Assembly (NCBI GenBank): GCA_963746845.1
Contig: CAVVCZ010000005.1
Coordinates: forward strand, 224,001-288,000
Reading direction: 5' to 3'
DNA length: 64,000 nucleotides
DNA from: an uncultured Chloroflexia bacterium
GTDB taxonomy: Bacteria; Chloroflexota; Limnocylindria; Limnocylindrales; CSP1-4
Positions within the stretch are counted from its first letter, which is position 1, and each line of letters begins with the position of its first letter. The notes below the pieces were generated by a model, which was not told where the DNA came from, did no database searches, and worked only from the letters and a program-made list of their open reading frames with translations. Both the position numbers and the translations under genes were made by a program. Of the stretch, positions 1-64,000 are shown piece after piece.

Positions 1-876
1 CTCGGCGACGGACCGGCTGAGCTCGGTCAGGCCCTCGAGCGCCCCGCCTCCCGGCGGCACGAGGGCGTGATCGGTCTTGAGCGCGAGGTTGGCGAGGATC
101 GAGACCATGTTCGCGTTGCCGGCCCGCTCCCCGTAGCCGTTGATCGTCGCCTGGACATGGCGGACGCCGGCGGCGACGGCGGCAAGCGAGTTCGCGACCG
201 CGAGCTCCGCGTCGTTGTGGGTGTGGATCCCCCACTCCACGGGCGCCCCGACCGCTTCGGGATCCGCCTCCAACGACGAGCGCACGTCGGCCACGATGGA
301 GACCAGCTCGTTCGTGAGGGTCCCGCCGTTCGTGTCGCACAGGACGAGCGTCCGCGCCCCGGCCTGACGCGCCGCACGGAGCGTGGACAGCGCGTAGTCG
401 CGGTCGGCCCGGTAGCCGTCGAAGAAGTGTTCCGCGTCGTAGACCAGCTCGCGGCCGCGCTCGACGATGAACCGGACCGAGTCCGAGATCATGTCGAGGT
501 TCTCCTGTGGCGTCGCGCCGAGGACCTCCGTCACGTGGAGCAGCCAGCTCTTCCCGAAGATCGTGACGACCGGCGTCTCCGCCGCGACGAGCTCACGCAG
601 GTTCGGGTCGCTCTCCGGTCGGTTGGAGCGGTGGCGGGTGGAGCCGAACGCCGCCAGCCGGGCCGTCCCCCAGGCCATCGTCCGGGCGGCCTTGAAGAAC
701 TCGATGTCCTTCGGGTTGGAGCCGGGCCAGCCGCCCTCGATGTAGGGCATCCCGTACTCGTCGAGCATCCGGGCGACCCGGAGCTTGTCGGCGAGGCTGA
801 GAGTGATGTTCTCGCCCTGCGTCCCGTCGCGGAGGGTCGTGTCGTAGAGGGTGACGGGCCGCTCGCTCGCGGTCAC
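1..876 (-). CDS. cimA: Citramalate synthase (N-terminal part; runs off window start)
   Basis: Manual translation from GTG at 876 (overlaps leuB TGA): VTLYDTTLRDGTQGE, YIEGGWPGSNPKD, FGKSW, YDAEHFFDG, LCDTNGG, GIHTHND, NGYGERAGNAN; not in ORF track because the stop is outside the window. Confidence 0.9.
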   Translation of the reverse strand, partial: MTASERPVTLYDTTLRDGTQGENITLSLADKLRVARMLDEYGMPYIEGGWPGSNPKDIEFFKAARTMAWGTARLAAFGSTRHRSNRPESDPNLRELVAAETPVVTIFGKSWLLHVTEVLGATPQENLDMISDSVRFIVERGRELVYDAEHFFDGYRADRDYALSTLRAARQAGARTLVLCDTNGGTLTNELVSIVADVRSSLEADPEAVGAPVEWGIHTHNDAELAVANSLAAVAAGVRHVQATINGYGERAGNANMVSILANLALKTDHALVPPGGGALEGLTELSRSVAE

Positions 877-2033
877 GACGCGATCCCCGCGCTGACCGGC
901 GCCGCGATCCGCTCGACGACCGCCCGGGTCATCCCGGCCGTCCCGACCCGCCGGATCGCGGCCTCGTCGGCACCCGACGGCAGCAGATCCGCGGTCCGGT
1001 AGCCGTCGTCGAGGGCCGCGCTCACCGCGGCTTCGATGGCGCCGGCCGCGTCGTCGCGGCCGAGGGACAGGCGGAGGAGCATGGCGGCCGACAGGACCGT
1101 CCCGATCGGGTTGGCCAGGTCCTGGCCGGCGATGTCCGGCGCGGAGCCGTGGATGGGCTCGTACAGGCCGAACGTGCCGTGGGCGGTCCGGCTGGTGCCG
1201 AGCGAGGCCGACGGCAGCATCCCGAGGCTCCCCGCGAGCACCGCCGCCTCGTCGCTGAGGATGTCCCCGAAGAGGTTCTCGGTCACGATCACGTCGAAGT
1301 CGGCCGGTCGTCGGACGAGGAGCATCGCGCACGAGTCGACCAGCTGGTGCGCGATCGCGATGTCCGGGTGTGCGGCCGCGACCTCGTCGGCGACGGTCCG
1401 CCACAGGCGCGAGGTCGCCAGAACGTTCGCCTTGTCCACGCTCGTCACCCGGCGACGACGTCCGGCGGCGAGCTCGAACGCCAGCTCGACGACACGACGG
1501 ATCTCGCCCTCGCTGTAGGGCATCGTGTCGAGCGCGCTGCGCTCGCCCGGGCCGCCGGCCCTCGTCGGTTCGTGTCGCTCGCCGAAGTAGATGCCGCCCG
1601 TCAGCTCGCGGACGATCAGGAGATCGACGCCCTCGAGAAGCTCCGGCCGGAGCGGCGACGACGCGATCAGCGCCGGATGGACGGTGACCGGGCGGAGGTT
1701 CGCGTACAGCCCGAGGCCGCCGCGCAGCGCGAACAGCGCCTGCTCCGGACGCACCGAGGCCGACGGATCGGACCACTTCGGTCCGCCGACCGCGCCGAGG
1801 AGGATCGCGTCGGCGGCACCGGCTGTCTCGACGTCCTCGGGCCGGATCGCAACGCCGTGGGCATCGATCGCGACGCCGCCGGCGAGGATCTCGGCCCACT
1901 CGACCGTGAACCCGAACCGGGCCCCGGCCGCGTCGACCACCCCCCGGGCCGCCGCGACGACATCCGGCCCGACGCCGTCGCCCGGGATCGTGACGACGCG
2001 GTAGGTCGCGCCGGCGAGGTCGCCCTCCGTCAC
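873..2033 (-). CDS. leuB: 3-isopropylmalate dehydrogenase
   Basis: IPGDGVGP, RELTGGIYFG, VDKANVL, ENLFGDILSD, EPIHGSAPDIAG; GTG start overlaps leuA stop. Confidence 0.96.
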   Translation of the reverse strand: MTEGDLAGATYRVVTIPGDGVGPDVVAAARGVVDAAGARFGFTVEWAEILAGGVAIDAHGVAIRPEDVETAGAADAILLGAVGGPKWSDPSASVRPEQALFALRGGLGLYANLRPVTVHPALIASSPLRPELLEGVDLLIVRELTGGIYFGERHEPTRAGGPGERSALDTMPYSEGEIRRVVELAFELAAGRRRRVTSVDKANVLATSRLWRTVADEVAAAHPDIAIAHQLVDSCAMLLVRRPADFDVIVTENLFGDILSDEAAVLAGSLGMLPSASLGTSRTAHGTFGLYEPIHGSAPDIAGQDLANPIGTVLSAAMLLRLSLGRDDAAGAIEAAVSAALDDGYRTADLLPSGADEAAIRRVGTAGMTRAVVERIAAPVSAGIAS

Positions 2034-3649
2034 GGCAGATCTTCCGCCGTGCGTCGGCCGACGAACGCGACGTCGACGCCGTTGATCTCCGCCCCGTGGA
2101 GCTTGTTCACTGCCACGAGGTAACCGTCGATCGACGCCTCGATGATGTTCGTCGATAGCCCGTGCCCGGAGACGACGAGCGCCCCCGGCCCTTCGTCCGA
2201 CGACCGTCGGCAGCGGACCAGGACCTGGCCCTGGGCGTCCTCGCCGGCCGACACGGCCTTGATCTCCCACTCGATCAGCACCGGGTGCCAGCCGAAGGCC
2301 GGCTGGAGCGCCTCGTCGACCGCCGAGTAGAGCGCGTCCACCGGGCCGTTGCCGGTCGCCTCGGCCGTCCGGTCCTCACCCCGGACCGTGAGCGTCACCG
2401 AGCCGGTCGCGTTGCCGCCATGGGACGAGGTCACGCTCCAGCCGACAAGCTCGACCGAGGCGGGCACCTCCGACGCACGCTGCTCGACGAGGGCGAGGAG
2501 ATCCGCATCGGTGACCTCCTTCTTCACGTCGGCGAGCGTGATCGCCTGGCGGTAGATCGTGTCGAGGGCGTCGCCCTCGAGGTCGTGGCCCAGCTCGTGG
2601 AGCTTGCCCTGGAGGCCCTTCCGCCCGGACAGCTTGCCGATCGTCAGCTGGCTGCCGGACAGCCCGACCGACTGCGGAGTCATGATCTCGTAGGTCAGCG
2701 GGTTCTTGATCACGCCGTCCTGGTGGATCCCGGACTCGTGGGCGAACGCGTTGCCGCCGACGATCGCCTTGTTCGGCTGGATCGCGAAGCCGGTCAGGTA
2801 GCTGACCAGCCGCGAGGCCGCGGTGATCTGCTCCGTCTGGACGCCGCTGCCGAGCTCCGGGAACTGGGTGGGTCGCGTCCGGAGGGCCATGACGACCTCT
2901 TCGAGCGACGCGTTGCCCGCCCGCTCCCCGAGGCCGTTGATCGTGACCTCGACCTGGCGCGCGCCTGCCTGGACCGCGGCGAGCGTGTTCGCGGTCGCCA
3001 GCCCGAGGTCGTTGTGGCAGTGGACGCTCACGGTCGCGTCGCGGCCGACGAGATCGACCACGCGGCCGACGAGCCCGCCGAACTCGGCCGGGATCGCGTA
3101 GCCGACGGTGTCCGGGATGTTCACGGTCGAGGCGCCGGCCTCGACCACCGCCGCGTAGACCTGGAGCAGGAAGTCCGTGTCGGTCCGCGAGGCGTCCTCG
3201 GCGCTGAACTCGATCTCGGCGTCGGCTCCGAGCGCCTTCCGGCCATAGGCCACCCAGCGGACGGCCTCGGCGAGGGCCTGCTCGCGCGACAGGCGGAGCT
3301 TGTGCTTCAGGTGGATGTCGCTCGTGGCGATGAAGACGTGGAGATGCGGCCGCTCCGCGACCGAGATCGCCTCGACGGCCCGCTGCGGGTCGCCGTCGCG
3401 GCACCGGGCGAGCGCGGCGACCGCGATCCCGCCCTTCGTGTCCTGGGCGATCCGCCGGACCGCCTCGAAGTCGCCGGGCGACGCGGCCGGGAAGCCGGCC
3501 TCGATGACGTCGACCTTGAGGCGCGCCAGCTGCCGGGCGACCTCCAGCTTCTCCGCCGCGGTCAGGCCGGCGCCGGGCGCCTGCTCGCCGTCGCGGAGGG
3601 TCGTGTCGAAGATCCGGACCGTGCCGGCGGGGACGGCGGACACGCTCAT
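2030..3649 (-). CDS. leuA: 2-isopropylmalate synthase
   Basis: [37 protein letters not shown]-terminal regulatory GNGPVDA; ATG 3649 overlaps ilvC stop. Confidence 0.96.
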
Positions 3650-4728
3650 CGAGCGGACCCCGCCCCGGCCGGGGCCGGGCCGGCGCCGGACGCCGCCGAC
3701 CCGACCGAGGACTGGGCCTCGCCGGCCTCGACGACGACGGGGTTGAGGAAGGCCATCTGGCTCCGCAGGGCGGCCCCGACCTCCTCGATCTGGTGGTGCT
3801 TGTCCTGCTCGCGGAGCCGCCGGAACTCCTCGCCGCCGGACTCCTGGACCGCGACCCAGCGGGTCGCGAACGAGCCGCTCTGGATGTCGGCGAGGACGTC
3901 CTTCATCGCGGCCTTGGCGCCTTCGGTCACCCGCGGCCCCGAGACGTAGTCGCCGAACTCGGCCGTGTCGCTGACGCTGAACCGCATGAAGTTCAGGCCG
4001 CCGCGATACATCAGGTCGACGATCAGCTTCAGCTCGTGCATCGTCTCGAAGTAGGCGAGCTCGGGCTGGTAGCCGGCCTCGACGAGCGTCTCGAAGGCTG
4101 CCTTGATCAGCGCGGAGACCCCGCCGCACAGCAGCGCCTGCTCGCCGAACAGGTCGGTCTCGGTCTCCTCCTTGAACGTCGTCTCGAGGACGCCGGCGCG
4201 GGTCGAGCCGATCCCGCGGGCATAGGCGAGGACCCGGGCGCGAGCCGTGCCGGACGCGTCATTCTCGACGGCGAACAGGGCCGGGACGCCGCCGCCGGAT
4301 TCGTAGACCGAGCGGAGCAGGTGCCCGGGTCCCTTCGGGGCGACCATCCCGACGTCGATGTCGTCCGCCGGCTGGATCCGGCCGAACCGGATATTGAAGC
4401 CGTGGGCGAACATCAGCAGCTGGCCGGGCCGGAGGTTCGGCGCGATGTCCGCGTCGTAGACCGACTTCTGGAGCGTGTCCGGGACGGCGATCATGATCAC
4501 GTCGGCCGCCTTGACGGCGTCCGGGACGTGGAGCACCCGGAGCCCGGCCGCCTCCGCCCGCTCGCGGCTCTTCGAATCCGGCTTCAGGCCGACGACCACG
4601 TCGATGCCCGAGTCGCGCAGGTTCTGGGCATGGGCGTGGCCCTGCGACCCGTATCCGATGATCGCGACGGTCTGCCCGTCGAGCGCGCTCGGGTCAGCGT
4701 CTGGGTCGTAATACATCCTTGCGGTCAT
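3646..4728 (-). CDS. ilvC: Ketol-acid reductoisomerase
   Basis: [38 protein letters not shown]; SD AGGAG upstream. Confidence 0.97.
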
Positions 4729-4837
4729 CGGTCTCCTGCCTCTCCTGAACCGGCACCCTCAGCCGTTGATCTGACGCACGCTCTCCGAGGTCCGAGGCGG
4801 AGCTCCGCGACGCCATCGGCCCGAGGATTGCGCGCAG

Positions 4838-5470
4838 TCATCGCTTCACCGCCTCCTCGATCGAACTCGACCCTCTGCTCATCACGACCGACCCGGTCCG
4901 GACGAGCTCCTTGATTCCGTAGGTGCGCACGAGCGCGACGAACGCGTCGATCTCGCTCTCGGGTCCCGTGACCTCGACGATCACCGACTCCCCCGCGAGG
5001 TCGACGACCCGGCCCTTCGACAGCTCGACGAGCTTGAGGATCTCCGCCCGGTTCCCGTCGGTCGCCCGGATCTTCACGAGCGCGAGCTCCTGGGCCACGA
5101 CCGGCTCGGCCGTGACCTCCTGGACCTTCAGGACGTCGATGAGCCGGTAGAGCTGCTTCGCCGCCTGCTCGACCGCGACGTCGTCGCCGTGGAGGGTGAT
5201 CGTCATCCGGCTGATGTCCGGCTGGTCCGTGTGGCTGACCGCGAGCGAGTCGATGTTGAAGTTGCGCGCCCGCATCAGCGACGCGACCCGGTTCAGGACG
5301 CCCGGCTTGTTCAGGACGATGACGATCAGCGTGTGGCGGCGGGTCTCGCCGCCGCCCGGGAGCGCCCGGGGCGGTGGTGCGGCGTGGGCGGGCGAGGCCG
5401 GGGACGCCGAACCGGATGCGGCGCCCGCCGAAGCGGGCGGGCGACCGTTCGAGCCGGCGTCGCCACTCAC
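4838..5470 (-). CDS. ilvN: Acetolactate synthase small (regulatory) subunit with low-complexity N-terminal extension
   Basis: NKPGVLNRVASL, FNIDSLAV, KQLYRLIDVLKV, ELVRTG; GTG 5470 overlaps ilvB stop. Confidence 0.92.
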   Translation of the reverse strand: MSGDAGSNGRPPASAGAASGSASPASPAHAAPPPRALPGGGETRRHTLIVIVLNKPGVLNRVASLMRARNFNIDSLAVSHTDQPDISRMTITLHGDDVAVEQAAKQLYRLIDVLKVQEVTAEPVVAQELALVKIRATDGNRAEILKLVELSKGRVVDLAGESVIVEVTGPESEIDAFVALVRTYGIKELVRTGSVVMSRGSSSIEEAVKR

Positions 5471-7332
5471 TCGTCCGCCCCTTCCCACGTCTCGATCAGG
5501 TCGGACAGGCCCTTGCCGGCGGGCATCATCGGGAAGACGTTCTGCTCCTCGGCGATCTCGAACCAGACGAGGGCCGGTCCGTCGACCGCCTGGGCGGCGC
5601 GGATCGCCTCGTCGACGTCCTCGGGCCGCCTGGCCCGGAAAGCCGGGATCCCGAACGCGTCCGCGAGCTTGGCGAAGTCCGGGCCGGGCAGGTGGGCGGA
5701 GTGGTAGTTGCCCGCGTAGATGATCTCCTGCCACTGCCGGATCATCCCGAGCTTCTTGTTGTCGAGGAGCGCGATCTTCACCGGGATCCGGTCGGCGACG
5801 AGGGTCATCAGCTCCTGGAACGTCATCTGGAAGCCGCCGTCGCCCGTGATCGCCCAGGTCTCGCGCTCCGGGGCGCCGAGTGCCGCGCCCATCGCCGCGG
5901 GGACGCTGTAGCCCATCGTCCCGAGCCCACCCGAGCTGACGTGGGTGTTCGGCCGGCGGAACCCGGCGTACCGGGCGAGCCACATCTGGTTCTGGCCCAC
6001 GTCGGCGACGTACGTGGCGGCATGGTCCGTCAGCTCGCCGATCCGCTCGATCACGTAGTCGGCCGAGAGCAGCCCATCGCGCCAGGCGCCCGAGCCGTGC
6101 CACGAGCTGCCTTCCGACTCGCGTCGCCAATCCGCGAGCTCCGCGAAGTAGTCGGCGCGGACGGCCGGGTCGACCGGCTCGACCATCGGCAGGAGGGCCG
6201 CGAGCACACGCTTGGCGTCGCCGACGATCGGGACCTCGACCGCGACGTTCTTCCCGATCTCGGCCGGGTCGATGTCGACGTGGACGATCCGGGCGTACGG
6301 CGCGTAGGTCCGGACGTTGCCGGTGACGCGGTCGTCGAACCGCATCCCGATCGCGAGCAGCAGGTCCGCCGACTGGATCGCCCTGTTGACGTGCTTCCAG
6401 CCGTGCATCCCCATGTAGCCGTAGCTGAGCGGGTGCGTCTCGTCGATGGCGCCGATCCCGAGGAGCGTGTGCGCGACCGGGATCTGGGCCTTCTCGGCGA
6501 GCGCGACGAGCTCGTCCCAGGCCTCCGCATGGAGGACACCGTGGCCCGCGAGGATCACCGGCCGCTTCGCCTTCGCGAGCTCCGCGGCGGCGAGCTTCAG
6601 CTGGCGGCCGTTCGCGTCGAGATTCGGCCGGAAGCCGGGCAGCCCCGCGACGACCTCGTCGTGGGTCGGGTGGGGCGCCGACGTCTCCTGCTGGAGCGCG
6701 TCCTTCGTGATGTCGACGTGGACGGGCCCGGGCCGGCCGGACCGGGCGATGTGGAACGCCTCGGCCAGGACGCGCGGCAGGTCGTTCGCGTCCCGGACGA
6801 GGTAGTTGTGCTTCGTCATCGGCAGGGTGATGCCGTTGATGTCGATCTCCTGGAACGCGTCCTTGCCGATCAGGGCGGACGGGACGTTGCCGGTGATCGC
6901 GACCATCGGGACGGAGTCGAGGAGGGCCGTCCCGATCCCCGTCACGAGGTTCGTCGCGCCCGGTCCGGAGGTCCCCATGCAGACCCCGACCTGGCCGGTG
7001 ACCCGGGCGTAGCCGTCGGCGGCGTGGGCGCCGCCCTGCTCGTGCCGGACGAGGATGTGGCGGAGCTCCGGGTAGTCGCCGAGGACGTCGTACAGGGGCA
7101 GGATCACGCCGCCGGGGTAGCTGAAGAAGACGTCGACGCCCTGGAGGAGGAGGGCCTCGCAGACGACGTCGGCCCCGATCCGGGTCCGCTTCCTCGGTCG
7201 CGAATCGTCGAGCATCGCCCGGCGGGCGGCCTCGACCGCCGCCGCGTGGGCGGTCCCGTCGCCGGGGATGTGGCTGCGCCGATCCGTTGCCGGACTCGGC
7301 GGCGCGCCGGCCTTTCCTGTCGTCATCGTCAT
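5467..7332 (-). CDS. ilvB: Acetolactate synthase large subunit
   Basis: YPGGVILPLYD, RHEQGGAHAADGYAR, TSGPGATN, DVGQNQMW, TPP motif GDGGFQM...NKKLGM; start 7332 or 7326. Confidence 0.96.
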   Translation of the reverse strand: MTMTTGKAGAPPSPATDRRSHIPGDGTAHAAAVEAARRAMLDDSRPRKRTRIGADVVCEALLLQGVDVFFSYPGGVILPLYDVLGDYPELRHILVRHEQGGAHAADGYARVTGQVGVCMGTSGPGATNLVTGIGTALLDSVPMVAITGNVPSALIGKDAFQEIDINGITLPMTKHNYLVRDANDLPRVLAEAFHIARSGRPGPVHVDITKDALQQETSAPHPTHDEVVAGLPGFRPNLDANGRQLKLAAAELAKAKRPVILAGHGVLHAEAWDELVALAEKAQIPVAHTLLGIGAIDETHPLSYGYMGMHGWKHVNRAIQSADLLLAIGMRFDDRVTGNVRTYAPYARIVHVDIDPAEIGKNVAVEVPIVGDAKRVLAALLPMVEPVDPAVRADYFAELADWRRESEGSSWHGSGAWRDGLLSADYVIERIGELTDHAATYVADVGQNQMWLARYAGFRRPNTHVSSGGLGTMGYSVPAAMGAALGAPERETWAITGDGGFQMTFQELMTLVADRIPVKIALLDNKKLGMIRQWQEIIYAGNYHSAHLPGPDFAKLADAFGIPAFRARRPEDVDEAIRAAQAVDGPALVWFEIAEEQNVFPMMPAGKGLSDLIETWEGADE

Positions 7333-7423
7333 CGGTCCCTGCCTGCCCTCATGTGTTCGCCGTCGCTCCTCGTCAGAGCGGCGCTCCCCTCTCCGCCGCG
7401 CTGTCGTCATCCGGTCGCCGGCC

Positions 7424-7455
7424 AACAAAAAGACCCTCGCCACCCGGCGAGGGTC
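7424..7455 (-). terminator. Attenuator terminator of ilvB leader
   Basis: Minus strand GACCCTCGCC-GGGT-GGCGAGGGTC followed by TTTTTGTT, 27 nt after the leader peptide stop. Confidence 0.88.
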
Positions 7456-7482
7456 CCGTTGGTCTGCGGTGGTTCGCTGCGC

Positions 7483-7626
7483 CTAGCGCCCGTCCCTCCG
7501 TGTTCCTCCGTTCTCCCGCCGGGAGCCGGTAATGAGGAGGCCGACGAGGCCGTCAAGACCGGCAAGGAGGAAGCGAAGAAGACCAAGGAGCGAACCGTCG
7601 TTGAGACCCGAATCATCGAGCGGCAT
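7483..7626 (-). CDS. Putative Leu-rich attenuator leader peptide (47 aa)
   Basis: MPLDDSGLNDGSLLGLLRFLLAGLDGLVGLLITGSRRENGGTRRDGR: 12 Leu (5 CTT), Val, Ile(ATT); lies between promoter and terminator upstream of ilvB; start could be GTG 7653. Confidence 0.7.
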   Translation of the reverse strand: MPLDDSGLNDGSLLGLLRFLLAGLDGLVGLLITGSRRENGGTRRDGR

Positions 7627-7742
7627 GTGGACGCGCCGACCATCCGTCGTCACGACGACGGCGACATGGCGACGATTCCGGCCATCGAACAGACCCAACG
7701 CGGTCTCCCGAACGCGGCCCGGTCGACCCGGGCGGTTTGCGC

Positions 7743-7771
7743 AGTCTACGAGGCGCCCGGTGATCATGCAA
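7743..7771 (-). promoter_or_regulatory. Sigma70-type promoter for ilv-leu leader
   Basis: TTGCAT-N17-TAGACT on minus strand. Confidence 0.65.
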
Positions 7772-7829
7772 CCACCCGGACCCCACGTGAGTGCTCGTGC
7801 CGTCACGAACCCCGATCGCCGGGAACTGA

Positions 7830-7857
7830 CGAGACCGCCGGTCGCCCGACGGTCTCG
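7830..7857 (-). terminator. Hairpin downstream of small peptide genes (probable terminator)
   Basis: CGAGACCGTCGG-GCGA-CCGGCGGTCTCG 12-bp stem (one G-U), GNRA loop; weak U tail. Confidence 0.55.
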
Positions 7858-7888
7858 CATGTTTCCGATCCCTCAGGGTGAGAGCCGG

Positions 7889-7993
7889 TCACAACTTCCA
7901 GCGCTGTCCCGCCTCGAGCACGAGAGCGGAGCTTGCGATGGCGGACACGACCATCAGAACTCGAAAGGCCTGAGCCTTCAGCATCCGAGTCAT
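7889..7993 (-). CDS. Small signal-peptide-like protein P2 (34 aa, ends EAGQRWKL)
   Basis: Manual translation MTRMLKAQAFRVLMVVSAIASSALVLEAGQRWKL; starts 4 nt after P1 stop; paralog at 63358-63456 with synonymous-only differences over 13 codons. Confidence 0.82.
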   Translation of the reverse strand: MTRMLKAQAFRVLMVVSAIASSALVLEAGQRWKL

Positions 7994-7997
7994 CTGG

Positions 7998-8087
7998 TCA
8001 ATACCAGCGCAGGCCGGCGCCGATCGTCAGGGCCAGCGACGCCACGAGCATCACTGCCCATGTGAGGCGCACCAGGTTGCCCTTCAC
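7998..8087 (-). CDS. Small signal-peptide-like protein P1 (29 aa, ends GAGLRWY)
   Basis: GTG 8087 preceded by SD GGAAGGAG; MKGNLVRLTWAVMLVASLALTIGAGLRWY; directly downstream of riboswitch; shares AG-x-RW tail with P2/P3. Confidence 0.8.
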   Translation of the reverse strand: MKGNLVRLTWAVMLVASLALTIGAGLRWY

Positions 8088-8123
8088 ATTCGACTCCTTC
8101 CGAGTCTGTCGAGGTCGTCGGCC

Positions 8124-8197
8124 CCTGGCAACCGGGCGGTCTTCCGGAGAAGATCCCTGGCTTTGCGTCCCCGCCTCGCGACGGGTTTGCCCTGGAC
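8124..8197 (-). ncRNA. Cyclic di-GMP-I (GEMM) riboswitch aptamer
   Basis: CAGGGCAAACCCGTC-GCGA-GGCGGGGACGCAAAGCCAGGGATCT...AGACCGCCCGGTTGCC matches GEMM hallmarks GGCAAACC / GNRA loop / GGACGCAAAGCC / GGTTRCC. Confidence 0.92.
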
Positions 8198-8338
8198 AGT
8201 GAGCACGGCGGAGGGACACCCGTCCCTCGAACCCGACGATGGGCGGTTCGTCACCCCGTGGACACGGGACGAAGGTCCCGGCCCGCCTCGACGGGTGGGG
8301 GAGTTGTCGGCGGGCACCGCGCCGCCGGGACGGCCCGA

Positions 8339-8899
8339 TCAGGACGCGGCGAGGTCCCCGGCGGCGGCCGCGCCCTGCCGGCCCCGGCGCATCACGACGA
8401 CGAGCAGGACGAACACGCCGGCCGCCAGCAGGACGTCACCCACGCTGAAGACGTTCGCGAAGGGGACCCAGCGCGGAAGGGCGAACCGGTCGATCAGGAC
8501 CGGCAGGTTCGGGCTGGCGACGACGGCGCTGTTCGAGTAGATGGTCGGCGCCGTCTTGCCGAGGCTCGCGAGTGCCTCGGGCGTCGCCGGCATGAACCCG
8601 CCGTTCGTGATGATCGCGGCCATGTTGCAGGCGGCACCGAGGACGATCAGGGGCAGCCCGGGCAGATCGAGGTTGCGGAGGACGGCAACGACCACGAGCA
8701 GGGTCGTCGCGACGTACAGGATCGGACCGGCGTCGCCGACCCGGGACGCGACCGCGTCCGAGAACAGCACGACCTGACCGAGGAAGCCGACGACGATCAG
8801 CGGCGCCCACCGGAAGCGGATCTCCGCGATCGCCGAAAGCCGGCCGCCCGTGGCCAGTCCGACCACGATGCCCGCGACGAGGGCGTACAGGATGAACAT
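8339..8899 (-). CDS. DUF5317-type membrane protein, copy 1 (186 aa)
   Basis: MFILYALVAGIVVGLATGGRL..., N-x6-NGGFMP, LIDRF, NVFSVGDVLL; ATG 8899; C-terminal part of the 1034-aa track ORF. Confidence 0.82.
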   Translation of the reverse strand: MFILYALVAGIVVGLATGGRLSAIAEIRFRWAPLIVVGFLGQVVLFSDAVASRVGDAGPILYVATTLLVVVAVLRNLDLPGLPLIVLGAACNMAAIITNGGFMPATPEALASLGKTAPTIYSNSAVVASPNLPVLIDRFALPRWVPFANVFSVGDVLLAAGVFVLLVVVMRRGRQGAAAAGDLAAS

Positions 8900-8907
8900 C
8901 GTCCGTC

Positions 8908-11601
8908 CTAGCTCGCCGGCTGGATCGCGGTCCGGCGGGGCGCCGGCTCCGGGCGGACGGCGCCCGGCTTCGACCACAGGGCCGCGGCGATCGTCGGGCC
9001 GTCGGCGGGGCGGGCGAAGTAGTAGCCCTGGCCCAGCTCGCAGCCGAGGTCGCGCAGCGCGGTGAGCTGGCCCTCGTCCTCGATCCCCTCGGCCACGACC
9101 TGGAGGTTGAGCGTCCGGCCGAGGGCGATGATCGCCCGCGCGAACGCCCACTCGTCCGACGATGCCTCGGCGCTGCCGATGAACTCGCGGGCGATCTTCA
9201 GGATGTCGACCTGGAACCGGCGCAGGTAACCGAGCGACGAGTACCCGGTCCCGAAGTCGTCGATCGCGATCCGGATCCCGAGCGCCCGCAGGGCCTGCAG
9301 GCGGGCGATCGTCGTGTGCGTGTCGTGGAACATCGCCGACTCGGTCAGCTCGAGGATCAGGTCGGTCGCCGGGAAGCCCGTCTCGGTGAGGATCGACTCG
9401 ACGTCCTCGACGAACGTCGGCTGCTGGAGCTGGGCGGCGGACAGGTTGACGGACAGGGCGATCCGCTCCGTTCGCCGGTCCCGCCACGACTCGACCTCGC
9501 GGCAGCTCTCGTGGAGCATCCACCGGCCGAGGGCGAGGATCGTCCCGTTCTCCTCGGCGAGGCGGATGAACTCGTCCGGGCGGAGGATCCCGCGGGTCGG
9601 GTGGCGCCATCGGACGAGGGCCTCGACGCCGTACGTCGCCCCGGTCGCGAGCGTGACGATCGGCTGGAAGTGGGCGAGGAGCTCGCCGCGGCCGATGCTC
9701 TTCGTCAGCTCGGACGCGAGCGCATGTCGCTCGACGAGGGCGGCATGCATCGTCGACTCGAACACGGCATAGCGGTTCTTGCCGGCCGCTTTCGCGGTGT
9801 ACATCGCGACGTCGGCGTTGCGCAGCAGCTCGTCGGCCCGCTCGCTCTCCGCGCCGGCCCGGGCGGCGGCGACGCCGATGCTCGCGGCGATCGAGATCTC
9901 CTGCCCGTCGATCTGGAGCGGCGCCTGGAGCGCCTCGAGGATCCGCCGGCAGACTGCGATGCTCTCGGACAGGTCGGCCGTGTCCTCGAGGAGGATCGCG
10001 AATTCGTCGCCGCCGAGCCGCGCCGCGAGGTCGGTGGCCCGGACGCAGCCGCGGACGCGATCCCCGACGGCGATCAGGAGCCGGTCGCCGGCCACGTGTC
10101 CGAGCGTGTCGTTGACCACCTTGAAGTCGTCGAGGTCGATGAACAGGACGACGGGCCGGCGGATACCGCTGTCGGCCAGGATCCGACCATCCACCTGCTC
10201 GACGAACAGGCTCCGGTTCGCGAGCCCGGTCAGCGGGTCGTGATAGGCCTGGAACCGGAGCTGCTCCTTGAGCCGCGACAGCTCGGCCAGCGACTGCTCC
10301 AGCTGACCGTTCTCCAGGGCGACCGCGGCCTGGTTCGCGAGCGTCTCGAGCAGCCGCAGGTCGTCGTCGGTGAAGACCGTCCCCTCGGTCAGGCGGTTGC
10401 CGACGAGCATCGAGCCGATCAGGGTGGACTCGCCGCGGAGCGGGGCGACCATCGCCTGGCGCAGGGTCGCCCGCTCCGGTTCGAACGGCGACGGGCTGAA
10501 GAAGAACGCGTGCGGCTCGTTCCGGATCCGGCGGGCGATCGGATCGTCCGGCGTGAACGGCACCGGGACCATGGCCGTCGCGGGCGCGCCGTCGATGCTC
10601 GTCGTCCGGAGCGCGTCCTCGCCGGGGATCCGCGGATGGAGCAGCACCTCGGCGCGCTCGGCGCGGAACATCTCGCGGGCGTGGTCGAGCAGGGCGACGA
10701 TCGCCGAGTCGAGCTCCGGCGAGTGCTGGAGGATCCGCCCGGACTGGTACAGGAACTCGAGCCGCTCGCCCTTCTCGCGCTCCGACAGATAGGCCCGGTA
10801 GGCGAGGAAGACCGTCACGAGCGGGACGATCAGGAGCCAGAGCAGGCCCGGGTCGAGCCACAGGATCGACACGGCCAGGAGCGCCAGGCTCGTGTTGGCG
10901 ACGGCGACGAGGCCGCCGAACTGGATCATCTGTGGCAGCTTCTGGAACTGCGGCGCGCCGCCCGACAGCGAGATCGCCGTGGCGATCGTCACCGCCGACA
11001 GCACGGTCGTCGTCAGCGTCGCGGCGAACGCCGCCACCCAGTCCGCAGCGCTGGGCGTCCCCTCCAGGTTCGCGATCAGGTGGAACACGACGAGCGCGGC
11101 GGTCGCGCCCAGCCCGAAGTTGGTCACGTTGAACGCGAACTTCAGGGGAGGCTGGCGGAACCAGGCAAGCGCCACGGCGGACCCGATCAGGATCACGGCG
11201 AGGATGTAGTCGTGCGGACTGAGGAGGAACAGCCCGATGACGGCCGGGAACTCGCTCAGCGAGAAGCTGTGGGCCTCGCGCCGGAAGTGGACGTCGATGA
11301 CCTTCAGCTCGGCCAGGCAGAAGCCCGCAGCGATCAGGGGCCACGGGAAGTCGATCGGGACGAGGGAGACGTGCGGCCGCGGCTCGATGACCAGGATGTC
11401 GAGGAGGACGGCGACCAGGGCGAGCGAGGCCGTGAAGGCCCACACCCGGAGCGCGGGCGAGCCGACACCGACGCGCAGCCGCTCGAGGCTGCGCCCGCCG
11501 GCGGCGACCATGTCCTGTTCGAGATCGTCCTTCGCTCGGACCGTCGCCGGGCGTCCTGGCGGATTCCCGCCCACGCGCGCCTCCATTCCGTCCCGTGGCA
11601 C
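8908..11601 (-). CDS. Multi-TM sensor + GAF + diguanylate cyclase (GGDEF) + EAL phosphodiesterase
   Basis: ~7 hydrophobic segments with LKFAFN motif, GAF (LANQAAVALEN), HDPLTGLANR, RATD I-site, GGDEF, VEALVRW, DDFGTGYSS, EGIE, GQGYY; start may be 11586 or 11511. Confidence 0.93.
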   Translation of the reverse strand: MPRDGMEARVGGNPPGRPATVRAKDDLEQDMVAAGGRSLERLRVGVGSPALRVWAFTASLALVAVLLDILVIEPRPHVSLVPIDFPWPLIAAGFCLAELKVIDVHFRREAHSFSLSEFPAVIGLFLLSPHDYILAVILIGSAVALAWFRQPPLKFAFNVTNFGLGATAALVVFHLIANLEGTPSAADWVAAFAATLTTTVLSAVTIATAISLSGGAPQFQKLPQMIQFGGLVAVANTSLALLAVSILWLDPGLLWLLIVPLVTVFLAYRAYLSEREKGERLEFLYQSGRILQHSPELDSAIVALLDHAREMFRAERAEVLLHPRIPGEDALRTTSIDGAPATAMVPVPFTPDDPIARRIRNEPHAFFFSPSPFEPERATLRQAMVAPLRGESTLIGSMLVGNRLTEGTVFTDDDLRLLETLANQAAVALENGQLEQSLAELSRLKEQLRFQAYHDPLTGLANRSLFVEQVDGRILADSGIRRPVVLFIDLDDFKVVNDTLGHVAGDRLLIAVGDRVRGCVRATDLAARLGGDEFAILLEDTADLSESIAVCRRILEALQAPLQIDGQEISIAASIGVAAARAGAESERADELLRNADVAMYTAKAAGKNRYAVFESTMHAALVERHALASELTKSIGRGELLAHFQPIVTLATGATYGVEALVRWRHPTRGILRPDEFIRLAEENGTILALGRWMLHESCREVESWRDRRTERIALSVNLSAAQLQQPTFVEDVESILTETGFPATDLILELTESAMFHDTHTTIARLQALRALGIRIAIDDFGTGYSSLGYLRRFQVDILKIAREFIGSAEASSDEWAFARAIIALGRTLNLQVVAEGIEDEGQLTALRDLGCELGQGYYFARPADGPTIAAALWSKPGAVRPEPAPRRTAIQPAS

Positions 11602-11677
11602 CTGTTGTACGCGTCGAACCGACGATCGGGGCGTAGGTCCGAGGTACCGCGGCGCGCAGGACGAATCGCGCGGACGG

Positions 11678-12244
11678 TCAGGAAGTTGGCGCGTCCGCGG
11701 GTCGGTCCGGGGTCCCGTCGGCGCGCCGCTCCCGGCGCATCGCCGCGGCGATCGCGACAGCGACCCCGACCCCGATCAGCACGTCGCCGACGCTGAAGAC
11801 GTTGGCCATCGGCAGCCACGCGGGCAGCGCGAAGACGTCGGTCAGCGGCTCGAGGGCTGGTCGTTCGACCACGACGCTGTTCGTGTTCGGGCCGACGCCC
11901 ATTCCGAGGGTCGCCAGCGCGGCCGGGCTGGCGGGCATCGCTCCGCCGTTCGCGAGGATGGCCGCGAGGTTGAGGCCGGCCCCGACCGCGATCAGCGGGA
12001 CGCCGGTGATCCCGAGGTTGGCGAGGACGACGATCCCGACGAGGGCGGTCGACCCGACGTAGATGGCCCGTGCGACGTCCGGGGCGAGGCCGTCCGCCAG
12101 CGGTGAGAAGAGGACGAGCTGGATCGCCAGGGCGACGAAGACAAGTGGGCCGAGCCGGAAGTGGACCTCAGCCAGCCGCTCGAGGCGACCGCCGAGAAGC
12201 AGCCCGACGACGATCCCGGCGATGAGCCCATAGAGGATGAACAC
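11678..12244 (-). CDS. DUF5317-type membrane protein, copy 2 (188 aa)
   Basis: GTG start VFILYGLIAGIVVGLLLGGRL..., NGGAMP, LTDVF, NVFSVGDVLI; clear paralog of 8339-8899. Confidence 0.82.
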   Translation of the reverse strand: MFILYGLIAGIVVGLLLGGRLERLAEVHFRLGPLVFVALAIQLVLFSPLADGLAPDVARAIYVGSTALVGIVVLANLGITGVPLIAVGAGLNLAAILANGGAMPASPAALATLGMGVGPNTNSVVVERPALEPLTDVFALPAWLPMANVFSVGDVLIGVGVAVAIAAAMRRERRADGTPDRPADAPTS

Positions 12245-12363
12245 GGTCCCAGTATCCGCGGCTGTGGGGCGTCGGCGCGGGGTCGGCGAGGCGGAGCCGG
12301 GCCCTGTGCTAGCCTCCGGCTCGTCTTGCACCCCCCGCCCAACCGCCTGCAGCCCGGACCACC

Positions 12364-13809
12364 ATGACCGACCGCCAGCCCCGAACGATCGTCGACAAGA
12401 TCTGGGACGACCACGTCGTCGCCCAGGACGACGGCGCGCCGGCGATCCTCTCGGTCGACCTCCACCTCGTCCACGAGGTCACGTCGCCGCAGGCGTTCAG
12501 CGGACTGCGCGCCCGCGGGCTGACGGTCCGCCACCCGGATCGGACGGTGGCCACCGCGGACCACTCCACGCCGACCCACGCGCGCTCCCTGCCCATCGCG
12601 GACCCGATGGCCGCGGCACAGGTCGCCCAGCTCGAGACGAACTGCCGCGAGTTCGGCATCCCGCTCCACGGTCTCGGCTCGCCGAACCAGGGGATCGTTC
12701 ACGTGATCGGGCCGCAGCTCGGGCTCACCCAGCCCGGGATGACGATCGTCTGCGGCGACTCCCACACGGCGACGCACGGCGCGTTCGGTGCGCTCGCGTT
12801 CGGGATCGGGACGAGCGAGGTCGAGATGGTCCTCGCGACCCAGACGCTCCTCCAGCGCCGCCCGAAGACGTACGAGGTCCGGGTCGACGGCCGCCTCGTC
12901 CCGGGAGTCAGCAGCAAGGATGTCATCCTCGCGCTGATCGCCCGGATCGGGATCGGCGGCGGGACCGGCCACGTCTTCGAATACACCGGCGACGCGATCC
13001 GCGCCCTGACGATGGAGCAGCGGATGACGATCTGCAACATGTCGATCGAGGGCGGGGCGCGGGCCGGCTTGATCGCGCCGGACGACACGACGTTCGACTA
13101 CGTCGCCGGGCGACCACACGCCCCCGCCGGCGCGGCCTGGGACGCCGCCGTCGCCGCGTGGCGGACCCTGCCGAGCGATGACGGCGCGACGTACGACCGC
13201 TCGATCACGATCGACGCCTCGGCCCTCGAGCCGATGGTCACCTACGGCACGAACCCCGGGATGGGGATCCCGATCACGTCGCGCGTCCCCTCGCCGGACG
13301 ACCAGGCCGACGCGTCGTCGCGCCGCGCGCTCGAGCGCGCCCTCGAGTACATGGACCTCCAGCCGGGTCAGCCGATCCTCGGCCAGAAGGTCGATGTCGT
13401 CTTCGTCGGCTCGTGCACCAACGGCCGGATCAGTGACCTGCGCCTGGCCGCCGAGGTCCTCCGCGACCGCAAGGTCGCCGCCGGTGTCCGGATGATGATC
13501 GTGCCGGGCTCCGACGAGGTGAAGCGCGAGGCCGAGCGCGAGGGCCTGAACGAGATCTTCCGGGCCGCCGGCGCCGAGTGGCGCGAGGCCGGCTGCTCGA
13601 TGTGCATCGCGATGAACGGCGACCAGCTGTCGCCCGGGCAGTACGCCATCAGCACCTCGAACCGGAACTTCGAGGGCCGCCAGGGCAAGGGCGGACGGAC
13701 GTTCCTCGCCTCGCCGCTCACCGCGGCCGCGTCGGCGATCCGCGGCGAGGTCACCGACCCGCGGACGCTCCCGGGCATCGAGACCCTCGCCGCCGTCGGC
13801 GGGCGCTGA
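12364..13809 (+). CDS. leuC: 3-isopropylmalate dehydratase large subunit
   Basis: [43 protein letters not shown]. Confidence 0.97.
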
Positions 13810-13819
13810 GGACCACCCG

Positions 13820-14443
13820 ATGGCCGAGCGGTTCCGCACCTTCACGAGCGCCGTCATCCCGCTGCCGGCGGAGAACGTCGACACGGATCAGATCGTTCCC
13901 GCGCGCTACCTGAAGGTCACGACGAAGGACGGGCTGCGCGACGCGCTGTTCCACGACTGGCGCTACGACGAGGACGGCGGCCTGAAGGAGCCCCTCTTCG
14001 TCATGGACCGGGTCGCGATGCTCGACCGCCAGATCCTGCTGGTCGGCGACAACTTCGGGACGGGCTCGTCCCGCGAGCACGCGCCATGGGCGCTGACCGC
14101 GTGGGGGATCCGGGCGATCCTGTCGACGTCGTTCGCGGACATCTTCCGGAACAACGCCCTGAAGAACGGGCTGCTGCCGATCGTCGTCGAGGAGGACGAG
14201 CACCATCACCTGTTCGAGCTGGTCGCCGCGAACCCGGCCGCCGAGCTGACGGTCGATCTGGAGGCGCAGGTCGTGCACCTGCCCGGCGACGAGGATCTCC
14301 CGTTCGAGGTCGATCCGTTCGCCCGGATGATGCTGCTCGCCGGGACGGACGAGATGGGCTATCTCGTGGCCAGGCTGCCCGTCATCGAGGCGTGGGAGGC
14401 CGGACGTCCGGCTCGCGTCGACACCCTCGCCGGGGCGGGCTGA
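13820..14443 (+). CDS. leuD: 3-isopropylmalate dehydratase small subunit
   Basis: NVDTDQIVP, NFGTGSSREHAPWAL, FADIFRNN. Confidence 0.96.
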   Translation: MAERFRTFTSAVIPLPAENVDTDQIVPARYLKVTTKDGLRDALFHDWRYDEDGGLKEPLFVMDRVAMLDRQILLVGDNFGTGSSREHAPWALTAWGIRAILSTSFADIFRNNALKNGLLPIVVEEDEHHHLFELVAANPAAELTVDLEAQVVHLPGDEDLPFEVDPFARMMLLAGTDEMGYLVARLPVIEAWEAGRPARVDTLAGAG

Positions 14444-14498
14444 CCCCGACCGACCGGCCGCGGACGAGCCCCGACGAGGGCGACGAACGATGAGGAGG

Positions 14499-14630
14499 TC
14501 AGCGCGCCGGCCCGACGCCGACGATGCACAGGACGCAGCCGAAGTGCGGAGCCGTCGTGTGCGTCCGATGGACCGCTGCCATCCGGCGGGTGATCCGGTA
14601 GGGCGAGCGGCGGGTGTTGGTTCGAGACAT
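14499..14630 (-). CDS. Putative 43-aa His/Cys small protein
   Basis: SD GAAAGGA then MSRTNTRRSPYRITRRMAAVHRTHTTAPHFGCVLCIVGVGPAR; below ORF-track cutoff. Confidence 0.45.
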   Translation of the reverse strand: MSRTNTRRSPYRITRRMAAVHRTHTTAPHFGCVLCIVGVGPAR

Positions 14631-14763
14631 CGTGGGGATCCTTTCGGAGGGGTCAGGCGCCGCTCCACGATCGCACGGCGCCGGACCGGACCGGGATCGG
14701 CGGACGGCGGGTCGGGCACTGGACGGACGACGAGGGTCGCGGCAGTGATCGGTCGACGGCCGG

Positions 14764-14790
14764 GGAACCGCCCGCCAGGCGGTGTCGTCT
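14764..14790 (+). promoter_or_regulatory. ECF-sigma-type promoter
   Basis: GGAACC-N16-CGTCT, 8 nt before ATG 14799. Confidence 0.55.
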
Positions 14791-14798
14791 GGCCGGGC

Positions 14799-15302
14799 AT
14801 GCCGACCCTCGTCCGGACATCACGCCGATGGCTCCTCCTGGCAGGCCTCGCCATCGCCGCGATCGGCGGCTGCAGCTCGGGGGCAGGGCCGACGGCGTCC
14901 GACGGCCCGTCGACCGCCCCGAGCGCACCGTCGGTCTCGACCCCTGTCGACCCGGGCGCCGGGGCGCCGACGCTCGTCCGACCGCAGCCGGGGCGGCTGA
15001 ACCCGCATCCCGTCTCGCCGCAGTCGCTCCAGGCGTCGGTGGACGGCCGGCACGTCCTCGTCCTGGTCAGCTGGTACGGCGGCGTGGAGCCGTGCAGCGT
15101 CCTGGACTCCGTCACGGACGAGCGGACGGATCGGACGATCGCCCTGACCGTGATCGAGGGCTCCTCCGATCTCACCGCGATCTGCCCGGAGATCGCGCTG
15201 CTGAAGGCGACGATCGTCGATCTCGGCGAGCTCGAGCCGGGCGCCTGGACGATCACCGCCCCGAAGAGCGACGCGACGCCGATCCAGCTGACGATCAGCT
15301 AG
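14799..15302 (+). CDS. Hypothetical lipoprotein
   Basis: RRWLLLAGLAIAAIGGC lipobox, Ser/Pro linker, small domain with two Cys (EPCSV, AICPEIA). Confidence 0.75.
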   Translation: MPTLVRTSRRWLLLAGLAIAAIGGCSSGAGPTASDGPSTAPSAPSVSTPVDPGAGAPTLVRPQPGRLNPHPVSPQSLQASVDGRHVLVLVSWYGGVEPCSVLDSVTDERTDRTIALTVIEGSSDLTAICPEIALLKATIVDLGELEPGAWTITAPKSDATPIQLTIS

Positions 15303-15363
15303 GCCGAACCGGACCGTTCGGCCGAACGTCAATCCGGCGGCGGGTCGGCGATACTTCCGCCAG

Positions 15364-16542
15364 GTGAATGTCTTCGACGTTCTCGTCATCGTCCTCGTGT
15401 TCCTCGCGGTCCTCATCGGGATCAGCTCCGGTGCCCTCCCCCAGATCGGCGGCCTGATCGGCGCCTTCGCCGGCGGTGCCGTCGCGATCCTCGCGCTGCC
15501 GTGGGTCGAGCCGCTGATCGAGAACCTCAACCCGCTGCTCCGGGCCATCGCCGTGCTCGGCGGCATGCTGTTCATCGTCGGGGTCGGCGAGGCGATCGGA
15601 TCCGCGCTCGGGCGGGTTGGCGCGTCGCATCTCCGGGACAGCCCGCTCCGGACCGTCGACCGGGCGGCCGGTGGCGTCGTCGGTGCGGCGCAGGCGCTCC
15701 TGGTCGTCTGGCTGATCGGCGGTCTGCTCGCCGCCGGTCCGATGCGGGTCCTCGCGACCCAGGCCCAGACCTCGCTCGTCGTCCGCGGCCTCAACAGCGT
15801 CCTCCCGGCCCCGACGGAGATCGCGAGCGCCCTCGGCCGGCTCCTCGATGACACCGGCCTCCCCGACCTGTTCGTCGGCCTCGAGCCACTCCCGGCGCCG
15901 CCCGTCGCCCAGCCCGGCGATCCGGCCGCCGAAGCGATCGCGCGCGGGGCCCGCCCGAGCACGGTCCGCGTCGCGGCCGCGACCTGCGAGTTCAACTCCC
16001 TCGGGAGCGGGTTCGCGATCGCCCCGCACTACGTCGTGACCAACGCCCATGTCGTGGCCGGTGCCCGCACGGTTCGGGTGGCCGTGCCGGACGGCAGCGT
16101 CGACGACGCCGTCCCGGTCTTCTTCGACCCGGAGCTCGACGTCGCCCTGCTGTGGGTGTCGGACCTGTCCGCCGCTCCGCTCCGGCTCGCGGCCGCGGAC
16201 CCGGCCCGCGGTGCGATCGGGGCGACGCTCGGCTATCCCCACGGCGGCTCGCTGGTCGTCTCGCCGGCCGCGGTCTCCGGCGCGTACGTCGCCCAGGGTC
16301 GCGACATCTACGGCGAGGACCGGGTGAGCCGGCGGATCCTCGAGCTCCGGGCCCAGGTGGACCAGGGCGACAGCGGCGGGCCGCTGATCCTCAGCGACGG
16401 CACCGTCGGCGGGGTCGTGTTCGCTGAGGCCCGGACGGACGACTCGGTCGGCTACGCGCTGACGCCGACGGCGGTGGCACGGGCGGTCGAGCCCTCGCTC
16501 GGGCGGACCGGCGCCGTCGACACGGGGGCGTGCATCCGCTGA
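15364..16542 (+). CDS. MarP-family membrane serine protease (CvpA-like TM + trypsin domain)
   Basis: 4 N-terminal TMs, TNAHVV, DVALL, GDSGGP, C-terminal Cys. Confidence 0.9.
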   Translation: MNVFDVLVIVLVFLAVLIGISSGALPQIGGLIGAFAGGAVAILALPWVEPLIENLNPLLRAIAVLGGMLFIVGVGEAIGSALGRVGASHLRDSPLRTVDRAAGGVVGAAQALLVVWLIGGLLAAGPMRVLATQAQTSLVVRGLNSVLPAPTEIASALGRLLDDTGLPDLFVGLEPLPAPPVAQPGDPAAEAIARGARPSTVRVAAATCEFNSLGSGFAIAPHYVVTNAHVVAGARTVRVAVPDGSVDDAVPVFFDPELDVALLWVSDLSAAPLRLAAADPARGAIGATLGYPHGGSLVVSPAAVSGAYVAQGRDIYGEDRVSRRILELRAQVDQGDSGGPLILSDGTVGGVVFAEARTDDSVGYALTPTAVARAVEPSLGRTGAVDTGACIR

Positions 16543-16573
16543 CGCCGGGCGCCCGGGTCCGTAGGCTGTGCAC

Positions 16574-18286
16574 ATGACCGACACCGCGATCGACGACGCC
16601 CGCGCCCGGCTCACCGCGCTGGCCGACGAGGCCTGGGACAGCCAGATGGCCGCCAACCCGATCGAGGCGACCGCCCTCGGCGATCGCCGGTTCGACGACC
16701 GGCTCCCGGCGAACGGACCCGGAGCGGAGGCCGCCGACGTCGAGCGCCTGGACGTCCTCCGCGGGCGGGCCCTCGCGATCGACCCGACGACCCTGGACCC
16801 CGGCGACCGCGTCACCCGGGACGCCCTCGTCGAGTACCTGGCCAACGAGCTGGACCGCGTCGCGGCGGGCCTCGAATCGTGGTCGGTCGATCCGCTCGAC
16901 GGGCCACAGGTGACGTTCCTGAACATCCCGTCGTACCAGCCGATCCGCGATGCCGCCGAGGCCGACGCGCTGGTCGGTCGGTGGCGGGAGATGGGACCGT
17001 GGATCGACCGTCTCGTGGCGTCGTCGCGCGATGCGCTCGCGCGCGGCGTCGGCGCCCCGGCGGCCCTCGTCCGGAGCGTCCTCGCCGAGCTGGACGATCT
17101 CCTGGCGCGGCCGGTCGAGGAGTGGCCGCTCGTCGACCCGGCCCGCGAGCTCCCGGTCGATCTGCCGCCCGCCGAAGCGGCGACGATCGCCCACGAGATC
17201 CGGTCCGCGGTGAGCGAGGCCATCCGCCCGGCCTTCGCCCGCTACCGCGCGTTCCTCGCCGGAGAGCTCGCCCCCGTCGCGCGACCGGACGACCGGCCGG
17301 GCCTCGCCTCGGTCCCGGGCGGCGATGCTGCCTACGCTCGCCTCGTCCGGTTCCACACGACCCTCGACCTCACGCCCGAGGCGATCCACCGGATCGGGCT
17401 GGATGAGACCACGCGGATCGACGACGAGTTCGCCGAGCTCGGTGGTCGGGTCCTCGGCACGAGCGACCGGCACGAGGTGATCAGCCGGCTCCGGTCCGAC
17501 CCGGCGCTCCACTTCTCCACGCCGGCCGAGGTGTACCACGTCGCCGAGACCTCGCTCGCCCGGGCAAACGCGGCGATCGCCGGGTGGTTCGGGCGCCTGC
17601 CCGTCACGCCGTGCGTCGTCGTCGAGATGGCCGAGCACGAGGCCCGACACTCGACGATCGCCTACTACCGCCAGCCCGCCGCGGACGGCAGCCGCCCGGG
17701 CAGCTACTACATCAACACGTCGGAGCCCGCGACCCGGCCGCGGTACGAGGCCGAGGTCCTGGCCTTCCACGAGGCCGTCCCCGGCCACCACCTCCAGATC
17801 GCGATCGCCCAGGAGCTCGAGGGCCTGCCTGCGTTCCGGCGGCTGGCGGGCGCGACCGCGTACGTGGAGGGCTGGGGGCTGTACACGGAGCGACTGTCGG
17901 AGGAGATGGGCCTCTACTCGGGCGACCTGGACCGGTTCGGGATTCTGTCGTTCGACGCGTGGCGGGCGAGCCGGCTCGTCGTCGACACCGGCCTCCACGC
18001 GATGGGCTGGAGCCGGGACGAGGCGATCGGGTTCATGGTCGATCACACCGCGCTCGCGGAGAACAACATCGCGAACGAGGTCGATCGGTACCTCGCGATC
18101 CCCGGCCAGGCCCTCGCCTACAAGCTCGGCCAGCTCGAGATCCTGCGGCTGCGCGACCGCGCGCGGGCCGCGCTCGGCGCCCGGTTCGACATCCGGGCGT
18201 TCCACGACGCGGTGCTCGGCGAGGGCGCGGTCGGCCTGCGGACGCTGGGCGACGCCATGGAGGCGTGGATCGCGAGCCAGTCTTGA
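16574..18286 (+). CDS. DUF885 family protein (putative metallopeptidase)
   Basis: FHEAVPGHHLQ, EGWGLYTE, RLVVDTGLH, PGQALAYKLG; TAGGCT 6 nt upstream of ATG 16574. Confidence 0.9.
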   Translation: MTDTAIDDARARLTALADEAWDSQMAANPIEATALGDRRFDDRLPANGPGAEAADVERLDVLRGRALAIDPTTLDPGDRVTRDALVEYLANELDRVAAGLESWSVDPLDGPQVTFLNIPSYQPIRDAAEADALVGRWREMGPWIDRLVASSRDALARGVGAPAALVRSVLAELDDLLARPVEEWPLVDPARELPVDLPPAEAATIAHEIRSAVSEAIRPAFARYRAFLAGELAPVARPDDRPGLASVPGGDAAYARLVRFHTTLDLTPEAIHRIGLDETTRIDDEFAELGGRVLGTSDRHEVISRLRSDPALHFSTPAEVYHVAETSLARANAAIAGWFGRLPVTPCVVVEMAEHEARHSTIAYYRQPAADGSRPGSYYINTSEPATRPRYEAEVLAFHEAVPGHHLQIAIAQELEGLPAFRRLAGATAYVEGWGLYTERLSEEMGLYSGDLDRFGILSFDAWRASRLVVDTGLHAMGWSRDEAIGFMVDHTALAENNIANEVDRYLAIPGQALAYKLGQLEILRLRDRARAALGARFDIRAFHDAVLGEGAVGLRTLGDAMEAWIASQS

Positions 18287-18304
18287 ACGGAGCCCAGATC
18301 CCGA

Positions 18305-18733
18305 TCAGTGCGGGACGTTGGGCTCCAGGTCGCGCAGGCGCATCGCCATCGACTCGAGGACGCTCAGCCGGATCGACGGGAACTCGTCCATCAGCGAGTG
18401 GAACTCGCGGTGGCCGAGGACGAGGAGCCGGCACGGGGTCGCCGTCGTCGCCGTCGCGGTCCTGGGTCGATCCGTCACGAGGGCGATGTCGCCGACGAAC
18501 TCTCCCGGGCCCATGATCCGGATCATCTGGCCGCCCTTGTCGATCCGCACCTGGCCCTCGACGATCACGAAGAACTCGTGCCCGACGTCGCCCTCGCGCA
18601 TCAGGACATGGTCGGCCTTGAGATCGACCTCGTCGGCGAGCCGCCCGACCTCCTCGAGGTCCTTCCGACTCAGGCCGGCCAGCAGCGGGGTCCGCTTGAG
18701 AAGCTCGAGCTTCTCGTCGGTGTGCGTCGCCAT
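18305..18733 (-). CDS. Stand-alone cyclic-nucleotide-binding domain protein
   Basis: [30 protein letters not shown]; SD GAGAGG before ATG 18733. Confidence 0.88.
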
Positions 18734-18882
18734 CACCCTCTCCAACGTGGCGGCACGGTCGGCCGATCCGTCCGGGCAGCATAGCGGCGCATCCGGTCGG
18801 GGGGAAGGGCGATCCGCAGGGCTCGCCGAGCGCGGCCTACACTGACGGTCGTTCGCCCGCTCGCCTGCCGGAGACGTCTTCG

Positions 18883-20691
18883 ATGCCCGACCCGACGCCC
18901 CCCCACGATCGTCCGTCCGACCCCGCGAAGCGCCACTCGGCTGCCCTGACCGACGGCCCGGACCGCGCCGGGGCGCGGAGCATGCTCAAGGCGATCGGCT
19001 TCACCGACGAGGACCTCGCGAAGCCGATCGTCGGCGTCGGGACGAGCTGGATCGAGACGATGCCCTGCAACTACAACCATCGCCGCCTGGCGGAGGCGGT
19101 GAAGGCAGGCATCCGGGCGGCCGGCGGGACGCCGATGGAGTTCACCACGATCTCGGTCAGCGACGGCGTCTCGATGGGCACCGAGGGGATGAAGGCGTCC
19201 CTGGTGAGCCGCGAGCTCGTCGCCGATTCGATCGAGCTCGTCGCGCGCGGACATCTCTTCGACGGCGTGGTCTGCATCTTCGGCTGCGACAAGACCGGGC
19301 CCGGCGCGGCGATGGCCATGGGCCGGCTGGACATCCCCGGCCTCGCGCTCTACTCCGGCACGATCTATCCGGGGATCCGGACGGCGGCCGACGGCTCCGC
19401 GATCCGCGATGCCACGGTCGTCAACGTATACGAGGCGATCGGCGCGTACCGGGCCGGGAAGATCACGCTCGACGACCTGTACGACATCGAGGCGGCCGCC
19501 TGCCCGGGGCCGGGCGCCTGCGGCGGGCAGTTCACCGCGAACACGATGAGCATGGTCATGGAGGTCCTCGGGCTGTCGCCCGCCGGGCTCAACGACATCC
19601 CCGCCGAGGACGCCGCGAAGGACGACGCGGCACGGCGCTGTGGCGAGCTGGTCATGCGGCTCGTCCGCGCCGACACCCGGCCGTCGGCGTTCGTCACCCG
19701 TCGCTCGATCGACAATGCGATCGCGGCCGTGGCGGCCACCGGCGGCTCGACGAACGCGGTGCTGCACCTCCTCGCCATTGCCCACGAATACGGCATCCCC
19801 CTCGAGATCGACGCGTTCGGCGAGATCGCCGACCGGACGCCGATCGTGGCCGACCTCCAGCCCGGCGGGCGGTACACCGCCACGCACCTGTACGAGGCGG
19901 GCGGGCTCGCCCTCGTCACCCGCGAGCTGGTCGCGGGCGGACGGATCGACGGCGCGGCCCCGAACGTCGACGGCCGAACCACCGCCGAGATCGCGGCCGG
20001 CGCCCGGGCGACGGAGGGCCAGGACGTCGTCGTCCCCATCGACCGTCCGATCAAGGCGACCGGCGGGCTGGCGATCCTGCGCGGCTCCCTGGCCCCGGAC
20101 GGCTGCGTCGTCAAGCTCGCCGGGCACGAGCGCCGGCTCCACCGCGGGCCGGCCCGCGTCTTCGACTCCGAGGCGGACTGCTACGCCGCGGTCCGCGACC
20201 GGCGGATCGTGCCGGGCGACGTTGTCGTCATCCGGTACGAGGGTCCGGTGGGTGGACCCGGGATGCAGGAGATGCTGAGCGTCACCGCGGCCCTCACCGG
20301 CGAGGGCCTCGGCGATACGGTCGCGCTCATCACCGACGGCCGCTTCTCGGGCGGCACCCACGGGCTGATGATCGGGCACATCGCACCGGAGGCCGCGCTG
20401 GGCGGGCCGATCGGGCTCGTCGAGGAAGGCGATCCGATCGTCATCGACGTCGACGCCCGCCGGCTCGACCTCGACGTGCCGGCCGAGGTCCTCGAGGAGC
20501 GACGAGGCCGCTGGACGGCGCCCGCGCCGCGCTACACCGGCGGTGTTCTCGCGAAGTACGCGGCCCTCGTGTCGTCCGCGTCCGAGGGCGCCGTGACGAC
20601 CGGCCGGCGCATGGCCGCCGGGCTGGACCGGAGTGGCCCGGACCACGGGGCAACCGTCTCGTCGATGGACACGCTCGTCTCGGCGGGATGA
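18883..20691 (+). CDS. ilvD: Dihydroxy-acid dehydratase
   Basis: [52 protein letters not shown]. Confidence 0.96.
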
Positions 20692-21587
20692 CGGTCCGGA
20701 TCGGGTTCAAGACCTCGCCGCAGGACGTCGACTGGGCCACCCTCGATGCGACGTGGCGTCGGGCGGGCGAATGGTCGTCCGACGGGGGCCGGGGGTTCGA
20801 CAGCGGGTGGCTGAACGACCACCTCACGAACATGAACGCCGAGGTGCCCGGCGCGAGCCTGGAGGCGCTGACCCTGCTGGCGACGCTTGCCCATCACGTG
20901 CCGGGCGTCATCGTCGGGCATGGGGTGCTGTCGAACACGTTCCGCCAGCCGGTCGTGCTCGCCAAGGCCGCCGTCGTCCTGGACCACGCCACGGCCGGCC
21001 ACTTCGTCCTGGGGCTCGGCGCCGGATGGTTCGAGGCGGAGCACGAGCCGTTCGGCCTCGACCTCCCGCCGATCGGGCAGCGGATCGACCGCCTCGTCTC
21101 CGCGGTCGAGACGCTCCTGGCGCTGTGGTCGACCGCGGCGGCCGCCCCGCCCGGCGTGACCCGGGACGACCCGTTCTACCCGCTCCGCGACGCGGTCAAC
21201 GCCCCGCCGCCGCGAACCCCCGGCGGTCCGCCGATCTACCTGGGCGGCCAGGGTCCGCGCGGAATCCGCCTCGCCGCGCGGACGGCCGCGGGCTGGCTCC
21301 AGCCGGGCAACCAGGCCGGCGACATCGCGTACCTGATCGCGAAGCGGGACGCGCTGCACGCGGCCCTGGAGGCGGAGGGCCGGGACCCGGCCGGGTTCGA
21401 CATCGTCGGCCAGGTCGTGACCGGGACGACCGGCGCGAGCCGGCGGGCGGCCGTCGAGGCGGCGACCGGGATGGTCGCCGCGGGTGCGACCCACATCATC
21501 CTCGGCATGCCGCCGAGCCTCGGACCGGCGGGGCTGGACGACGTCGTGGCGGACTGCCTCGTCCCGCTCCGCGACGCCACCGGCTGA
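20688..21587 (+). CDS. LLM-class flavin/F420-dependent oxidoreductase
   Basis: [35 protein letters not shown]; ATGA overlap with ilvD. Confidence 0.85.
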
Positions 21588-21621
21588 TGCGCGGATCAAT
21601 CGGCGCGGCGATGATGTGGCC

Positions 21622-21969
21622 GTGAGCAGCCCGCGCACCGCCGAGCCCACGACTGTCGACGCGCCGCTCCCGGCGGGCGAGGCTCCATTCGCCCCGGACG
21701 GCTCGGACCGGGCGGTGGCGGACCCGTCGGTCCCGGCCGATCCCTCCGCCTACGACACGGAGCGGAACCTGGCCGCGCGTCGTCGCGGCCTGTCCACGCC
21801 GTACATCCCGGGCGGTCGCGACCCGGACCAGGAGCGGGCCGAGCGCGAGGACCGGCGGTACCTCCGGATCCTTCTCGTCATGGTGATCGCGATCGTGGCC
21901 GCGGGGTTCATCCTCGGGATCCTCGCCGAGGTCGCCGGGCTGACCAGCCTCGTCGGGAACCCGGGCTGA
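21622..21969 (+). CDS. Hypothetical protein with C-terminal TM helix
   Basis: ARRRGLSTPYIPGGRDP then hydrophobic ILLVMVIAIVAAGFILGIL; start uncertain. Confidence 0.65.
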   Translation: MSSPRTAEPTTVDAPLPAGEAPFAPDGSDRAVADPSVPADPSAYDTERNLAARRRGLSTPYIPGGRDPDQERAEREDRRYLRILLVMVIAIVAAGFILGILAEVAGLTSLVGNPG

Positions 21970-21971
21970 CG

Positions 21972-23405
21972 ATGGGGGCCGGCGGACCGCTGCCCTCGGC
22001 GGCGCTCGCGCCGGGCACGCTCGAACGGGCCGGCGACGAGCTGGTCGAGACCCTCCGGTCCCTGATCCGGATCCGGTCGATCAACCCGCCGCCGGACGAC
22101 GCCCCGAACGGGGAGCGCGAGGCCGCCGAATGGATCGCGGCCGCCCTGACGGACGCCGGCCTCCGGCCCGAGGTGCTCGAGGTCGTGCCGGGGCGCGGGT
22201 CCGTCATCGCCCGGCTGCGGGGCGACGGGACCGGCGGCGAGCCGCTGCTGCTCCTCGGCCACCTCGACGTCGTGCCCGCGCCGCCGGACGGCTGGACCCA
22301 CGACCCGTTCGGCGGTGACGTGGCCGGCGGCTACATCTGGGGTCGCGGCGCGGTCGACATGAAGGACCTCGTCGCGATGGAGCTGACGGTCGTCCGGATG
22401 CTCGCCGCCGAGGCACGCGCTGCCGGGCGCGACCCCGGCGAGGACCCGGTCCCGGGCCTCACCCGCGACGTGATCTTCGCCAGCACCGCCGACGAGGAGG
22501 CCGGCGGCCTGTCCGGGATCGGCTGGATCGTCGCCGAGCGGCCCGAGCTCCTCGAGGCGGCGGTCGCGATCAACGAGTCCGGCGCCGTGGCCACGGCGTT
22601 CGGTGGCCGCCGGTTCTATCCGATCGGCGTCGCCGAGAAGGGCTACGCGACGTACCGGCTCACCGTCCACGGCGCGTGGGGACATGGCTCGATGCCGCGC
22701 GACGACAACGCGGCCGTCCGGGCCGGGATCGCGGTCTCGCGCCTCGCGGTCCAGGGGCCGCCCCGACCCACCGCCGTCATGCAGACGTTTCTGCGCGGCG
22801 TCGCGGACCATGTCGATGCCGACGCGGCGCGGCTGCTGCGCGCCCTCGCGAGCGAGGATCCGCGGGCCGGCGAGGCCGCCCTCGACGCCCTGTGCGACCC
22901 GATGCAGGCCCGGGTCGTCCGGGCGCTCCTCCGGGACACGGTCAGCCCGACGATCATCCACGCCGGGGTGAAGTACAACGTCATTCCGGGCGAAGCCGCG
23001 GTCGAGATCGACTGCCGGGTCCTGCCGGGCACGACGGAGGAGGACATGCGCGAGACGGTGATCGGCCGCCTCGGCGACCTGGCGCCGTTCGTCGACGTCG
23101 ACCTGTTCATCCACGCTCCGCCCGTCGACGCCCCCGTCGAGAGCCCGTTCTATCGCCTGCTCGAGCAGACGGTGGTCGACCACGATCCGGACGGCATCCC
23201 GCTGCCGTTCATGGTCCCGTTCGCGACCGACGCGAAGCACACGGCGGCGCTGGGCATCCCGACCTACGGCTTCTCTCCGCTCCGGCTGGAGCCCGAGGAG
23301 CGGTTCCTCGAGCGGTTCCACGGGGTGGACGAGCGGGTCGGGGTCGAGGCGCTGCGGTGGGGCCTGCCCGTCCTCTACGACGTCGTTCGCCGCTTCTGCG
23401 GCTGA
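21972..23405 (+). CDS. M20/M25/M40 family metallo-hydrolase
   Basis: GHLDVVP, GRGAVDMK, DEEAGG, GHGS, FHGVDER. Confidence 0.92.
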   Translation: MGAGGPLPSAALAPGTLERAGDELVETLRSLIRIRSINPPPDDAPNGEREAAEWIAAALTDAGLRPEVLEVVPGRGSVIARLRGDGTGGEPLLLLGHLDVVPAPPDGWTHDPFGGDVAGGYIWGRGAVDMKDLVAMELTVVRMLAAEARAAGRDPGEDPVPGLTRDVIFASTADEEAGGLSGIGWIVAERPELLEAAVAINESGAVATAFGGRRFYPIGVAEKGYATYRLTVHGAWGHGSMPRDDNAAVRAGIAVSRLAVQGPPRPTAVMQTFLRGVADHVDADAARLLRALASEDPRAGEAALDALCDPMQARVVRALLRDTVSPTIIHAGVKYNVIPGEAAVEIDCRVLPGTTEEDMRETVIGRLGDLAPFVDVDLFIHAPPVDAPVESPFYRLLEQTVVDHDPDGIPLPFMVPFATDAKHTAALGIPTYGFSPLRLEPEERFLERFHGVDERVGVEALRWGLPVLYDVVRRFCG

Positions 23406-23407
23406 GG

Positions 23408-23626
23408 TCAGGACGCCGCTTCATCTCCCGGAGCCGGCTGGCCGTCGGTCGAGACCACGACCTGCTCGTCGCAGCTCTTGCAGCGGAAGATGGTGCCGCG
23501 CAGCCACGACCGCTCCGGGTCGACCTCCGCCGAATCGTGCGGCGACAGCTCCAGTCGCGACCACGAGCCGTCGGAATGCCGATGCTCGAGATGGAGCTGT
23601 GCCGAGATGTCCGCCCACCGGTCCAT
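23408..23626 (-). CDS. Small putative zinc-binding protein
   Basis: SD GGAGG; HRH...FRCKSCDE (HxH + CxxC); 14 nt downstream of MarR gene. Confidence 0.7.
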   Translation of the reverse strand: MDRWADISAQLHLEHRHSDGSWSRLELSPHDSAEVDPERSWLRGTIFRCKSCDEQVVVSTDGQPAPGDEAAS

Positions 23627-23639
23627 GGGTCCTCCGTCG

Positions 23640-24221
23640 CTATTCCGCTCGGGTCTTGATCAGCCGGCCGCGCCGGGAGATGGCATGGGTGGCGAGCGCG
23701 GCGACCCCCATCGCGATGAGGGCGCGCTCGGCGGTCGGCATCGGGCGGACCGCCGAGAGGAACTGGTCCGCGCGGGCCCGATCCACGACCCGGAGCAGGG
23801 CGGCGCCGCGCGGCGTCAGCTGGAGGGTCCGCTGGCGCCGGTCCTCCTCCTCGACTCGCCGCTCGACGAGCCGCCGCCGGACGAGGCCGTCGACGAGCCG
23901 GCTCGTGGCGGATGGGGATCGGTTGATCACCTCGGCCAGGTCGCCGACCGTCATCGTGCCGGAGTCGGCGAGGACATAGAGGGCCGCGAGCTGGGTGAAC
24001 CCGAGCCGCATCTCCCCGAGCTGCGATGCGAAGCCGATGACGAGCTCCCGCCACAACGCCCGGCCCATGGCGACCCGCTCGGAGATCTGGCGGACGTTCG
24101 AGATCCGGGTCCCGGCCGCGAGAACCGTCGCCGACAGGTCCGCCTCGTAGCGGCGGGCGATCGTCCGCGCAGGAGGCGGCGGACCGACGCGACGGGCGCC
24201 GCTCTTCGTCTCGACGGTCAT
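23640..24221 (-). CDS. MarR family transcriptional regulator
   Basis: TVGDLAEVINRSPSATSRLVDGLVRRRLVER, EDRR, LTPRG. Confidence 0.88.
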   Translation of the reverse strand: MTVETKSGARRVGPPPPARTIARRYEADLSATVLAAGTRISNVRQISERVAMGRALWRELVIGFASQLGEMRLGFTQLAALYVLADSGTMTVGDLAEVINRSPSATSRLVDGLVRRRLVERRVEEEDRRQRTLQLTPRGAALLRVVDRARADQFLSAVRPMPTAERALIAMGVAALATHAISRRGRLIKTRAE

Positions 24222-24337
24222 CGCTCGGGCATCGCATGGATCGACATGGGACCCCGAGCATAGCCCGACGGCGCGTCTTGCGTGCAACTTCGCACAGGCC
24301 GGCCCGCGTGAACGGGGAATCGGCCGCTAGGCTGCGG

Positions 24338-25309
24338 ATGATGACCACCACTGCCTTCGTCTTCCCCGGCCAGGGCTCGCAGGCGGTCGGCATGGGGGAG
24401 GCCCTCGTCGCGGCGTCCCCGGCCGCGGCCGACGTCTTCGCCCGGGCGGATGCCGCGCTCGGCGAGCCGATCAGCCGCGTCGCCTTCGCGGGACCCGCCG
24501 AGCTCCTCGACCGGACCGAGAACGCCCAGCCGGCCCTGCTCGCGACCTCGATCGCGTACCTCGCCGCCCTCCGGGAACGCTCGTCCGGATCCGGTGCGGA
24601 GACCCTTGCCCCGGCGTTCGCGGCCGGCCACTCGATGGGCCAGTACTCCGCCCTCGTCGCCGCCGAGGTGATCTCCATCGATGACGGGGTGCGGCTCGTC
24701 CGCGAGCGCGGCCGGCTGATGCAGGCGTCGGGCGCCGGCCGGGACGGTGCGATGGCCGCGATCATCGGCCTCGACGACGATCGACTGCCCGAGCTCGTCC
24801 GGCGGGCCGCCGTCCACGGGATCTTCGGTGTCGCCAACCGGAACTCACCCGGGCAGGTCGTGGTCAGCGGCGAGCGAAGCGCGATCGACGCGTCGGTCGA
24901 GATCGCGAAGGAGCTGGGTGCCCGGAAGGTCGTCGTGCTCCCGGTCTCGGTCGCGGCCCACTCCCCGCTGATGGCGGAGGCCGCCGAGGGCATGCGCCGG
25001 GCGATCGTCGACGTCGACTTCCACGATCCCGCGGTTCCCCTGCTCGCGAACGCCGACGCCCGGCCGATCACGACGGCCGCCGGCGCCCGCGCCGAGCTCG
25101 TCGACCATCTGACCGCCGGGGTCGACTGGGTCGCCGCCGTGGAGCGGATGACCGCCGCCGGCGTCACGACGTTCCTCGAGGTCGGGCCGGGCCGGGTCCT
25201 GACCGGCCTGATCAAGCGGATCGCCCCGGACGCCGAGGCCCTGCCGCTCGACGATCCCACCGCCCCGGACCGCCTCGCCGTGCCGTTCGCGGCAACGGCT
25301 CCTGCCTGA
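24338..25309 (+). CDS. fabD: Malonyl-CoA:ACP transacylase
   Basis: FPGQGSQ, TENAQPAL, GHSMG, AAHSPLM, EVGPGRVL; start 24338 or 24341. Confidence 0.93.
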   Translation: MMTTTAFVFPGQGSQAVGMGEALVAASPAAADVFARADAALGEPISRVAFAGPAELLDRTENAQPALLATSIAYLAALRERSSGSGAETLAPAFAAGHSMGQYSALVAAEVISIDDGVRLVRERGRLMQASGAGRDGAMAAIIGLDDDRLPELVRRAAVHGIFGVANRNSPGQVVVSGERSAIDASVEIAKELGARKVVVLPVSVAAHSPLMAEAAEGMRRAIVDVDFHDPAVPLLANADARPITTAAGARAELVDHLTAGVDWVAAVERMTAAGVTTFLEVGPGRVLTGLIKRIAPDAEALPLDDPTAPDRLAVPFAATAPA

Positions 25310-25346
25310 CCCCGTCCCGACTCGCGAGAAAGGAAGTTCCCCGAGC

Positions 25347-26621
25347 GTGCGCAAACCCGATTACGACCGACGCGTCGTCGTCACCGGTCTGGGTGTGATC
25401 AGCCCGGTGGGCAACGACGTCCAGACCGCCTGGGGAAACCTGGTCCGCGGTCATTCCGGCCTCCGAGAGATCACGAAGTTCGACGTCTCCGGCTACGAAG
25501 CGAAGGCGGCAGGCGAGGTCGAGGGCTTCGATCCCACCCAGTGGATGGACCCCAAGGCAGTCCGCCGGAGCGAGAGCGCGATGTGGTTCGGGGTCGCCGC
25601 CGGCAAACAGGCCCTGGCCAATTCCGGCTTCGAGATCACGGACGCGAACCGCGAGGACGTCGGCGTAGTCTTCGGCTCTGGAGCCGGCGGCCAGCAGCTG
25701 ATGATCGACGCGTGGGTGAGCCTGCACGAGAAGGGCCCCCGGAGCGTGCAGCCGACCTTCATCGCGAACGCACTGGTCGACTCGACGTCGGGGATGATCG
25801 CGATCGAGACAGGGGCGATCGGCCACAACGTGTGCATCGTGTCCGCGTGTGCCACGGGCACCCACAGCGTCTCCGAGGGCGCCGAGGCGATCCGTCGCGG
25901 CGACTGCATCGCGGTGATCTCGGGATCGACCGAGGCGCCGCTTCTCGAGACCGCCCACGCCGGCTTCACCAACATGCGGGGCATGGGGATGCCGCGCCCG
26001 GGCGAGCCGCTCGCCACCGTCTCCCGGCCGTTCGACAAGACCCGCGATGGGTTCGTGCTGGGCGAGGGCGCCGGCGGCCTCTTCCTCGAGGACCTCGAGC
26101 TGGCCAAGGCCCGTGGCGCCAAGATCTACGCGGAGGTCGTGGGCTACGGCTCCGCGGCCGACGGCTGGGACATGATCCAGCCGATCGCCAACGGGACGGG
26201 CTCCGCACGCGCGATGAAGATGGCGCTCGATCGGCGCGGGGTGCCGGCCGACGAGGTCGACCTGATCAACCCGCACGGGACGTCCACGCCCCTCGGCGAC
26301 CGGCGCGAAGCCGAGGCGATCTGGACGGTGTTCGGCGAGCGGGTTGCCCGTGACCGTCACTCGCTGGCGATCAGCGGCACGAAGTCGATGACCGGCCACA
26401 TGATGGGCGCCGCCGGGGCGTTCGAGGCCTTCGCGACCGTGATGTCCGTCGCCGAGCAGTGCGTCCCGCCGACGATCAACTACCGCGACTTCGACCCCGA
26501 ATGCGACCTGTGGGTCGTCACCGAGCCCACGCCGATGCCCGTTCGATACGCCTTGTCCAACAACATCGGCCTTGGCGGCCACAACGGCGCGGTCATCTTC
26601 AAGCGTTATGACGGCGATTGA
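25347..26621 (+). CDS. fabF: Beta-ketoacyl-ACP synthase II, copy 1
   Basis: VVVTGLG, SACATG, PFDKTRDGFV, PHGTST, GHMMGAAG, GLGGHN. Confidence 0.9.
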   Translation: MRKPDYDRRVVVTGLGVISPVGNDVQTAWGNLVRGHSGLREITKFDVSGYEAKAAGEVEGFDPTQWMDPKAVRRSESAMWFGVAAGKQALANSGFEITDANREDVGVVFGSGAGGQQLMIDAWVSLHEKGPRSVQPTFIANALVDSTSGMIAIETGAIGHNVCIVSACATGTHSVSEGAEAIRRGDCIAVISGSTEAPLLETAHAGFTNMRGMGMPRPGEPLATVSRPFDKTRDGFVLGEGAGGLFLEDLELAKARGAKIYAEVVGYGSAADGWDMIQPIANGTGSARAMKMALDRRGVPADEVDLINPHGTSTPLGDRREAEAIWTVFGERVARDRHSLAISGTKSMTGHMMGAAGAFEAFATVMSVAEQCVPPTINYRDFDPECDLWVVTEPTPMPVRYALSNNIGLGGHNGAVIFKRYDGD

Positions 26622-26627
26622 ACGGCT

Positions 26628-26742
26628 GTCGCGCCTGCGCACGCCATCGCCGCGTTGGCCGCTGCGCTCCTCGCTCACGGGCGTTTGAGCCCGCTCGCTC
26701 CGGTGCTCCCGGCCGCCTTGCGCTGACGCACCCATCCGCGAC
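26628..26742. repeat. Long imperfect palindromic intergenic element (ERIC-like architecture)
   Basis: GTCGCG...CGCGAC ends; internal GCGTTGGCCGC / GCTCAC-GGGC..GCCC-GCTC / CTCCC..GCCGCCTT order resembles ERIC-type repeats (recalled similarity, not aligned). Confidence 0.45.
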
Positions 26743-26796
26743 GAACGCAGTCGCGTCCTTACAATCCGTCCGAGCCTGATGCCCTGAGGTTGCCCG

Positions 26797-28062
26797 TTGC
26801 CTGAGACAGACCCCGCTCATCGTGCCGTCGTGACCGGTCTCGGTTGCGTCATGCCGATCGGGAACGACTTCCCGACGTACTGGTCGAACCTCGTGGCCGG
26901 CGTCACCGGGACCCGCCGGATCCAGAGCTTCGACCCGTCGGCGTTCGAGGTCCAGATCGCGGCCGAGGTGCTCGACTTCGACCCGACGTCGGCGATGGAC
27001 CCGAAGATGGCCCGCCGGATGACGCGGTTCATCCACTTCGCGATGGCCGCCGGCAAGGAGGCGGTCGCCGACAGCGGCATCGACTTCGCCGCGATGAGCC
27101 AGGAGCAGCGGGATCGGGTCGGCGTCGTCGTCAACACCGGCGGCGGCGGGATCGAGGCGATCATCGACGGGACCCATGTCCACGACACGAAGGGGCCGCG
27201 ATTCGTCTCGGCCTTCGCGATCCCGGCGCTGTCGGGCTCGATGGGCGCGGCGCTCCTGTCGATGGAGTACGGCCTCACGGGCCCCGTGATGACCCAGGTC
27301 GCCGCCTGCGCGACGTCCGTCATCGCGTTTCACGACGCGCTCCGGCTGATCCGGACCGGCGAGTGCGACGTCGTCCTGGCCGGCGGCTCCGAGGCCCCGG
27401 TCGTCCCGATGGGCGTCGCCGCCCTCGCGAACATGGGCGCCCTGTCGCGCCGGAACGACGACCCGGCGACGGCCTCGCGCCCGTTCGACCGCAGCCGCGA
27501 CGGCTTCGTCCTGGGTGAAGGTGGCGGCGTTGTGATCGTCGAGTCGCTGGCCCACGCCGAGGCGCGTGGCGCGAACCCGATCGCGGAGATCCTCGGCGGC
27601 GCGCTGACGGCCGATGCGTTCCACATCAGCGCCCCGGAGCCGACAGGTCGCGGCCAGGCGCGGGCGATGGCGAACGCGCTCCGGAACGCCGAGGTCACGA
27701 CGGACGAGATCGACTACATCGTTGCCCATGGGACGGCGACGCCGCTCAACGACGTGACCGAGACGCGGGCGATCAAGACGGCCTACGGCGCACACGCGTA
27801 CAAGGTCGCGATCAGCTCGCCGAAGTCGATGATCGGGCACCTCGTCGGCGCCGCGGGTATCGCGTCCGCCCTCGCGGGGCTGGGCGCGATCCGCGACCAG
27901 GTGATCCCGCCGACGGCGAACCTCCGGACCCCCGATCCCGAGTGCGACCTCGACTACGTCCCGCTCGTCGCCCGCAAGGCGAAGATCGACACGGTCGCCA
28001 TCAACGGCTTCGGGTTCGGCGGTCAGAACGCCGTCGCGATCTTCCGGCGCCTCGGCGCCTGA
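26797..28062 (+). CDS. fabF: Beta-ketoacyl-ACP synthase II, copy 2
   Basis: AACATS, PFDRSRDGFV, AHGTAT, GHLVGAAG, NGFGFGGQN; TTG start. Confidence 0.9.
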   Translation: MPETDPAHRAVVTGLGCVMPIGNDFPTYWSNLVAGVTGTRRIQSFDPSAFEVQIAAEVLDFDPTSAMDPKMARRMTRFIHFAMAAGKEAVADSGIDFAAMSQEQRDRVGVVVNTGGGGIEAIIDGTHVHDTKGPRFVSAFAIPALSGSMGAALLSMEYGLTGPVMTQVAACATSVIAFHDALRLIRTGECDVVLAGGSEAPVVPMGVAALANMGALSRRNDDPATASRPFDRSRDGFVLGEGGGVVIVESLAHAEARGANPIAEILGGALTADAFHISAPEPTGRGQARAMANALRNAEVTTDEIDYIVAHGTATPLNDVTETRAIKTAYGAHAYKVAISSPKSMIGHLVGAAGIASALAGLGAIRDQVIPPTANLRTPDPECDLDYVPLVARKAKIDTVAINGFGFGGQNAVAIFRRLGA

Positions 28063-28095
28063 GCCGGCCCCGACCAGCGTTTCGACCGTCGGCCG

Positions 28096-29034
28096 CTACG
28101 CGCCGCCGGTCCGATCGCGGAGGTACGAGACCACCCGCGGGTCGATCCAGCCAGGGCCGGCCGTGCGCTCCTCGAGGTTCTCGACGGACATCCAGTCGAC
28201 GAGGGCCCGCTGCCAGGCGTCGTCCCAGCCGTCGGGCAGGGGCCGCGGGTCTCCGATCGCGGGCCGCTCGTCGACCGGCGCCTCGCCGGACATCCGCACG
28301 TACACCGTGCTCAGCGCCCCGCCCGGCCCGACGCCCATCGAGCCGAGACGGCGCCGGAGCTCGGCCGCTAAGGTCGCGTCCAGCGGCACGAGGTCGTCCG
28401 CGGCGGGTCGCTCGAAGTACAGGCGATGGAGCGCCAGGACCCGCCCGAGCTCCCCGATCGGGTCGGCGTGGTCCTCGACGTGGAGGTCGATCCAGCGGTC
28501 GTTGCCGCCGCCGTAGCCGCCGCCGGCCCGGACGACGAGGAGTGCCGCGGACTGCCGCCCTCGTCGGTCGCCACCGGCCGCATCGGCGGCCGCGAGACAC
28601 GCGACGAGCAGCTCCGGGAACGGCCGGCCACCCGCCTCGTACGTGTCCGCAAGCCCGTCGACGACGCCGGGGCCGGCGAGGATGTTGCCCTGGGCGGTGA
28701 ACCCCTCCCCCGCCCGCCCGCCGGCCCACGCGAAGCAGCCCGGCCCGGTATGGCTCGCCGGCCGCCCGGCGGCATCGACCACGCCGACCTGGCGCTCGTC
28801 GGCAAACGGGTCGGCCGCCATCAGCCGCGCGAGCGCGTCCGGTGCGGACGCGCCTTCCGCCAGCGCTGCCAGCAGGTCGGGTCCGTGGGCGGTGTTCGCG
28901 AACGCCTGGGTCGCGACCGCGCCGACGTCCGCCCGCGCCCAGGGCACGACGGCGCCGACCGCGAGGAACTTCGACTGGACGGCGACAGCCAGGTCGCCGG
29001 TCGCGGGGTCGCGGGCGACGATCGAGAACGTCAT
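28096..29034 (-). CDS. DUF1028 family protein (Ntn-hydrolase-like)
   Basis: MTFSIVARD, AVQSKFLAVG, VATQA, QGNIL, GGDRRGRQSAAL. Confidence 0.88.
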   Translation of the reverse strand: MTFSIVARDPATGDLAVAVQSKFLAVGAVVPWARADVGAVATQAFANTAHGPDLLAALAEGASAPDALARLMAADPFADERQVGVVDAAGRPASHTGPGCFAWAGGRAGEGFTAQGNILAGPGVVDGLADTYEAGGRPFPELLVACLAAADAAGGDRRGRQSAALLVVRAGGGYGGGNDRWIDLHVEDHADPIGELGRVLALHRLYFERPAADDLVPLDATLAAELRRRLGSMGVGPGGALSTVYVRMSGEAPVDERPAIGDPRPLPDGWDDAWQRALVDWMSVENLEERTAGPGWIDPRVVSYLRDRTGGA

Positions 29035-29047
29035 CGGGCGCCCCTGG

Positions 29048-29992
29048 TCACGTGTACCGGATCCGCGGGTCGACGACACCCGCCAGGATGTCGACGAGCA
29101 GGTTGGCCAGCACGATGCACAGCGTCGCGAACAGGACCGTGCCCATGATCAGCGGCACGTCGGCCGTCCGGATCGCGTCCACCGCGAGCTTGCCGACACC
29201 GGGCCAGCCGAAGATCTGCTCGACGACGACGATGCCACCCAGGAAGAACCCGAGATCGAGCCCGATCTGCGTGAGAATCGGGCCGGCCGAGTTGCGGAAG
29301 GCGTGGCCCCAGTGCACGCGGCGCTCCGCGAGACCCTTGGCGCGGGCCGTCCGGACGTAGTCGCGGTGCAGCTCTTCGATCATCGTGACCCGGGTCAGGC
29401 GGGTGTAGTAGGCGGCGCCCGCGAACCCGAGGGTCAGGGCAGGCAGGATCAGGTAGCGCAGGTCGAGCGGCTTGTAGCCGCCGATCGGGAAGATGTCGAC
29501 GCCGAGGGCCTGGTGGGGCACGTACCCGAAGTAGTGGATGAGCAGCAGGCCCACCCAGAACGACGGCGCCGAGATCAGGATGATCGAGATGATCGTGGCG
29601 CCCCGGTCGTACATGCTGCCGCGGTGGGTCGCCGCGAGGAGGCCGAGGGGCAGGCCGATCACCAGCTCGACGAAGAGCCCGGCGATCGCGAGCTGGAGCG
29701 TCGCGGGGAACCGCGACAGGATCAGGGGGAGGACGTCCTGGTTCTGGCTGAACGAGTGCCCGAAGTCGCCGTGGAGCGCCCGGCCGACGTACGCGGCGAG
29801 CTGGACGGGGAGCGGCTGGTCCAGGCCGAGCTGATGGGCGATCCGGGCCACGGCATCGGGTGATGCGCGTGGCCCGGCGATGACCCGGGCGGGATCCGCG
29901 GGCAGGATGTACACGAGGATGAACGTGACCATCCCGATCGCGAGCAGGACGGTCAGGCCCCAGATCAGCCGCCGGACGATGTAGCCGAGCAC
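29048..29992 (-). CDS. Peptide/nickel ABC transporter permease (DppB/OppB-like)
   Basis: GDFGHS, FPATLQL, YVRTARAKGL, EQIFGWPGVG, DPRIR. Confidence 0.93.
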   Translation of the reverse strand: MLGYIVRRLIWGLTVLLAIGMVTFILVYILPADPARVIAGPRASPDAVARIAHQLGLDQPLPVQLAAYVGRALHGDFGHSFSQNQDVLPLILSRFPATLQLAIAGLFVELVIGLPLGLLAATHRGSMYDRGATIISIILISAPSFWVGLLLIHYFGYVPHQALGVDIFPIGGYKPLDLRYLILPALTLGFAGAAYYTRLTRVTMIEELHRDYVRTARAKGLAERRVHWGHAFRNSAGPILTQIGLDLGFFLGGIVVVEQIFGWPGVGKLAVDAIRTADVPLIMGTVLFATLCIVLANLLVDILAGVVDPRIRYT

Positions 29993-30037
29993 GTCAGCGC
30001 GTCATGCCGACCGGCGCCCGGGATGAGGAGCGGATGT

Positions 30038-30072
30038 CGTGGACGGGGCCCCGCGACGAGACCCCGTCCACG
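30038..30072. terminator. Intercistronic hairpin after substrate-binding protein gene
   Basis: CGTGGACGGGG...CCCCGTCCACG 11-bp perfect arms; typical mRNA-stabilising or attenuating position. Confidence 0.5.
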
Positions 30073-30083
30073 TGCCGGATCGA

Positions 30084-31811
30084 TCACGAACCCGGCTTCA
30101 CCGACACGTTGCGAAGGTCGTACAGCCAGACCGGGTGGATGTTGAAGCTGGCCACGCGCGAGCTGACGAGCGTGAACCAGACCTGGTGGCGAAGCGGCAC
30201 CCACGGGGCCTCCGCCATGATCTTGCTCTGGATGTCCCCGTACTGGGTGAGACGCCCCGTCAGGTCGGTGCTTGCGCGGGCCGCCGCGGCCTCGGTGTCG
30301 ACTGCCTTGTTGCAGTACAGCGACGCGTTCGCCCCGCCCTGGACCGCCGACTGGCAGGACAGGAGCGGATCGATGAAGTCGGACGGGTCCGGGTAGTCCT
30401 GGAACCAGCCGACGTAGCCCATCGGGGCCTTGTGCGGCGTCTCGATCCGATCGAGGAACGTCGCGAACTCCTCCGTGACGATGTTGACCTTCACGCCGAC
30501 CGCGGCGAGGTCCTGCTGGAGCGCCTGGGCGATCTGTGGATCCGGGTCGGTCGTGTCCGTGTACAGGGTCGACTCGAAGCCGGTCGGATAGCCCGCGTCG
30601 CTCAGCATCTGCTTGGCCTTGGCCTGGTCGAAGCTGTACGGCTTGCAGTTCGGGTCGTAGCCGGGCATGTCCGGCGGCAGGATGCACTCGGCCCGGACGC
30701 CCGCACCGTGGACGAGCTTCAGGATGTTGTCCTTGTCGATCGCGTAGTTGAGGGCCTGACGCACGGCCACCTTGGACAGCGGGCCGTTGTTCGGCTGCTG
30801 GGTGTCCATGAACAGGTAGTCGGTGTCGACGAGCGTGTGCTGGTAGAGCCGGTCCTTCAGCGACGGATCCGTCGTGACCTGGGTGAACGAGCCGGACGGG
30901 AGGGCATCGCCCATCATGTCGAGCTGGTCGGCCTGGATCTGCTGGATCATCGCGTTGTCGTCGAGGCCGACCTTGAAGTCGATCTCGTCGAGGAACGGTT
31001 GGCCGGCCTGCCAGTACGACTTGTTCGCGACGAACGTCGCCTGGGTGCCCTTCGTGTAGTCCTTCAGGACATACGGCCCGGTTCCGATCGGCTTCGCCGC
31101 GACGAGAGACGCGTCATGCGGCGTGTCCTTCGGCAGGACCGACGCGAACGGCGTCGCGAGGATGTTCTCGAATGTCGCATCGGCGTTGACGAGATCGAAC
31201 TCGACGGTCGACGCGTCGATCTTCTTGATCCCCGACGCGGTCTGGGCCTTGCCGCCGATCACGTCCTGCGCCCCGACGATGTTGCCGAAGAACGCGCCGG
31301 ACACCGGCGACGCCGAGGGCTTGAGGTTCGGGTCGAGGACGCGGTTGATCGAGGCGACGACGTCGTCCGCGGTCATGTCGCCCGCGGCCGAGCCGTCCGG
31401 GTTGACGAACTTCACGCCGGTCCGGAGCTTCACGGTGTAGACCTTGCCGTCCGCGGACACGCTCGGCATCCCGTCCGCGAGGAGCGGGACGAGCTTCGTC
31501 GTCGTGCTCTCGTAGCCGAGCAGCGGCTCGAAGATCAGGCGCTCCGCCGGCCACGAGACGACGTCGTACGCCTTCGCCGGGTCGAAGTACTGGATGTCGC
31601 TGTTCCAGCCGATCGAGAGGATGCCGCCCTGGGTCGGGGCCGAGCTTGGCGGCGCCTCGCTGGGGGGAGCCGCGCTCGGCCCGTTCCCGGTTGCCGGGGC
31701 CGATGCCGCGGTAGACGGGCTCGGGCTCGCAGCCGGCGAACAGGCCCCGATCACGAGACCGACGGTGACGGAAACCGCCAACCATCGTCCCGAACGTGTG
31801 GGTGACGCCAT
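30084..31811 (-). CDS. Family-5 ABC substrate-binding lipoprotein
   Basis: Lipobox VIGAC, FDPA, PIGTGPY, VRQALNYAIDK, WFQDYPDP; SD GGAGG. Confidence 0.92.
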   Translation of the reverse strand: MASPTRSGRWLAVSVTVGLVIGACSPAASPSPSTAASAPATGNGPSAAPPSEAPPSSAPTQGGILSIGWNSDIQYFDPAKAYDVVSWPAERLIFEPLLGYESTTTKLVPLLADGMPSVSADGKVYTVKLRTGVKFVNPDGSAAGDMTADDVVASINRVLDPNLKPSASPVSGAFFGNIVGAQDVIGGKAQTASGIKKIDASTVEFDLVNADATFENILATPFASVLPKDTPHDASLVAAKPIGTGPYVLKDYTKGTQATFVANKSYWQAGQPFLDEIDFKVGLDDNAMIQQIQADQLDMMGDALPSGSFTQVTTDPSLKDRLYQHTLVDTDYLFMDTQQPNNGPLSKVAVRQALNYAIDKDNILKLVHGAGVRAECILPPDMPGYDPNCKPYSFDQAKAKQMLSDAGYPTGFESTLYTDTTDPDPQIAQALQQDLAAVGVKVNIVTEEFATFLDRIETPHKAPMGYVGWFQDYPDPSDFIDPLLSCQSAVQGGANASLYCNKAVDTEAAAARASTDLTGRLTQYGDIQSKIMAEAPWVPLRHQVWFTLVSSRVASFNIHPVWLYDLRNVSVKPGS

Positions 31812-31855
31812 GACGAAACTCCTCCACCTACGACCCGCCGGACATCGGCGGGTTG

Positions 31856-32812
31856 TCAGCGCCAGTGATGGGGATCGAGGGCGTCCGCGAGGGCGTCCCC
31901 GAGCAGGTTGAACGCCAGGATCGTGATCATGATCGCGAGCCCCGGCAGGATGACGAGACGCGGGTCGCTGTCGTAGTAGCCCAGGTGCTGGGCGATCATC
32001 TGGCCCCACGTCGCGGCGGGCAGCGGGATCCCGACGCCGAGGAAGGACAGGGTGGCCTCGAACAGGACCGTCGACGCGATCCCGAGGGTCGCGTAGACGA
32101 CGATGATCGAGCTGAGGTGGGGCAGGACGTGGTGAGTCACGATCCGCCCGGTCGGGACGCCGACGGCCCGCGCCGCCATGACGAAGTCCGATTCGCGCAG
32201 GACCGTCATCCGGCCGTAGACGATCCGCGCCACGCCGGTCCAGAGGACCCCGGCGATGACGACGACGACCAGCGGCAGGCTCGGCCCGATGATCGAGACG
32301 AGGGCGATCGCGAGGAGCAGGACCGGGAACGACAGGACCGCGTCAGTGAGGCGCATGAGGATCGCCTCGATCGGGATCCCGATCCGGATCGCTGGCCCGC
32401 GGCGCGGGCCGATCCGGAGCACCCGCCGGCCGCCGAATGCGGCGACGGACCCGACGATGACGCCGACGATCGTCGCGAGGACATTGGCCACGATCCCGAC
32501 CGTCAGCGACATCCGGGCCCCGTACAGGAGGCGGCTGAGCTCGTCGCGCGCGAGGAGGTCGGTGCCGAGCGGGAAGCCCGGCGACGGCCCGATCGGGTCG
32601 CCGTGGGCGTTGAGGCCCTCGCGGCGGTACTGCTGGTCGGGGTCGTGCGGGGCGAGGATCGGGGCGAACACCGCGGCCAGGACGATCAGGATGACCATCC
32701 CGAGTCCGATCCAGAAGGACGGATCCGTCCGCAGGACCGCCCAGGTCCGCGAGCTGCCGGTCCGGTCCGAGACGCCATGGTCGACCACGACCGCGGTCGG
32801 TTGAGCCGTCAC
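31856..32812 (-). CDS. Peptide/nickel ABC transporter permease (DppC/OppC-like)
   Basis: PLGTDLLARD, ARAVG, EATLSFLG, FNLLGDAL. Confidence 0.92.
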   Translation of the reverse strand: MTAQPTAVVVDHGVSDRTGSSRTWAVLRTDPSFWIGLGMVILIVLAAVFAPILAPHDPDQQYRREGLNAHGDPIGPSPGFPLGTDLLARDELSRLLYGARMSLTVGIVANVLATIVGVIVGSVAAFGGRRVLRIGPRRGPAIRIGIPIEAILMRLTDAVLSFPVLLLAIALVSIIGPSLPLVVVVIAGVLWTGVARIVYGRMTVLRESDFVMAARAVGVPTGRIVTHHVLPHLSSIIVVYATLGIASTVLFEATLSFLGVGIPLPAATWGQMIAQHLGYYDSDPRLVILPGLAIMITILAFNLLGDALADALDPHHWR

Positions 32813-32972
32813 GGCTCCCTCTCTTCGACTCAGATCCGCGTCCCGCTCGGGGCTCCTGGACGGCCGCTGCCCGAGCCGGCCAATAATGGCGCGCCGGGCC
32901 TGCGAGTGCCCATGGTTTCTGCAACACCGTACGGCGAACCGGCCGCGACAGTTCAGTCCGGGTGCCGGGAGC

Positions 32973-33482
32973 CTACCCGCGGAGCGCGCGCCCCTCGAAC
33001 GTCTCGATCCGCTCGGCCAGGTCCCGCGGCCACGGGATGGGTGACGCGCTCGCGTAGTCGTAGCGGACGATCACGCTGTCGAGGGTCGCCACGAGACGGA
33101 CCGGGCCGCCCGGCAGACCGGCGGTCAGCCGGTGCTCGACCGCGATGCTCGTCCGACCGATCCGGGTCGCCCGCGTCTCGACGACGACCGCCTCGCCGTA
33201 CTCGACCGGCGATCGATAGGTGATGTCGGCCTCGGCCAGGATCAGACCCTCGGACCGATCGCCCTCGCGCCGGATCGGCTCGCCGGTCACGTCGCTCCAC
33301 CACGCGAGGCGGGCCGCCTCCGCAAAGCTCAGGTAGATCGCGTTGTTCACGTGGCCCATCGCGTCCGTGTCGCCGAACCGAACCTCCACGGCCAGCCGGT
33401 GGCCGAAGTCGCCGGGCAGATCCCGCGGGTCCGGGGCGCCCGCCGTCTCGACCCGGGATCGGGCCGGGGTCCTGCGAGTCAT
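32973..33482 (-). CDS. Acyl-CoA thioesterase (4HBT hotdog family)
   Basis: VRFGDTDAMGHVNNAIY; ATG overlaps copA stop. Confidence 0.88.
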   Translation of the reverse strand: MTRRTPARSRVETAGAPDPRDLPGDFGHRLAVEVRFGDTDAMGHVNNAIYLSFAEAARLAWWSDVTGEPIRREGDRSEGLILAEADITYRSPVEYGEAVVVETRATRIGRTSIAVEHRLTAGLPGGPVRLVATLDSVIVRYDYASASPIPWPRDLAERIETFEGRALRG

Positions 33483-36184
33483 GGCGTCACGACCAGCCGG
33501 CCGGTCATGCCTCTGGCCGCGTGGCCCTCGACGGAGCACTCGACGACGTAGCTGCCCGGATCATCGACCCGGAACCGGACCTCCTGGACCTGGCCGGGCC
33601 GCGCGTTCGCGTCGACGTTGGCGAGCCCTTCCACCACCCAGTCGTGGAAGACCGGGTCGTCGTTCACGAAGCGGACGACCACGAACCGACCGGCCGGGAC
33701 CGTGATGTCGCTCGGCACGAACCGGGTCTGGCTCGCGCGGACCTCGATGTGGACCGCCGAACCGTCGATGGCCCGATCCGCGGCGGCGACCCCACCGACG
33801 ACGGCCAGCGACGCGACCGCCACGGCGACGAGATACCAGCCACGGCGGAGCGCGGCCACCGGCCCGCGCCGCTGCGGAGCGCGATCCCCGCCGGGACGCG
33901 CGTCGAACGAGCGGAGCCGGAGCGAGTTCGTCACGACGGCGACCGACGAGAGCGCCATCGCGCCGGCGGCCAGCGCCGGGCTGAGGACGATCCCGAACGG
34001 GACGAGGACGCCCATCGCGACCGGGATCAGGAGGATGTTGTAGGCGAACGCCCAGAACAGGTTCTCGCGGACCACCGCCATCGTCGCCCGGGACAGGGCG
34101 ATCGCCGCCGGGACGGCCCGGGGATCGCCGCCGACAAGGGTGACCCCCGCCGCGTCGATCGCGACGTCGGCGCCGCTCCCGATCGCGATCCCGACATCCG
34201 CTCTCGCGAGCGCCGGGGCGTCATTGATCCCGTCGCCGACCATCGCGACGATCCGGCCCGCGGCCTGGAGGCCCGCGACGACCGTGGCCTTGTCCTCGGG
34301 CAGCACACCCGCCCGGACGCGCTCTGCCGGGATCCCGATCCGCGCCGCGACGAACGCGGCCGCCGCCGGGTGGTCGCCGGTGACGAGCCAGACCTCGGTA
34401 CCCGCGCGACCCAACTCCGCGACGGCATCCACGGCCTCCGGCTTGACGGGATCCACGATCCCGGTCAGACCCGCGACGACGCCGTCGATCGCGATCCAGA
34501 CCGGCGTCCGGCCACCGGCCGCAAGGGCTCCCTCGCGGTCGTCGTCACGGATCTCCACGCCGCGCCCCCGAAGCAGCCGCGCGGAGCCGACGAGCACATG
34601 CCGGCCGTCCACGACGCCTTCGACGCCATGCCCGGCATGCGCGACGAACCCGGTCACGGGCCGGAAGCCGAGCTCGTCGCGGTTCGCCCGGACGACGATC
34701 GCCGCCCCGAGCGGATGCTCGCTCCCGCGCTCCACGGACGCAGCCAGATCCAGAACCTCGGCGGCCGGCCACGCGCCGCGGGGCTCCGGAGGGTCGGCGA
34801 CCGGCCGCCCCGTGGTCAGGGTGCCCGTCTTGTCGAAGATCACCGTGTCGATCCGGTGGGCGCGCTCGAGCGCCTCGCCGCCCCGGAACAGGATCCCGGC
34901 CTCCGCTCCGCGACCCGTCCCGACCATGATCGCGGTGGGTGTCGCCAGGCCCATCGCGCACGGGCACGCGACGACGACGACGCCGATGAACGCGGTCAGG
35001 GCGAGGGTCAGGCGGGGCTCGCTGCCGAAGGCGAACCAGGCGACGAACGTCAGCGTGGCGATCGCGAGGACCGCGGGCACGAACGCCTCGCTGATGCGGT
35101 CGGCGAGTCGCTGGATCGGGGCTTTCGAGCCCTGGGCGCGGGCGACGAGGGCGACGATCCGGGCGAGCGCGGTCTCCGAACCGACGCGCGTCGCCCGGAG
35201 GACGAAGGACCCGGTGCCGTTCAACGTCGCGCCGTAGACCTCGTTCCCCGCTTCCTTGCGGACCGGGACGGCCTCGCCGGTGAGCATCGATTCGTCCAGC
35301 GTCGACGCACCCTCGGTCACGATCCCGTCGACCGGGACGCGGTCGCCCGGGCGGACGCGGAGCAGGTCGCCGGGCGCGACATCCTCGAGCGGGATCACCC
35401 GGTCGCCGTCCGGGGCCACGAGCCGGGCGGACGTCGCCTGCAGGCCGATCAGGCGACGGATCGCCCCGCCGGCCCGCGTCTTCGCCCGCGCCTCGAGCCA
35501 CCGCCCGAGCAGGACGAGGCCGAGGATGATCGTCGAGCTGTCGAAGTACGTCTCCGGGTGGAGCCCCGCCTCGTGGACCCAGGCCGGGTCCAGCGTCACG
35601 ACCACGCTGTACGCCCAGGCCGCCGTCGTCCCGACGGCGACGAGCGTGTCCATCGTCGCGCCGCCGTGACGGGCGGCCCGCCACGCGGCGGCATAGAAGC
35701 GCCGGCCGGCCCAGACCTGGATCACCGTCGCGGGGACGAGGGCGATCCAGTTGATCGTCTCCATCGGGACGGATGTCTGGGGCCAGAACATCAGGACCAT
35801 GATCCCGACGGACACCGCGATCGAGACGACCGCCTGGATCAGCAGCCGGTTGGCGGCCACGGCTCGCTCGCGGTCCTCCGCTTCGGCCGCGGCCCGCAGC
35901 GTCCGGCGCGCGGCCGTCTCCTCGTCGCTCGGCGGCGGCTTCAGCTCGTAACCGGCGGCCTCGATCGTCTTCGCCAGCTCGGCTCGGCCGGTGACGCCGG
36001 GGAGGTAGCGGATCGTCGCGACCTCGGTCGCAAGGTTGACCGACGCGGACTCGACCCCGTCGCTCTTGCGCAGGAACCGCTCGATCCGGTTGACGCACGA
36101 CGCGCACGTCATCCCGGCGATCGGGAGGTCGACCTCGACGGCCGCGGCGAGGGGTTCGGAGGAGGCGGAGGAGGAGGTTGACAT
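33479..36184 (-). CDS. copA: Cu(I)-translocating P1B ATPase with C-terminal TM + cupredoxin domain
   Basis: GMTCASC HMA, TGEA, CPC, DKTGTLT, EHPLG, GDGINDAP, YN, MALSS; C-terminal H...CSVEGH-x4-M type-1 Cu motif. Confidence 0.93.
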   Translation of the reverse strand: MSTSSSASSEPLAAAVEVDLPIAGMTCASCVNRIERFLRKSDGVESASVNLATEVATIRYLPGVTGRAELAKTIEAAGYELKPPPSDEETAARRTLRAAAEAEDRERAVAANRLLIQAVVSIAVSVGIMVLMFWPQTSVPMETINWIALVPATVIQVWAGRRFYAAAWRAARHGGATMDTLVAVGTTAAWAYSVVVTLDPAWVHEAGLHPETYFDSSTIILGLVLLGRWLEARAKTRAGGAIRRLIGLQATSARLVAPDGDRVIPLEDVAPGDLLRVRPGDRVPVDGIVTEGASTLDESMLTGEAVPVRKEAGNEVYGATLNGTGSFVLRATRVGSETALARIVALVARAQGSKAPIQRLADRISEAFVPAVLAIATLTFVAWFAFGSEPRLTLALTAFIGVVVVACPCAMGLATPTAIMVGTGRGAEAGILFRGGEALERAHRIDTVIFDKTGTLTTGRPVADPPEPRGAWPAAEVLDLAASVERGSEHPLGAAIVVRANRDELGFRPVTGFVAHAGHGVEGVVDGRHVLVGSARLLRGRGVEIRDDDREGALAAGGRTPVWIAIDGVVAGLTGIVDPVKPEAVDAVAELGRAGTEVWLVTGDHPAAAAFVAARIGIPAERVRAGVLPEDKATVVAGLQAAGRIVAMVGDGINDAPALARADVGIAIGSGADVAIDAAGVTLVGGDPRAVPAAIALSRATMAVVRENLFWAFAYNILLIPVAMGVLVPFGIVLSPALAAGAMALSSVAVVTNSLRLRSFDARPGGDRAPQRRGPVAALRRGWYLVAVAVASLAVVGGVAAADRAIDGSAVHIEVRASQTRFVPSDITVPAGRFVVVRFVNDDPVFHDWVVEGLANVDANARPGQVQEVRFRVDDPGSYVVECSVEGHAARGMTGRLVVTP

Positions 36185-36200
36185 ACTCCCCCGGAGTATA
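36183..36200 (-). promoter_or_regulatory. CsoR-like operator overlapping -10 box and start codon of copA
   Basis: ATACTCC-N3-GGAGTAT palindrome (36183-36199) and TATACT -10 at 36200-36195. Confidence 0.7.
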
Positions 36201-36242
36201 CACTGCCCGAATCGGGCGGCCGGCGGGATCAGCCTGCCGAGG

Positions 36243-36479
36243 TCAGCCGCGCGAGCCCACCCATCGTCCGTCGCGATAGACGTACCAGGTCTCGGCCGGC
36301 TCGCCGGACAGGGCCCGGGGACGGACGAGGACACGCGGGTAGCGGTCGCGCAGACCCTGCTCGAGCGCCGAGGGCGTCCCGGCACCGTCCGTGACCAGGC
36401 CGCGGACGAGGACGCGGAAATCGGCGTCGTCCGCCGGGTTCAGGACGAGCAGCGGTCTCGGGTGCGAAGGTGCAGACAT
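36243..36479 (-). CDS. Small hypothetical protein (78 aa)
   Basis: LVLNPADD...RYPRVLVRPR...WYVYRDGRW; protein-like composition. Confidence 0.65.
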   Translation of the reverse strand: MSAPSHPRPLLVLNPADDADFRVLVRGLVTDGAGTPSALEQGLRDRYPRVLVRPRALSGEPAETWYVYRDGRWVGSRG

Positions 36480-36589
36480 CGGCGATCGTTCCCCGCGATC
36501 ACGATGCGCTCGACGCGGTGACGGGCCGCCGTGCAGCCAGAGCCCATCACTTGCAGCGGCGTTGCACTCCATGCCCGCTCCGGGAACGG

Positions 36590-37126
36590 TCACCAGCCCT
36601 CGCTGCCCGCCTCACCCTTGATCGGCCCGACGATCGCGTCGGTGACCCAGCCGCCGTAGAAGCCGCCGGGCTGCGGGCGGGCCCGTTCGTCGCCGACCCA
36701 CGCCTCGTCGACCCGCGAGGCATAGAACGCGAGGTGGTCGCGGATGGACCCGAAGCCGGGCTTCGGCGACTCGTAGGCCCACGCCACCGACGGGATCCGG
36801 CGGTCGCCGTCGAGGTAGTCGTAGTACGAGGCGACGCCCTTCCACTCGCAGGTCGTCGTCCGGTCGGTCCGGCGCAGCCGCGTCGGGTCGACGTCGTCCG
36901 GTGGGACGTAGTAGACCGGCGCTCCCGCCGTCTCGAGGACGCGCACGGCACGGCTGGTGTCCGCGAGGGCCCGACCGTCGACGACGACGCGGATCCGCGC
37001 ACCGACCGGCTCCACCCGCGGTGGGCGTGGGTAGTCCCAGACGGATTCCTGGCCGGGGCCGGGCTCGATCGGGACGACGCCGGCCGGAATGTTGGCCCGC
37101 CGGGCGGCGGAAGCATCGATGTCCAT
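36590..37126 (-). CDS. DUF427 family protein
   Basis: ESVWDYPRPP, VLETAGAPVYY, CEWKGVASY, AWAYESP, FYGGWVT; start uncertain. Confidence 0.85.
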   Translation of the reverse strand: MDIDASAARRANIPAGVVPIEPGPGQESVWDYPRPPRVEPVGARIRVVVDGRALADTSRAVRVLETAGAPVYYVPPDDVDPTRLRRTDRTTTCEWKGVASYYDYLDGDRRIPSVAWAYESPKPGFGSIRDHLAFYASRVDEAWVGDERARPQPGGFYGGWVTDAIVGPIKGEAGSEGW

Positions 37127-37149
37127 GTCGATTGTTCGATCATGCACCC

Positions 37150-37767
37150 ATGACGGATGAATTGCCCGGACTCACCGCCGAAGCCGTTCGGTTCGCGACG
37201 GCCCGGGCGCCATGGGGCCCGGTCCGCGTCGCGACCTCTGCGCGGGGCCTGGTCGGGCTCGCCGTCCTGTCGCCGATGGAGCCGTTCCGCGACGACGTCG
37301 TCCGTCGGACCGGCCTGACGCCCAACGACGGGAGCGACGCGCGGCTCGACGCGGCGGTCGCAGCGGTGGAGGCCTTCCTCGACGGCCGGCCGGATGATCT
37401 CGAGCGGCTGCCGCTGGACCTCGTGCTTCGCTCCGACTGGGACCGGGTCGTGCTCGGGCAGGTCCGCCGGGTCGGATGGGGCGAGGCAACGAGCTATGGC
37501 CGGGTCGCCCGGGCGATCGGCCGGCGCGGGGCGGCCCGGGCGGTCGGCGGCGCCGTCGGCCGGAACCCGATCGGGCTCGCGATCCCGTGTCATCGCGTGC
37601 TCGCCGGCGACGGCTCGATCGGCGGGTATGGCGGCGATTGGTTCGGCAGCCGCGAGGAGCTCCTCGAGATCAAGCGCGAGCTGCTGGCCCTCGAGGGGAT
37701 CGCGCTGCCCGCACGCGACCTGGGCGGCGGGGAGCCCGCAGTCGCCCGGGCGGCCAGGACGCCCTGA
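37150..37767 (+). CDS. ogt: Methylated-DNA-protein-cysteine methyltransferase
   Basis: SYGRVA, ARAVGGAVGRNP, active-site PCHRV. Confidence 0.9.
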   Translation: MTDELPGLTAEAVRFATARAPWGPVRVATSARGLVGLAVLSPMEPFRDDVVRRTGLTPNDGSDARLDAAVAAVEAFLDGRPDDLERLPLDLVLRSDWDRVVLGQVRRVGWGEATSYGRVARAIGRRGAARAVGGAVGRNPIGLAIPCHRVLAGDGSIGGYGGDWFGSREELLEIKRELLALEGIALPARDLGGGEPAVARAARTP

Positions 37768-37925
37768 CGCCCGGCGCCCGGACACGCGGAGTGTCCCCCA
37801 GTTGACAGGCGGGTCGTCCCGCGCGGGACGCGTCCCGCGCTCGGCATCCGCGTATCGTGGGGCCGATCAACCAGATTCCGAACGACACCTCACCAGATTC
37901 GGGGTCGATGACGGAGGGACAGGCC

Positions 37926-38216
37926 ATGCGGAAGATGAACCGGCTCCCGCGCGAAGAGGTGACCACCGACGACGGACTGCCCGTCGACGGGCTCCCGGCG
38001 AGCAACGATGTCGAAGGCCACCGTCAGGAGGCCGTCGATAGCCTCGGACCACGGCTGCCCGGCACGGGTGGCGACGATCTGCGGCGGCCGTCCGGCGGGG
38101 GCGAGATCGGCGACGAGAACGACGTTCAGGGACACAGCCTCGATGCCAACGTCGGCCCGCGGCTCCCCGGCACCGGTGGCGACGATCTGCGGCGGCCGTC
38201 CGGCGGGGGCGAATGA
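37926..38216 (+). CDS. Acidic Gly-rich repeat peptide (96 aa) with two NDV(E/Q)GH...GPRLPGTGGDDLRRPSGGGE units
   Basis: SD GGAGG before ATG 37926; internal duplication; hairpin downstream. Confidence 0.72.
   Translation: MRKMNRLPREEVTTDDGLPVDGLPASNDVEGHRQEAVDSLGPRLPGTGGDDLRRPSGGGEIGDENDVQGHSLDANVGPRLPGTGGDDLRRPSGGGE
38067..38212 (+). repeat. Direct repeat inside repeat-peptide gene
   Basis: Identical 38-nt run at 38067-38104 and 38175-38212 (108-nt period); flanking codons differ at synonymous positions. Confidence 0.9.
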
Positions 38217-38248
38217 CGATCCGGTAACAACGCCTGGCTCACTGTCCA

Positions 38249-38276
38249 GCGCCCCGCCCAGCCCCGGGCGGGGCGC
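38249..38276 (+). terminator. GC hairpin terminator after repeat peptide
   Basis: GCGCCCCGCCC-N6-GGGCGGGGCGC. Confidence 0.6.
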
Positions 38277-38302
38277 ACATTCGTGCCCTCGGAGCGTCCC
38301 TG

Positions 38303-38408
38303 GTGAGTCGATTCGCGACTCGGAATCACGTCCTCCGTGATCGGCCATCTCCGAATTCCGGCATGGACGAGCGCGCCACCGCCTGAAACGAGTCGCCACG
38401 CGACTCAC
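38303..38408. repeat. Inverted pair of REP-like 20-mers (REPIN-like)
   Basis: GTGAGTCG-N4-GCGACTCG at 38303-38322 and its inverted copy at 38389-38408, each a small hairpin. Confidence 0.55.
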
Positions 38409-38470
38409 GTTCGGGGTGCCGCGCTCCCCGCCGCGGCTCGTCCCGCTGGCGGGCGGACGCCGGGCGACCG

Positions 38471-39307
38471 TCAGGGGCGGTTCGCGGTCGCCGCGAGGAT
38501 CGTCTTGGTCTCGAACGGGGTGACGCCCGGATGGGCCGCGCGGATGCGGGCCGCGAGCCCGGCGATGTGCGGCGCGGCGAAGCTGTTGCCCGTCGCGACG
38601 ATCCGACTGCCGTCACGCCAGGCGACGTCGACGTCCAGGCCGTGCGCCCCGAACTCGACCGGCGGGTGCGGGTTGTAGAACCACGTCTCCGCGTCGTGGA
38701 CATCGTGGGCCGCCACCGAGACGACGGCGGCGAACAGGGACGGGTAGCTGGCGATCGCGACGTTGTTCGCGGCGCTGACGAGCAGGCAGTTCGCGAAATA
38801 GGCCCGGTCGGCCAGGTCGTGCAACGTGGCGAACATCGCCTCGCTCCGGGACGACAGGCTGAGGTTGACGACCGACGCACCCTGGGCGATCGCCCAGTCG
38901 AGACCGGCCGCGAAAGCCAGCCCCTTGCCGCGGTTGTCCGACCCGAGCACGCGCACGCTCACGAGCGTCGCCTTCGGGGCCAGGGCATGGACGATCCCGG
39001 CGCAGGCGGTGCCGTGGCCGACCGCATCGATCGGGTCGTCCGGGATCACCCGCGCGTCATCGCCGTCGAGCTCGACCCGGACGCTCTCGGTGAGGGCGCC
39101 GCCGATCGCCGGGTGCGCCGCCTCGATGCCCGAGTCGATCACGGCGACCGTGACGCCTGCGCCGTCGCCGACTCCGAACGCCCACGCCCGGTCGATGCCC
39201 GGGAACGGCGCCTCGCGCACCAGGTCCGGGCGATGGTCCCGGGCGAATGCCTCGGCCCACGCCGGCAGGACCGCGGACGGCCCGTCGCCCGCCGGGGCGC
39301 CCGTCAC
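38471..39307 (-). CDS. S8 subtilisin-like serine peptidase, no signal peptide (in-frame with upstream GAF ORF)
   Basis: VAVIDSG, GHGTACAG, SAANN, TGNSFAAPH catalytic motifs; candidate own start GTG 39307. Confidence 0.88.
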   Translation of the reverse strand: MTGAPAGDGPSAVLPAWAEAFARDHRPDLVREAPFPGIDRAWAFGVGDGAGVTVAVIDSGIEAAHPAIGGALTESVRVELDGDDARVIPDDPIDAVGHGTACAGIVHALAPKATLVSVRVLGSDNRGKGLAFAAGLDWAIAQGASVVNLSLSSRSEAMFATLHDLADRAYFANCLLVSAANNVAIASYPSLFAAVVSVAAHDVHDAETWFYNPHPPVEFGAHGLDVDVAWRDGSRIVATGNSFAAPHIAGLAARIRAAHPGVTPFETKTILAATANRP

Positions 39308-40144
39308 CGGCGTCGTCCCGCCGTGCCGCGCGGTCCCGCGCCGCCGCGCAGCGCGCCGGACGAGCACCGCGAGCAGCTCGCGGACGAGGTCGAGCTCGCC
39401 GGGATCGGCTTCCCGGAGCCGGGCGACCTCGTCCGCCAGCGCCCACAGGGGATCGTCGGGCCCGTCGGCCAGACCCGCCGTCGCATCGCTCACGATCGCG
39501 TCGATCTCGGATTCCGAGATCGGATCGGACCCGCCGTCAGGGACGGCGACGGCCGACAGGACGGTTCGGATCAACGAGGCGGTGTCGCGCTCGACGCGGC
39601 TGCTCCGGATCGCGACCGTCGCCTGGCGCGCGAACACCCCGGCCAGCTCGACGTCACGCAGGTCGAACCCCGCGTCGCCTCGCTTGTCGAGGACCTCGAG
39701 CACCCCGAGGATCCCCTCGTCGTCGATGAGTGGGACCGCGATCAGGGAGCGCGGCACATATCCGGTCTGCTCCGCCGTGGACCGGCCGAACCGTGCGTCG
39801 GCGGCGACATCCGCGAGGGCGATCGGCTGGGCGGTCGCGAAGACGTAGCCGGCCACGCCCTGGCCGCTGTCGATCGCCAGCCCGACCACGCCCTGGCCCT
39901 GGTCGCCGGCCGCGACCACGAAGACGAGCTTGTCGGTGGCGGCGTCGTACAGGGCGATCGATGCGGCCTCCGCACCGAACAGCCCGGCCGTCGCCTCCAC
40001 GATCGATCGCAGGACGGCCGACCCGCCCGGATCGGCGAGCCGCTTCGCGGCTTCGATCCGGAGGGCGATCGCCCGGAGCGCGATCCGCAGCCGATCGTCG
40101 CTCGCCGGCTCGGTCGGATCGAGCGGCGGCTGGTTCGCGCTCAC
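39304..40144 (-). CDS. GAF-domain protein (reads through into S8 peptidase in this sequence)
   Basis: AEAASIALYD, GQGVAGYV, SLIAVPL, GVLEVLDK; GTG 40144 overlaps Crp stop; no in-frame stop before 38471. Confidence 0.8.
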
Positions 40145-40848
40145 CGTTCGATCGTCCCCGCCAGGCGCTCGGTGTCCGGCACGACGAGCTGGTCCCGCTC
40201 GACGCGGACGAGACCCTGGTCCGCGAGCTCCGCGAGCAGCCGGTTCACGGATTGGCGCGAGCCGCCGATCATCCCGGCGAGCTCGGATTGCGTGTAGGGC
40301 CACGGGATCCGGACCGACCCGTCCGGATCCCGCGATCCCGCGGCCTCCGACAGGCGGACGATCCGCGAGGCGAGTCGGCCCGGAAGGTCCAGGAAGTGGA
40401 GGTCCTCGACGTGCCCGGTCAGACGTCGGATCTCGGTGGCCAGCGATGCGAGCAGGGCCCGGCGAAGGCCGGCGTCGGAGTCGATCAGGGCCAGGAACGC
40501 ATCGCGGTGGAGGACGAGCGTCTCGGTCGCCTCGACGGCCACGATCGTCGCGGAGTGGGGTGCGCCGTCGAGGATCGCGAGCTCGCCGAAGAACTCGCCC
40601 GGCCCGAGGATCGCGACGATCGCCGGCTCGGCGCCCTCGTCGCTCGGCAGGACCACCTTGACCGAGCCGCTCGCGAGAACGAACAGGGCGTCGCCCGGGT
40701 CGCCCTGGTGGAAGATCGTCTCCCCGCGTCGGAACCGACGCACCCGCAGGACGCGGACCAGCGTGTCGATCGCGGCGTCGTCGGCCGCCCCGAACAGGCC
40801 GCAGCCTCGCAGGGCGTCCCGTGCCACCCGCTCGTCGCCGACCGACAT
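40141..40848 (-). CDS. Crp/Fnr family transcriptional regulator
   Basis: IFHQGDPGD, GEFFGELAILDG, HSAT, C-terminal HTH TQSELAGMIGGSRQSVNR. Confidence 0.92.
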   Translation of the reverse strand: MSVGDERVARDALRGCGLFGAADDAAIDTLVRVLRVRRFRRGETIFHQGDPGDALFVLASGSVKVVLPSDEGAEPAIVAILGPGEFFGELAILDGAPHSATIVAVEATETLVLHRDAFLALIDSDAGLRRALLASLATEIRRLTGHVEDLHFLDLPGRLASRIVRLSEAAGSRDPDGSVRIPWPYTQSELAGMIGGSRQSVNRLLAELADQGLVRVERDQLVVPDTERLAGTIER

Positions 40849-41004
40849 GTCAACCGGATCCTCCACGACTCGCACCTGGGAACGCGCGCTCGGCCCGGCA
40901 CCACGATCGCGCGGCGGTTCACCCCGCCGGGCATCGTACGCCGAACGGTGGCGCGGTTCGGTGCGTGCCGGGGAGGCGGCGGCGCCGGGCGCGGCGCCGC
41001 GACG

Positions 41005-41631
41005 TCAGGTCCGGGCGACGGGCCGCATCGGGTAGAGACCGACGACGACCGGGCTGCGCGGGTCCATCGACAGCTCATAGCCGATCTCGCCGCCGCGCAG
41101 CAGCTCGCCGAGCAGCGATCCCTCGCGCTCGGGCAGACCGACGAAGACCCTGCCGGAGCCGAGATCGACCGGGGTCACGTCGTCGTCGCCGCCGTTGATC
41201 CCGAACCGGCGCCGAAGCTCGTGCATCGGGACGTACGGCCGGCTCTTGATGAAGCGGCGGAGCTGGGGAGCCGTGCAGGACGCACCGGGCGGGCCGTCGT
41301 GGGCGACGCCATTCGGGCCGTGGAACACGGGCGGGCCGGGGGCATGGAATCCGTTCTGCCCCGGCACGGAACCGTCCGGGACCGGGCCGACGGGTCCGGG
41401 CGGCGGCGGCACTGCGTCGGCGATCGTCGAGACGGCGATCGCCGCCGGCGCGGGCGCCGCGACCATGGCCGGGGGTGGTACCGGGACGGCGGCATCGGTG
41501 CCCCGGGTCACCTCGGGCGGGCTGGAGGCACCGACTGACGAGGCGCCGCTCGTGGGTCCGGGTGCGGCCTGGGGGGGCCGGGAGTGACCGTTCGAGTGGT
41601 GCGGGCGTCCGCCGTGATGGCGCCGGCTCAT
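41005..41631 (-). CDS. Hypothetical protein (His/Pro-rich N-terminus, globular C-terminal domain)
   Basis: C-terminal QLRRFIKSRPYVPMHELRRRFGI...GEIGYELSMDP looks folded (wHTH-like, inference). Confidence 0.65.
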   Translation of the reverse strand: MSRRHHGGRPHHSNGHSRPPQAAPGPTSGASSVGASSPPEVTRGTDAAVPVPPPAMVAAPAPAAIAVSTIADAVPPPPGPVGPVPDGSVPGQNGFHAPGPPVFHGPNGVAHDGPPGASCTAPQLRRFIKSRPYVPMHELRRRFGINGGDDDVTPVDLGSGRVFVGLPEREGSLLGELLRGGEIGYELSMDPRSPVVVGLYPMRPVART

Positions 41632-41794
41632 CGGCGATGGGCGACAAGCCGGTGGACCGGCTCGTCGGCATGGGCGGCGGCGTTGGGGCGCCGCTGGAGG
41701 GTCGGGCTCATCGTTCGATCGTGGAGGGCGGTCCGATGGACCACCGTCCCGAGATCATACCCCCGGTGGTTGCCCGCCCGTATCCAGCCGGCGA

Positions 41795-42964
41795 CTAGCC
41801 GGTGACGACCCGCAACTCCCGCGGCCCGTTGTTGAAGACGATCGGGCCGTCTGAACCGCACACGACGATGTCCTCGATCCGCGCCCCGTAGCGACCCGGA
41901 AGGTAGATCCCCGGCTCGATGCTGAACGCCATGCCGGCCTCGATCGGCTCGGCATTCCCGGCGACCAGATACGGCTCCTCGTGCCCCTCGAGCCCGATCC
42001 CGTGACCGGTCCGGTGGAAGAAGTTCTCCCCGTAGCCTTCGGCGTCGATGACGTCACGTGCGGTCCGATCGATCGCCTCGGCCGCAACCCCGGGCCGGAC
42101 CGCGCGGGTCGCGGTCACCTGCGCCGTCAGCAGCACGCCGAAGAGATGACGGAACTCCTCGGTCGGGCCGTTGGCCTCGTCGCCGCCCGTGACCCACAGC
42201 GTCCGCGTGGTGTCGCTGCCGTAGCCACCGAGCGAGCCGCCGATGTCGAGGACGATCGGCTCGCCGGCCCGGATCACCCGGTCGGACGCCTCGTGATGGG
42301 GCGACGCCGAGTTGGGGCCGGATGCGACGATCGCGAACTCGGCCAGCTCGTGTCCCTCGGCCCGGAGCCGCTCGCGGACCTCGTCGGCGACGTCGGCCTC
42401 CGTCCGGCCGACGAGGCGTCCGGACGCGATCTGGTCGACGACCCGGTCCGCGGCCGCCCCGGCGAGCCGGAGCAGCTCGATCTCGTCGGCGTCCTTGACC
42501 ATCCGGAGGCGCCGCAGGATCGTCGTCGCGGAGCTCCACGATGCCCCGGCCAGCGCCGCCTGCAGCCGGAGCAGGTGGTACGCCGTCAGCCGATCCGAGA
42601 CGGCGATCCGGGGCGTCCCCGCCGACCCGCCCGGGGATCGCCCGACGAGGCCGGCCACGATCCCGTGCGGATCGTCGGTCTCCATCCACGTCGTGATCGC
42701 GACCGGCGTCCGGAGCCCGGCCTCGGCGGCGGGCTGCTCCAGCCGGGGCACGATCAGCAACGGCTCGGCACCTGCGACGACGACCAGCATCGTCAGCCGC
42801 TCGAGGGGCATCGCGCGGTACCCGGTCAGGTAGTCCAGGTCGGGCCCGACCCCGATCAGCACGGCGTCGAAGCCGCCGTCGACGCCACCCTCGGCCAGGC
42901 GGCGCAGGCGCTCCGTGTAACGCTCGGTGGGGATCGCGGGGCGCGCGGGCAGCGCGGTCGTCAT
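41795..42964 (-). CDS. Xaa-Pro peptidase family (M24)
   Basis: SGPNSASPHH, LDIGG, SDTTRT, HRTGHGIG, EPGIY, RIED. Confidence 0.93.
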   Translation of the reverse strand: MTTALPARPAIPTERYTERLRRLAEGGVDGGFDAVLIGVGPDLDYLTGYRAMPLERLTMLVVVAGAEPLLIVPRLEQPAAEAGLRTPVAITTWMETDDPHGIVAGLVGRSPGGSAGTPRIAVSDRLTAYHLLRLQAALAGASWSSATTILRRLRMVKDADEIELLRLAGAAADRVVDQIASGRLVGRTEADVADEVRERLRAEGHELAEFAIVASGPNSASPHHEASDRVIRAGEPIVLDIGGSLGGYGSDTTRTLWVTGGDEANGPTEEFRHLFGVLLTAQVTATRAVRPGVAAEAIDRTARDVIDAEGYGENFFHRTGHGIGLEGHEEPYLVAGNAEPIEAGMAFSIEPGIYLPGRYGARIEDIVVCGSDGPIVFNNGPRELRVVTG

Positions 42965-43350
42965 GGGATCGTCGCCTCCTTCGGCGTGGGGTGGTCGAGG
43001 GTGGCGTCGAGCCAGCGCCGGATCGTCGCCGGGCCGTCGTCGAACAGCTTGCGATACGCGAGGACGCGATCGGCACCGACCGCGAGCGCATCGCGGCGCA
43101 GGACATGATCATCGTGCTGACCGACCGCCAGGACGGGGATCCGTCGATCCCGTGCCGTGGCGATCGCGGCCAGCCCGTCGTAGGCCCGCGAGGTGAGGTC
43201 GACGATCGCGGCATCGCACGACCCGAGGCCCGCGTCGAAGGCGGCCGCGGTCCGAACGGCGGCTGGCTCGGCGCCGGCATCGCGGATCTGCCCGATCAGG
43301 CGGGTCGACCAGATCAGGTCGTCGGCGAGGACGAGGATCCGTTCCCTCAC
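42961..43350 (-). CDS. Atypical stand-alone receiver-like protein
   Basis: ILVLADD, AAIVDL, PVLAVGQH; REC-like pattern without canonical Thr/Ser. Confidence 0.65.
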   Translation of the reverse strand: MRERILVLADDLIWSTRLIGQIRDAGAEPAAVRTAAAFDAGLGSCDAAIVDLTSRAYDGLAAIATARDRRIPVLAVGQHDDHVLRRDALAVGADRVLAYRKLFDDGPATIRRWLDATLDHPTPKEATIP

Positions 43351-43368
43351 GACCGGGCGACCGCCGCC

Positions 43369-43869
43369 CTAGTCCAGCGACTGGGCGAGGTGATGGAAGA
43401 CGTCCCGGGCGGTGACCACGCCCGTCGGCCGCCCGTCCTCGACGATCGGGATGTGGCGGAAGCCCCCGACCGCCATCTTGTTGATCGCGACCGCGATCGT
43501 CTCGTCGTGCCGGAGGACGACCGGGTCGTGCGTCATCAGCGCCCCGATCGAGCGATCCGGCGGCGACGTCCCGGCCACCTTGAGCACCGCGTCACGGTCG
43601 GTGAAGATGCCGACGAGCCGGCCCCCGTCCACGACGAGGACGCAGTCGATCCCCTTGTCGTGCATGCGGCGGATCGCCTCGTCGACGTCGGTCGACGCGT
43701 CCACGATCTCCGGCGGCACGACGCCGAGCGCGTCCAGGTGCTTGCCCAGCAGCCGGCCGTGGAAGGCGGTCGCGGGCTCCGGGACGTCGCGTCCCGCGAG
43801 GTCCGACCCACAGTTGTCGCAGACGTCGGCCCCGCTCAGGTTCTCGTATCCACACGTCGGGCAGCGCAT
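43369..43869 (-). CDS. Zinc-ribbon + CBS-pair protein
   Basis: MRCPTCG...CDNCG; LVGIFTDRD, FRHIPIV, GVVTARD. Confidence 0.88.
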   Translation of the reverse strand: MRCPTCGYENLSGADVCDNCGSDLAGRDVPEPATAFHGRLLGKHLDALGVVPPEIVDASTDVDEAIRRMHDKGIDCVLVVDGGRLVGIFTDRDAVLKVAGTSPPDRSIGALMTHDPVVLRHDETIAVAINKMAVGGFRHIPIVEDGRPTGVVTARDVFHHLAQSLD

Positions 43870-43880
43870 GGGTCCCTCGC

Positions 43881-44930
43881 CTAGTCGACGGTCCAGGTCT
43901 CGCCGCTCGCGAGGACCGATGCCAGGTCGCCCTCGCCGGTCGCCGCGATCGCGGCGGAGATCTGCCCCTGGACGAGCTGGTCGTGGGTCGGGCGGGGCAC
44001 GGCCCGCAGGACGCCGACGGGGACCGGGTAGTCCGGCCAGAACATCCGGGACAGCATCAGCGCGAGGTACGGCTCCGGGGCCGCCTCGTCGTGGACGAGG
44101 AGGTCCGACTCGCTGATCCCGTTCTCGCCGATCGTCACGACCTCCGGATGGAGCCCGCGGAGGCGGATGCCCTTGTCGCGATCCTTGCCGAAGATCATCG
44201 GCTTGCCGTGCTCGAGGACGAGCATCCGGTCCTCGCGGACCTCGCGGTCGGTGAAGTCGCGCCACGCGCCGTCGTTGAAGATGTTGCAGTTCTGGAGGAC
44301 CTCGACGAACGTCGAGCCGTGGTGAAGCCCGGCCCGCTGGAGCGTCTGCTGGAGGTGCTCCGTGTGGGTGTCGACGCTCCGGGCCACGAACGACGCCTCG
44401 GCGGCGAGTGCCACCGTCAGCGGCTGGATCGGCGTGTCGACCGTGCCGGCCGGCGTCGACTTCGTGCGCTTGCCGAACTCGGACGTCGGCGACGCCTGGC
44501 CCTTGGTCAGACCGTAGATCCGGTTGTTGAACATCACGAGCGTGATGTCGACGTTCCGGCGCATCGAGTGGAGGACGTGGTTCCCGCCGATCGAGAGCGC
44601 GTCGCCGTCGCCGGTGATCACCCAGACCATCAGGTCCGGCCGCGCCGCCTTGAGACCGGTCGCGAGCGTCGGAGCACGGCCGTGGATCGTGTGGAACCCA
44701 TAGGTGTTCATGTAGTACGGCAGCCGGCCCGAACAGCCGATCCCGCTGATGAAGACGATGTTCTCCTTCGGCACGCCGAAGTCCGGCATCTGCTTCTGGG
44801 TCTGGGCCAGGATCGAGTAGTCGCCGCAGCCCGGACACCAGCGAACCTCCTGGTCGGACACGAAGTCCTTCCGGGTCAGCTGGATGATCTCGGCGTTCTC
44901 GGGGCTGAGGGCGGGCATCGATTCAGTCAT
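43881..44930 (-). CDS. korB: 2-oxoacid:ferredoxin oxidoreductase beta subunit
   Basis: WCPGCGD, SGIGCS, IHGR, GDGDALSIGGN, YGLTKGQASPT. Confidence 0.93.
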   Translation of the reverse strand: MTESMPALSPENAEIIQLTRKDFVSDQEVRWCPGCGDYSILAQTQKQMPDFGVPKENIVFISGIGCSGRLPYYMNTYGFHTIHGRAPTLATGLKAARPDLMVWVITGDGDALSIGGNHVLHSMRRNVDITLVMFNNRIYGLTKGQASPTSEFGKRTKSTPAGTVDTPIQPLTVALAAEASFVARSVDTHTEHLQQTLQRAGLHHGSTFVEVLQNCNIFNDGAWRDFTDREVREDRMLVLEHGKPMIFGKDRDKGIRLRGLHPEVVTIGENGISESDLLVHDEAAPEPYLALMLSRMFWPDYPVPVGVLRAVPRPTHDQLVQGQISAAIAATGEGDLASVLASGETWTVD

Positions 44931-46782
44931 GTGCGACTCCCAGGATCCGCTCGGCCTGGGCGACGATCTCGGCGATCGTGAACGGCTTGCCACGGACGCG
45001 GTTGTAGCCCTCGGCGTCGATCAGGAACTGGGCCCGGATCAGCATCGAGAGCTGGCCGAGGTTGACCTCCGGGATCAGGACCCGACGGTAGCTCCGGAGG
45101 ACCTTCTCGGTGTTCGACGGGAACGGGTTGAGGTGGCGGAGGTGGGCGTGGGCGACGCTCCGGCCATCGCCGTGCAGCCGCTCGACGGCGCTCCGGATCG
45201 CGCCGTAGGTCGAGCCCCAGCCGAGGATCAGCAGATCGCCCCGGTCCGGACCGAACACGTCGAGCGGCGGGATGTCGTCCGCGATCCGGGCGACCTTCGC
45301 CTGGCGGAGGAGCTGCATCCGGTGGTGGTTGTCGGGGTCGTAGCTGACGTTGCCGGTGATGTCCGCCTTCTCCAGCCCGCCGATCCGGTGCTCCAGGCCC
45401 GGCGTTCCGGGGATCGCCCACTTCCTCGCAAGGGTCTTCGGGTCGCGCTCGTACGGGTGGAACGTCTCCTTCTCCGTCCAGTTCCGGACGGAGATGTCCG
45501 GCAGGTCCTCGACAGACGGGATCTTCCACGGCTCCGCGCCCGTCGCGAGGAACGCGTCAGAGAGGTACACGACCGGGGTCACGTACTTCAGCGCGAGCCG
45601 CCACGCCTCGATCGCCATGTCGAAGCACTCTCCCGGCGTCGCCGGCGCGACGACCGGCAACGGCGAGTCGCTGTTCCGCCCGAACATCACCTGGAGCAGG
45701 TCCGCCTGCTCGTTCTTCGTCGGCATGCCGGTCGAAGGCCCGGCCCGCTGGACGTCGACGACGACGAGCGGGAGCTCGACCATCACGGCCAGCCCGAGCG
45801 CCTCCGACTTCAGCGCGATGCCCGGCCCGGACGACGCGGTCAGCCCGAGCGCCCCGCCGTAGCTCGCGCCGATCGCCGCGCCGATCGCGGCGATCTCGTC
45901 CTCGGCCTGGAAGGTCTTCACGCCGAAGCTCTTGTAGCCCGACAGCTGGTGGAGGATGTCCGAGGCCGGCGTGATCGGATAGGACCCGTAGAAGAGGGGC
46001 CGGTCCGCGAGCTTCGAGGCGGCGAGCATCCCCAGCGCCGTGGCCTCGTTGCCGGTGATGTTCCGGTACGTGCCGGGCGGGAGATGGGCCGGCGCGACCC
46101 GGTAGTGCGTGTGGAAGATCTCGGTCGTCTCGCCGAACGCGTAGCCGGCCTTGACGGCGCGGATGTTGGCCTCGGCGACGACCGGCCGCTTGCCGAACTT
46201 GTCGTTGATCCAGTGGATCGTCCCGTCGAAGTCCCGGCCGTACAGCCAGAACATGATCCCGAGGGCGAAGAAGTTCTTCGTGAGGTCCTTCTGCTTCGAC
46301 GTCATGTCGAGGCCCTCGAGGGACCGCTCGTTCAGCGTGGAGATCGGGATCTCGAAGACGCTGAATTGCTTCAGCGAGCCGTCGGACAGCGGGTTCGCGG
46401 CATAGCCGGCCTTCTGGAGGTTCTGGGCGGTGAACGCGTCGCTGTTGACGATCAGCGCCCCACCGGCCGGCAGATCGATCACGTTCGTCCTGAGGGCCGC
46501 CGGGTTCATCGCGACGAGGACGTCGGGCTGGTCGCCCGGTGTATGGATGTCGCTCGAGCTGAAGCTGATCTGGAAGCCGGACACGCCCGGCAGCGAGCCG
46601 GCCGGCGCGCGGATCTCGGCCGGGAAGTCCGGAAGCGTGCTGATGTCGTTGCCGTAGACGGCGGCCGTACGGGTGAACTGGGTGCCGGTGAGCTGCATCC
46701 CGTCGCCGGAGTCGCCCGCGAAGCGGATGGTGACGCGATCGAGCTCCTGGGTCTGCGGCTCGATCTCGCGGGTCGTGGTCAC
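44923..46782 (-). CDS. korA: 2-oxoacid:ferredoxin oxidoreductase alpha subunit
   Basis: AGDSGDGMQLTG, AEIRAP, YPITPAS, QAEDEIAA, QRAGPSTG. Confidence 0.94.
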   Translation of the reverse strand: MTTTREIEPQTQELDRVTIRFAGDSGDGMQLTGTQFTRTAAVYGNDISTLPDFPAEIRAPAGSLPGVSGFQISFSSSDIHTPGDQPDVLVAMNPAALRTNVIDLPAGGALIVNSDAFTAQNLQKAGYAANPLSDGSLKQFSVFEIPISTLNERSLEGLDMTSKQKDLTKNFFALGIMFWLYGRDFDGTIHWINDKFGKRPVVAEANIRAVKAGYAFGETTEIFHTHYRVAPAHLPPGTYRNITGNEATALGMLAASKLADRPLFYGSYPITPASDILHQLSGYKSFGVKTFQAEDEIAAIGAAIGASYGGALGLTASSGPGIALKSEALGLAVMVELPLVVVDVQRAGPSTGMPTKNEQADLLQVMFGRNSDSPLPVVAPATPGECFDMAIEAWRLALKYVTPVVYLSDAFLATGAEPWKIPSVEDLPDISVRNWTEKETFHPYERDPKTLARKWAIPGTPGLEHRIGGLEKADITGNVSYDPDNHHRMQLLRQAKVARIADDIPPLDVFGPDRGDLLILGWGSTYGAIRSAVERLHGDGRSVAHAHLRHLNPFPSNTEKVLRSYRRVLIPEVNLGQLSMLIRAQFLIDAEGYNRVRGKPFTIAEIVAQAERILGVAHD

Positions 46783-46789
46783 GCTGGGG

Positions 46790-47299
46790 TCAGCCCCCTT
46801 CGGCTCGGTGCATCGTCTGATGGGGTCGGGGCGGCAGGTTGAGGAGCTCCTCGGGGAACGACTCGGCGAGGTACTTCAGGACGTCCTGCGGGCGGATGAC
46901 GCCCTGGAGGGTGTCGTCGTCGTCGAGCAGCGGCACGTTCCGGTAGCGGCCGGTCTGCATCAGCTCGATGGCGTGACGGACGGTCTCCTCGAGATGGAGG
47001 TGGTGCGGCTTCGTCGTCATCAGCGTCTCGACCGGCTGCGACAGGTCGATCGGGGGCACGTCGCCACCGACGAGGCGACCGAAGATGTCGCGCTCCGTCA
47101 GGACCCCGGCGAGGCGGCCCGAGGCGTCGACGACGAAGACGGAATCGCCCGTCCCGGTCCGGCGGATCTCCGCCAGGCACGCGCTCAGGCTGGTCCCGGG
47201 CGGGACGGTCACCGGCTCCCGGCGCCCGACGCCCTGGAGTCGCTCGTCGAGGAGGGTCGGGACCCGGGCGACGACGGCGCCCTCGGTGAGGTCGTTCAC
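46790..47299 (-). CDS. CBS-domain protein
   Basis: LAGVLTERD, YRNVPLL, NLPPRP tail; TACACT 7 nt before GTG 47299. Confidence 0.85.
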   Translation of the reverse strand: MNDLTEGAVVARVPTLLDERLQGVGRREPVTVPPGTSLSACLAEIRRTGTGDSVFVVDASGRLAGVLTERDIFGRLVGGDVPPIDLSQPVETLMTTKPHHLHLEETVRHAIELMQTGRYRNVPLLDDDDTLQGVIRPQDVLKYLAESFPEELLNLPPRPHQTMHRAEGG

Positions 47300-47403
47300 G
47301 CGGGCAAGTGTATCCACTTCGCGTGTTGCGCCCGGTGATCCTCGGCCGCCGGGCACCGGCTTGCGTCCACGGAACGGGCCGGCGCGCTGCTAGCCTCGCG
47401 GGC

Positions 47404-48402
47404 GTGGATCGCCGCCGGGCCCTCGGGATCGTCCTCGTCGTCGTGTCCGCCGCGGGCTTCGCCTCGGGAACGGTCCTCTCGAAGCCGATCTATGCGGCGG
47501 GCCTCGACTGGCTGCAGCTGCTCGCGTGGCGGTTCGCGATCGGCGCTGCGCTGGCGTGGGGCTGGCTCCTCGTCTCGCCGACCCGCCGGTCCGCGATCCG
47601 GCGTCTCGGGCGACGCCAGGCGCTCGGCGCCGCCGCCCTCGGCGTCTGGTACACCGGCAACGCGGGCACCTACTACGCCGGCCTCCAGACGGTCCCGGCG
47701 TCGCTTGCCGGCGTCCTCGTCTATCTCTATCCCGCGCTCGTGGCCGTCCTGTCGGTCCGCTTCGCAACACGGCTGACGGGTCGCCGCCCGTGGTTCGCCC
47801 TCGGGATCGCGCTGGTCGGGGTCGTGCTGGCCCTCGGCGGGATCGATCTCGTCCCGCCGCCGCCGGTCAGCGGGCTGCTCCTGATCCTCGCCTCGCCCGT
47901 GATCTACGCGGGCTGGATCATCCTGTCCGCGCGACTCGCCGGGGAGCGGACCGACCGCCTGGCCCATGAGACCGTTCGCACGGACCGGGCAGATGACGCG
48001 GCCGCCACCACGACGCTGATGATCAGCGCGACCGCGGCCGTGTTCGTGGGTGCGGCCGTGCTGACCGGCCGCCCGCTCGCGCCCGACCGGATCCCGCCCG
48101 ACGCGTGGCCGTACCTGGCCGCGATCGGGTTCGCGAGCACCTTCCTCGCGATCCAGACGTTCTATGCGGGGGCACGCCGGATCGGGGCCGCCCAGGCCGC
48201 GCTCGTCAGCACCGTCGAGCCGCTGATCATCGTGACCCTGGCCTGGCTGACGCTCGGCGAGGTCCTTGCGCCGATCCAGCTCGTGGGCGCCGGGCTGATC
48301 CTCGTCGGGGTCGTCGTCGCTCAGACCGGCGAGCGCCCGCACGGGGCTCCGGAGCCGGCCGCACCGCTCGACGGCGAGCTGACGCCGGGATCGACCGGCT
48401 AG
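47404..48402 (+). CDS. DMT/EamA family transporter
   Basis: ~10 TMs, YLYPALV, STVEP, LGEVL; TAGCCT 7 nt before GTG. Confidence 0.88.
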   Translation: MDRRRALGIVLVVVSAAGFASGTVLSKPIYAAGLDWLQLLAWRFAIGAALAWGWLLVSPTRRSAIRRLGRRQALGAAALGVWYTGNAGTYYAGLQTVPASLAGVLVYLYPALVAVLSVRFATRLTGRRPWFALGIALVGVVLALGGIDLVPPPPVSGLLLILASPVIYAGWIILSARLAGERTDRLAHETVRTDRADDAAATTTLMISATAAVFVGAAVLTGRPLAPDRIPPDAWPYLAAIGFASTFLAIQTFYAGARRIGAAQAALVSTVEPLIIVTLAWLTLGEVLAPIQLVGAGLILVGVVVAQTGERPHGAPEPAAPLDGELTPGSTG

Positions 48403-49155
48403 CCGGCGGCGCTCTCGACCGGCTCGGTGGACGGCGCCTGGAGGTCCTCGAACACGTAGATCAGGCGCTTCCGATGACCGGGGTTGCCGAGGACGACGCG
48501 GGTCGGGACGACCGGCGCAAACCAGCCGAGGACCCGCTCGTTCGTCAGGTCGTGGTGGCAGTTGGCCGGGTCGGCCATGATCCAGTCGATCGGCAGCGAG
48601 AGGATCGCGTTCCGGGCGACCCGTCGGACCTCGCGGAACGCCTCGGGCTGGCGGGTCCCGAGATGCTCGAACACCTGGAGCGCGACGAACAGGTCGTACT
48701 GCCCGTCGGCGACGGGCCATGGCGTCGTCGTCGCGTTGGCGACGATCCGGCGGCCCTCGGCCCGGAGGTCCGGCTTGTCGACGACGTCCATGACGTCGGC
48801 GCCCACGATCAGCGACCGGAGGTGCGGTCCCAGCTCCAGGGCCGATCCGCAGGTGCTTGCGGCCGATCAGCTCGGAGGCTGCCTCGCCGGCGACGCCCAT
48901 GTACCCGACCCGGGCCTTGTAGTACGGCTCCGCGGCGGCCAGGTCGACGAGCTCCACGTGGCGGAGCGGCCGGATCGGCGCCGGCCTGCGGCCCGCTGCG
49001 CGGTAGACCGCGTCGACGGCGCGTGTCCACCAACGCTCGAGGGTGGTCGGGATCGAGCTCGGCGAATCCCGGAGGAAGAGCGGCCGGACCCGATGCCAGA
49101 CGGGCCGGAGGACCGGGCGGAAGGGACGCAGGATCCGCCGCAGGCGTGCCTCCAT
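48399..49155 (-). pseudogene. Methyltransferase-like protein split by a frameshift near 48846
   Basis: 5' frame MEARLRR...KHLR joins 3' frame SALELGP...YDLFVALQVFEHL (SAM-MTase-like motifs); span 757 nt = 3n+1; may be an assembly error. Confidence 0.6.
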
Positions 49156-49159
49156 CGGG

Positions 49160-49930
49160 TCAGCCCCGGATCGCGGCGAGCGACCGGCGTGCGCCGTCGG
49201 CGACGAACGCCGCGTCGGCGCCGATCCCGACGAACGTGAACCCGAGCTCCAGGTGGCGCGGCACGACCGTCGTGTCGTAGACGAGGATGCCGGCGGCCTT
49301 GCCGTGGGCCCGGCAGGCGGCGACGACCCGGTCGAGGGCCGCGAGGTAGTCGGCATGCTGGAACTGCCCGGGGATGCGCAGGGAGTGGGACAGGTCCGCC
49401 GGCCCGACGAAGAGGACGTCGACGCCGTCGATCGCGGCGATCGCGTCGGCATCCGCGAGCCCGCCGGTCGACTCGATCTGGACGATCCCGACGACCCGTT
49501 GGTTCAGACGATGGACGTCCGGGTGGGCGACGGCGCCCAGCCCGGCGCCGCGGACGCGCGTCGCGACGCCCCGGATCCCGTCCGGTGGGTAGCGCAGGAA
49601 CGTCACCGCCTCGCGCGCCTCCTCCGCGGAATCCAGCCGCGGGACCATGATCCCGCGGGCGCCCTGGTCGAGGGCCCGCCCGATGCGGAGCCGCTCTCCG
49701 GACTGCGGCCGGACGATCGGCACGGATCCGCCGTTCTCGACGGCATGGAGCATGCCGAGGAGATCGGCCTCGGTCGTCGCCCCGTGCTCGAGGTCGACGA
49801 GCAGCCAGTCGTAGCCCGCCGTGGCACACAGCTCGGCCGAGGTCGGCGAGTTGAGGTCGAGGAACAGGCCGAGCAGGGTCTCGCCCGCGAGCACGCGGTC
49901 GCGGAAGGATCGATCGAATGGGTCCGTCAT
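49160..49930 (-). CDS. HpcH/HpaI aldolase family protein
   Basis: DWLLVDLEHG, RALDQGA, VQIES, FVGPADLS. Confidence 0.92.
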   Translation of the reverse strand: MTDPFDRSFRDRVLAGETLLGLFLDLNSPTSAELCATAGYDWLLVDLEHGATTEADLLGMLHAVENGGSVPIVRPQSGERLRIGRALDQGARGIMVPRLDSAEEAREAVTFLRYPPDGIRGVATRVRGAGLGAVAHPDVHRLNQRVVGIVQIESTGGLADADAIAAIDGVDVLFVGPADLSHSLRIPGQFQHADYLAALDRVVAACRAHGKAAGILVYDTTVVPRHLELGFTFVGIGADAAFVADGARRSLAAIRG

Positions 49931-50006
49931 CGCCTAATGATGCCCGGCTCGACGCACCGCCGCGCCGAACCGAGGCGCTCCGCCTGACGGGTCGCCCTGA
50001 CACGGC

Positions 50007-50169
50007 AGTTGTGCGTAATGTCGCTCGGGGTGGCACTACGCACCCGACTGAATGCTTGCGCTCGATTGGGAGCTCGATTGGTAGCCGGATTCGGCTAACT
50101 CAGCCTTCGAAGTCGCGGATCGACCGGATTCTGGATGCGTAGTGCAACCCTGGCTGGCATTGCGCAACT
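50007..50169. repeat. ~163-bp element with ~40-bp imperfect terminal inverted repeats, copy A
   Basis: GGGTGGCACTACGCA (50028-50042) vs TGCGTAGTGCAACCC (50136-50150); related ends at 61142-61307. Confidence 0.65.
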
Positions 50170-50282
50170 TCGGCGAGTCGGCGATCTCTGCAGACCGCCC
50201 GGCACGAACATTGAACCGCGGTGCCGGTGGGACCATCAATGGCGGGTGAAGCGCTCGAATGGGCGCGACGGGAGAACCGCCG

Positions 50283-50834
50283 ATGCGGGCCGGGCTGGTC
50301 GAACGGGCGAGGGCAGGCGACGACGTCGCCTTCTCCGAGCTCGTCGACCTCGACGGCGACGGCTGCTATGCGATCGCGTACCGGATCCTTCGCGACGCCG
50401 AGCGTGCCCAGGACGCCGTCCAGCAGGCATTCCTCCTCGCATGGCGCCAGCTCCCGACGCTCCGTGATCCCGAGCGCTTCTCGCCGTGGCTCCGGCGACT
50501 CCTCGTCAATGCCTGTTACGAGGAACACCGGCGTCATCGGCGATGGATCTCCCGAATCCGGGTCCTGCCGGTCGACGGACCGGCCAGCCCCGACCCCACG
50601 GTCTCGGTCGACGACCGGGATGCCCTCGACCGCGCGTTCCTGCGTCTGACGCCGGAGCACCGCGCGGTCTTCGTCCTGCACCACCACGCGGGGCTCGGCC
50701 TCGCCGACATCGCCGACATCGTCGGCGTGCCGGTCGGCACGGTGAAGTCCCGCCTGCATCACGCCACCCGATCCCTGCGCGCGGCGATCGTCGCCGACAG
50801 CCAGGTCGATTCCCCGGAGGTACGGCCGGCATGA
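50283..50834 (+). CDS. ECF RNA polymerase sigma factor
   Basis: AQDAVQQAF, FSPWL, RAVFVLHH, GTVKSRLH; start 50283 (or 50259). Confidence 0.92.
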   Translation: MRAGLVERARAGDDVAFSELVDLDGDGCYAIAYRILRDAERAQDAVQQAFLLAWRQLPTLRDPERFSPWLRRLLVNACYEEHRRHRRWISRIRVLPVDGPASPDPTVSVDDRDALDRAFLRLTPEHRAVFVLHHHAGLGLADIADIVGVPVGTVKSRLHHATRSLRAAIVADSQVDSPEVRPA

Positions 50835-51655
50835 CGCAACCACGTGATCCGGATGTGATCATCGCCACGTGGCTCGACGACGGCCCGGTCACCCTTCCGG
50901 ACGAGACCAGGCGGGCCATCTCGGTCGGTCTGCGAACGCAGCCTCGCGCACGGCGGCTGGCGATCCTTGGAGGGTCGTCCATGTCTCCGCTCAATCGCTT
51001 CGTCGTTGCCGCTGCCATCGTTCTCGCCGTCGGCGGCCTCTCGGCCTTCGTGCTGTCCAATCGCGCCGGCGGCTCCGGCGGCACGCCATCTCCATCCGCG
51101 TCGGCAGCTCCTTCGGCCACGCCTTCGCCGTCGCCGTCGCCGTCGATTGCGCCGTCACCGACCGCGTCCCTGCCCAGCACGGCCGGGTGGGTCACGTTTA
51201 CCTCGAGCCAGTACGGCTACCAGATCGCTTACCCCCCGACATGGGACCCGGACATCCAGGCCACACGAAACTGGGTGCTGGCTACGGACCGGCTGGCTCC
51301 GCCGGCGAGCGGGATGAACGGGTCCGCCGATCACTTCATCGGGGACGGGACGGGAGGCACGACCGCCGTGACGGGCCTGGCGGCCGATGTCCCCGCCGGC
51401 ACGTCCGAGGACGCGTGGCTCGCCGCCTACTACGCGGACGGCGCGTTCTGCGAGACGCTGCCGGTCTTCCTGCCCATCACCGTCGACGGCCACGCGGGCC
51501 GGCTCGACCCCTGCTATGACGCTCAGGCGATCGTCTTCATCGGAACGCGCGTCTACGTCTTCGCGATCCACGCGACCGACAACCAGCCGCTCTTCAGCGC
51601 ATTCCTGTCGACGGTCAAGTTCCCGTCGGCCTCGCCCAGTTCCAGTCCAGGCTGA
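50831..51655 (+). CDS. Putative membrane anti-sigma factor
   Basis: ATGA overlap with sigma; N-terminal WLDDGP motif, single TM, Ser/Pro linker, extracytoplasmic domain. Confidence 0.72.
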   Translation: MTQPRDPDVIIATWLDDGPVTLPDETRRAISVGLRTQPRARRLAILGGSSMSPLNRFVVAAAIVLAVGGLSAFVLSNRAGGSGGTPSPSASAAPSATPSPSPSPSIAPSPTASLPSTAGWVTFTSSQYGYQIAYPPTWDPDIQATRNWVLATDRLAPPASGMNGSADHFIGDGTGGTTAVTGLAADVPAGTSEDAWLAAYYADGAFCETLPVFLPITVDGHAGRLDPCYDAQAIVFIGTRVYVFAIHATDNQPLFSAFLSTVKFPSASPSSSPG

Positions 51656-51658
51656 CTC

Positions 51659-52891
51659 CTAGTCCGGGAACGCCTCCGGGCCCCGCTCCGCGAGCTCGGA
51701 GGCTTCCCGCGCGTGGTCCGCGGCGTCCTCGTGCGGCAGCCAGCTGTACGGGTAGGCGGGGTCGTCGAGGTCCATCGCCGCCTGCGTGACGAAGAGCGGG
51801 TGGAACGTGTCGACCATGACCGCCAGCTCCTCGGTCGCGTCCTTCCCGATCGACGCCTCGACCGTGCCCGGATGCGGCCCGTGGGGGATCCCCGCCGGAT
51901 GGAGGGTGAACGACGCGATCTCCACGCCGCGCCGGCTCATGAAGTTGCCGGCGACGTAGTAGATGACCTCGTCGCTGTTGATGTTGCTGTGGTTGTACGG
52001 CGCGGGGATCGCGAGCGGGTGATAGTCGAACTTGCGGGGTACGAACGAGCAGACCACGAAGTTGCGCGCCCCGAACGTCTGGTGGACCGGCGGCGGCTGG
52101 TGGACGCGGCCGGTGATCGGCTGGAAGTCCGCGATGTCGAACCGGAACGGCCAGAGGTAGCCGTCCCAGCCGACGACGTCGAACGGGTGATGACGGTAGT
52201 GGTAGGCCGTGATCCGGTCGGTCGAGCGGACGTGGATGACGAACTCGCCCTCCTCCTCCGACGGCGCCTGGAGCTCGGGCGCGTGGAGGTCGCGCTGGCC
52301 GTACGGCGAGTGCTCGAGCAGCTGGCCGTAGTCGTTCCGGTAGCGCTTCGGCGGCTCGATCTCCGACGGCGCCTCGAGGTAGAGGATTCGCTGGGCGCTG
52401 CCCTCGTCGGGGTCCAGCCGCCAGGTCGTCCCGATCGGCAGGACGAGGTAGTCGCCCGGGCCGTAGCGGAGGTCCCCGAAGACCGTCCGGCAGACCCCGC
52501 TCCCCTCGTGGACGAACAGCATCTCGTCGGCGATCCCGTTCCGGTAGAAGGCGTTCGGCGGCATCGCCTCGGCCGGCCGGACGATCCCGAACACGACGTC
52601 GTGGTTGAAGTAGAGCGGGACCCGGCCGCTGACGACGTCGCCGCGCGGCTCGATGGAGCCGGTCTTCGTCAGGCGATGACGATGGAGGCCGTCGTCCGCC
52701 GCCTCGAGGTGGATCCGGCGGACCGGCTCGATCCGGTGGGTCCGGGTCGGCGGCGTCCGGTGGTAGAGGAGCGAGCTGCGGCCGGTGAACCCCTCGACCC
52801 CGAACAGCTCCTCGGCATACAGGCTGCCGTCGGCGGCGCGGTGCTGGGTGTGGCGCTGGCGCGGGATGCTGCCGCGGGCGACGTAGTACAT
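51659..52891 (-). CDS. hmgA: Homogentisate 1,2-dioxygenase
   Basis: HPFDVVGWDG, HQPPPVH, PYNHSNINSDE, HGPHPG, ELAVMVDT. Confidence 0.92.
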   Translation of the reverse strand: MYYVARGSIPRQRHTQHRAADGSLYAEELFGVEGFTGRSSLLYHRTPPTRTHRIEPVRRIHLEAADDGLHRHRLTKTGSIEPRGDVVSGRVPLYFNHDVVFGIVRPAEAMPPNAFYRNGIADEMLFVHEGSGVCRTVFGDLRYGPGDYLVLPIGTTWRLDPDEGSAQRILYLEAPSEIEPPKRYRNDYGQLLEHSPYGQRDLHAPELQAPSEEEGEFVIHVRSTDRITAYHYRHHPFDVVGWDGYLWPFRFDIADFQPITGRVHQPPPVHQTFGARNFVVCSFVPRKFDYHPLAIPAPYNHSNINSDEVIYYVAGNFMSRRGVEIASFTLHPAGIPHGPHPGTVEASIGKDATEELAVMVDTFHPLFVTQAAMDLDDPAYPYSWLPHEDAADHAREASELAERGPEAFPD

Positions 52892-52895
52892 GCGC

Positions 52896-52926
52896 GACTG
52901 GCCTCCTCGGACTGAGGAGGCCAGTC
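52896..52926 (-). promoter_or_regulatory. Perfect 13-bp inverted repeat sequestering hmgA SD
   Basis: GACTGGCCTCCTC-N5-GAGGAGGCCAGTC ending 4 nt before ATG; TAGACT -10 overlaps distal arm. Confidence 0.65.
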
Positions 52927-52953
52927 TAGGTCGCGATCGCGATGATCCGCCTG

Positions 52954-54257
52954 TCAGGGCGATGGCGGGTTGGTGATCCAGTGTCCGACGTAGCCGAACC
53001 CGACTTCCATCTCGCTGAGGTCGTCACCCTGGATGTTCACCGGCCGGAGATCTGTGCCGTCCGGGTTCATCATCCAGAAGAAGTTGTTGAAGAGGAACAC
53101 GTGCTTGCCATCGGGCGTGTAGTCGGCTGCGATCACGCCACCGCCGCGGGTCAGCCGCTGCGGGTCCGATCCGTCCGGGGCGATCGTGTAGATGTCGGCC
53201 GTCCGTTTTGGGTCGCCGAACGGCACAGGGGCCATCGACAGCGGGCCGTCGAGGAACAGGATCCGCGATCCGTCGGGCGACCAATGGGGATTGCCCGGGT
53301 AGGTCATCCCGGCGATGGAGATCCGGCTGGTCTTGTCGGTCGCGATATCCGTGACGTAGATGGCCCCCGAGTCCGGCACTCCCTCGGACTGCCAGTGGAT
53401 CCGCCCGAAGGCAATCTTCGTCCCGTCCGGTGACCAGGACGGCCGCTCCGGGACGTCGTTGTCGTTCGGTCCCTGGGTGGAGGTGAGGGCGATCTGTTGC
53501 CCGCTGACGAGATCCTTGATCATCAGGAACGCCCTCGTCTCCTGGACCCGCACGAAGACGACCTTCGTCCCGGTCGGGTCGAACGCGGGATCCAGGTCTC
53601 CGCATGGGGCGACCGGGCACGTCGTCGCGACCCTCTTCAGCGACGTGCCGTCGAGATTGGCGGTCCACAGGGACTCGCCGTTCTGGTCGGCGTCCTGGAA
53701 GACGATCTTCGTCTGATCCGGGGAGATGGCGCCGGAGGTCTTGCCCGCGGCCGGTTGGCTCTTCAGGAACTCGACCGCCGTCGCGCCGGTCATCGTCTTC
53801 GGGTCCATCCAGTAGAAGCGCCGACGATCGATGTGATAGTCGCCATTGGCGGGCTCGGAGCCGTCCGGCGCATTGCCGGCGTGCTCCATGAGGATGCGCC
53901 CTGGGAGCGCCGAGTAGTCGACGGGCTTCGCACTCGGCTGGACCGAAGGCGAGGCGATCGCCGCGACGGACGCGATGGGCGTGCTCGCGCTCGGGGACGG
54001 CCCGCCGACGCTCTGGTTGCCGCCGGGTCTGAGGATGAGCGCCCCGCCGACAACAACGACCGCGATCGCGATCGCCGCCGCCGCGAGGCGGGCAGTGGTG
54101 GACATGGATCGAACCCTCCACGGGACACGGATGTCCCGTTCCTGGTGTGTCGTCTGGATGAGCAGGAGAGCGGTGTCGACGGCCTGGATCGGAGCGTGGT
54201 CGGCCCCTCTTCCAGCCACGACCGGGCGGCACGTTCGAACGAGCGATCGTCGGTCAT
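52954..54257 (-). CDS. Putative anti-sigma factor with TolB-like (PD40) beta-propeller; 1-nt frameshift near 54197
   Basis: MTDDRSFERAARSWLEEGPT|APIQAV..., TM, repeats SPDQTKIVF, WSPDGTKIAF, WSPDGSRIL, YTPDGK; span = 3n+2. Confidence 0.7.
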
Positions 54258-54805
54258 GCCAGCCGCCCTTCCCGGAGCACGGGCTGCGCGTCGTCGACCA
54301 CGGCGGCACGCAGGCCCTGGGTTGCGTAGTGGAGGCGCGATCGGGCCGTCCCGGCCGGGATCTCGAGCATCTCGGCGATCTCGACCAGGGGCAGCCCGAG
54401 GTAGTGGTGCAACACGAACACCGCCCGCTGCTCGACAGGGATCCGCCGGAACGCGCGTTCCAGCTCGTCGCGGTCGACGACGGCCGAGGCGTCGTCGGGG
54501 GTCTCCGGTCCGTCGACCGGCAGCACCCGGACGTTCGCGGTCCACTGGCGGGACCGCTGTGCCTCGTCGTAGCAGGCGTGGACGAGGATCCGATGGATCC
54601 AGGCCTCGAAGCGATCGACATCCCGCAGGTGCGGGAGCCGGCGCCAGGCCAGGACGAGGGCGTTCTGCAGTGCGTCCTCGGCGAGCCCCGTGTCGCGGAG
54701 GATCCGGTGGGCGACCGCGTAGAGCGCGTCACTGACCTGGTGCACCAGGATGGCGAACGCCTCTCGGTCTCCCCGACGGGCCCGTTCCACGAGGTCTCGG
54801 TCCAC
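54254..54805 (-). CDS. ECF RNA polymerase sigma factor (paralog of 50283-50834)
   Basis: AEDALQNA, FEAWI, RAVFVLHH, GTARSRLH; same length as paralog with GTG 54805 start. Confidence 0.92.
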   Translation of the reverse strand: MDRDLVERARRGDREAFAILVHQVSDALYAVAHRILRDTGLAEDALQNALVLAWRRLPHLRDVDRFEAWIHRILVHACYDEAQRSRQWTANVRVLPVDGPETPDDASAVVDRDELERAFRRIPVEQRAVFVLHHYLGLPLVEIAEMLEIPAGTARSRLHYATQGLRAAVVDDAQPVLREGRLA

Positions 54806-54878
54806 CTCGACCCCTCGACGTGTCGCGACCATTCGGCCGCGATCACCCATCTTGACGGTGGGTGGACGGCCGAAACGT

Positions 54879-55322
54879 TCAGGCGGTCGGCGGTATCATC
54901 GAATCGTCGGCGTAGTCCCAGCACGTCGTCACCTCCGGCTCGAGCACCGCGATCACGCCGGCGTCGATGCTGAGGTAGTCCGCGACGTCGGCCGTCGGGT
55001 CGAACGCCTCGACATACCGCCGGCAGATCTCGGCCCCGCGTTCGTGGTAGCCGCCGCGGGTCAGCCGGACGCGGCCTCGAACCTCGATCGCGCGGTACGG
55101 GTAGGCGTCCTCGGCGAGGACGACCGTCGCGTGCGGGTTCGCCTCGAGCATCGCGATCTTGCGGTCGCCGGCCGGGAGCTGGAAGACGAACCGGCCGTCG
55201 ACGAACCGGTGCCAGACCGGCCGGCCGAAGACCGACCCGTCGGGGCGCGGGATCGAGAGCACGGCCGCGTGCGGCCGGTCGAACAGGTCACCGAGATCCG
55301 CGGGCGCCAGTCCACGTCGCAT
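54879..55322 (-). CDS. Pyridoxamine 5'-phosphate oxidase-like (PPOX) protein
   Basis: RPDGS, PVWH, KIAMLEANP, IEVRG, WDY; SD GAGG upstream. Confidence 0.82.
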   Translation of the reverse strand: MRRGLAPADLGDLFDRPHAAVLSIPRPDGSVFGRPVWHRFVDGRFVFQLPAGDRKIAMLEANPHATVVLAEDAYPYRAIEVRGRVRLTRGGYHERGAEICRRYVEAFDPTADVADYLSIDAGVIAVLEPEVTTCWDYADDSMIPPTA

Positions 55323-55885
55323 GAGGGAGACCTCGGCTGCCGGCCCGCGCTTGACGAGCCGCGAACGAGTCGTAGGATGCGCTTCGGCGCTCGAGGATCA
55401 CCACATCGCGCCACTGCCCGGCGGCGTCCCGGCCCAGTGCCTCGTGGACGCCGACCCGGCGGAAGCCGAGGCGCTCGTGCAGGGCGAGGCTGCCGACGTT
55501 CTCGACCTGGACACCGGCGATCAGCGTCCAGACGCCCGCCGCCTCCGACGCCGGGATAAGCGTCTCCAACAGCGCCCGGCCCACCCCGCGGCCGCGGGCG
55601 GCCTCGGCGACGTAGACGCTCTCCCAGGCCACGCCCGTGTAGACCTCGCGTGACGAGTACCGGGCGATCGCCGTCCAGCCCACGACGACGGCCGTCGAGG
55701 CGCGCGACGAACCGGCAGTCGGACCGGTGGCTGGCGTGCCACGCACGCCAGGCCGGGACCACCGTCTCGAAGGTCGAGATCCCGGTGGCGATGCCCTCGC
55801 TATAGATCGCGAGCACGGCGTCGGCGTCGTCTGCGGTCATCGGCTCGACGACGACGCCGGGGGCGGGCCGCGGGTCGGCGGCCAT
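55288..55885 (-). pseudogene. GNAT N-acetyltransferase (Pat/YncA-like) with frameshift near 55693
   Basis: AIYSEGIATGISTFET...LDG | VVGW...ESVYV, RGRGVGRALL, NVGSLALHERLGF; span 3n+1; 3' end uncertain. Confidence 0.7.
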
Positions 55886-56988
55886 CAGCCGCTCCGGCCT
55901 CGGGCGTCGACGGGCCACTCGTCGGTCGAGCCATCGGCGCGGACCACGACGACCGTCTCCACCAGGTCGATCACCGGGCAGACGTGGTTCGGGATCACGG
56001 CGACGACTGTGCCGAGGGCCGGCCGAGCCGCGCCCGCGGGGACGGCCACGACGCCGTGGTAGTCGTTGACGCGCTCGATGACGAGGTCCGGGTAGCCGGC
56101 GATCGCGCCGTGACCCGTCAGCCACGGGGCCCGGTCCTTCGTGAGGGCCTTCGCACCCGCGTCGATCACGAGCCGGTCGTCGAAGACGGACACGACCGTC
56201 GCGGCGACGGCCACGGCGCAGCCCTCGGCGGGGATCGCCCCGAGGAGCCACTGCTGGCGATCGCCGTAGACGTACGTGCCCGCGCGCATCTCGGTGACGG
56301 CACCGGCGGCCGCGCTGAGCATCGTCGGGGTCGCGCCCGCGCTGATCGTCGTGACGTCGACGCCCGCGGCCCGGAGCGCCGATGCCGCCGCCTCGAGACT
56401 CCGGACCTCGTCGTCGCCGGCCGACGCGGCCGCGCCCGGCTGATAGCCGTGACCGCCGTGGCTGAACACGCCGTCGACGACCAGCCCGGCGGCGCGGGCG
56501 GCGAGCGCGACCTCGACGGCGACGGCCGGCGACGCCGTGCCGGTCCGACGGTTGCCCGGATCGACCTCGACGAGAACGGTCAATGGACTGGACGTACCCG
56601 CCGTCGCGGCAGCGAGGCATCGGGCACCGGCCACGGAGTCGACCCCGCATCGGAACCCGGGATCGGTCTCGTGGAGCGCCGCCAGCCGTCGACCCTTGGC
56701 GCCGGCGGCCCAGACGGGATAGGCGAGGAACAGATCCCGGATCCCGGCGGCCGCGAACACCTCAGCTTCGCCGATCGTCCCGACCGTGATCCCGTGGGCC
56801 CCGGCGTCGAGCTGGAGCCGTGCGACGGCGACGCTCTTGTGGGTCTTGGCGTGCGGCCGGAGGGCGATCCCGCGGTGGTCCATCTCGTCCTGGAGCCGCC
56901 GGATGTTCCCGTGGACGCGGGCAAGATCGACGACAACGCGTGGCGTGTCGAGGCCGGGCGGTAGTGCCGGGAACGTCGGCTCGGTCAC
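55885..56988 (-). CDS. DSD1/D-threonine aldolase-like PLP enzyme (alanine racemase fold)
   Basis: LRPHAKTHKS, EVDPG, GATPT, RAGTYVYGD, IPNHVC. Confidence 0.88.
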   Translation of the reverse strand: MTEPTFPALPPGLDTPRVVVDLARVHGNIRRLQDEMDHRGIALRPHAKTHKSVAVARLQLDAGAHGITVGTIGEAEVFAAAGIRDLFLAYPVWAAGAKGRRLAALHETDPGFRCGVDSVAGARCLAAATAGTSSPLTVLVEVDPGNRRTGTASPAVAVEVALAARAAGLVVDGVFSHGGHGYQPGAAASAGDDEVRSLEAAASALRAAGVDVTTISAGATPTMLSAAAGAVTEMRAGTYVYGDRQQWLLGAIPAEGCAVAVAATVVSVFDDRLVIDAGAKALTKDRAPWLTGHGAIAGYPDLVIERVNDYHGVVAVPAGAARPALGTVVAVIPNHVCPVIDLVETVVVVRADGSTDEWPVDARGRSG

Positions 56989-57992
56989 CGCTGCACAGGC
57001 CGCGCGACGATCGGCGTCCGCAGCGCGCCGAGGCCGTCGACTCGAAGGACGACCTCGTCGCCGGGCTCGAGATAGCGGCCGAGGGTGGCGTCCTTGACCT
57101 CGAGCAGGCACCCGGTCCCGACGGTCCCCGATCCGAGCAGGTCGCCCGGTCGGAGACGAACGTCGGCCGACGCGCGCGCGACCATCTGGCCGAACGAGAA
57201 CTGCGCGTCCGACCAGCGTCCACGCGAAGTCTCGGCCCCGTTGACGGTCGCGGTCATCGCCAGGTCCGGGCCGCTCGCGCCCGCGGCGCGCGCGCGAACC
57301 AGCTCATCCGGGGTCACGAGCCACGGCCCGATCGTCGAGGCGAAGTCCTTGCCCTTCGCCGGGCCCAGCCTGACGGCGGTCTCCTCGCGCTGGAGGTCAC
57401 GCGCCGACCAGTCGTTGAGGATCGTGTACCCGCCGATCGCCTCCTCGCCCCGCTCGGGGGACAGGTCGACCGCGGGCGTGTCGATCACGGCCGCGACCTC
57501 CAGCTCGTAGTCGAGCTCGGCCGAGCCGGCCGGAGCCCAGACCGGATCGTCCGGGCCGCGGATCTCTGACACGTTGCTGAAGTAGAAGATCGGCAGCCGG
57601 TACCACGTCTCCGGCACCTCGCCGCCGCGTCGCTCCCACATCGTCCGTACGTGCCTCTCGAACGCGTAGAAGTCGCGCAGGCTCGGGGGTCGGAGGATCG
57701 GCGGACCGAACGCGAGGTCCGCCGCGTCGAGGACCGCATCGTCGTCCTCCCGTGGCACGAAGCCATCGACGAGCTCGCCGATGGCCTCCACGCGCAGCCC
57801 GCGCGCGAGGTGGTCGTCCAGCGTCGTCACGGGCTGGCGATGCAGGACGCGGTCGTGGGCGAGGTTGCGGTCGGCGGCGATGGCCCGTCGGCGAGCGATA
57901 TCGAGGTCGACCCAGCCGTCGTCGAGCGCCGCGACCAGCCGCCACGGAGCCCCCGACGGGGCACGGAGGTCCCGGACGTGAGCGAGCTTCAT
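56985..57992 (-). CDS. Fumarylacetoacetate hydrolase family protein
   Basis: RDFYAFERH, FYFSN, LDYELE, NDWSARD, KGKDF, GSGT; near hmgA and hppD. Confidence 0.9.
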   Translation of the reverse strand: MKLAHVRDLRAPSGAPWRLVAALDDGWVDLDIARRRAIAADRNLAHDRVLHRQPVTTLDDHLARGLRVEAIGELVDGFVPREDDDAVLDAADLAFGPPILRPPSLRDFYAFERHVRTMWERRGGEVPETWYRLPIFYFSNVSEIRGPDDPVWAPAGSAELDYELEVAAVIDTPAVDLSPERGEEAIGGYTILNDWSARDLQREETAVRLGPAKGKDFASTIGPWLVTPDELVRARAAGASGPDLAMTATVNGAETSRGRWSDAQFSFGQMVARASADVRLRPGDLLGSGTVGTGCLLEVKDATLGRYLEPGDEVVLRVDGLGALRTPIVARPVQR

Positions 57993-58111
57993 GGGCGGGT
58001 GACGGTGGGCAGGATCACCGCCCGAGTGTAAGGTCGCCCATCCCTCGTCGACGGGTCCTGCGTCGAACGGGGGATGACAGGATGGGTCGATCGGTGCCAG
58101 CCTGTGCCGTC

Positions 58112-60571
58112 ATGACCCCTTCGCCGCCCCATCGGCCGGTCCCGGCGGACCCGTCGCCGGCCGTTGCCACGCCCGGAGCCTCGATCCTCGTCGGGCTCGT
58201 CCGCCTGATCGGGGTCGTCGCGATCGTGATCGGGCTCCTCGAGGGCCTCGCCGGGATCACCTACCGCGAGCCGCGGGCGGTCCTGCTCGGGCTGACGGCC
58301 ACGACCTACGGGATCTGGGTCGCCTCACGGGCCGGCGGCCTGACCGGCCCGCAGCGCGAGTCGACGATCACCCGGATCGCCGTGCTGACCCTCGCCTTGA
58401 TCGGCCTGGCGGCGACCCTTCAGCCGTCGATGGCCACGGCGATGGCGATCGCGTCCCTCCTGCCGGCGGTCATCGTCACTCCGCTCGTCTCGAGCCGGAC
58501 CGTCCTCCGCCTCCTGATCGCCAGCGGGGTCGTCGGGGCCTGGAGCGTCTTCGTCGGTGCCCTGCTGCCGGACCCGAACCGGCTGCCCCTCACGGCGCAG
58601 ACGGCGTTCGCGTTCGTGACGCTCGTCCTCGCCTACACCTTCCTGATCATGTTCCTGTGGGAGGTCAGCCGACGCCTGAAGGACACCGCGGCGGACCTCC
58701 GCAGCGTCATCGCGATGTCCGGCGACCTGGCCCAGTCGCTCGACCCGCGCCTGGTCGGCGACCGGATCGCCGTCCACATCGCCCGCGCGGTCGGCGCCGA
58801 CGATTGCGCGCTGAGCTACTGGGACCGGACGACGAACCGGGTCGTGACCCTCGGCTACGAACCGCCGGAGCGGCGCGGCGCCCTGAACGAGACGTACGCC
58901 GTCGATGACTACCCGGCGACGCGCGAGGTGCTCGAGACGCAGCGCCCGACGCGGATCGACGTCGACGACAAGACCGCCGACCCGGCCGAGGTGCGCTACC
59001 TGGCGGAGATCGGCCATCGCTCGATGGCGATGGTGCCGCTCGTCGCTGCCGGCCGAACGGTCGGCTTGATCGAGGTGACGGCCGCGCGACGCCGGGCGTT
59101 CGGCGACCGCGCCGTCGAGCTCGCGACGATGCTCGCGGGCGAGGCGGCGATGGCCCTCGAGAACGCCCGCCTGTACGACCAGATCCGGCACCAGGCCCTT
59201 CACGACGGGCTGACCGGGCTCGCGAACCGCGTCCTGTTCCGCGACCGGGTCGAGCACGCGGTCGAGCGCAGCCGGCGCGCCGGCGGCCAGCTGGCGCTGC
59301 TCTTCATCGACCTCGACGACTTCAAGACCCTCAACGACACCCACGGCCATGCCCGCGGCGACGACGTGCTCTCGACGGTCTCGGGCCGCCTGCTCGGCGT
59401 GCTGCGGCCGGTCGACACGGCCGCGCGTCTGGGCGGCGACGAGTTCGCGGTGCTCCTCGAGGACGTGACCAGCGAGGCCGATGCGTTGGCGGTCGCGACG
59501 CGGATCGCCGAGTCGTTCCGTCAGCCCCTCCTCTTCGACGACGTGCCGATCCGCGTCGCCGCGAGCATCGGCGTCGCGATCGGGCGTGGACCCGAGACCG
59601 CCGACGACCTGCTCCGCAACGCGGACGTCGCGATGTACGCGGCGAAGCAGTCGTCCCGCGGCGGAGCCGAGATCTTCCGGCCGAGCCTCCGCGACGGCGC
59701 CGCCGAGCGGGCGGCCCGGGCGGAGCGCCTCCGCGGCGTCGAGCAGCGCGACGAGCTCCGGCTCGACTTCCAGCCGATCGTCGACCTGGCGACGACGGCC
59801 ATCGTCGCGGTGGAGGCGCTCGTGCGCTGGCAGCCGCCGGACGGCCCGGTGCTCATGCCGGGTGAGTGGATCGACCTTGCCGAGGAGAGCGGAGACATCG
59901 TCCCGATCGGACGCTGGATCCTGCGCGAGGCGTGCCGCCAGGCCCGCGACTGGCAGATCCGCCTCGACCGCCCGGATCTCCGCGTCAGCGTGAACCTGTC
60001 CGCCCGCCAGTTCGCCGAGCACGACATCCTCGCGACGGTCCGGACCGTCCTCGACGAGACGGGCCTGCCGCCGGCCAGCCTGATCCTCGAGATCACGGAG
60101 AGCGGACTGATGCGCCGCACGGCGTCCACGATCGCGCGGCTGTCCGAGCTCCGCGAGCTGGGCTGCCATCTCGCGATCGACGACTTCGGGACCGGCTACT
60201 CGTCATTGAGCTACCTCGAGCGCTTCCCGATCGACATCCTGAAGATCGACCGGACCTTCGTGTCGTCGACCGGTGCCGGCGCATCGCCGATCGCCCGGGC
60301 CGTCATCGACCTGGGTCGGACGCTCCACCTCGAGGTCATCGCCGAGGGGATCGAACACGCCGAGCAGGCCCGCTGGCTGGCCGACCTCGGGTGCCGCTAC
60401 GGCCAGGGCTTCCTGTACGCCCGACCGGTGAGCGCCGCGGCGCTCGAGGCGCTGCTCGCCGAGGGCGCGGGGCTCGCCGGTCCGACCGACGGCCAGGCCG
60501 GCGGCACCCGCGGCGGCGAACCCGATCGGGAGGCGCCGCGGCTGCGGCTGGTCAGCGGAGACGACCGCTAG
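58112..60571 (+). CDS. Multi-TM + GAF + GGDEF + EAL protein
   Basis: ~6 TMs, GAF, HDGLTGLANR, RPVD I-site, GGDEF, VEALVRW, DDFGTGYSS, LKIDR, EGIE; start 58112 or 58082. Confidence 0.92.
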   Translation: MTPSPPHRPVPADPSPAVATPGASILVGLVRLIGVVAIVIGLLEGLAGITYREPRAVLLGLTATTYGIWVASRAGGLTGPQRESTITRIAVLTLALIGLAATLQPSMATAMAIASLLPAVIVTPLVSSRTVLRLLIASGVVGAWSVFVGALLPDPNRLPLTAQTAFAFVTLVLAYTFLIMFLWEVSRRLKDTAADLRSVIAMSGDLAQSLDPRLVGDRIAVHIARAVGADDCALSYWDRTTNRVVTLGYEPPERRGALNETYAVDDYPATREVLETQRPTRIDVDDKTADPAEVRYLAEIGHRSMAMVPLVAAGRTVGLIEVTAARRRAFGDRAVELATMLAGEAAMALENARLYDQIRHQALHDGLTGLANRVLFRDRVEHAVERSRRAGGQLALLFIDLDDFKTLNDTHGHARGDDVLSTVSGRLLGVLRPVDTAARLGGDEFAVLLEDVTSEADALAVATRIAESFRQPLLFDDVPIRVAASIGVAIGRGPETADDLLRNADVAMYAAKQSSRGGAEIFRPSLRDGAAERAARAERLRGVEQRDELRLDFQPIVDLATTAIVAVEALVRWQPPDGPVLMPGEWIDLAEESGDIVPIGRWILREACRQARDWQIRLDRPDLRVSVNLSARQFAEHDILATVRTVLDETGLPPASLILEITESGLMRRTASTIARLSELRELGCHLAIDDFGTGYSSLSYLERFPIDILKIDRTFVSSTGAGASPIARAVIDLGRTLHLEVIAEGIEHAEQARWLADLGCRYGQGFLYARPVSAAALEALLAEGAGLAGPTDGQAGGTRGGEPDREAPRLRLVSGDDR

Positions 60572-61033
60572 AACGGCTTCAGCACCATCAGCCAGACGAG
60601 CACGATCAGCCCGCCGAGCCCGACGAGCGCCAGTGCCTCGGGCCGCCGGTTGTCGACGCGTCGGGCGAGCTCCGCACGGTCGATCGGAGCCACACCGTCC
60701 TTCCCTGCGAGCGCCTCGCGGAGCGGGTAGTAGAACCCGGCGCCGAGGGCCCACATCCCGACGAGCACGGCGATCAGGACGACGTACGAGGCCACGACCC
60801 AGCCGGCGAGCAGCATGTTGGCGTTCCAGGCCGCGCCGAGCCCGCCGACCGACGAGGAGGAGCAGGCCGAGGTACATCGTCTGGTTCCCTCGCGACGACA
60901 TCGCCAGCAGCAGCCGGGCGGTGTCCGGGTCCGGGTTGCGCCGGACCGCGAACACGGCCCACATCGACACCCCGTGGAGGAACACGAACAGGACGAGTCC
61001 GACCAGGTGGACGAACACGAGCCACTGGTACAT
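60568..61033 (-). pseudogene. DUF2269-like 4-TM membrane protein with frameshift near 60848
   Basis: MYQWLVFVH...LLLLV | GGLGAAW...WLMVLKPF; span 3n+1; SD GGGAGG. Confidence 0.65.
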
Positions 61034-61141
61034 GGGCAGCCCTCCCGAGCCGTCGTACCTCCCGACGGATCAGCCCGAGTCTAGCCGCGGCGTCGACCGC
61101 CCGACACGCTCCCCAGGCTCGGTACGCGCACCCCCCGGGAC

Positions 61142-61307
61142 GTGCGCAACGCAACCGGGGTGAGCACTACGCACTCGTGCGGGGCACGGCGCCGGTCAAA
61201 GCGTCCGGAACGCCAACCACGGTTGCGTTCCGGACCCCTTGCGCCGCCCAAGCCGCCGTCGACGGCGCGTGCGGGTCCGTAGTGCAACCGTGAGTTGCAT
61301 ACCGGAC
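61142..61307. repeat. ~166-bp element with imperfect terminal inverted repeats, copy B
   Basis: GGGGTGAGCACTACGCAC left, CGTAGTGCAACC right; same termini as 50007-50169 but different interior. Confidence 0.6.
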
Positions 61308-61350
61308 CAATCGCCTCGCCGTGAGCGAGCGCCGCGAGCCTGCGGTCGGC

Positions 61351-62520
61351 CTAGAGGTTGCCCCGCCGGGCCTGTTCGATCTCGATCGCCTCGAAGAGCG
61401 CCTTGAAGTTGCCGACCCCGAACCCGCGCGATCCGTGCCGCTCGATGATCTCGAAGAAGAACGTCGGGCGGTCCTGGATCGGCCTGGTGAAGATCTGGAG
61501 GAGGTAGCCCTCCTCGTCGCGGTCGGCCTCGATCCCGAGCTCCTCGAGCGTCTCGATCGGCACGCCGACGTCGCCGACCCGGTCGGCGAGCTGCTCGTAG
61601 TAGGCGTGGGGCATCCCGAGGAACTCGACACCCAGCCCGCGCAGCGTTCGGACGGTCCCGACGATGTCCTCGGTCCGCAGGGCGACGTGCTGTGTCCCGG
61701 CCTCGCCGTAGTAGTCGATGAACTCCTGGATCTGGCTCTTCTTCTTGCCGGCCGCCGGCTCGTTGATCGGGAACTTCACCCGCCCGTTGCCGTTGGTCAT
61801 CACCTTCGACATCAGGGCGCTGTACTCGGTGTGGATGACCTTGTCGTCGTAGTGGATGAGCTGGGCGAAGCCGAAGACGTCGCGGTAGTAGTCGACGAAC
61901 CGGTTCATGTCGCCGAGCTCGACGTTGCCGACGCAGTGGTCGATCTCCAGCAGGCTCATGCCCGTCGCCGCGGGCGCCGGCTTCTTCACCTTCCGGAAGC
62001 CCGGGGCGAAGACGCCGTGGTAGTCGTTCCGGTCGATGAAGCTGTGGCGGACAGAGCCGTAGGTGAACACCGCCGACCGACGGAGGACGCCGTCCTCGCC
62101 GCCGTCCAGCTCGACCGGCTCGATGGCCGCCTTGGCGCCCCGCTTCGTCGTCTCGGCGAACGACGATGTCGCGTCGTCGACGAGGAAGGCGATGTCCTTC
62201 ACGCCGTCGCCGTGCTCGTGGACGTGGGCGGCGATCTCGCTGTCCGGACCGAGCGCACCAGTGAGGACGATCGTGATGTCGTTCCGCCGCATCACGTAGC
62301 TCGTCCGGTCACGGACGCCGGTCTCGAGGCCGGCGTAGGCAATCGGGGTGAAGCCCCACAGCGTCCGGAAGTAGTGCGCCGACTGGCGGGCGTTGCCGAC
62401 CCAGAACTCGACGTGGTCGATGCCCTTGAGGGGCAGGAAGTCCTGGGCCTCGTCGTAGGCGTTCTTGTTGACGTGGGCACCCGCCTGGTTGGCGGCCCCC
62501 CGTGGGAGCGTGTCGGTCAT
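61351..62520 (-). CDS. hppD: 4-hydroxyphenylpyruvate dioxygenase
   Basis: IDHVEF, IDHCVGN, KSQIQEF, QHVAL, LLQIFT, FFEIIER, GFGVGNFKALF. Confidence 0.95.
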   Translation of the reverse strand: MTDTLPRGAANQAGAHVNKNAYDEAQDFLPLKGIDHVEFWVGNARQSAHYFRTLWGFTPIAYAGLETGVRDRTSYVMRRNDITIVLTGALGPDSEIAAHVHEHGDGVKDIAFLVDDATSSFAETTKRGAKAAIEPVELDGGEDGVLRRSAVFTYGSVRHSFIDRNDYHGVFAPGFRKVKKPAPAATGMSLLEIDHCVGNVELGDMNRFVDYYRDVFGFAQLIHYDDKVIHTEYSALMSKVMTNGNGRVKFPINEPAAGKKKSQIQEFIDYYGEAGTQHVALRTEDIVGTVRTLRGLGVEFLGMPHAYYEQLADRVGDVGVPIETLEELGIEADRDEEGYLLQIFTRPIQDRPTFFFEIIERHGSRGFGVGNFKALFEAIEIEQARRGNL

Positions 62521-62664
62521 CTCCGCGGCTCTCCGTGCGGCTCCGCGGCGGCGACCGCGCCCGGAGGCCCGTGCGGACGGCCGGCGCGCCACGGAACGGC
62601 GACCCGGCACGTGCCGGGATGGTCTGGCCATCCATGCTACGCCGACGCGTGCCAGACTGAGCGG

Positions 62665-63165
62665 ATGAACGAGATCGCCGGCCGGCTCCGCGACGCGGGC
62701 ACCGAGCTCCTGGACCTGCGCGGACCGCTGGTCGCGGGCGAGCCCTGGCCGCTGAGCGCCGCCTACGGCACCGAGCCGGAGGCCGACTGGGGACCGCGCG
62801 AGGTCCTCGCCCACGTGAACGAGATGCTCCCGTACTGGACCGCCCAGCTGCGGGACGTGCTCGCGGGCGACCCGGCGACGGCCGTCCCGTTCGGGCGGGT
62901 CGCCACGGATCCGGCGCGCCTGGGCCGGATCGCGGCGGACCGGAAGCTGACAGCCGGCGAGCTGCTCGACGGGATCGACGCCGGGCTCGTGACCGCCACC
63001 ACGTTCGTGAGTGGGCTGACCCCGGTCGATCTCGGCCGGCGCGGACTTCACCCGGCGCGCGGCGAGATGACGATCGAGGCAGCGCTCGAGCCATTCCTCG
63101 TCGGCCACCTCGAGGGTCACGTCGTCCAGCTGCGGGAGATCCTCGCCCGCCGCGTCCCGGCCTGA
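62665..63165 (+). CDS. DinB/YfiT superfamily protein
   Basis: WGPREVLAHVNE...GHLEGHVVQL three-His pattern; divergent from hppD. Confidence 0.78.
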   Translation: MNEIAGRLRDAGTELLDLRGPLVAGEPWPLSAAYGTEPEADWGPREVLAHVNEMLPYWTAQLRDVLAGDPATAVPFGRVATDPARLGRIAADRKLTAGELLDGIDAGLVTATTFVSGLTPVDLGRRGLHPARGEMTIEAALEPFLVGHLEGHVVQLREILARRVPA

Positions 63166-63357
63166 TCCGTCGCCCCCGGATCGCCGCCGCGGGGCCGGTA
63201 ACCGAGCCAAATTTGGTGCCCGGATGCCACGATCCCGTGCTCAACAGGACCTTCGGCGGGGCGGTCATGGTACCCACGGGCTATTCCCGCCAAACCCCCG
63301 AGGACCGTACGGTCCCTTTCCGCGCGCGTCCGGGAGGCGCGAAGGAGGGATCGTCCA

Positions 63358-63456
63358 ATGCAGAAGGTCAAGTCGCTGGGGTTCAGGATCGTATTGGTCC
63401 TGTCCGCGCTTGCCAGCTCGGCACTCGTGCTCGAAGCCGGCCAGCGCTGGCGCTGA
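63358..63456 (+). CDS. Small signal-peptide-like protein P3 (32 aa, ends EAGQRWR)
   Basis: SD GAAGGAGG; MQKVKSLGFRIVLVLSALASSALVLEAGQRWR; paralog of 7889-7993. Confidence 0.82.
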   Translation: MQKVKSLGFRIVLVLSALASSALVLEAGQRWR

Positions 63457-63570
63457 ACCCACACCGTCCCGCGACTTCGGACTCATCCGGCGGGCCTCCG
63501 ACCGCCACCGCGCCTCGGCGCAACCGACGAGCCGCCCGTCCTCCACGGGCGGCTCTTCGATTCCCGGGGA

Positions 63571-64000
63571 TCAGTGGTCGCGGCCCTCGCGCAGGACGCT
63601 CCGCAGCACGAACGCGACGTTCGCCGGCCGCTCCGCCAGCCGCCGCATGAAGTACGGGTACCACTGCGTCCCATAGGGGACGTACACCCGGACACCGAAG
63701 CCGGCCTTCACGAGCCGCTCCTGCAGGTCGCGCCGCACGCCGTACAGCATCTGGAACTCGAACCGCTCCGGCGCGATCCCGTGCTCGCGAACGAAGGCCA
63801 CCGCGCGTCCGATCAGCCGCTCGTCGTGGGTCGCGAGCGCCGGGAACTCGCCCTCGGCGAGCAGCCGCTCCATCAGCTCGCCATACGCCTTGTCGACATC
63901 CGGCTTGTCCGGGAACGCGACGGCCGCGGGCTCGACGTACGCGCCCTTGCACAGCCGGACCCGTGCCCGCTCGACGATCAGCCCCTCGATGTCGGCGCCG
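63571..64000 (-). CDS. Proline dehydrogenase (C-terminal part; starts beyond window)
   Basis: RLCKGAY, ATHD, FEFQMLYG, YVPYG, YFMRRLAERPAN. Confidence 0.92.
   Translation of the reverse strand, partial: GADIEGLIVERARVRLCKGAYVEPAAVAFPDKPDVDKAYGELMERLLAEGEFPALATHDERLIGRAVAFVREHGIAPERFEFQMLYGVRRDLQERLVKAGFGVRVYVPYGTQWYPYFMRRLAERPANVAFVLRSVLREGRDH

What the first reader, a model, noticed from the sequence alone, without database searches (positions are those of the whole stretch)
7830..12244. Candidate peptide-signal / c-di-GMP feedback circuit: DUF5317 x2 + membrane GGDEF-EAL + GEMM riboswitch + AG-x-RW micropeptides
Seen: all on the minus strand in the order DUF5317(2), TM-GAF-GGDEF-EAL, DUF5317(1), c-di-GMP-I riboswitch, 29-aa peptide, 34-aa peptide, hairpin. 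There are two putative processing proteins and two peptides, each peptide a basic n-region plus hydrophobic helix plus AG-x-RW tail. Established: GEMM riboswitches bind c-di-GMP; GGDEF/EAL make and break it; DUF5317 has no function known to me. Inference: the peptides are membrane-inserted precursors whose tail is released by DUF5317 and sensed by the multi-TM domain of the cyclase/PDE. The riboswitch would feed c-di-GMP back onto precursor expression, giving an agr-like loop that outputs to c-di-GMP rather than a two-component system.
Basis: partly seen in the sequence, partly recalled or inferred. Interest (0 to 1): 0.95.

Follow-up and report, generated by a model that had tools for sequence, protein, structure and literature searches.

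The report
c-di-GMP riboswitch-controlled membrane micropeptide pair
A c-di-GMP-sensing riboswitch drives two tiny conserved membrane peptides beside a membrane protein of unknown function and a c-di-GMP-making/breaking enzyme, a conserved signalling module in an uncultured group of Chloroflexota.

Summary
On the minus strand lie DUF5317 (12244-11678), TM-GAF-GGDEF-EAL (about 11511-8908), DUF5317 (8899-8339), a c-di-GMP-I riboswitch (8200-8123), a 29-aa ORF (8087-7998), a 34-aa ORF (7993-7889) and a stable hairpin (7858-7829).

The genome belongs to the Limnocylindria (Chloroflexota). The module is conserved there. Of 78 usable DUF5317 loci, 40 carry the riboswitch 97-323 nt downstream, and all 40 have peptide A. 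Both peptides evolve as coding sequence: invariant residues are written with up to four codons.

The core pair is DUF5317 plus peptide. Ten loci keep a peptide with no riboswitch and no enzyme nearby. DUF5317 is tied to c-di-GMP enzymes by operon and by a DUF5317-GAF-GGDEF fusion.

Best reading: riboswitch-controlled small membrane partners of DUF5317, giving c-di-GMP feedback or output. Release of a tail, a DUF5317 protease and sensing by the cyclase's TM domain are unsupported. The sensing claim is partly contradicted.

The closest known case is the C. difficile family of riboswitch-controlled small membrane proteins (2026). I rate this a new variant of a known kind.

The parts
11678..12244 (-). 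DUF5317 paralogue 2 (188 aa, GTG start 12244)
   Evidence: Pfam PF17248 1.4e-24; start read
8908..11511 (-). Membrane N-terminal domain (about 265 aa, no family hit) - GAF - GGDEF - EAL enzyme. Start is ATG 11511 or GTG 11601. GGDEF, RxxD, EAL and DDFGTG motifs read intact.
   Evidence: Pfam EAL 7.9e-77, GGDEF 1.6e-43, GAF_3 4.2e-11; NCBIfam partial matches; sequence; N-domain not related to DUF5317 (hhalign probability 0.1)
8339..8899 (-). DUF5317 paralogue 1 (186 aa), ATG 9 nt after the enzyme's stop
   Evidence: Pfam 2.3e-26; invariant N76, P104, D137, S152, G154, D155, G161 in 71 diverse homologues
8123..8200 (-). c-di-GMP-I (GEMM-I) riboswitch aptamer
   Evidence: RF03167 63.2 bits; RF01051 60.5 bits; compensatory changes in the second hairpin
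8088..8122 (-). 35-nt linker with Shine-Dalgarno GGAAGGAG (8100-8093) inside a local GACUC/GAGUC hairpin. Too short for a terminator, so probably a translational expression platform.
   Evidence: (34 loci, linker 28-41 nt, SD in all)
7998..8087 (-). Micropeptide A, 29 aa, GTG start: basic N-end, TM helix, G-A-G-x-R-W end
   Evidence: 64 distinct orthologues; coding signature; RNA-library contig 8011-8161
7889..7993 (-). Micropeptide B, 34 aa, ATG 4 nt after A's stop: basic N-end, TM helix, E-A-G-Q-R-W end
   Evidence: 37 distinct TM-type orthologues; coding signature
7829..7858 (-). Conserved 13-bp GC-rich hairpin with no U-run, probable end of the cassette
   Evidence: z -3.04; the same stem sequence stands after the peptides in relatives
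63358..63456 (+). Third family member, a B-like 32-aa ORF with AAGGAGG upstream. No riboswitch and no DUF5317 beside it.

Best explanation
A canonical c-di-GMP-I riboswitch controls, probably at the level of translation, a two-gene cassette. The cassette encodes two micropeptides of a previously unnamed family. Each has a short basic N-end, one membrane helix rich in small residues, and a C-terminal [G/E]-A-G-x-[R/K]-W motif.

The cassette's constant genomic partner is DUF5317, a five-helix membrane protein. Its invariant polar residues (N99-G-G-x-M-P, D137, S-x-G-D155) lie, by hydropathy and the positive-inside rule, at the outer face.

DUF5317 is itself coupled to c-di-GMP turnover enzymes. 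It sits in operons with TM-GAF-GGDEF-EAL or HD-GYP genes, and a DUF5317-GAF-GGDEF fusion exists.

Most likely the peptides stay intact in the membrane and act as small subunits or modulators of DUF5317, and through it of the neighbouring cyclase/phosphodiesterase. The cellular c-di-GMP level would then set the amount of a modulator of its own enzyme complex (feedback), or of a DUF5317-based membrane output device.

Shown: the anatomy, its conservation, the coding signature and the genetic couplings. Inferred: membrane insertion, binding to DUF5317, any effect on the enzyme, and the sign of the riboswitch (weak lean to c-di-GMP turning translation on).
For: Riboswitch
- The calls are in 2 and 15.
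- All 24 aligned aptamers read GACGCAAAGCC where the GGC-variant consensus has G.
- The second hairpin has 5-12 sequences with changes on both sides that keep the pair.

Conservation
- By comparing coordinates, at least 19 of 25 genomes of the genus show DUF5317 followed by the riboswitch.
- In the class sample the pairing is seen in families f1 and f4.
- Among 80 named loci, 40 have the riboswitch 97-323 nt downstream (median 172) on the same strand.
- Peptide A is present in 40 of those 40: 37 by pattern and 3 by eye.

Coding signature
- Peptide A: pairwise difference by codon position 0.329/0.174/0.413, GC3 0.876.
- Invariant A24 and G25 each use 4 codons and R27 uses 5.
- Peptide B: 0.262/0.155/0.455. 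Its invariant Ala, Gly and first Arg each use 4 codons.

Core pair
- 10 of 38 riboswitch-less loci still have a peptide directly after DUF5317, with no enzyme within 3.5 kb.
- The control stretches gave 0, 2 and 0 of 78.

DUF5317 and c-di-GMP enzymes
- In 19 of 20 class loci it is adjacent to GGDEF-EAL or HD-GYP.
- In 13 of 20 loci from other Chloroflexota classes an HD-GYP gene lies within about 2 kb. Those genomes hold only 2-12 HD_5 genes each.
- P0147 is a DUF5317-GAF-GGDEF fusion.

Lead for direct contact
- In the sister loci L096 and L142, both peptide tails changed G to W at the same motif position.
- Their DUF5317 carries I96V, at a position that is I in all 38 other rows, and A86I.

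Expression platform
- Codons 2-8 of A have synonymous entropy 0-0.66, against 1.18-2.01 at the degenerate codons 9-27, with one exception (codon 13, Ala, 0.21).
- These codons can pair with the aptamer's 5' CGUCCAGG.

RNA library
- One contig with a single difference bridges the aptamer and peptide A.
Against: - No binding, folding or complex test could be run. Adjacency alone does not show contact.
- In many loci peptide B is replaced by a hydrophilic B' of about 20-33 aa that keeps only the (V/I)-x-A-G-H-R-W end. A peptide without a helix or signal sequence cannot easily reach an outer-face site, so either my topology or the 'intact membrane subunit' picture is incomplete.
- 23 of 78 DUF5317 loci have no peptide, riboswitch or enzyme nearby.
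- G000 has two B-like genes away from any DUF5317.
- Outside the class, DUF5317 loci showed no such peptide (0 convincing in 20 loci). The peptide is therefore not needed for DUF5317 function in general.
- The G-to-W co-change is a single event on one branch.
- The alternative helix has no change on both sides. Its duplex energy is only moderately better than shuffles (-11.2 against -8.2). Modelled accessibility changes are small.
- The RNA-library contigs may derive from DNA, and their depth is 2-8.
- Relatives are kin, so the counts are not independent.
Confidence: 0.5

Rival explanations
1. Peptide-signal loop. The micropeptides are precursors. A membrane enzyme, DUF5317, cuts or exports them. 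The conserved C-terminal piece is the signal and is sensed at the membrane, changing c-di-GMP synthesis or breakdown.
For: - The most conserved part of B is its last roughly 10 residues. B' variants keep only that part on a hydrophilic body.
- DUF5317 has two invariant Asp and an S-x-G-D motif at a helix start, and is of AgrB-like size (the AgrB size is recalled).
- DUF5317 is fused to, or lies next to, MFS_3 exporter-type proteins in some loci.
- The precursor shape of a basic N-end, a hydrophobic stretch and a conserved C-end resembles SHP/ComS precursors (recalled).
Against: - Peptide A is conserved along the whole helix.
- The part beyond the helix is 3-7 residues.
- Neither A nor B has a Cys, so agr-type chemistry is not possible.
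- No receptor is identified. The cyclase's TM domain is absent from HD-GYP loci and orphan loci that keep the peptides.
- The module is a syntenic core feature of most genomes, with little of the allelic diversification usual for pheromones.
- DUF5317 has no detectable relation to any solved protease.
Confidence: 0.17
2. Output device rather than feedback. DUF5317 plus the peptides form a c-di-GMP-controlled membrane channel, transporter or envelope-modifying unit. The neighbouring enzymes only supply the local signal.
For: - DUF5317-MFS_3 fusions occur in both orders.
- Orphan DUF5317-peptide pairs exist without enzymes.
- Other riboswitches of this genome precede secreted or surface proteins and another micropeptide.
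- In C. difficile the riboswitch-controlled small membrane proteins are effectors of sporulation, not regulators of c-di-GMP enzymes (PMC13724677; abstract and sections 7 and 14 read).
Against: - The DUF5317-GAF-GGDEF fusion and the tight operon with the enzyme (9-nt spacing) suggest DUF5317 acts on or with the enzyme.
- No substrate or transport family signature was found in DUF5317.
Confidence: 0.23
3. Membrane-active peptides: a type-I-toxin-like or leaderless two-peptide-bacteriocin-like pair, with DUF5317 as immunity or export protein.
For: - Size (29-34 aa), one hydrophobic helix, a positive net charge and two adjacent peptide genes beside a small polytopic membrane protein.
Against: - Strict motif conservation and synteny across two families, which is unlike bacteriocin loci.
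- Hydrophilic B' variants.
- No antisense RNA or dedicated ABC exporter seen within the loci examined.
- Peptide paralogues occur without DUF5317 in the same genome, which would be lethal if DUF5317 were a needed immunity protein.
Confidence: 0.06
4. cis-acting leader ORFs: branched-chain amino-acid attenuation of the downstream ilvB, or mere parts of the riboswitch expression platform with no peptide function.
For: - ilvB lies downstream in the window and in many relatives.
- The peptides are rich in Leu and Val.
- The first 8 codons of A are constrained at the RNA level.
Against: - ilvB has its own conserved Leu/Val-rich leader ORF, with coding periodicity at 7531-7680, ending at 7483 just before a terminator with a U-run at 7457-7430.
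- A stable hairpin separates the cassette from it.
- The family-f4 loci checked (L064-L072) show no ilvB in the about 1.5 kb fetched downstream, and in some other loci it lies 3.5-4.8 kb away.
- Invariant residues are encoded by several codons.
Confidence: 0.03

Closest known systems
[quoted passage not shown]
   Same: Class I c-di-GMP riboswitch directly upstream of very small hydrophobic or membrane proteins. Multicopy family that also has riboswitch-independent paralogues. Previously unannotated or 'hypothetical'. Molecular partner unknown.
   Different: - 58 aa there, against 29-34 aa here.
- The paper reports no homologues outside C. difficile. I could not compare sequences because their sequences are not in the text I read and supplements are closed.
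- Control there is by premature transcription termination, with c-di-GMP repressing. Here the 28-41-nt linker leaves no room for a terminator, so control is probably translational, and its sign is open.
- Here the genes are bicistronic, share a C-terminal A-G-x-R-W motif, and are locked to DUF5317 and to c-di-GMP enzymes.
- The C. difficile link is to sporulation; these Limnocylindria are not known to me to sporulate (recalled, not checked).
Small membrane-protein modulators of sensor enzymes, e.g. MgrB or SafA on PhoQ (recalled, not checked here)
   Same: A single-helix peptide of about 30-65 aa whose synthesis is controlled by the pathway it modulates, giving feedback.
   Different: Those act on histidine kinases and are transcriptionally controlled. 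Here the control element is a riboswitch, the presumed partner is DUF5317 or a c-di-GMP enzyme, and binding is not shown.
agr (AgrD/AgrB) and SHP/ComS-Rgg peptide signalling (recalled)
   Same: Short precursors with a basic N-end, a hydrophobic stretch and a conserved C-terminal part, beside a small polytopic membrane protein.
   Different: No Cys or thiolactone chemistry, no identified receptor or regulator, no evidence of cleavage or export. The output would be c-di-GMP rather than a two-component or Rgg regulator.
GEMM-I / c-di-GMP-I riboswitch (Rfam RF01051, and variant model RF03167)
   Same: Scores above both cut-offs, both hairpins present, and the conserved core is identical in 24 aligned copies.
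   Different: The peptide-linked copies form a tight subclass with UCCAGG in the 5' junction, where the other three copies in this genome have A-rich junctions. That stretch is complementary to the start of the peptide A ORF.

Membership tests
c-di-GMP-I riboswitch (RF01051, clan CL00126) | Covariance-model score above the curated cut-off | tested here: met
   RF01051 60.5 bits against 35; RF03167 63.2 against 59
c-di-GMP-I riboswitch (RF01051, clan CL00126) | Two hairpins supported by compensatory changes | tested here: met
   Pairs 55/83, 58/80 and 59/79 have 5, 12 and 6 sequences changed on both sides with the pair kept; 27 sequences
c-di-GMP-I riboswitch (RF01051, clan CL00126) | Canonical ligand-contact nucleotide (A in GACGCAAAGCC) rather than the G of the GGC variant. 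That this is the A47 position is recalled. | tested here: met
   A in 24 of 24 aligned copies; the GGC consensus shows G there
c-di-GMP-I riboswitch (RF01051, clan CL00126) | Binds c-di-GMP and changes expression | not testable with these tools
   Needs in-line probing and reporter assays
DUF5317 (PF17248) | Profile score above the cut-off (25 bits) | tested here: met
   93.1 and 87.2 bits; a third copy fused to an MFS-type protein
GGDEF-EAL bifunctional c-di-GMP enzyme | GGDEF and EAL domains with catalytic motifs | tested here: met
   Pfam. GGDEF preceded by RATD, plus EAL, DDFGTG and EGIED, read in the translation. Activity not testable.
CD1980.2-type riboswitch-controlled small membrane proteins (C. 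difficile) | Sequence similarity to the 58-aa family | not tested
   Their sequences were not in the sections read and supplements are closed. The paper states there are no homologues outside C. difficile (section 7).
CD1980.2-type riboswitch-controlled small membrane proteins (C. difficile) | Class I c-di-GMP riboswitch immediately upstream of a small hydrophobic protein gene | tested here: met
agr-type autoinducing peptide system | Precursor with a Cys (or Ser) for the thiolactone ring, an AgrB-family peptidase, and an AgrC/AgrA receptor pair | tested here: not met
   No Cys in A or B. DUF5317 gave no hit other than PF17248. No kinase/regulator pair was seen among the domains mapped in the loci, though that mapping used only my own queries.
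GxGD-type intramembrane aspartyl protease | Two catalytic Asp in adjacent membrane helices (YD ... GxGD) and the protease fold | tested here: inconclusive
   Invariant D137 and S-x-G-D155 exist. There is no sequence relation to any solved chain (best E 0.14, light-harvesting protein). The fold could not be predicted.

The most novel reading that the evidence does not exclude
DUF5317 is a new membrane peptidase or exporter that matures the A-G-x-R-W micropeptides into an extracellular or intramembrane signal. That signal is read back by DUF5317-coupled c-di-GMP enzymes. With the riboswitch, this would close a peptide/second-messenger loop: quorum-type signalling whose output is c-di-GMP, with no two-component system or transcription factor involved.
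Probability: 0.12. Interest if true: 0.9.

Novelty: new variant of a known kind. Interest (0 to 1): 0.66.

Why it matters
- It gives a first functional context to DUF5317. The family has 2,769 representative clusters at E<=0.001, and no paper in the searched library mentions it. Here it appears as a membrane module of c-di-GMP signalling.
- It defines an abundant, unnamed micropeptide family. The public sets call its members 'hypothetical protein', and the ESM Atlas holds look-alike clusters of 434, 52 and 64 members.
- It is a second, independent case, in a distant phylum, of c-di-GMP riboswitches driving tiny membrane proteins. The C. difficile finding may therefore reflect a general design.
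- Here the likely partner (DUF5317) and the enzyme sit next door. That makes the open question of what such small proteins bind directly testable in a heterologous host.

Tried and rejected
Structure, complex and fold
- Fold of DUF5317 and a DUF5317 + A + B complex could not be done.
- A profile of 71 DUF5317 sequences against PDB sequences gave only chance-level hits, best E 0.14.
- The ESM Atlas gave nothing outside PF17248.
- The enzyme's N-terminal membrane domain is not related to DUF5317 (hhalign probability 0.1). It has no Pfam or NCBIfam family.

Database and literature searches
- NCBIfam and Pfam gave nothing for the peptides.
- 'DUF5317' gave 0 papers. 'Limnocylindria' plus 'c-di-GMP' gave 0. 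'c-di-GMP-I-GGC' gave 3 papers, none about function; I read one passage of PMC12452182.
- Two further searches gave nothing closer than the C. difficile paper. I saw only the listings.

Outside the class
- In 20 DUF5317 loci of other Chloroflexota classes, no convincing motif peptide and no c-di-GMP-I riboswitch was found.
- I could not reach other phyla. The one genome-contig scan returned only the 80 closest loci, all Limnocylindria-like.

Other negative or weak results
- The promoter scan found nothing in 7400-8950, and the only terminator-like site is the ilvB attenuator.
- MFE folding of the aptamer plus linker alone was uninformative, z +0.39.
- I guessed a compensatory change in the VKSTLARLSW clade for the aptamer/ORF helix. 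The computed duplexes did not bear it out: -8.0 and -9.4, no better than shuffles.
- RNA run X1 is contigs only. No contig lay on 8204-8940 (DUF5317) or 7668-7868. This says nothing about transcription.
- ilvB-leader reading: rejected, see the rivals.

Unpublished genomes
- G010 is counted in the tallies. G102, G122, G131, G140, G146 and G157 are counted in those.
- Sequences from G010 were among the loci scanned and listed. One G010 peptide was among the 37 B ORFs, and a G010 locus (L053) was among the blast hits and the 24 aligned sequences (the ilvB-leader side note).
- No G010 sequence was among the 64 peptide A ORFs.
- No claim depends on them. Leaving them out changes those counts by at most one genome or one sequence each. 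None of their sequence is given here.

Full report
WHAT IS THERE

- DUF5317 paralogue 2 runs from GTG 12244 to 11678.
- A membrane-GAF-GGDEF-EAL protein runs from ATG 11511 (or GTG 11601) to 8908.
- DUF5317 paralogue 1 runs from ATG 8899, 9 nt after the enzyme's stop, to 8339 (Pfam; ORFs; starts).
- 139 nt further on is a riboswitch aptamer at 8200-8123.

Rfam's best model for the aptamer is the 'GGC' variant, RF03167, at 63.2 bits against a cut-off of 59. The canonical c-di-GMP-I model scores 60.5 bits against a cut-off of 35 at the same place. Where the variant consensus has G, this RNA reads GACGCAAAGCC, as do 23 other copies I aligned. I therefore treat it as an ordinary c-di-GMP-I aptamer. 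That this position is the ligand-stacking A47 is from memory.

A 35-nt linker carries GGAAGGAG 5 nt before a GTG. That GTG opens a 29-aa ORF (peptide A, 8087-7998). Four bases after its stop, an ATG opens a 34-aa ORF (peptide B, 7993-7889).

A 13-bp GC-rich hairpin follows at 7858-7829. The wider fold is -50.1 kcal/mol, z -3.04.

The names that public sources give to close DUF5317 homologues, and the record titles of the related loci, place the genome in the Limnocylindria, Chloroflexota.

IS IT REAL AND CONSERVED

Genus and class samples
- In the genus sample, DUF5317 and the riboswitch were each found in 23 of 24 other genomes.
- By coordinates, at least 19 of the 25 genomes (G000 included) have the riboswitch 150-300 nt after a DUF5317 gene on the same strand.
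- I could read 37 of the 55 riboswitch matches. Of those, 20 are followed by peptide A. These carry B (12 by pattern, 2 more by eye) or a short hydrophilic B' (5). Three further matches have a single hybrid peptide instead. The remaining 14 precede other genes.
- In a draw of 150 genomes of the class, the pairing recurs in two families, f1 and f4. I did not see it in family f3 (the table was cut, so this is a lower bound).
- I fetched 20 such loci. Every riboswitch is followed by peptide A or by one A/B-like peptide. In 19 of the 20, DUF5317 is adjacent to a c-di-GMP enzyme: the same membrane-GAF-GGDEF-EAL protein in 14, and an HD-GYP protein in 5.

The 80 named loci
- A scan of one genome per species returned 80 named loci, all Limnocylindria-like.
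- With a covariance model built from 24 copies, 40 loci have the riboswitch 97-323 nt (median 172) downstream of DUF5317. Four have it elsewhere in the locus, 34 have none, and 2 are cut by the contig end.
- A TM-type motif peptide lies within 900 nt downstream in 47 of 78 usable loci.
- The controls gave 0 of 78 on the opposite strand, 2 of 78 upstream and 0 of 78 two kilobases further on.
- The three riboswitch loci missed by the pattern have peptide A with a variant or longer end. Peptide A is therefore present in 40 of 40.
- The joint table (enzyme within 3.5 kb, riboswitch, peptide) reads: 36 with all three; 5 with enzyme only; 4 with riboswitch and peptide but no enzyme; 10 with peptide only; 23 with none.

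ARE THE PEPTIDES TRANSLATED

There is no direct proof, but the evolutionary signature is that of proteins.

- For 23 peptide A genes, pairwise differences by codon position are 0.329, 0.174 and 0.413, and GC3 is 0.876. Synonymous codon differences are 35% in frame, against 21% and 7% in the shifted frames. The sequences were picked by a pattern in that frame, which biases the motif columns.
- In 64 distinct A genes, invariant A24 and G25 are each written with four codons and R27 with five.
- For 37 B genes the figures are 0.262, 0.155 and 0.455. The invariant Ala, Gly and first Arg again use four codons each.
- All 34 linkers examined (28-41 nt) carry a Shine-Dalgarno sequence 5-9 nt before the GTG.
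- A freshwater metatranscriptome library holds a 151-nt contig with one difference that bridges the aptamer and peptide A (8161-8011). It also holds a 164-nt contig from a relative spanning the A-B junction. These are contigs of low depth and could stem from DNA, so this is only a hint.
- Public gene calls list the peptides as 'hypothetical protein'. The ESM Atlas holds look-alike clusters of 434, 52 and 64 members without any Pfam family.

THE PEPTIDE FAMILY

Peptide A (alignment A5, 43 sequences) has the consensus MKANLARFTxALALLASMALTLGAGMRWx. M1, A24, G25 and W28 are invariant. K2, L5, R7, L15, A16, A19 and R27 are nearly so.

Peptide B (A4, 35 sequences) has the consensus MxxxLKAQAFRVLLxLSALASSALVLEAGQRWx, with R11, A28, R31 and W32 invariant.

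In many lineages B is replaced by B', a hydrophilic peptide of about 20-33 residues that keeps only the (V/I)-x-(A/S)-G-H-R-W end.

G000 has two more B-like genes, at window 63358-63456 (+) and at G000:C5:300846-300947 (-). Neither has a riboswitch or a DUF5317 beside it. The first sits where relatives have an 'orphan' DUF5317 followed by such a peptide.

WHAT IS DUF5317

It is a protein of about 185 aa. From hydropathy and the positive-inside rule I read five helices with the N-end outside and the C-end inside. This is my own reading, not a tool result.

In 71 diverse homologues N76, P104, D137, S152, G154, D155 and G161 are invariant, and N99-G-G-x-M is nearly so. On my topology these cluster at the outer face.

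No solved structure is related by sequence, and no paper in the library names the family.

Its link to c-di-GMP enzymes goes beyond this class:
- In 20 loci from other Chloroflexota classes, 13 have an HD-GYP gene within about 2 kb. The four such genomes I checked (plus one genome of the window's own family) hold only 2-12 HD_5 genes each. By my rough estimate a random 8.5-kb stretch would hold one about 2% of the time.
- One representative, P0147, is a DUF5317-GAF-GGDEF fusion. Others are fused to MFS_3 transporters in either order.
- The third copy in G000 is such a fusion, and it follows an HD-GYP gene.

HOW IT PROBABLY WORKS

Because the linker is too short for a terminator, control is most likely translational.

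The first eight codons of A are almost frozen at synonymous sites: entropy 0-0.66, against 1.18-2.01 at the degenerate codons 9-27, with one exception (codon 13, Ala, 0.21). RNAalifold pairs codons 4-7 (CCUGGCGCG) with the aptamer's 5' junction (CGUCCAGG). That junction sequence is particular to the peptide-linked copies.

- Unconstrained folds average -57.0 kcal/mol, and folds with the aptamer enforced average -48.1 kcal/mol.
- Enforcing the aptamer raises the modelled accessibility of the start codon from 0.21 to 0.29. It raises that of the early ORF from 0.36 to 0.48. The Shine-Dalgarno sequence is unchanged.
- The duplex is only moderately better than shuffles, -11.2 against -8.2, and has no double changes.

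I lean to 'c-di-GMP opens translation', at perhaps 60%.

B probably follows by translational coupling. This is an inference from the 4-nt spacing.

The peptides would insert N-in and C-out, placing A-G-x-R-W at the outer interface. There the invariant Arg could meet D137 or D155 of DUF5317. This is inference.

One lead supports contact. In the sister loci L096 and L142, both tails carry W in place of the motif Gly. Their DUF5317 has I96V, at a position that is I in all 38 other rows, and A86I in helix 4. That is one evolutionary event, not two.

Whether the complex tunes the neighbouring enzyme (feedback) or is an output device cannot be decided here.

- The number of DUF5317 genes does not track the number of peptides.
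- The peptides persist beside HD-GYP enzymes and beside no enzyme at all. The cyclase's membrane domain therefore cannot be their general receptor.
- Peptide A is conserved over the whole helix.
- Cleavage and export are untested.
- The B' variants are the best argument that the tail alone carries function. They keep the signal-peptide reading alive.

COMPARISON AND NOVELTY

The nearest known case is the 2026 report of 58-aa membrane-associated proteins behind class I c-di-GMP riboswitches in C. difficile. There c-di-GMP represses them by premature termination, and they promote sporulation (PMC13724677; abstract and sections 7 and 14 read; supplements closed, so I could not compare sequences).

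The principle is therefore in print. The peptide family, the bicistronic layout, the probable translational platform overlapping the ORF, and the fixed coupling to DUF5317 and c-di-GMP enzymes are not in the papers I could search.

LIMITS

- Relatives are kin, so counts overstate independence.
- Nothing outside Chloroflexota could be examined.
- Seven unpublished genomes enter only the tallies, plus a few sequences in pooled analyses, as listed under Tried and rejected.

Noticed in passing
window 63358-63456 (+); G000:C5:300846-300947 (-): Two further B-like micropeptide genes (32 and 33 aa, ending E-A-G-Q-R-W-x) with good Shine-Dalgarno sequences, but no riboswitch and no DUF5317 beside them. 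The first lies where relatives have an orphan DUF5317 plus peptide, next to proline-dehydrogenase-like, DUF421-like and prolyl-oligopeptidase-like genes.
   Followed up: partly
G000:C4:727366-727463 (+) and downstream (L001); orthologue in L012: Another c-di-GMP-I riboswitch is followed by a different 31-aa hydrophobic ORF ending S-A-R-P-I/L, then a hairpin, then a lipoprotein-like gene. This is a second kind of riboswitch-led micropeptide in the same genome.
   Followed up: no
G000:C5:217386-217459 (-) and G000:C4:602085-602157 (-) (L003, L004): Two near-identical riboswitch copies with A-rich 5' junctions precede genes for proteins with an N-terminal membrane or signal segment. One of these has Pro/Thr/Ala repeats.
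   Followed up: no
window 7430-7770 (-): ilvB has its own long conserved leader. An ORF with clear coding periodicity (7531-7680), rich in Leu and Val, ends at 7483. Just after it lies a terminator-like hairpin with a U-run (7457-7430). This looks like a classical attenuator. The element travels with ilvB in relatives, not with the peptides.
   Followed up: partly
window 8001-8087 (-), codons 2-8 of peptide A: Synonymous sites of the first eight codons are almost invariant in 64 orthologues, while later codons vary freely. This implies an RNA-level constraint overlapping the ORF.
   Followed up: partly
L096 and L142 (peptides after the riboswitch; DUF5317 positions 86 and 96): Both peptide tails read A-W-M-R-W and S-W-H-R-W instead of A-G-x-R-W. 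The adjacent DUF5317 has I96V and A86I. The two loci are sisters in the DUF5317 tree (98/86).
   Followed up: yes
L007 (G000:C1:67965-71411): The third DUF5317 of the genome is the N-terminal part of a protein over 670 aa long with an MFS-type C-terminal part. It lies directly after an HD-GYP gene. The same fusion is widespread in the class (open frames of 600-790 aa).
   Followed up: partly
L166:6575-6658 (-): In another Chloroflexota class, a c-di-GMP-II-GAG-type hit (40.9 bits, cut-off 40) lies about 1.3 kb upstream of an HD-GYP-DUF5317 gene pair on the same strand.
   Followed up: no
L085, L090, L091, L092, L114, L154, L163; G006:C391; G021:C73: The riboswitch-peptide cassette is often duplicated in tandem. 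Two riboswitches lie 0.5-1.3 kb apart (3.2 kb in L154, with another gene between), each with its own peptide(s). In some loci each sits behind its own DUF5317 copy.
   Followed up: partly
L086, L104, L153 (record titles): Three contigs with a Limnocylindria-type module are filed under Verrucomicrobiia or Binatia bins. In the DUF5317 tree, L086 sits inside Chloroflexota rows. This suggests binning errors rather than transfer.
   Followed up: no

What the first reader, a model, noticed from the sequence alone, without database searches (positions are those of the whole stretch)
7889..8087. Two tandem micropeptides with a shared AG-x-RW tail
P1 is MKGNLVRLTWAVMLVASLALTIGAGLRWY (strong SD; appears in the ORF track only as the tail of a longer ORF). 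P2 is MTRMLKAQAFRVLMVVSAIASSALVLEAGQRWKL, starts 4 nt after the P1 stop and is absent from the track. Both resemble a signal peptide with almost no mature domain. The hydrophobic-x-A-G before the tail resembles a lipobox without Cys. The different tails (LRWY vs QRWKL) could be two signal specificities (inference).
Basis: partly seen in the sequence, partly recalled or inferred. Interest (0 to 1): 0.85.

Follow-up and report, generated by a model that had tools for sequence, protein, structure and literature searches.

The report
Riboswitch-controlled pair of membrane micropeptides
Two tiny neighbouring genes encode related 29- and 34-residue membrane-type peptides that sit directly behind an RNA sensor for the bacterial signal c-di-GMP, an arrangement conserved across a class of uncultured soil bacteria, so they are probably a new kind of output of that signalling pathway.

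Summary
P1 (8087..7998, GTG start, AAGGAG 6 nt upstream) and P2 (7993..7889), both on the minus strand, are real, conserved paralogous genes.

A c-di-GMP-I riboswitch aptamer lies at 8200..8123, 35 nt upstream of P1, and a conserved terminator-like hairpin follows P2. The unit therefore encodes only the two peptides.

Both peptides share a gapless core, K-x4-R-x8-A-[ST]-x-A-x4-A-G-x-R-W. Substitutions have coding periodicity, and pooled dN/dS is 0.34 for P1 and 0.18 for P2.

The family is found in 35 of 36 genomes of the genus, in other genera, and in a second family of class Limnocylindria (Chloroflexota). It has 231 clusters in a 1.84-billion-protein library and no Pfam or NCBIfam family.

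A DUF5317 membrane-protein gene lies upstream on the same strand in 38 of 43 riboswitch units with enough flank, usually after a GGDEF-EAL gene.

My best reading is c-di-GMP-gated, translationally coupled single-pass membrane micropeptides that work with DUF5317. The direction of the switch and the biochemical role are unresolved. The lipobox and "two signal tails" ideas are not supported.

The parts
8211..8228 (-). Hairpin P0 just 5' of the aptamer (GAGGGAC-GGGT-GTCCCTC)
   Evidence: Read. A hairpin is present at the same place in the 42 aligned leaders, and its stem sequences differ while staying complementary (GAGGAC/GTCCTC, GCGGCG/CGCCGC, GAGACG/CGTCTC). I judged this by eye and did not test it formally. 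Its role is unknown; it could be a 5' stabiliser or the end of the upstream transcript.
8123..8200 (-). c-di-GMP-I riboswitch aptamer (canonical G20/A47/C92 type)
   Evidence: RF03167 scores 63.2 bits (gathering 59; E 1.5e-12 for the whole window). RF01051 scores 60.5 bits (gathering 35). At the position where the GGC-variant consensus has G (GACGCGAA), the sequence has A (GACGCAAA). The same letter is A in 47 of 48 related units.
8092..8106 (-). Small hairpin GACTC-GGAAG-GAGTC that includes part of the Shine-Dalgarno AAGGAG (8099..8094)
   Evidence: Read. A local hairpin overlapping the SD recurs in the related leaders with different stem sequences (CCTCC/GGGAGG, CCTTC/GAAGG, CCCGC/GCGGG). 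Judged by eye.
8060..8089 (-). Hairpin that encloses the P1 start codon (AUGUGA...UCACAU here; GUGAAGGCG/CGCGCUUCAC in most relatives)
   Evidence: Predicted in the window's leader. On 35 sequences, 85.7% of cells are paired, against 30-60% when the partner is slid. The start-codon pair is G-C in 29, A-U in 3 and unpaired in 3. Covariation is modest: 7 double-change cells against 3.3 +/- 1.5 in shuffles, reached by 9 of 500 shuffles.
7998..8087 (-). P1, 29-aa micropeptide gene (GTG start; stop TGA 8000..7998)
   Evidence: Orthologues keep the frame, the GTG start and the SD. Pooled dN/dS is 0.34.
7889..7993 (-). P2, 34-aa micropeptide gene, paralogue of P1, probably translationally coupled to it
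   Evidence: The gap between the P1 stop and the P2 start is -7 to +11 nt in 36 tandem units. Pooled dN/dS is 0.18. I saw no separate AGGAG-type SD before P2.
7831..7856 (-). Conserved G+C-rich hairpin after P2 (GAGACCGTCGG-GCGA-CCGGCGGTCTC), terminator-like, with no clear U tract
   Evidence: It aligns in all 17 units, with C-G to T-A exchange in the stem. The terminator scan did not call it because it lacks a T run.
8339..8899 (-). DUF5317 membrane protein gene (186 aa) immediately upstream of the riboswitch
   Evidence: Pfam PF17248, E 2.3e-26. DUF5317 lies on the same strand upstream in 38 of 43 riboswitch units with at least 600 nt of flank. AlphaFold model has mean pLDDT 86.8.
8908..11601 (-). 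Membrane GAF-GGDEF-EAL protein gene (c-di-GMP turnover) upstream of DUF5317
   Evidence: Pfam EAL 7.9e-77, GGDEF 1.6e-43, GAF_3 4.2e-11. Its C-terminus lies upstream of DUF5317 in 37 of 106 fetched loci (not deduplicated; many flanks are too short).
11678..12331 (-). Second DUF5317 gene, upstream of the GGDEF-EAL gene (true start uncertain)
   Evidence: Pfam PF17248, E 1.4e-24.
63358..63456 (+). Third family member in the window (32 aa, own GAAGGAGG SD, no riboswitch, no DUF5317 beside it)
   Evidence: The family profile matches it at E 1.4e-15. No riboswitch reaches the gathering score there.

Best explanation
P1 and P2 are translated, paralogous proteins of about 30 residues. Each has a basic N-end, one hydrophobic helix and a conserved A-G-x-R-W end.

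They are made from a dedicated two-gene mRNA. Its leader is a canonical c-di-GMP-I riboswitch. No terminator lies between the aptamer and P1, while the Shine-Dalgarno sequence and the start codon of P1 sit in small conserved hairpins. I therefore infer that c-di-GMP binding changes how accessible the P1 initiation site is, that is, translational control. P2 would follow by coupling, because it starts within a few bases of the P1 stop.

I infer that the peptides insert into the membrane N-in/C-out. I also infer that they act there together with the DUF5317 membrane protein encoded just upstream, as small subunits, regulators or substrates. That would make them a direct output of the c-di-GMP pool set by the neighbouring GGDEF-EAL enzyme.

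Shown here: the genes, their conservation, the aptamer and the synteny.
Inferred: translational gating, coupling, topology and the DUF5317 partnership.
Unknown: whether c-di-GMP switches the unit on or off, and the biochemical effect.
For: Coding:
- Frame, start, SD and stop are kept in orthologues.
- Diversity by codon position runs 3rd > 1st > 2nd, and there are no indels in the cores.
- Pooled dN/dS is 0.34 for P1 and 0.18 for P2.
- The alignment of 42 members has a gapless core.
- 231 clusters match at E<=1e-3 and 21 at E<=1e-10, among 1.84 billion representatives. All those inspected were short or obvious over-calls.
- Copies without a riboswitch have their own SD.

Riboswitch:
- Searches identify the aptamer, and position 47 is A.
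- In the genus, 26 of 80 c-di-GMP-I hits are followed within 260 nt by a strong P2-like hit, in 22 of 36 genomes.
- Among more distant loci, an aptamer precedes the peptide in 6 of 12 scanned.

Unit boundaries: a conserved hairpin follows P2.

Coupling: the P1 stop to P2 start gap is -7 to +11 nt in 36 units.

Membrane character: the best 19-residue Kyte-Doolittle means are 1.95, 1.8 and 2.15.

DUF5317 link:
- DUF5317 is upstream on the same strand in 38 of 43 units.
- It is also beside riboswitch-less copies (L034, L035, L046).
- Some loci carry two successive DUF5317-riboswitch-peptide modules (L011, L060, L064).
- In another Chloroflexota family, 2 of 2 genomes of one genus have a 28-aa peptide ending GAGI[RH]W about 60 nt after the DUF5317 stop, with no riboswitch.

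Weak expression hint: one metatranscriptome run holds a 151-nt contig over 8011..8161 with 1 difference, and a 164-nt contig over 7903..8066 with 14 differences. DNA carry-over cannot be excluded.
Against: - There is no direct evidence of translation or membrane insertion.
- The sequences used for dN/dS were picked by a motif pattern, which lowers dN. The first 10 codons of P1 are also constrained at the RNA level (pS 0.32 against 0.50).
- Thermodynamic modelling of 42 leaders showed no systematic difference in SD/start accessibility with the aptamer insulated or not (0.43 against 0.42). The gating mechanism and its direction are therefore not shown.
- Five of 43 riboswitch units lack DUF5317 upstream.
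- The window's third copy and the genome's fourth copy are not next to DUF5317.
- One Limnocylindria genome (G188) has a free-standing DUF5317 with no detected peptide.
- Outside the class, only 1 of 29 DUF5317 loci scanned showed such a peptide.
- The genomes are related to one another, so the counts are not independent.
Confidence: 0.5

Rival explanations
1. The peptides are precursors, not end products. The basic-hydrophobic N-part acts as an export or anchor signal. A short C-terminal piece carrying A-G-x-R-W, or only x-R-W, is released outside the cell as a signal or matrix component. DUF5317 would process or hand it over, and its paralogue fused to an MFS exporter points the same way.
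For: - The n-h-c layout is signal-peptide-like.
- The invariant A20-[ST]21-x-A23 could serve as the small residues at -4/-3/-1 of a signal-peptidase site (the rule is recalled).
- The conserved motif lies at the predicted outer end (inferred from the positive-inside rule).
- The third DUF5317 of the genome is fused to an MFS_3/MFS_1 exporter.
- Open frames of 620-750 aa occur at DUF5317 matches in many Limnocylindria genomes.
- The invariant polar residues of DUF5317 lie in a non-helical loop between the last two helices. By charge distribution I infer that this loop faces outward.
Against: - The residues right after the putative cleavage site are hydrophobic (LVL, LTI), so the site would be buried in the membrane.
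- There is no Cys, so this is not a lipoprotein pathway.
- DUF5317 shows no profile or fold likeness to signal peptidase II, and no peptidase family matched.
- No receptor-type gene is conserved beside the unit (one search shows only GGDEF-EAL, DUF5317 and ilvB).
Confidence: 0.15
2. The peptides are type-I-toxin-like or holin-like membrane-perturbing peptides. Their synthesis is kept off by mRNA structure and released by a c-di-GMP signal, for growth arrest or dormancy.
For: - They are small hydrophobic peptides with charged ends.
- The SD and start codon are buried in hairpins.
- There are several copies per genome.
- Precedent: in Clostridioides difficile, two type I toxin-antitoxin modules (47-aa toxins CD0977.1 and CD2889) are associated with the c-di-GMP-I riboswitches cdi1_5 and cdi1_4 (PMC6563280, passages read).
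Against: - In that precedent the riboswitch precedes the antitoxin RNA, not the toxin.
- Here no antisense promoter-like site was found, although the sigma-70 scan is weak evidence (0 sites).
- The unit is syntenic across a whole class and under purifying selection as a fixed P1+P2 pair. As I recall, that is unlike the patchy spread typical of type I toxins.
- Toxicity was not tested.
Confidence: 0.12
3. P1/P2 are regulatory upstream ORFs or leader peptides. Only the act of translating them matters, and they control the downstream ilvB-ilvN genes on the same strand.
For: - ilvB follows on the same strand in many loci.
- A terminator-like hairpin with a T run lies just before ilvB at 7457..7430.
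Against: - The peptide sequence itself is conserved (dN/dS well below 1, eight invariant residues).
- A conserved hairpin closes the unit about 35 nt after P2, and about 450 nt separate P2 from ilvB.
- Riboswitch-peptide units exist where the flank shows no ilvB (L044, L045, L047, L080, L097, L100, L107, L108).
- Family members occur elsewhere without ilvB.
Confidence: 0.05
4. The region is non-coding. It is the expression platform or 3' part of a riboswitch-containing RNA, and the ORFs are incidental.
For: The first ~30 nt of P1 are conserved even at synonymous sites and form a hairpin.
Against: - Substitutions have three-base periodicity, and there are no frame-breaking indels.
- P1 and P2 are paralogues of each other and of riboswitch-less copies that have their own SD.
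- 231 clusters match in the protein library.
Confidence: 0.03

Closest known systems
c-di-GMP-I (GEMM-I) riboswitches and their regulons (Rfam RF01051; e.g. Vc2 of Vibrio cholerae, Cd1 of C. difficile, Bc1/Bc2 of Bacillus thuringiensis)
   Same: The aptamer scores above the gathering score. It has G, A and C at the three ligand-contact positions. It sits in the 5' leader on the same strand as the ORF it precedes. It lies in a neighbourhood with a GGDEF-EAL gene.
   Different: The regulated unit encodes nothing but two peptides of about 30 aa. An extra hairpin (P0) and an outer helix formed by the aptamer's flanks recur around the aptamer (judged by eye). The described examples that I saw in listings or recall control adhesins, flagella, pili or enzymes. 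My searches found no paper on a micropeptide-only target.
c-di-GMP-I-GGC variant (Rfam RF03167; Weinberg et al. 2017, paper not held, recalled)
   Same: It is the best-scoring Rfam model here and in the relatives (63.2 bits).
   Different: The letter that defines the variant is not present. The model consensus printed reads GACGCGAA, whereas the window and 47 of 48 related units read GACGCAAA. I take the higher score to reflect overall sequence likeness, not variant specificity.
Riboswitch-associated type I toxin-antitoxin modules of Clostridioides difficile (CD0977.1-RCd11, CD2889-RCd12; PMC6563280)
   Same: A c-di-GMP-I riboswitch is linked to a small hydrophobic peptide gene.
   Different: In that case the riboswitch lies ahead of the antisense antitoxin RNA, inside prophages, and the toxins are 47 aa. 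Here the riboswitch directly precedes the peptides' SD, the locus is chromosomal and syntenic across a class, and the peptides come as a conserved heterologous pair.
Small single-pass membrane proteins that modulate larger membrane proteins (MgrB, AcrZ, MgtS, KdpF, CydX; recalled, not searched)
   Same: Size (about 30 aa), a single hydrophobic helix, and a gene beside or near the gene of a membrane protein.
   Different: No sequence relation. Here there is a paralogous pair with an invariant C-terminal A-G-x-R-W, under riboswitch control, and the candidate partner (DUF5317) itself has no known function.
Short hydrophobic peptide pheromone precursors of Gram-positive bacteria (SHP, ComS/XIP, Phr, AgrD with AgrB; recalled, not searched)
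   Same: A short precursor with a basic N-end, a hydrophobic body and a conserved C-terminal part. The gene lies next to a polytopic membrane protein of about 190 aa, as with AgrB-AgrD.
   Different: No homology was shown. No receptor or regulator gene is adjacent. DUF5317 matched no peptidase family or solved fold.

Membership tests
c-di-GMP-I riboswitch (RF01051) | Covariance-model score at or above the curated gathering score | tested here: met
   60.5 bits against 35 at G000:C5:232124-232201, which is window 8124..8201, minus strand.
c-di-GMP-I riboswitch (RF01051) | Ligand-contact nucleotides G20, A47, C92 (Vc2 numbering, recalled) | tested here: met
   Read from the cmscan alignment: G at model position 10, A at model position 37, C at model position 74. 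A at the middle position in 47 of 48 related units. The mapping to Vc2 numbering is from memory.
c-di-GMP-I riboswitch (RF01051) | Binds c-di-GMP and changes expression of the downstream gene | not testable with these tools
   Needs in-line probing or ITC, and reporter assays.
c-di-GMP-I-GGC variant (RF03167) | Score at or above gathering | tested here: met
   63.2 bits against 59.
c-di-GMP-I-GGC variant (RF03167) | G in place of A at the intercalating position (the middle letter of 'GGC') | tested here: not met
   The window has A where the model consensus has G. The meaning of the name is recalled, because the defining paper was not held.
Type I toxin | Small hydrophobic membrane peptide | tested here: met
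   29 and 34 aa. Best 19-residue hydropathy means are 1.95 and 1.8.
Type I toxin | Overlapping or adjacent antisense RNA antitoxin | tested here: inconclusive
   No promoter-like site on either strand of 7400..8950. The scan covers only sigma-70 consensus, and no strand-specific RNA data were available.
Type I toxin | Toxic when overproduced | not testable with these tools
   Needs an expression experiment.
Lipoprotein signal peptide (lipobox) | Invariant Cys at +1 of L-[AS]-[GA]-C | tested here: not met
   No Cys follows A-G in any of the 42 aligned members. The position holds L/M/V/I or Q/H/R/K.
Sec signal peptide of a secreted protein | A mature domain after the n-h-c regions | tested here: not met
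   At most about 11 residues follow the last small-residue site, and the ORF ends 0-3 residues after W.
Signal peptidase II (Peptidase_A8, PF01252), considered for the neighbouring DUF5317 | Profile or fold likeness to LspA | tested here: not met
   PF01252 finds only the genome's true LspA at C4:888199-888612. hhalign of DUF5317 against an LspA alignment gives probability 0.7, E 0.078, over 34 columns. Foldseek against the PDB gives no match at E<=0.001 and no LspA among the 5 listed. The profile search against PDB sequences gave 0 hits.
Any curated protein family (Pfam-A, NCBIfam) | HMM match for P1, P2 or the third copy | tested here: not met
   0 families at E<=1 in Pfam for P1 and P2. 0 families at E<=10 in NCBIfam for P1, P2 and the third copy. 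Sources name cluster members only 'hypothetical protein'. The nearest Atlas clusters have no Pfam family.

The most novel reading that the evidence does not exclude
The locus couples an intracellular second messenger to an extracellular or envelope peptide output. In this reading, c-di-GMP made or degraded by the neighbouring GGDEF-EAL protein gates synthesis of two complementary micropeptides through the riboswitch. Their conserved outward-facing A-G-x-R-W ends are recognised, processed or exported by DUF5317. DUF5317 would then be an uncharacterised membrane enzyme or adaptor whose paralogue is fused to an MFS exporter. Together these would form a previously unknown peptide-handling system and a new class of c-di-GMP effector output.
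Probability: 0.12. Interest if true: 0.9.

Novelty: new variant of a known kind. Interest (0 to 1): 0.66.

Why it matters
c-di-GMP riboswitches are known to control adhesins, motility and enzymes. A conserved operon that consists only of two 30-residue peptides would add small membrane proteins to the direct outputs of this messenger.

About a third of the c-di-GMP-I riboswitch hits in this genus (26 of 80) precede these peptides. In these uncultured soil Chloroflexota they may therefore be a major arm of the regulon.

The finding also gives the first functional handle on DUF5317. This family is present in 64 of 201 sampled Chloroflexota genomes, and also in Thermus and Thermotoga, and no paper in the searched library mentions it.

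Finally, the system is compact: an RNA of about 350 nt plus two peptides. That makes testable the question of how riboswitches gate translation through start-codon hairpins and translational coupling.

Tried and rejected
1. DUF5317 as a signal-peptidase-II-like enzyme that cuts the 'lipobox without Cys'. The motifs looked alike by eye (N-G-G-x-M-P, L-x-D-R, N-V-x-S-x-G-D). The idea was rejected on four results:
- PF01252 does not hit DUF5317.
- hhalign probability is 0.7.
- Foldseek against the PDB gives no significant match.
- The profile search against PDB sequences gives 0 hits.
One source labels one relative 'lipoprotein signal peptidase'. I give this automatic name no weight.

2. Complex prediction of DUF5317 (alignment A3) with P2 (alignment A2) gave no verdict. 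Scores were 0.08 and 0.26 against a mark of 0.32, and the controls were not run. This is neither for nor against binding.

3. Direction of the switch. Partition-function folding of 42 leaders, with the aptamer free or insulated, gave the same mean accessibility of the SD and start (0.43 against 0.42). RNAalifold on the whole leader recovered little beyond the aptamer. A 9-bp pairing of the aptamer's 5' strand with P1 codons 9-12 in the window is not kept in the nearest relative, so I dropped it.

4. Sequencing runs. Apart from the two RNA contigs cited, the runs held only small shares of the stretch. The pile-up at 8151..8193 is the conserved aptamer core of many organisms. I make no claim about habitat, transcript ends or expression level.

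5. The six 'same phylum' hits of the family profile at E 1e-3 to 8e-3 are short partial matches inside long frames. I treat them as chance.

6. Literature.
- The paper defining the GGC variant was not held.
- The listings for 'c-di-GMP-I-GGC' (3 papers) only name the family (passage read in PMC12452182).
- PMC7266159 passages say nothing on the variant.
- 'DUF5317' gave 0 papers, and 'Limnocylindria' with 'c-di-GMP' gave 0 papers.
- None of the 20 listed papers for riboswitch plus small-protein terms held 'c-di-GMP riboswitch'.
- Supplements were closed and were not asked for. Supplementary gene-context tables of riboswitch surveys might list these ORFs.

Full report
**What is there**

All features described here are on the minus strand.
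- P1 starts with GTG at 8087, six bases after AAGGAG (8099..8094). It has 29 codons and stops at 8000..7998.
- P2 starts with ATG at 7993, four bases after the P1 stop. It has 34 codons and stops at 7891..7889.

Rfam places a c-di-GMP-I-type aptamer at 8200..8123, and it is the only family in the 64-kb window to reach its gathering score.
- The best-scoring model is the 'GGC' variant RF03167, at 63.2 bits against a gathering score of 59.
- The parent family RF01051 also scores far above its cut-off, at 60.5 bits against 35.
- At the one position that gives the variant its name, the model consensus reads G (GACGCGAA) and the window reads A (GACGCAAA).
- That letter is A in 47 of 48 related units.

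From memory of the Vc2 structure, the three ligand-contact letters are therefore the canonical G, A, C. I read this as an ordinary c-di-GMP sensor. The paper that defines the variant was not held.

**Anatomy of the unit**

A DNA alignment of 17 units from the genus, and wider sets of 42 to 48 distinct units, show the same order everywhere:
1. A hairpin (P0; window 8228..8211) whose stem letters differ between lineages but stay complementary.
2. The aptamer. Its flanks form an additional outer helix that also changes in a compensated way (for example CGCCG/CGGCG, CGTCGG/CTGACG, CGCTC/GAGCG). I judged this by eye and did not test it formally.
3. A short linker.
4. A small hairpin that overlaps the SD (8106..8092).
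5. A hairpin that encloses the P1 start codon (8089..8060).
6. P1, then P2.
7. A variable hairpin.
8. A conserved G+C-rich hairpin (7856..7831) with a C-G to T-A exchange in its stem.

No terminator-like element lies between the aptamer and P1, so control is most likely at translation initiation.

The start-codon hairpin is paired in 85.7% of cells on 35 sequences, against 30-60% when the partner strand is slid. The pair that holds the first letter of the start codon is G-C in 29, A-U in 3 and unpaired in 3. This is modest covariation. Synonymous diversity is also lower in P1 codons 1-10 than in codons 11-27 (pS 0.32 against 0.50), which fits an RNA constraint there.

P2 has no AGGAG-type SD of its own. 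It starts -7 to +11 nt from the end of the P1 stop in 36 tandem units. I infer translational coupling.

**Are they genes?**

Yes, with high confidence.
- Orthologues keep the frame, the GTG start, the SD and the stop.
- Diversity by codon position is 0.20/0.085/0.33 in P1 and 0.175/0.047/0.40 in P2. The neighbouring non-coding parts show no such pattern. Neither core has an indel column.
- Pooled Nei-Gojobori dN/dS is 0.34 for P1 (41 distinct sequences) and 0.18 for P2-type genes (58). These sequences were picked with a motif pattern, which biases dN downward.
- P1 and P2 are paralogues. Forty-two members align without gaps in the core, with K6, R11, A20, A23, A28, G29, R31 and W32 invariant and S21 nearly so.
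- The two subfamilies differ consistently. P1 has G before A-G and a hydrophobic x in A-G-x-R-W. P2 has E or Q before A-G and Q/H/R/K as x.
- Each peptide has one hydrophobic stretch (best 19-residue Kyte-Doolittle means 1.95 and 1.8) and more basic residues at the N-end. By the positive-inside rule I infer N-in/C-out.

**Spread**

- The P2 query matched 35 of 36 other genomes of the genus. In the sister family of small genomes it matched only weakly, in 2 of 24 (E 0.09-0.24).
- A profile of the family found matches in 16 of 401 genomes of the phylum. The convincing ones are in the window's family (6 of 23) and in a second family of the same class (3 of 16). Six marginal hits elsewhere I treat as chance.
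- Record titles of 56 related loci name mostly Candidatus Limnocylindrales/Limnocylindria or Chloroflexota metagenome-assembled genomes. A few carry other labels.
- In a library of 1.84 billion representatives the profile found 231 clusters at E<=1e-3 and 21 at E<=1e-10.
- Those inspected are 29-35 aa proteins, or longer calls in which the match lies at one end, which I take to be start over-calls or read-through.
- Sources call them 'hypothetical protein' or nothing. Pfam and NCBIfam have no family for them.
- The genome itself has four members: P1, P2, a third in the window at 63358..63456 with its own SD and no riboswitch, and a fourth outside the window.

**Link to the riboswitch**

- c-di-GMP-I hits were found in 39 of 40 other genomes of the genus.
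- Comparing coordinates for the 36 genomes covered by both searches, 26 of 80 riboswitch hits are followed within 260 nt by a strong P2-like hit, in 22 genomes. Conversely, 26 of 58 strong P2-like hits have a riboswitch.
- More units have only a P1-type peptide, which the P2 query detects weakly.
- In more distant genera and in the second family, an aptamer precedes the peptide in 6 of 12 loci scanned.
- Of 48 distinct riboswitch units in the fetched loci, a strict pattern found two peptides in 34, one in 9 and none in 5. Several of the 'none' units carry divergent members when read by eye.
- These loci were fetched through the peptide, so this last count says nothing about riboswitches in general.

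**Neighbourhood**

- In the window the order on the minus strand is DUF5317 (12331..11678), a membrane GAF-GGDEF-EAL protein (11601..8908), DUF5317 (8899..8339), the riboswitch, P1, P2, then ilvB-ilvN.
- DUF5317 lies upstream on the same strand in 38 of 43 units with at least 600 nt of flank. In 5 it does not.
- The GGDEF-EAL C-terminus is seen in 37 and ilvB in many of the 106 loci. The loci were not deduplicated and the flanks are short.
- DUF5317 also precedes riboswitch-less copies (L034, L035, L046). Some contigs carry two DUF5317-riboswitch-peptide modules in a row.
- Units occur without ilvB downstream. This, together with the hairpin after P2, argues against ilvB being the regulated gene.
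- Outside the class, DUF5317 occurs in 64 of 201 sampled Chloroflexota genomes, and in Thermus and Thermotoga among the controls.
- A scan of 29 such loci flagged one peptide. In that genus both genomes checked have a 28-aa ORF ending GAGI[RH]W about 60 nt after the DUF5317 stop, with no riboswitch. Six other regions checked had none.
- DUF5317 is thus the most constant neighbour of the peptide family. This is my reason for proposing that they work together. It is association, not proof.

**What DUF5317 is**

- The AlphaFold model is confident (mean pLDDT 86.8). It has five long helices and a non-helical stretch (residues ~99-152) that holds most of the invariant polar residues: N99, G100, G101, M103, P104, N123, S124, D137, N149, S152.
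- From the distribution of Arg residues I infer that this loop faces outward. That is the same side as the peptides' A-G-x-R-W ends.
- A third DUF5317 in the genome is fused to an MFS_3/MFS_1 transporter. Long open frames at DUF5317 matches in many Limnocylindria genomes suggest that this fusion is common.
- The complex prediction gave no verdict and is reported only under Tried and rejected.

**Mechanism and rivals**

The best-supported reading is a c-di-GMP-gated, translationally coupled pair of single-pass membrane micropeptides acting with DUF5317. I put about 0.85 on 'real genes under this riboswitch' and about 0.35-0.4 on the membrane-partner role, which gives 0.5 for the whole statement.

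Whether c-di-GMP turns the unit on or off could not be decided.

The rivals are:
- A processed or exported C-terminal peptide (0.15).
- A type-I-toxin-like peptide (0.12). There is a C. difficile precedent of riboswitch-associated type I modules, though there the riboswitch precedes the antitoxin RNA.
- A mere leader ORF for ilvB (0.05).
- A non-coding region (0.03).

Expression evidence is limited to two short contigs in one metatranscriptome run.

**Novelty**

In the searches I could run, I found no paper describing a c-di-GMP riboswitch whose only cargo is a micropeptide pair, none on DUF5317, and none on c-di-GMP in Limnocylindria. Supplements and the 2017 variant paper were not available. 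I rate it a new variant of a known kind: a new small-protein family and operon type within the known c-di-GMP-I regulon logic.

**Limits**

- The genomes are mostly incomplete metagenome bins and are related to each other, so the counts are not independent.
- One unpublished genome (G010, locus L032) contributes single rows. No claim depends on it.

Noticed in passing
G000:C4:727366-727463 (+) and about 110 nt downstream (locus L177); orthologue in L178: Another c-di-GMP-I aptamer of the same genome (66.9 bits with RF03167) is followed by an AGGAGG SD and a different 31-aa hydrophobic ORF ending ASARP[IL], then by hairpins. The ORF is conserved in the nearest species checked. This may be a second riboswitch-controlled micropeptide type.
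   Followed up: partly
G000:C1:69393-71546 (locus L176 394..2547): The genome's third DUF5317 is the N-terminal domain of a 717-aa protein whose C-terminal part is an MFS_3/MFS_1 transporter. Open frames of 620-750 aa at DUF5317 matches in many Limnocylindria genomes suggest that the fusion is widespread.
   Followed up: partly
window 7430..7457, minus strand: A 12-bp G+C-rich hairpin followed by a T run lies just before the ilvB coding region. It may be an attenuator or leader terminator for ilvBN. No Rfam family matched.
   Followed up: no
window 63358..63456 (+); G000:C5:300855-300953 (-), outside the window: Two further members of the peptide family (32 and 33 aa) lie without a riboswitch and without a DUF5317 neighbour. 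The first sits between a 4-hydroxyphenylpyruvate-dioxygenase-like region and a proline-dehydrogenase-like gene; I named these neighbours by eye from the translations.
   Followed up: partly
L183 (G116:C180) and L186 (G199:C13), another Chloroflexota family: A 28-aa ORF (MKYAYRLA...ASGAGI[RH]W) lies about 60 nt after the DUF5317 stop and has no riboswitch. This is a DUF5317-peptide pair outside Limnocylindria.
   Followed up: partly
G000:C5:217386-217459 and G000:C4:602085-602157 (both minus strand): Two more c-di-GMP-I aptamers of the genome precede larger paralogous proteins with an N-terminal hydrophobic anchor. These look like ordinary secreted or surface targets.
   Followed up: no
window ~7520..7800, plus strand: A charged small ORF (…EEADEAVKTGKEEAKKTKERTVVETRIIERH…) converges on the P1-P2 unit. 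It has no Pfam match. If it is real, the hairpin at 7831..7856 could terminate both directions.
   Followed up: no
P0001: One metagenomic protein of 70 aa joins a P1-type and a P2-type peptide in one frame, with the P1 R-W lost. It could be a natural fusion or an assembly or frame error.
   Followed up: no

Follow-up and report, generated by a model that had tools for sequence, protein, structure and literature searches.

A riboswitch-less copy of a c-di-GMP riboswitch-associated peptide gene in an uncultured Chloroflexia bacterium

The window, that is, the whole stretch of DNA analysed here, comprises 64,000 nucleotides (G000:C5:224001-288000) of a 3.56 Mb assembly in 12 contigs, and has a G+C content of 72%. 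The short gene P3 encodes a peptide (MQKVKSLGFRIVLVLSALASSALVLEAGQRWR) that extends one residue beyond the tryptophan of its C-terminal motif. P3 has its own Shine-Dalgarno (SD) sequence, as proposed in the earlier note, and purine-rich SD-like sequences were found at the equivalent position in its orthologues. The gene is followed by a conserved 3' UTR, a terminator-like hairpin and a convergent proline dehydrogenase gene. Two further members of the same peptide family, P1 and P2, are located elsewhere in the window, behind a riboswitch of the c-di-GMP-I-GGC class (an Rfam family attributed to Weinberg et al. 2017, PNAS), with the P1 stop codon lying 4 nt before the P2 start. The riboswitch is preceded by genes for a DUF5317 membrane protein and a GAF-GGDEF-EAL protein. 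The coordinates of these features are given in Table 1.

Table 1. Features of the P3 locus and of the P1/P2 unit (positions in the window)
Feature	Position	Strand	Remarks
P2	7889-7993	-	34-aa paralogue, second gene behind the riboswitch
P1	7998-8087	-	29-aa family member, GTG start, first gene behind the riboswitch
c-di-GMP-I-GGC riboswitch aptamer	8123-8200	-	RF03167 in Rfam, 63.2 bits (gathering score 59); model R1, 95.8 bits
DUF5317 membrane protein	8339-8899	-	Pfam PF17248, E=8.5e-25; directly upstream of the riboswitch
GAF-GGDEF-EAL protein, first copy	8908-11601	-	
Second DUF5317 paralogue	11678-12331	-	
GAF-GGDEF-EAL protein, second copy	57752-60571	+	ends 2787 nt before P3
Conserved block GTACCCACGGGCTATTCC	63270-63287	+	promoter- or operator-like; from pattern and alignment
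TACGGT	63308-63313	+	putative -10-like TANNNT element, ~20 nt after the block
Shine-Dalgarno sequence GAAGGAGGG	63341-63349	+	8 nt before the P3 ATG; read from the sequence
P3 gene	63358-63456	+	32 codons, 32 aa, one hydrophobic helix, R10-x16-A27-G28-x-R30-W31
Conserved 3' UTR	63457-63528	+	box ACCCACACCGTCC / ACCCAYACCGTCC; includes the CCUCC-loop hairpin, GGCGG-GCCTCCGA-CCGCC
CCUCC-loop hairpin	63488-63506	+	GGCGG-GCCUCCGA-CCGCC, in the P3 3' UTR
Terminator-like GC hairpin	63529-63564	+	GAGCCGCCCG/CGGGCGGCTC, tail TTCGATTCC

A codon-by-codon comparison of P3 with P2 showed residues 19-31 (ASSALVLEAGQRW, 13 aa) to be identical, with no replacements, and six codons of this tail to differ at the third position only (GCC/GCA, TCG/TCC, GCA/GCT, GAA/GAG, GCC/GCG and GGC/GGA), exactly the pairs listed in the earlier note. 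Residues 1-18 included 12 replacement codons, three synonymous codons and three identical codons. The alignment of the two ORFs scored 35, with a shuffle maximum of 8, and the 200-nt flanks on the two sides, with scores of 10.0 and 10.5 and shuffle maxima of 16 and 17.5, aligned no better than shuffled sequences. The likeness is therefore confined to the reading frame, and the non-coding repeat that had been named as a possible refutation did not emerge.

The purifying selection proposed from the comparison of the two tails was borne out by 12 P3 orthologues. Over a core of 27 codons (K5 to W31), these sequences had 4, 2 and 13 variable sites at codon positions 1, 2 and 3, respectively, with 1, 0 and 8 such sites in the last 13 codons, and the mean dN (0.044) and mean dS (0.323) gave a ratio of 0.135. 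There were seven distinct translations in frame, versus 11-12 in each of the five other frames, where between 2 and 12 of the 12 sequences contained stops. On this comparative evidence, P3 is a genuine protein-coding gene, a paralogue under purifying selection. Some of the nucleotide invariance at the locus does exceed the needs of coding, as might be expected if the likeness between P2 and P3 reflected a non-coding repeat or RNA element, or if P3 were a leader ORF regulating a downstream gene. However, this explanation is highly improbable, given the boundaries of the P2/P3 likeness, the purely synonymous differences in the tail, the third-position periodicity among orthologues and the protein-level invariants common to the three sub-types of the family. 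Furthermore, the terminator-like hairpin is followed by a convergent gene, and there is therefore nothing downstream for P3 to lead.

Public collections contain the exact P3 protein within a 16-sequence cluster, under the name 'hypothetical protein' where a name is given, and the ESM Atlas matches to the peptide were unnamed 'hypothetical protein' clusters of 31-33 aa only. RNA-library contigs from three metatranscriptome studies covered positions 63333-63567 with 95-100% identity, a weak hint, since such contigs do not prove transcription and cannot show the strand or ends of an RNA. In two runs of one study, the contigs start at 63333/63334, although contig ends cannot define a transcription start; parts of 63150-63332 were uncovered in the same runs, which is evidence of nothing. 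An ORF opposite P3, with an SD-like GGAGG and an ATG within the conserved 3' UTR, was considered and rejected: 11 of the 12 orthologues retain the ATG box, and among these the ORF had variable stops, occurred in three frames with lengths of 24-73 aa, and displayed no conserved frame.

P3 matched the profile of its family with 63.2 bits (E=1.1e-16) and has both the length and the motif that characterize the family, which consists of peptides of 29-34 residues with a ruler-like arrangement R-x16-A-G-x-R-W. Thirty-two members from 24 loci could be aligned without internal gaps, with R10, A22, A27, G28, R30 and W31 invariant and the C-terminal decapeptide as the most conserved part. When 1.84 billion representative proteins were searched with the family profile, 233 matched at E<=1e-3. 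The best 150 of these 233 representatives contained 149 instances of the motif; the spacing between the arginine and A-G-x-R-W was exactly 16 residues in 147 of them, and 128 of the 149 ended 0-2 residues after the tryptophan. The commonest member is of the P1 type, directly 3' of the aptamer, and copies of the P2/P3 type come after a P1-type copy or alone. None of the 32 members reached the threshold of a Pfam or NCBIfam model. The Pfam family PAGK (PF15284) reached 17.6 bits (cut-off 22.8) with three of the 32 members, and this was taken as a chance match of hydrophobic N-termini.

Of the 24 further genomes from this genus, 23 had a family member (one of the 24, G010, is unpublished). In the class as a whole, matches were obtained in 100 of 401 genomes (family f1, 66/137; family f4, 29/153; family f3, 3/92; family f2, 1/16), and a draw of 401 genomes from the phylum contained the peptide family in 10 genomes, G000 included, all from families f1 and f4 of the same class (E<=1e-4). 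In these two draws, the range of the family was thus a single class of Chloroflexota. Sequences related to the neighbouring DUF5317 gene come, where they carry a name, from 'Candidatus Limnocylindrales' and 'uncultured Chloroflexia' MAGs, which places the organism in the Chloroflexota and not among the actinobacteria. Our literature searches found no paper on the R-x16-AGxRW family and nothing on DUF5317, and those on c-di-GMP-I-GGC and on c-di-GMP riboswitches in Chloroflex- found nothing on these peptides. What is new here is the riboswitch-less copy in its conserved slot, the upstream block that it has in common with the other units, and the fixed ruler.

The gene order seen at the P1/P2 unit recurs around family peptides in other genera. 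With model R1, a covariance model built from 24 aptamers, 40 loci with a family peptide at their centre were examined, and in 36 of them a riboswitch immediately preceded the peptide. Rfam alone detected one in 12 loci of a first batch of 20 and in 9 of a second batch of 20; the negative loci corresponded to P3/P4 orthologues, contig ends or riboswitch-less copies. In 36 of 42 family loci, a GAF-GGDEF-EAL gene precedes the peptide on the same strand, and at least 33 of 40 have a DUF5317 gene no more than 900 nt upstream. The genes downstream of the peptides are unrelated housekeeping genes; one family has infC-rplT-pheST there and another has an ilvB-like gene.

The earlier note had reported no recognisable riboswitch at P3, and our searches agreed with this. 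The Rfam scan of 63100-63650 at E<=10 revealed no c-di-GMP family and only sub-threshold chance matches (CcsR1, 15.6 bits versus 65.3), and model R1 detected no aptamer at P3 or in a search of 12 orthologue loci. There is also no DUF5317 gene at the P3 locus, the three copies of this genome being located elsewhere (8339-8899 and 11678-12331 in the window, and G000:C1:69465-69911), and this counts against DUF5317 as the partner of P3. The slot itself, flanked by genes for 4-hydroxyphenylpyruvate dioxygenase (HPPD), a DinB-like protein and proline dehydrogenase/P5C (putA), is conserved across genera, but with differing contents. The peptide in this slot is accompanied by a riboswitch in L057, L059, L062 and L063, with a GGDEF-EAL gene upstream in L057 and L059, and a DUF5317 gene as well in L059. 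DUF5317 is followed by the peptide, without a riboswitch, in L066, L071 and L094, and neither riboswitch nor DUF5317 is present in L067 and in the genus of the window. The second GAF-GGDEF-EAL gene, which had been noticed about 2.8 kb from P3 (2787 nt), is best read as the remnant of a second complete module, because the HPPD/putA slot carries module genes in other genera, in the order GGDEF-EAL, DUF5317, riboswitch and peptide. The description of P3 as an orphan has to be abandoned, given this synteny and the fourth copy found by a genome-wide scan for further micro-ORFs, P4 (MLSRITTAARVALPLAIVAAIALAAEAGQRWGH; G000:C5:~300855-300950, minus strand), which lies 13.4 kb past the end of the window. 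P3 is therefore not alone in its genome. Having no aptamer, it would probably provide the cell with the peptide whatever the switch reads.

The conserved block upstream of P3 is unique in the genome, except for one looser match on C1. All 22 aligned riboswitch-less loci of the P2/P3 type carried the sequence GTAC-N2-A-N3/4-C[CT]AT[TG][CG]C, with a TANNNT element about 20 nt later, the GTA...T columns of which were conserved across the 22-locus alignment. A strict version of the block pattern matched 32 of 97 loci (two of the 32 are duplicates, from the same place or with the same sequence) versus 0-1 per shuffle in 20 shuffles, and 29 of the matches were located within 260 nt upstream of a family peptide. 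The block also precedes riboswitch-bearing units, starting 74-79 nt before the aptamer in nine of them and 54 nt before it in the P1/P2 unit of the window. Ahead of riboswitch units, the loose pattern matched in 10 of 48 cases. Degenerate versions of the block are visible by eye in most of the other riboswitch units. A strict sigma-70 scan of 63100-63650 yielded no canonical promoter; the block is a putative promoter or operator. Since it also occurs ahead of riboswitch-bearing units, P3 is probably the standard unit minus the aptamer, ungated but retaining the same transcriptional control. Thus, of the independent regulation envisaged for P3, the absence of the aptamer stands, whereas the block and TANNNT element shared with the riboswitch units indicate a copy that is ungated rather than differently wired.

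Downstream of the coding region, the first 70 nt of the 3' UTR were nearly invariant in 11 orthologues, while the third positions of the ORF varied, except for those of codons 5-11, which were invariant. The box and hairpin of this 3' UTR are unique in the genome, and the possibility that they represent a genomic repeat was thereby ruled out. They were not seen 3' of the P3-slot peptides of other genera, which had only the tail TTCGATTCC in common with P3; in those genera, too, this tail is found behind hairpins located 3' of family peptides. The terminator-like stem was kept in all 11 orthologues. It fails the T-rich rule, and a scan for T-rich terminators returned no sites. Judged by the nucleotide alignments, part of the conservation of P3 is at the RNA level, because codons 5-11 and the 3' UTR are invariant in nucleotides; translational fold-back control, mRNA stability and a 3'-UTR-derived small RNA are all possible reasons.

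The predicted fold of the P3 mRNA has a free energy of -121.1 kcal/mol (z = -2.65), and only two of 200 shuffled sequences folded as well. Codons 5-8 pair with the start of the 3' UTR in both the minimum-energy and the centroid folds. These features raise the possibility that P3 is a membrane peptide resembling type I toxins, the translation of which would be restrained by its own mRNA, through pairing of the 5' ORF and SD with the CCUCC loop of the 3' UTR, and possibly by an antisense RNA. Such an explanation could account for a small hydrophobic peptide present in several copies, for the invariance of the 3' UTR and of the third positions of codons 5-11, and for a sub-threshold match of one of the 32 members to the model of the TimP toxin (E=0.066). 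However, the GGAGG-CCUCC pairing of the SD appeared in the minimum-energy fold and was absent from the centroid fold. The structure received no support from covariation (covariation term -0.57): almost all the predicted pairs never vary, leaving energy as the sole backing, and the two compensatory pairs among 54 are both at the base of the terminator stem. The antisense strand has no conserved ORF, and no promoter was found there. Type I toxins are usually poorly conserved, whereas this family has six invariant positions across the class and a fixed gene partner. We therefore consider the toxin explanation improbable.

Conserved residues of the peptide follow one face of a helix (L15, L18/A19, A22/L23 and E26/A27), and the combination of a fixed ruler with one-sided conservation favours a membrane helix of set length packing on a partner. 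The hydrophobic core from R10 to E26 has only 15 residues, which counts against a membrane helix. The sequence could also be that of a Sec-type pre-peptide, in which residues 1-22 would form a signal peptide, with K/R in its n-region and a short h-region, and a product of about 10 residues, LVLEAGQRWR, would be released as a signal, possibly with DUF5317 as the processing protein. Positions 20-22 also fit a signal-peptidase site, a point against the membrane-helix reading, with [AS]20-x-A22 followed by L23 in all 32 aligned members and, among 147 cores, S, A or T at position 20 in 109, 27 and 10 cases, respectively, and A at position 22 in 124. The predicted product would coincide with the most conserved decapeptide, and two Asp residues are invariant in DUF5317, one of them within S-x-G-D. 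However, the h-regions of signal peptides vary in length and a fixed arginine spacing is not a property of signal peptides, whereas the invariant arginine stays at a distance of exactly 16 residues in all but two of the 149 instances. In addition, the one-face conservation runs through the supposed h- and c-regions, the h-region would have just 5-9 residues, and no peptidase fold was recognisable when the DUF5317 model was searched against the PDB (E<=0.001). Release of a processed peptide is thus rather unlikely in our view. A secreted 'signal' role for P3 is less likely, and the suggestion that P3 is a source of the same signal as P2 is not favoured, since the invariant spacing from Arg to AGxRW and the helical face fit a membrane helix of fixed length better.

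Because of the gene order, DUF5317 is the best candidate for the partner of such a helix. Its AlphaFold2 model is confident and helical (pLDDT 89.7, pTM 0.82), and the comparison with the PDB gave no match at E<=0.001, the best TM score being 0.25. The invariant residues of DUF5317 include D137 and D155, the latter as part of the S-x-G-D motif with which the last helix starts. This helix has a basic tail, which suggests that the C-terminus is cytoplasmic and would place D137 and D155 on the outer side. Co-folding of DUF5317 (an alignment of 38 rows) with the peptides (32 rows, P3 first) gave a score of 0.54, versus 0.01 for the best of three controls. In the calibration of this method, 58 of 80 solved complexes and 2 of 110 mismatched pairs attained the mark; just 7 of the 80 complexes, and both of the passing mismatches, did so with a score of 0.60 or less. 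The runs agreed in at least 97% of contacts, with a partner pLDDT of at least 70, and by this calibration the co-fold lends weak support to the pairing of DUF5317 with the peptide. Against a strict partnership, DUF5317 is far commoner than the peptides, with matches in 305 versus 100 of the 401 genomes of the class (12 unpublished genomes are included in the DUF5317 tally). It was found in 15 of 15 genomes of genus g6 and 9 of 11 of genus g4, in which the peptide was found in 0 of 15 and 0 of 11, respectively. DUF5317 is therefore independent of the peptides, or the peptides of such genomes have diverged beyond the reach of the profile.

We favour, with moderate confidence, the interpretation of P3 as an ungated, single-pass membrane micro-protein of 32 residues, a copy from a riboswitch-associated family that is predicted to pack against DUF5317. 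The ancestral unit would have consisted of the promoter block, a c-di-GMP-I(-GGC) riboswitch and one or more peptide genes, downstream of the GAF-GGDEF-EAL and DUF5317 genes. P3 would be the copy at the HPPD/DinB/putA slot, where the aptamer and the adjacent DUF5317 gene would have been lost in the genus of the window and the upstream block, SD and terminator kept, such that a P2-like peptide is supplied without riboswitch gating. The helix may insert N-in/C-out, such that R10 would mark the inner and R30-W31 the outer membrane interface. Its face of small residues would then dock onto a membrane protein, for which the three DUF5317 paralogues, with their invariant aspartates at the outer end of the last helix, are the likeliest candidates, and binding of the peptide would modulate the c-di-GMP module.

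A more specific proposal would have the R-x16-AGxRW peptides act as dedicated ligands or substrates of DUF5317 in a feedback circuit with the GAF-GGDEF-EAL protein, P1 and P2 being the gated and P3 and P4 the basal suppliers; the ratio of gated to ungated peptide on DUF5317 would tune c-di-GMP turnover or an envelope function. This proposal is speculative, and we regard it as a tentative possibility at best. The c-di-GMP riboswitches are usually seen as switches for ordinary genes, such as those for adhesins, pili and flagella. If the circuit exists, the micro-proteins would constitute a second, protein-level readout of c-di-GMP riboswitches that has evolved independently in two phyla. Under the preferred interpretation of P3 as an ungated membrane micro-protein, the locus amounts to a natural 'aptamer deletion' in a conserved slot. 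The riboswitch-bearing orthologues are available for comparison, and the pair therefore provides a direct test of the contribution of the riboswitch. P3 also offers a handle on the function of the peptide free of c-di-GMP gating.

Among known small membrane proteins, KdpF, AcrZ, MgtS and CydX have about 30 residues and a single helix, are often encoded beside the gene of their partner, and act by helix packing. P3 resembles these micro-regulators in its size and single helix, but its partner is proposed here from gene order and modelling, and there is no sequence relation, as none of the 32 members had a Pfam or NCBIfam match at threshold. The type I toxins, with TimP (NCBIfam NF040796) as an example, are similar to P3 in size, hydrophobicity, presence in several copies and a structured mRNA. 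However, P3 differs from TimP in the strong conservation of motif and gene order in its family, only the single match at E=0.066 linked the two, and no antitoxin RNA was seen. As for the riboswitch units of the c-di-GMP-I and c-di-GMP-I-GGC classes (RF01051 and RF03167), P1/P2 and the P3-slot orthologues of other genera conform to them, whereas P3 itself has no aptamer.

The most similar arrangement is that of the CD1980.2 family of C. difficile, described in a 2026 paper, which reports membrane-associated proteins of 58-60 aa behind five class I c-di-GMP riboswitches (PMC13724677). These proteins are predicted to have three N-terminal helices and a C-terminal hydrophobic helix, and their function is tied to sporulation; the family reportedly has no homologues outside C. 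difficile and its molecular partner is described as unknown (PMC13724677). Three riboswitch-less paralogues, CD1667.1, CD1511.1 and CD2386.1, are under the control of a transcription-factor (RgaR) site or an antisense RNA (PMC13724677). Like the family of P1-P4, the CD1980.2 proteins are multicopy small membrane proteins that constitute the direct cargo of c-di-GMP-I riboswitches, and the division into riboswitch-controlled and riboswitch-independent paralogues corresponds to the layout of P1/P2 versus P3/P4 (PMC13724677). P3 is set apart, on the basis of the published description, by its 32 residues, single helix, R-x16-AGxRW ruler, association with DUF5317 and GGDEF-EAL, and occurrence in another phylum. 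The CD1980.2 family is nevertheless the closest precedent, and P3 would take the role of its riboswitch-independent paralogues in an unrelated family. At the P3 locus, the design known from C. difficile recurs in uncultured bacteria of soil and freshwater that are not related to it, with a much smaller peptide, an unusually rigid ruler and a candidate partner of unknown fold.

Within P3, the 32-codon membrane micropeptide gene that has no c-di-GMP riboswitch, codons 5–11 (AAG TCG CWG GGG TTC AGG ATC) retained unchanged third positions in 12 orthologues, and the dS outside this segment was ~0.3 in the same sequences. The single variable base in these codons (CTG/CAG) changes in step with a C/T change in a box of the 3′ UTR, and the base is predicted to pair with this box. 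The promoter- or operator-like block upstream of P3 had only one other near-match in the genome, GTACGAATGGGCTATGCC, upstream of an ORF beginning VTSDIRSGRP, and this site might be a second target of a factor acting at the P3 block. A fourth member of the peptide family, P4, encodes a product of 33 aa, the sequence of which ends in IALAAEAGQRWGH. P4 has no riboswitch, and its leader has its own conserved box, GACCGGGCACTCC-N-TCGA-GGGG; the gene upstream has a YHS-like C-terminus, and P4 orthologues were present at six further loci.

Features of the P2 and P3 regions and of related loci in the genome (G000; C1, C4 and C5 are contigs)
Feature	Position	Strand	Remarks
Acetolactate-synthase-like TPP enzyme gene	window 5467-7443	-	~450 nt downstream of P2, same strand
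Conserved hairpin	window 8201-8260	-	between upstream block and aptamer
DUF5317 paralogue	window 8339-8899	-	one of three in genome
DUF5317 paralogue	window 11678-12331	-	
DUF5317 paralogue	G000:C1:69465-69911		
176-aa ORF	window 60633-61163	+	between second GGDEF-EAL gene and HPPD
P3 codons 5–11	window 63370-63390	+	
Near-match to P3 block	G000:C1:~111706	-	
P4	G000:C5:~300855-300950	-	beyond window; locus L025:3047-3148
Second c-di-GMP-I-type aptamer	G000:C4:727366-727463	+	67 bits, covariance model R1
Further aptamer	G000:C5:217386-217459	-	55 bits
Further aptamer	G000:C4:602085-602157	-	55 bits

The hairpin next to the riboswitch of P1 and P2, the paralogues of P3, has the form GAGG(G/A)C-N4-6-G(T/C)CCTCC and occupies an equivalent position in most riboswitch loci; the CCUCC arm might serve as an anti-SD sequence and belong to the expression platform. 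The acetolactate-synthase-like gene is a recurring neighbour (9 of 42 loci), and we took it and P2 as separate units, because a terminator-like hairpin lies 3′ of P2. The DUF5317 family has invariant residues (N92, N99-G-G-x-M-P104, D137, N149 and S152-x-G-D155), and no structural match to it was found in the PDB. Many class-level matches fall within frames of 650–800 aa, which suggests fusions. The 176-aa ORF, for which no Pfam match was found, occupies the position of DUF5317 in other genera.

The two aptamers scoring 55 bits precede larger paralogous ORFs (495 and 315 aa) with a common N-terminus, M..GD.WASEPVPPRPRPAHRSH, after which comes a hydrophobic stretch. The 110 nt following the second aptamer contain only an unrelated hydrophobic micro-ORF of 31 codons (VSTARPRLVALLRVLVVAVVALAASASARPI), which has AGGAGG as its SD and is accompanied by a hairpin. 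It looks like a further aptamer-linked micropeptide cargo, from a different family.
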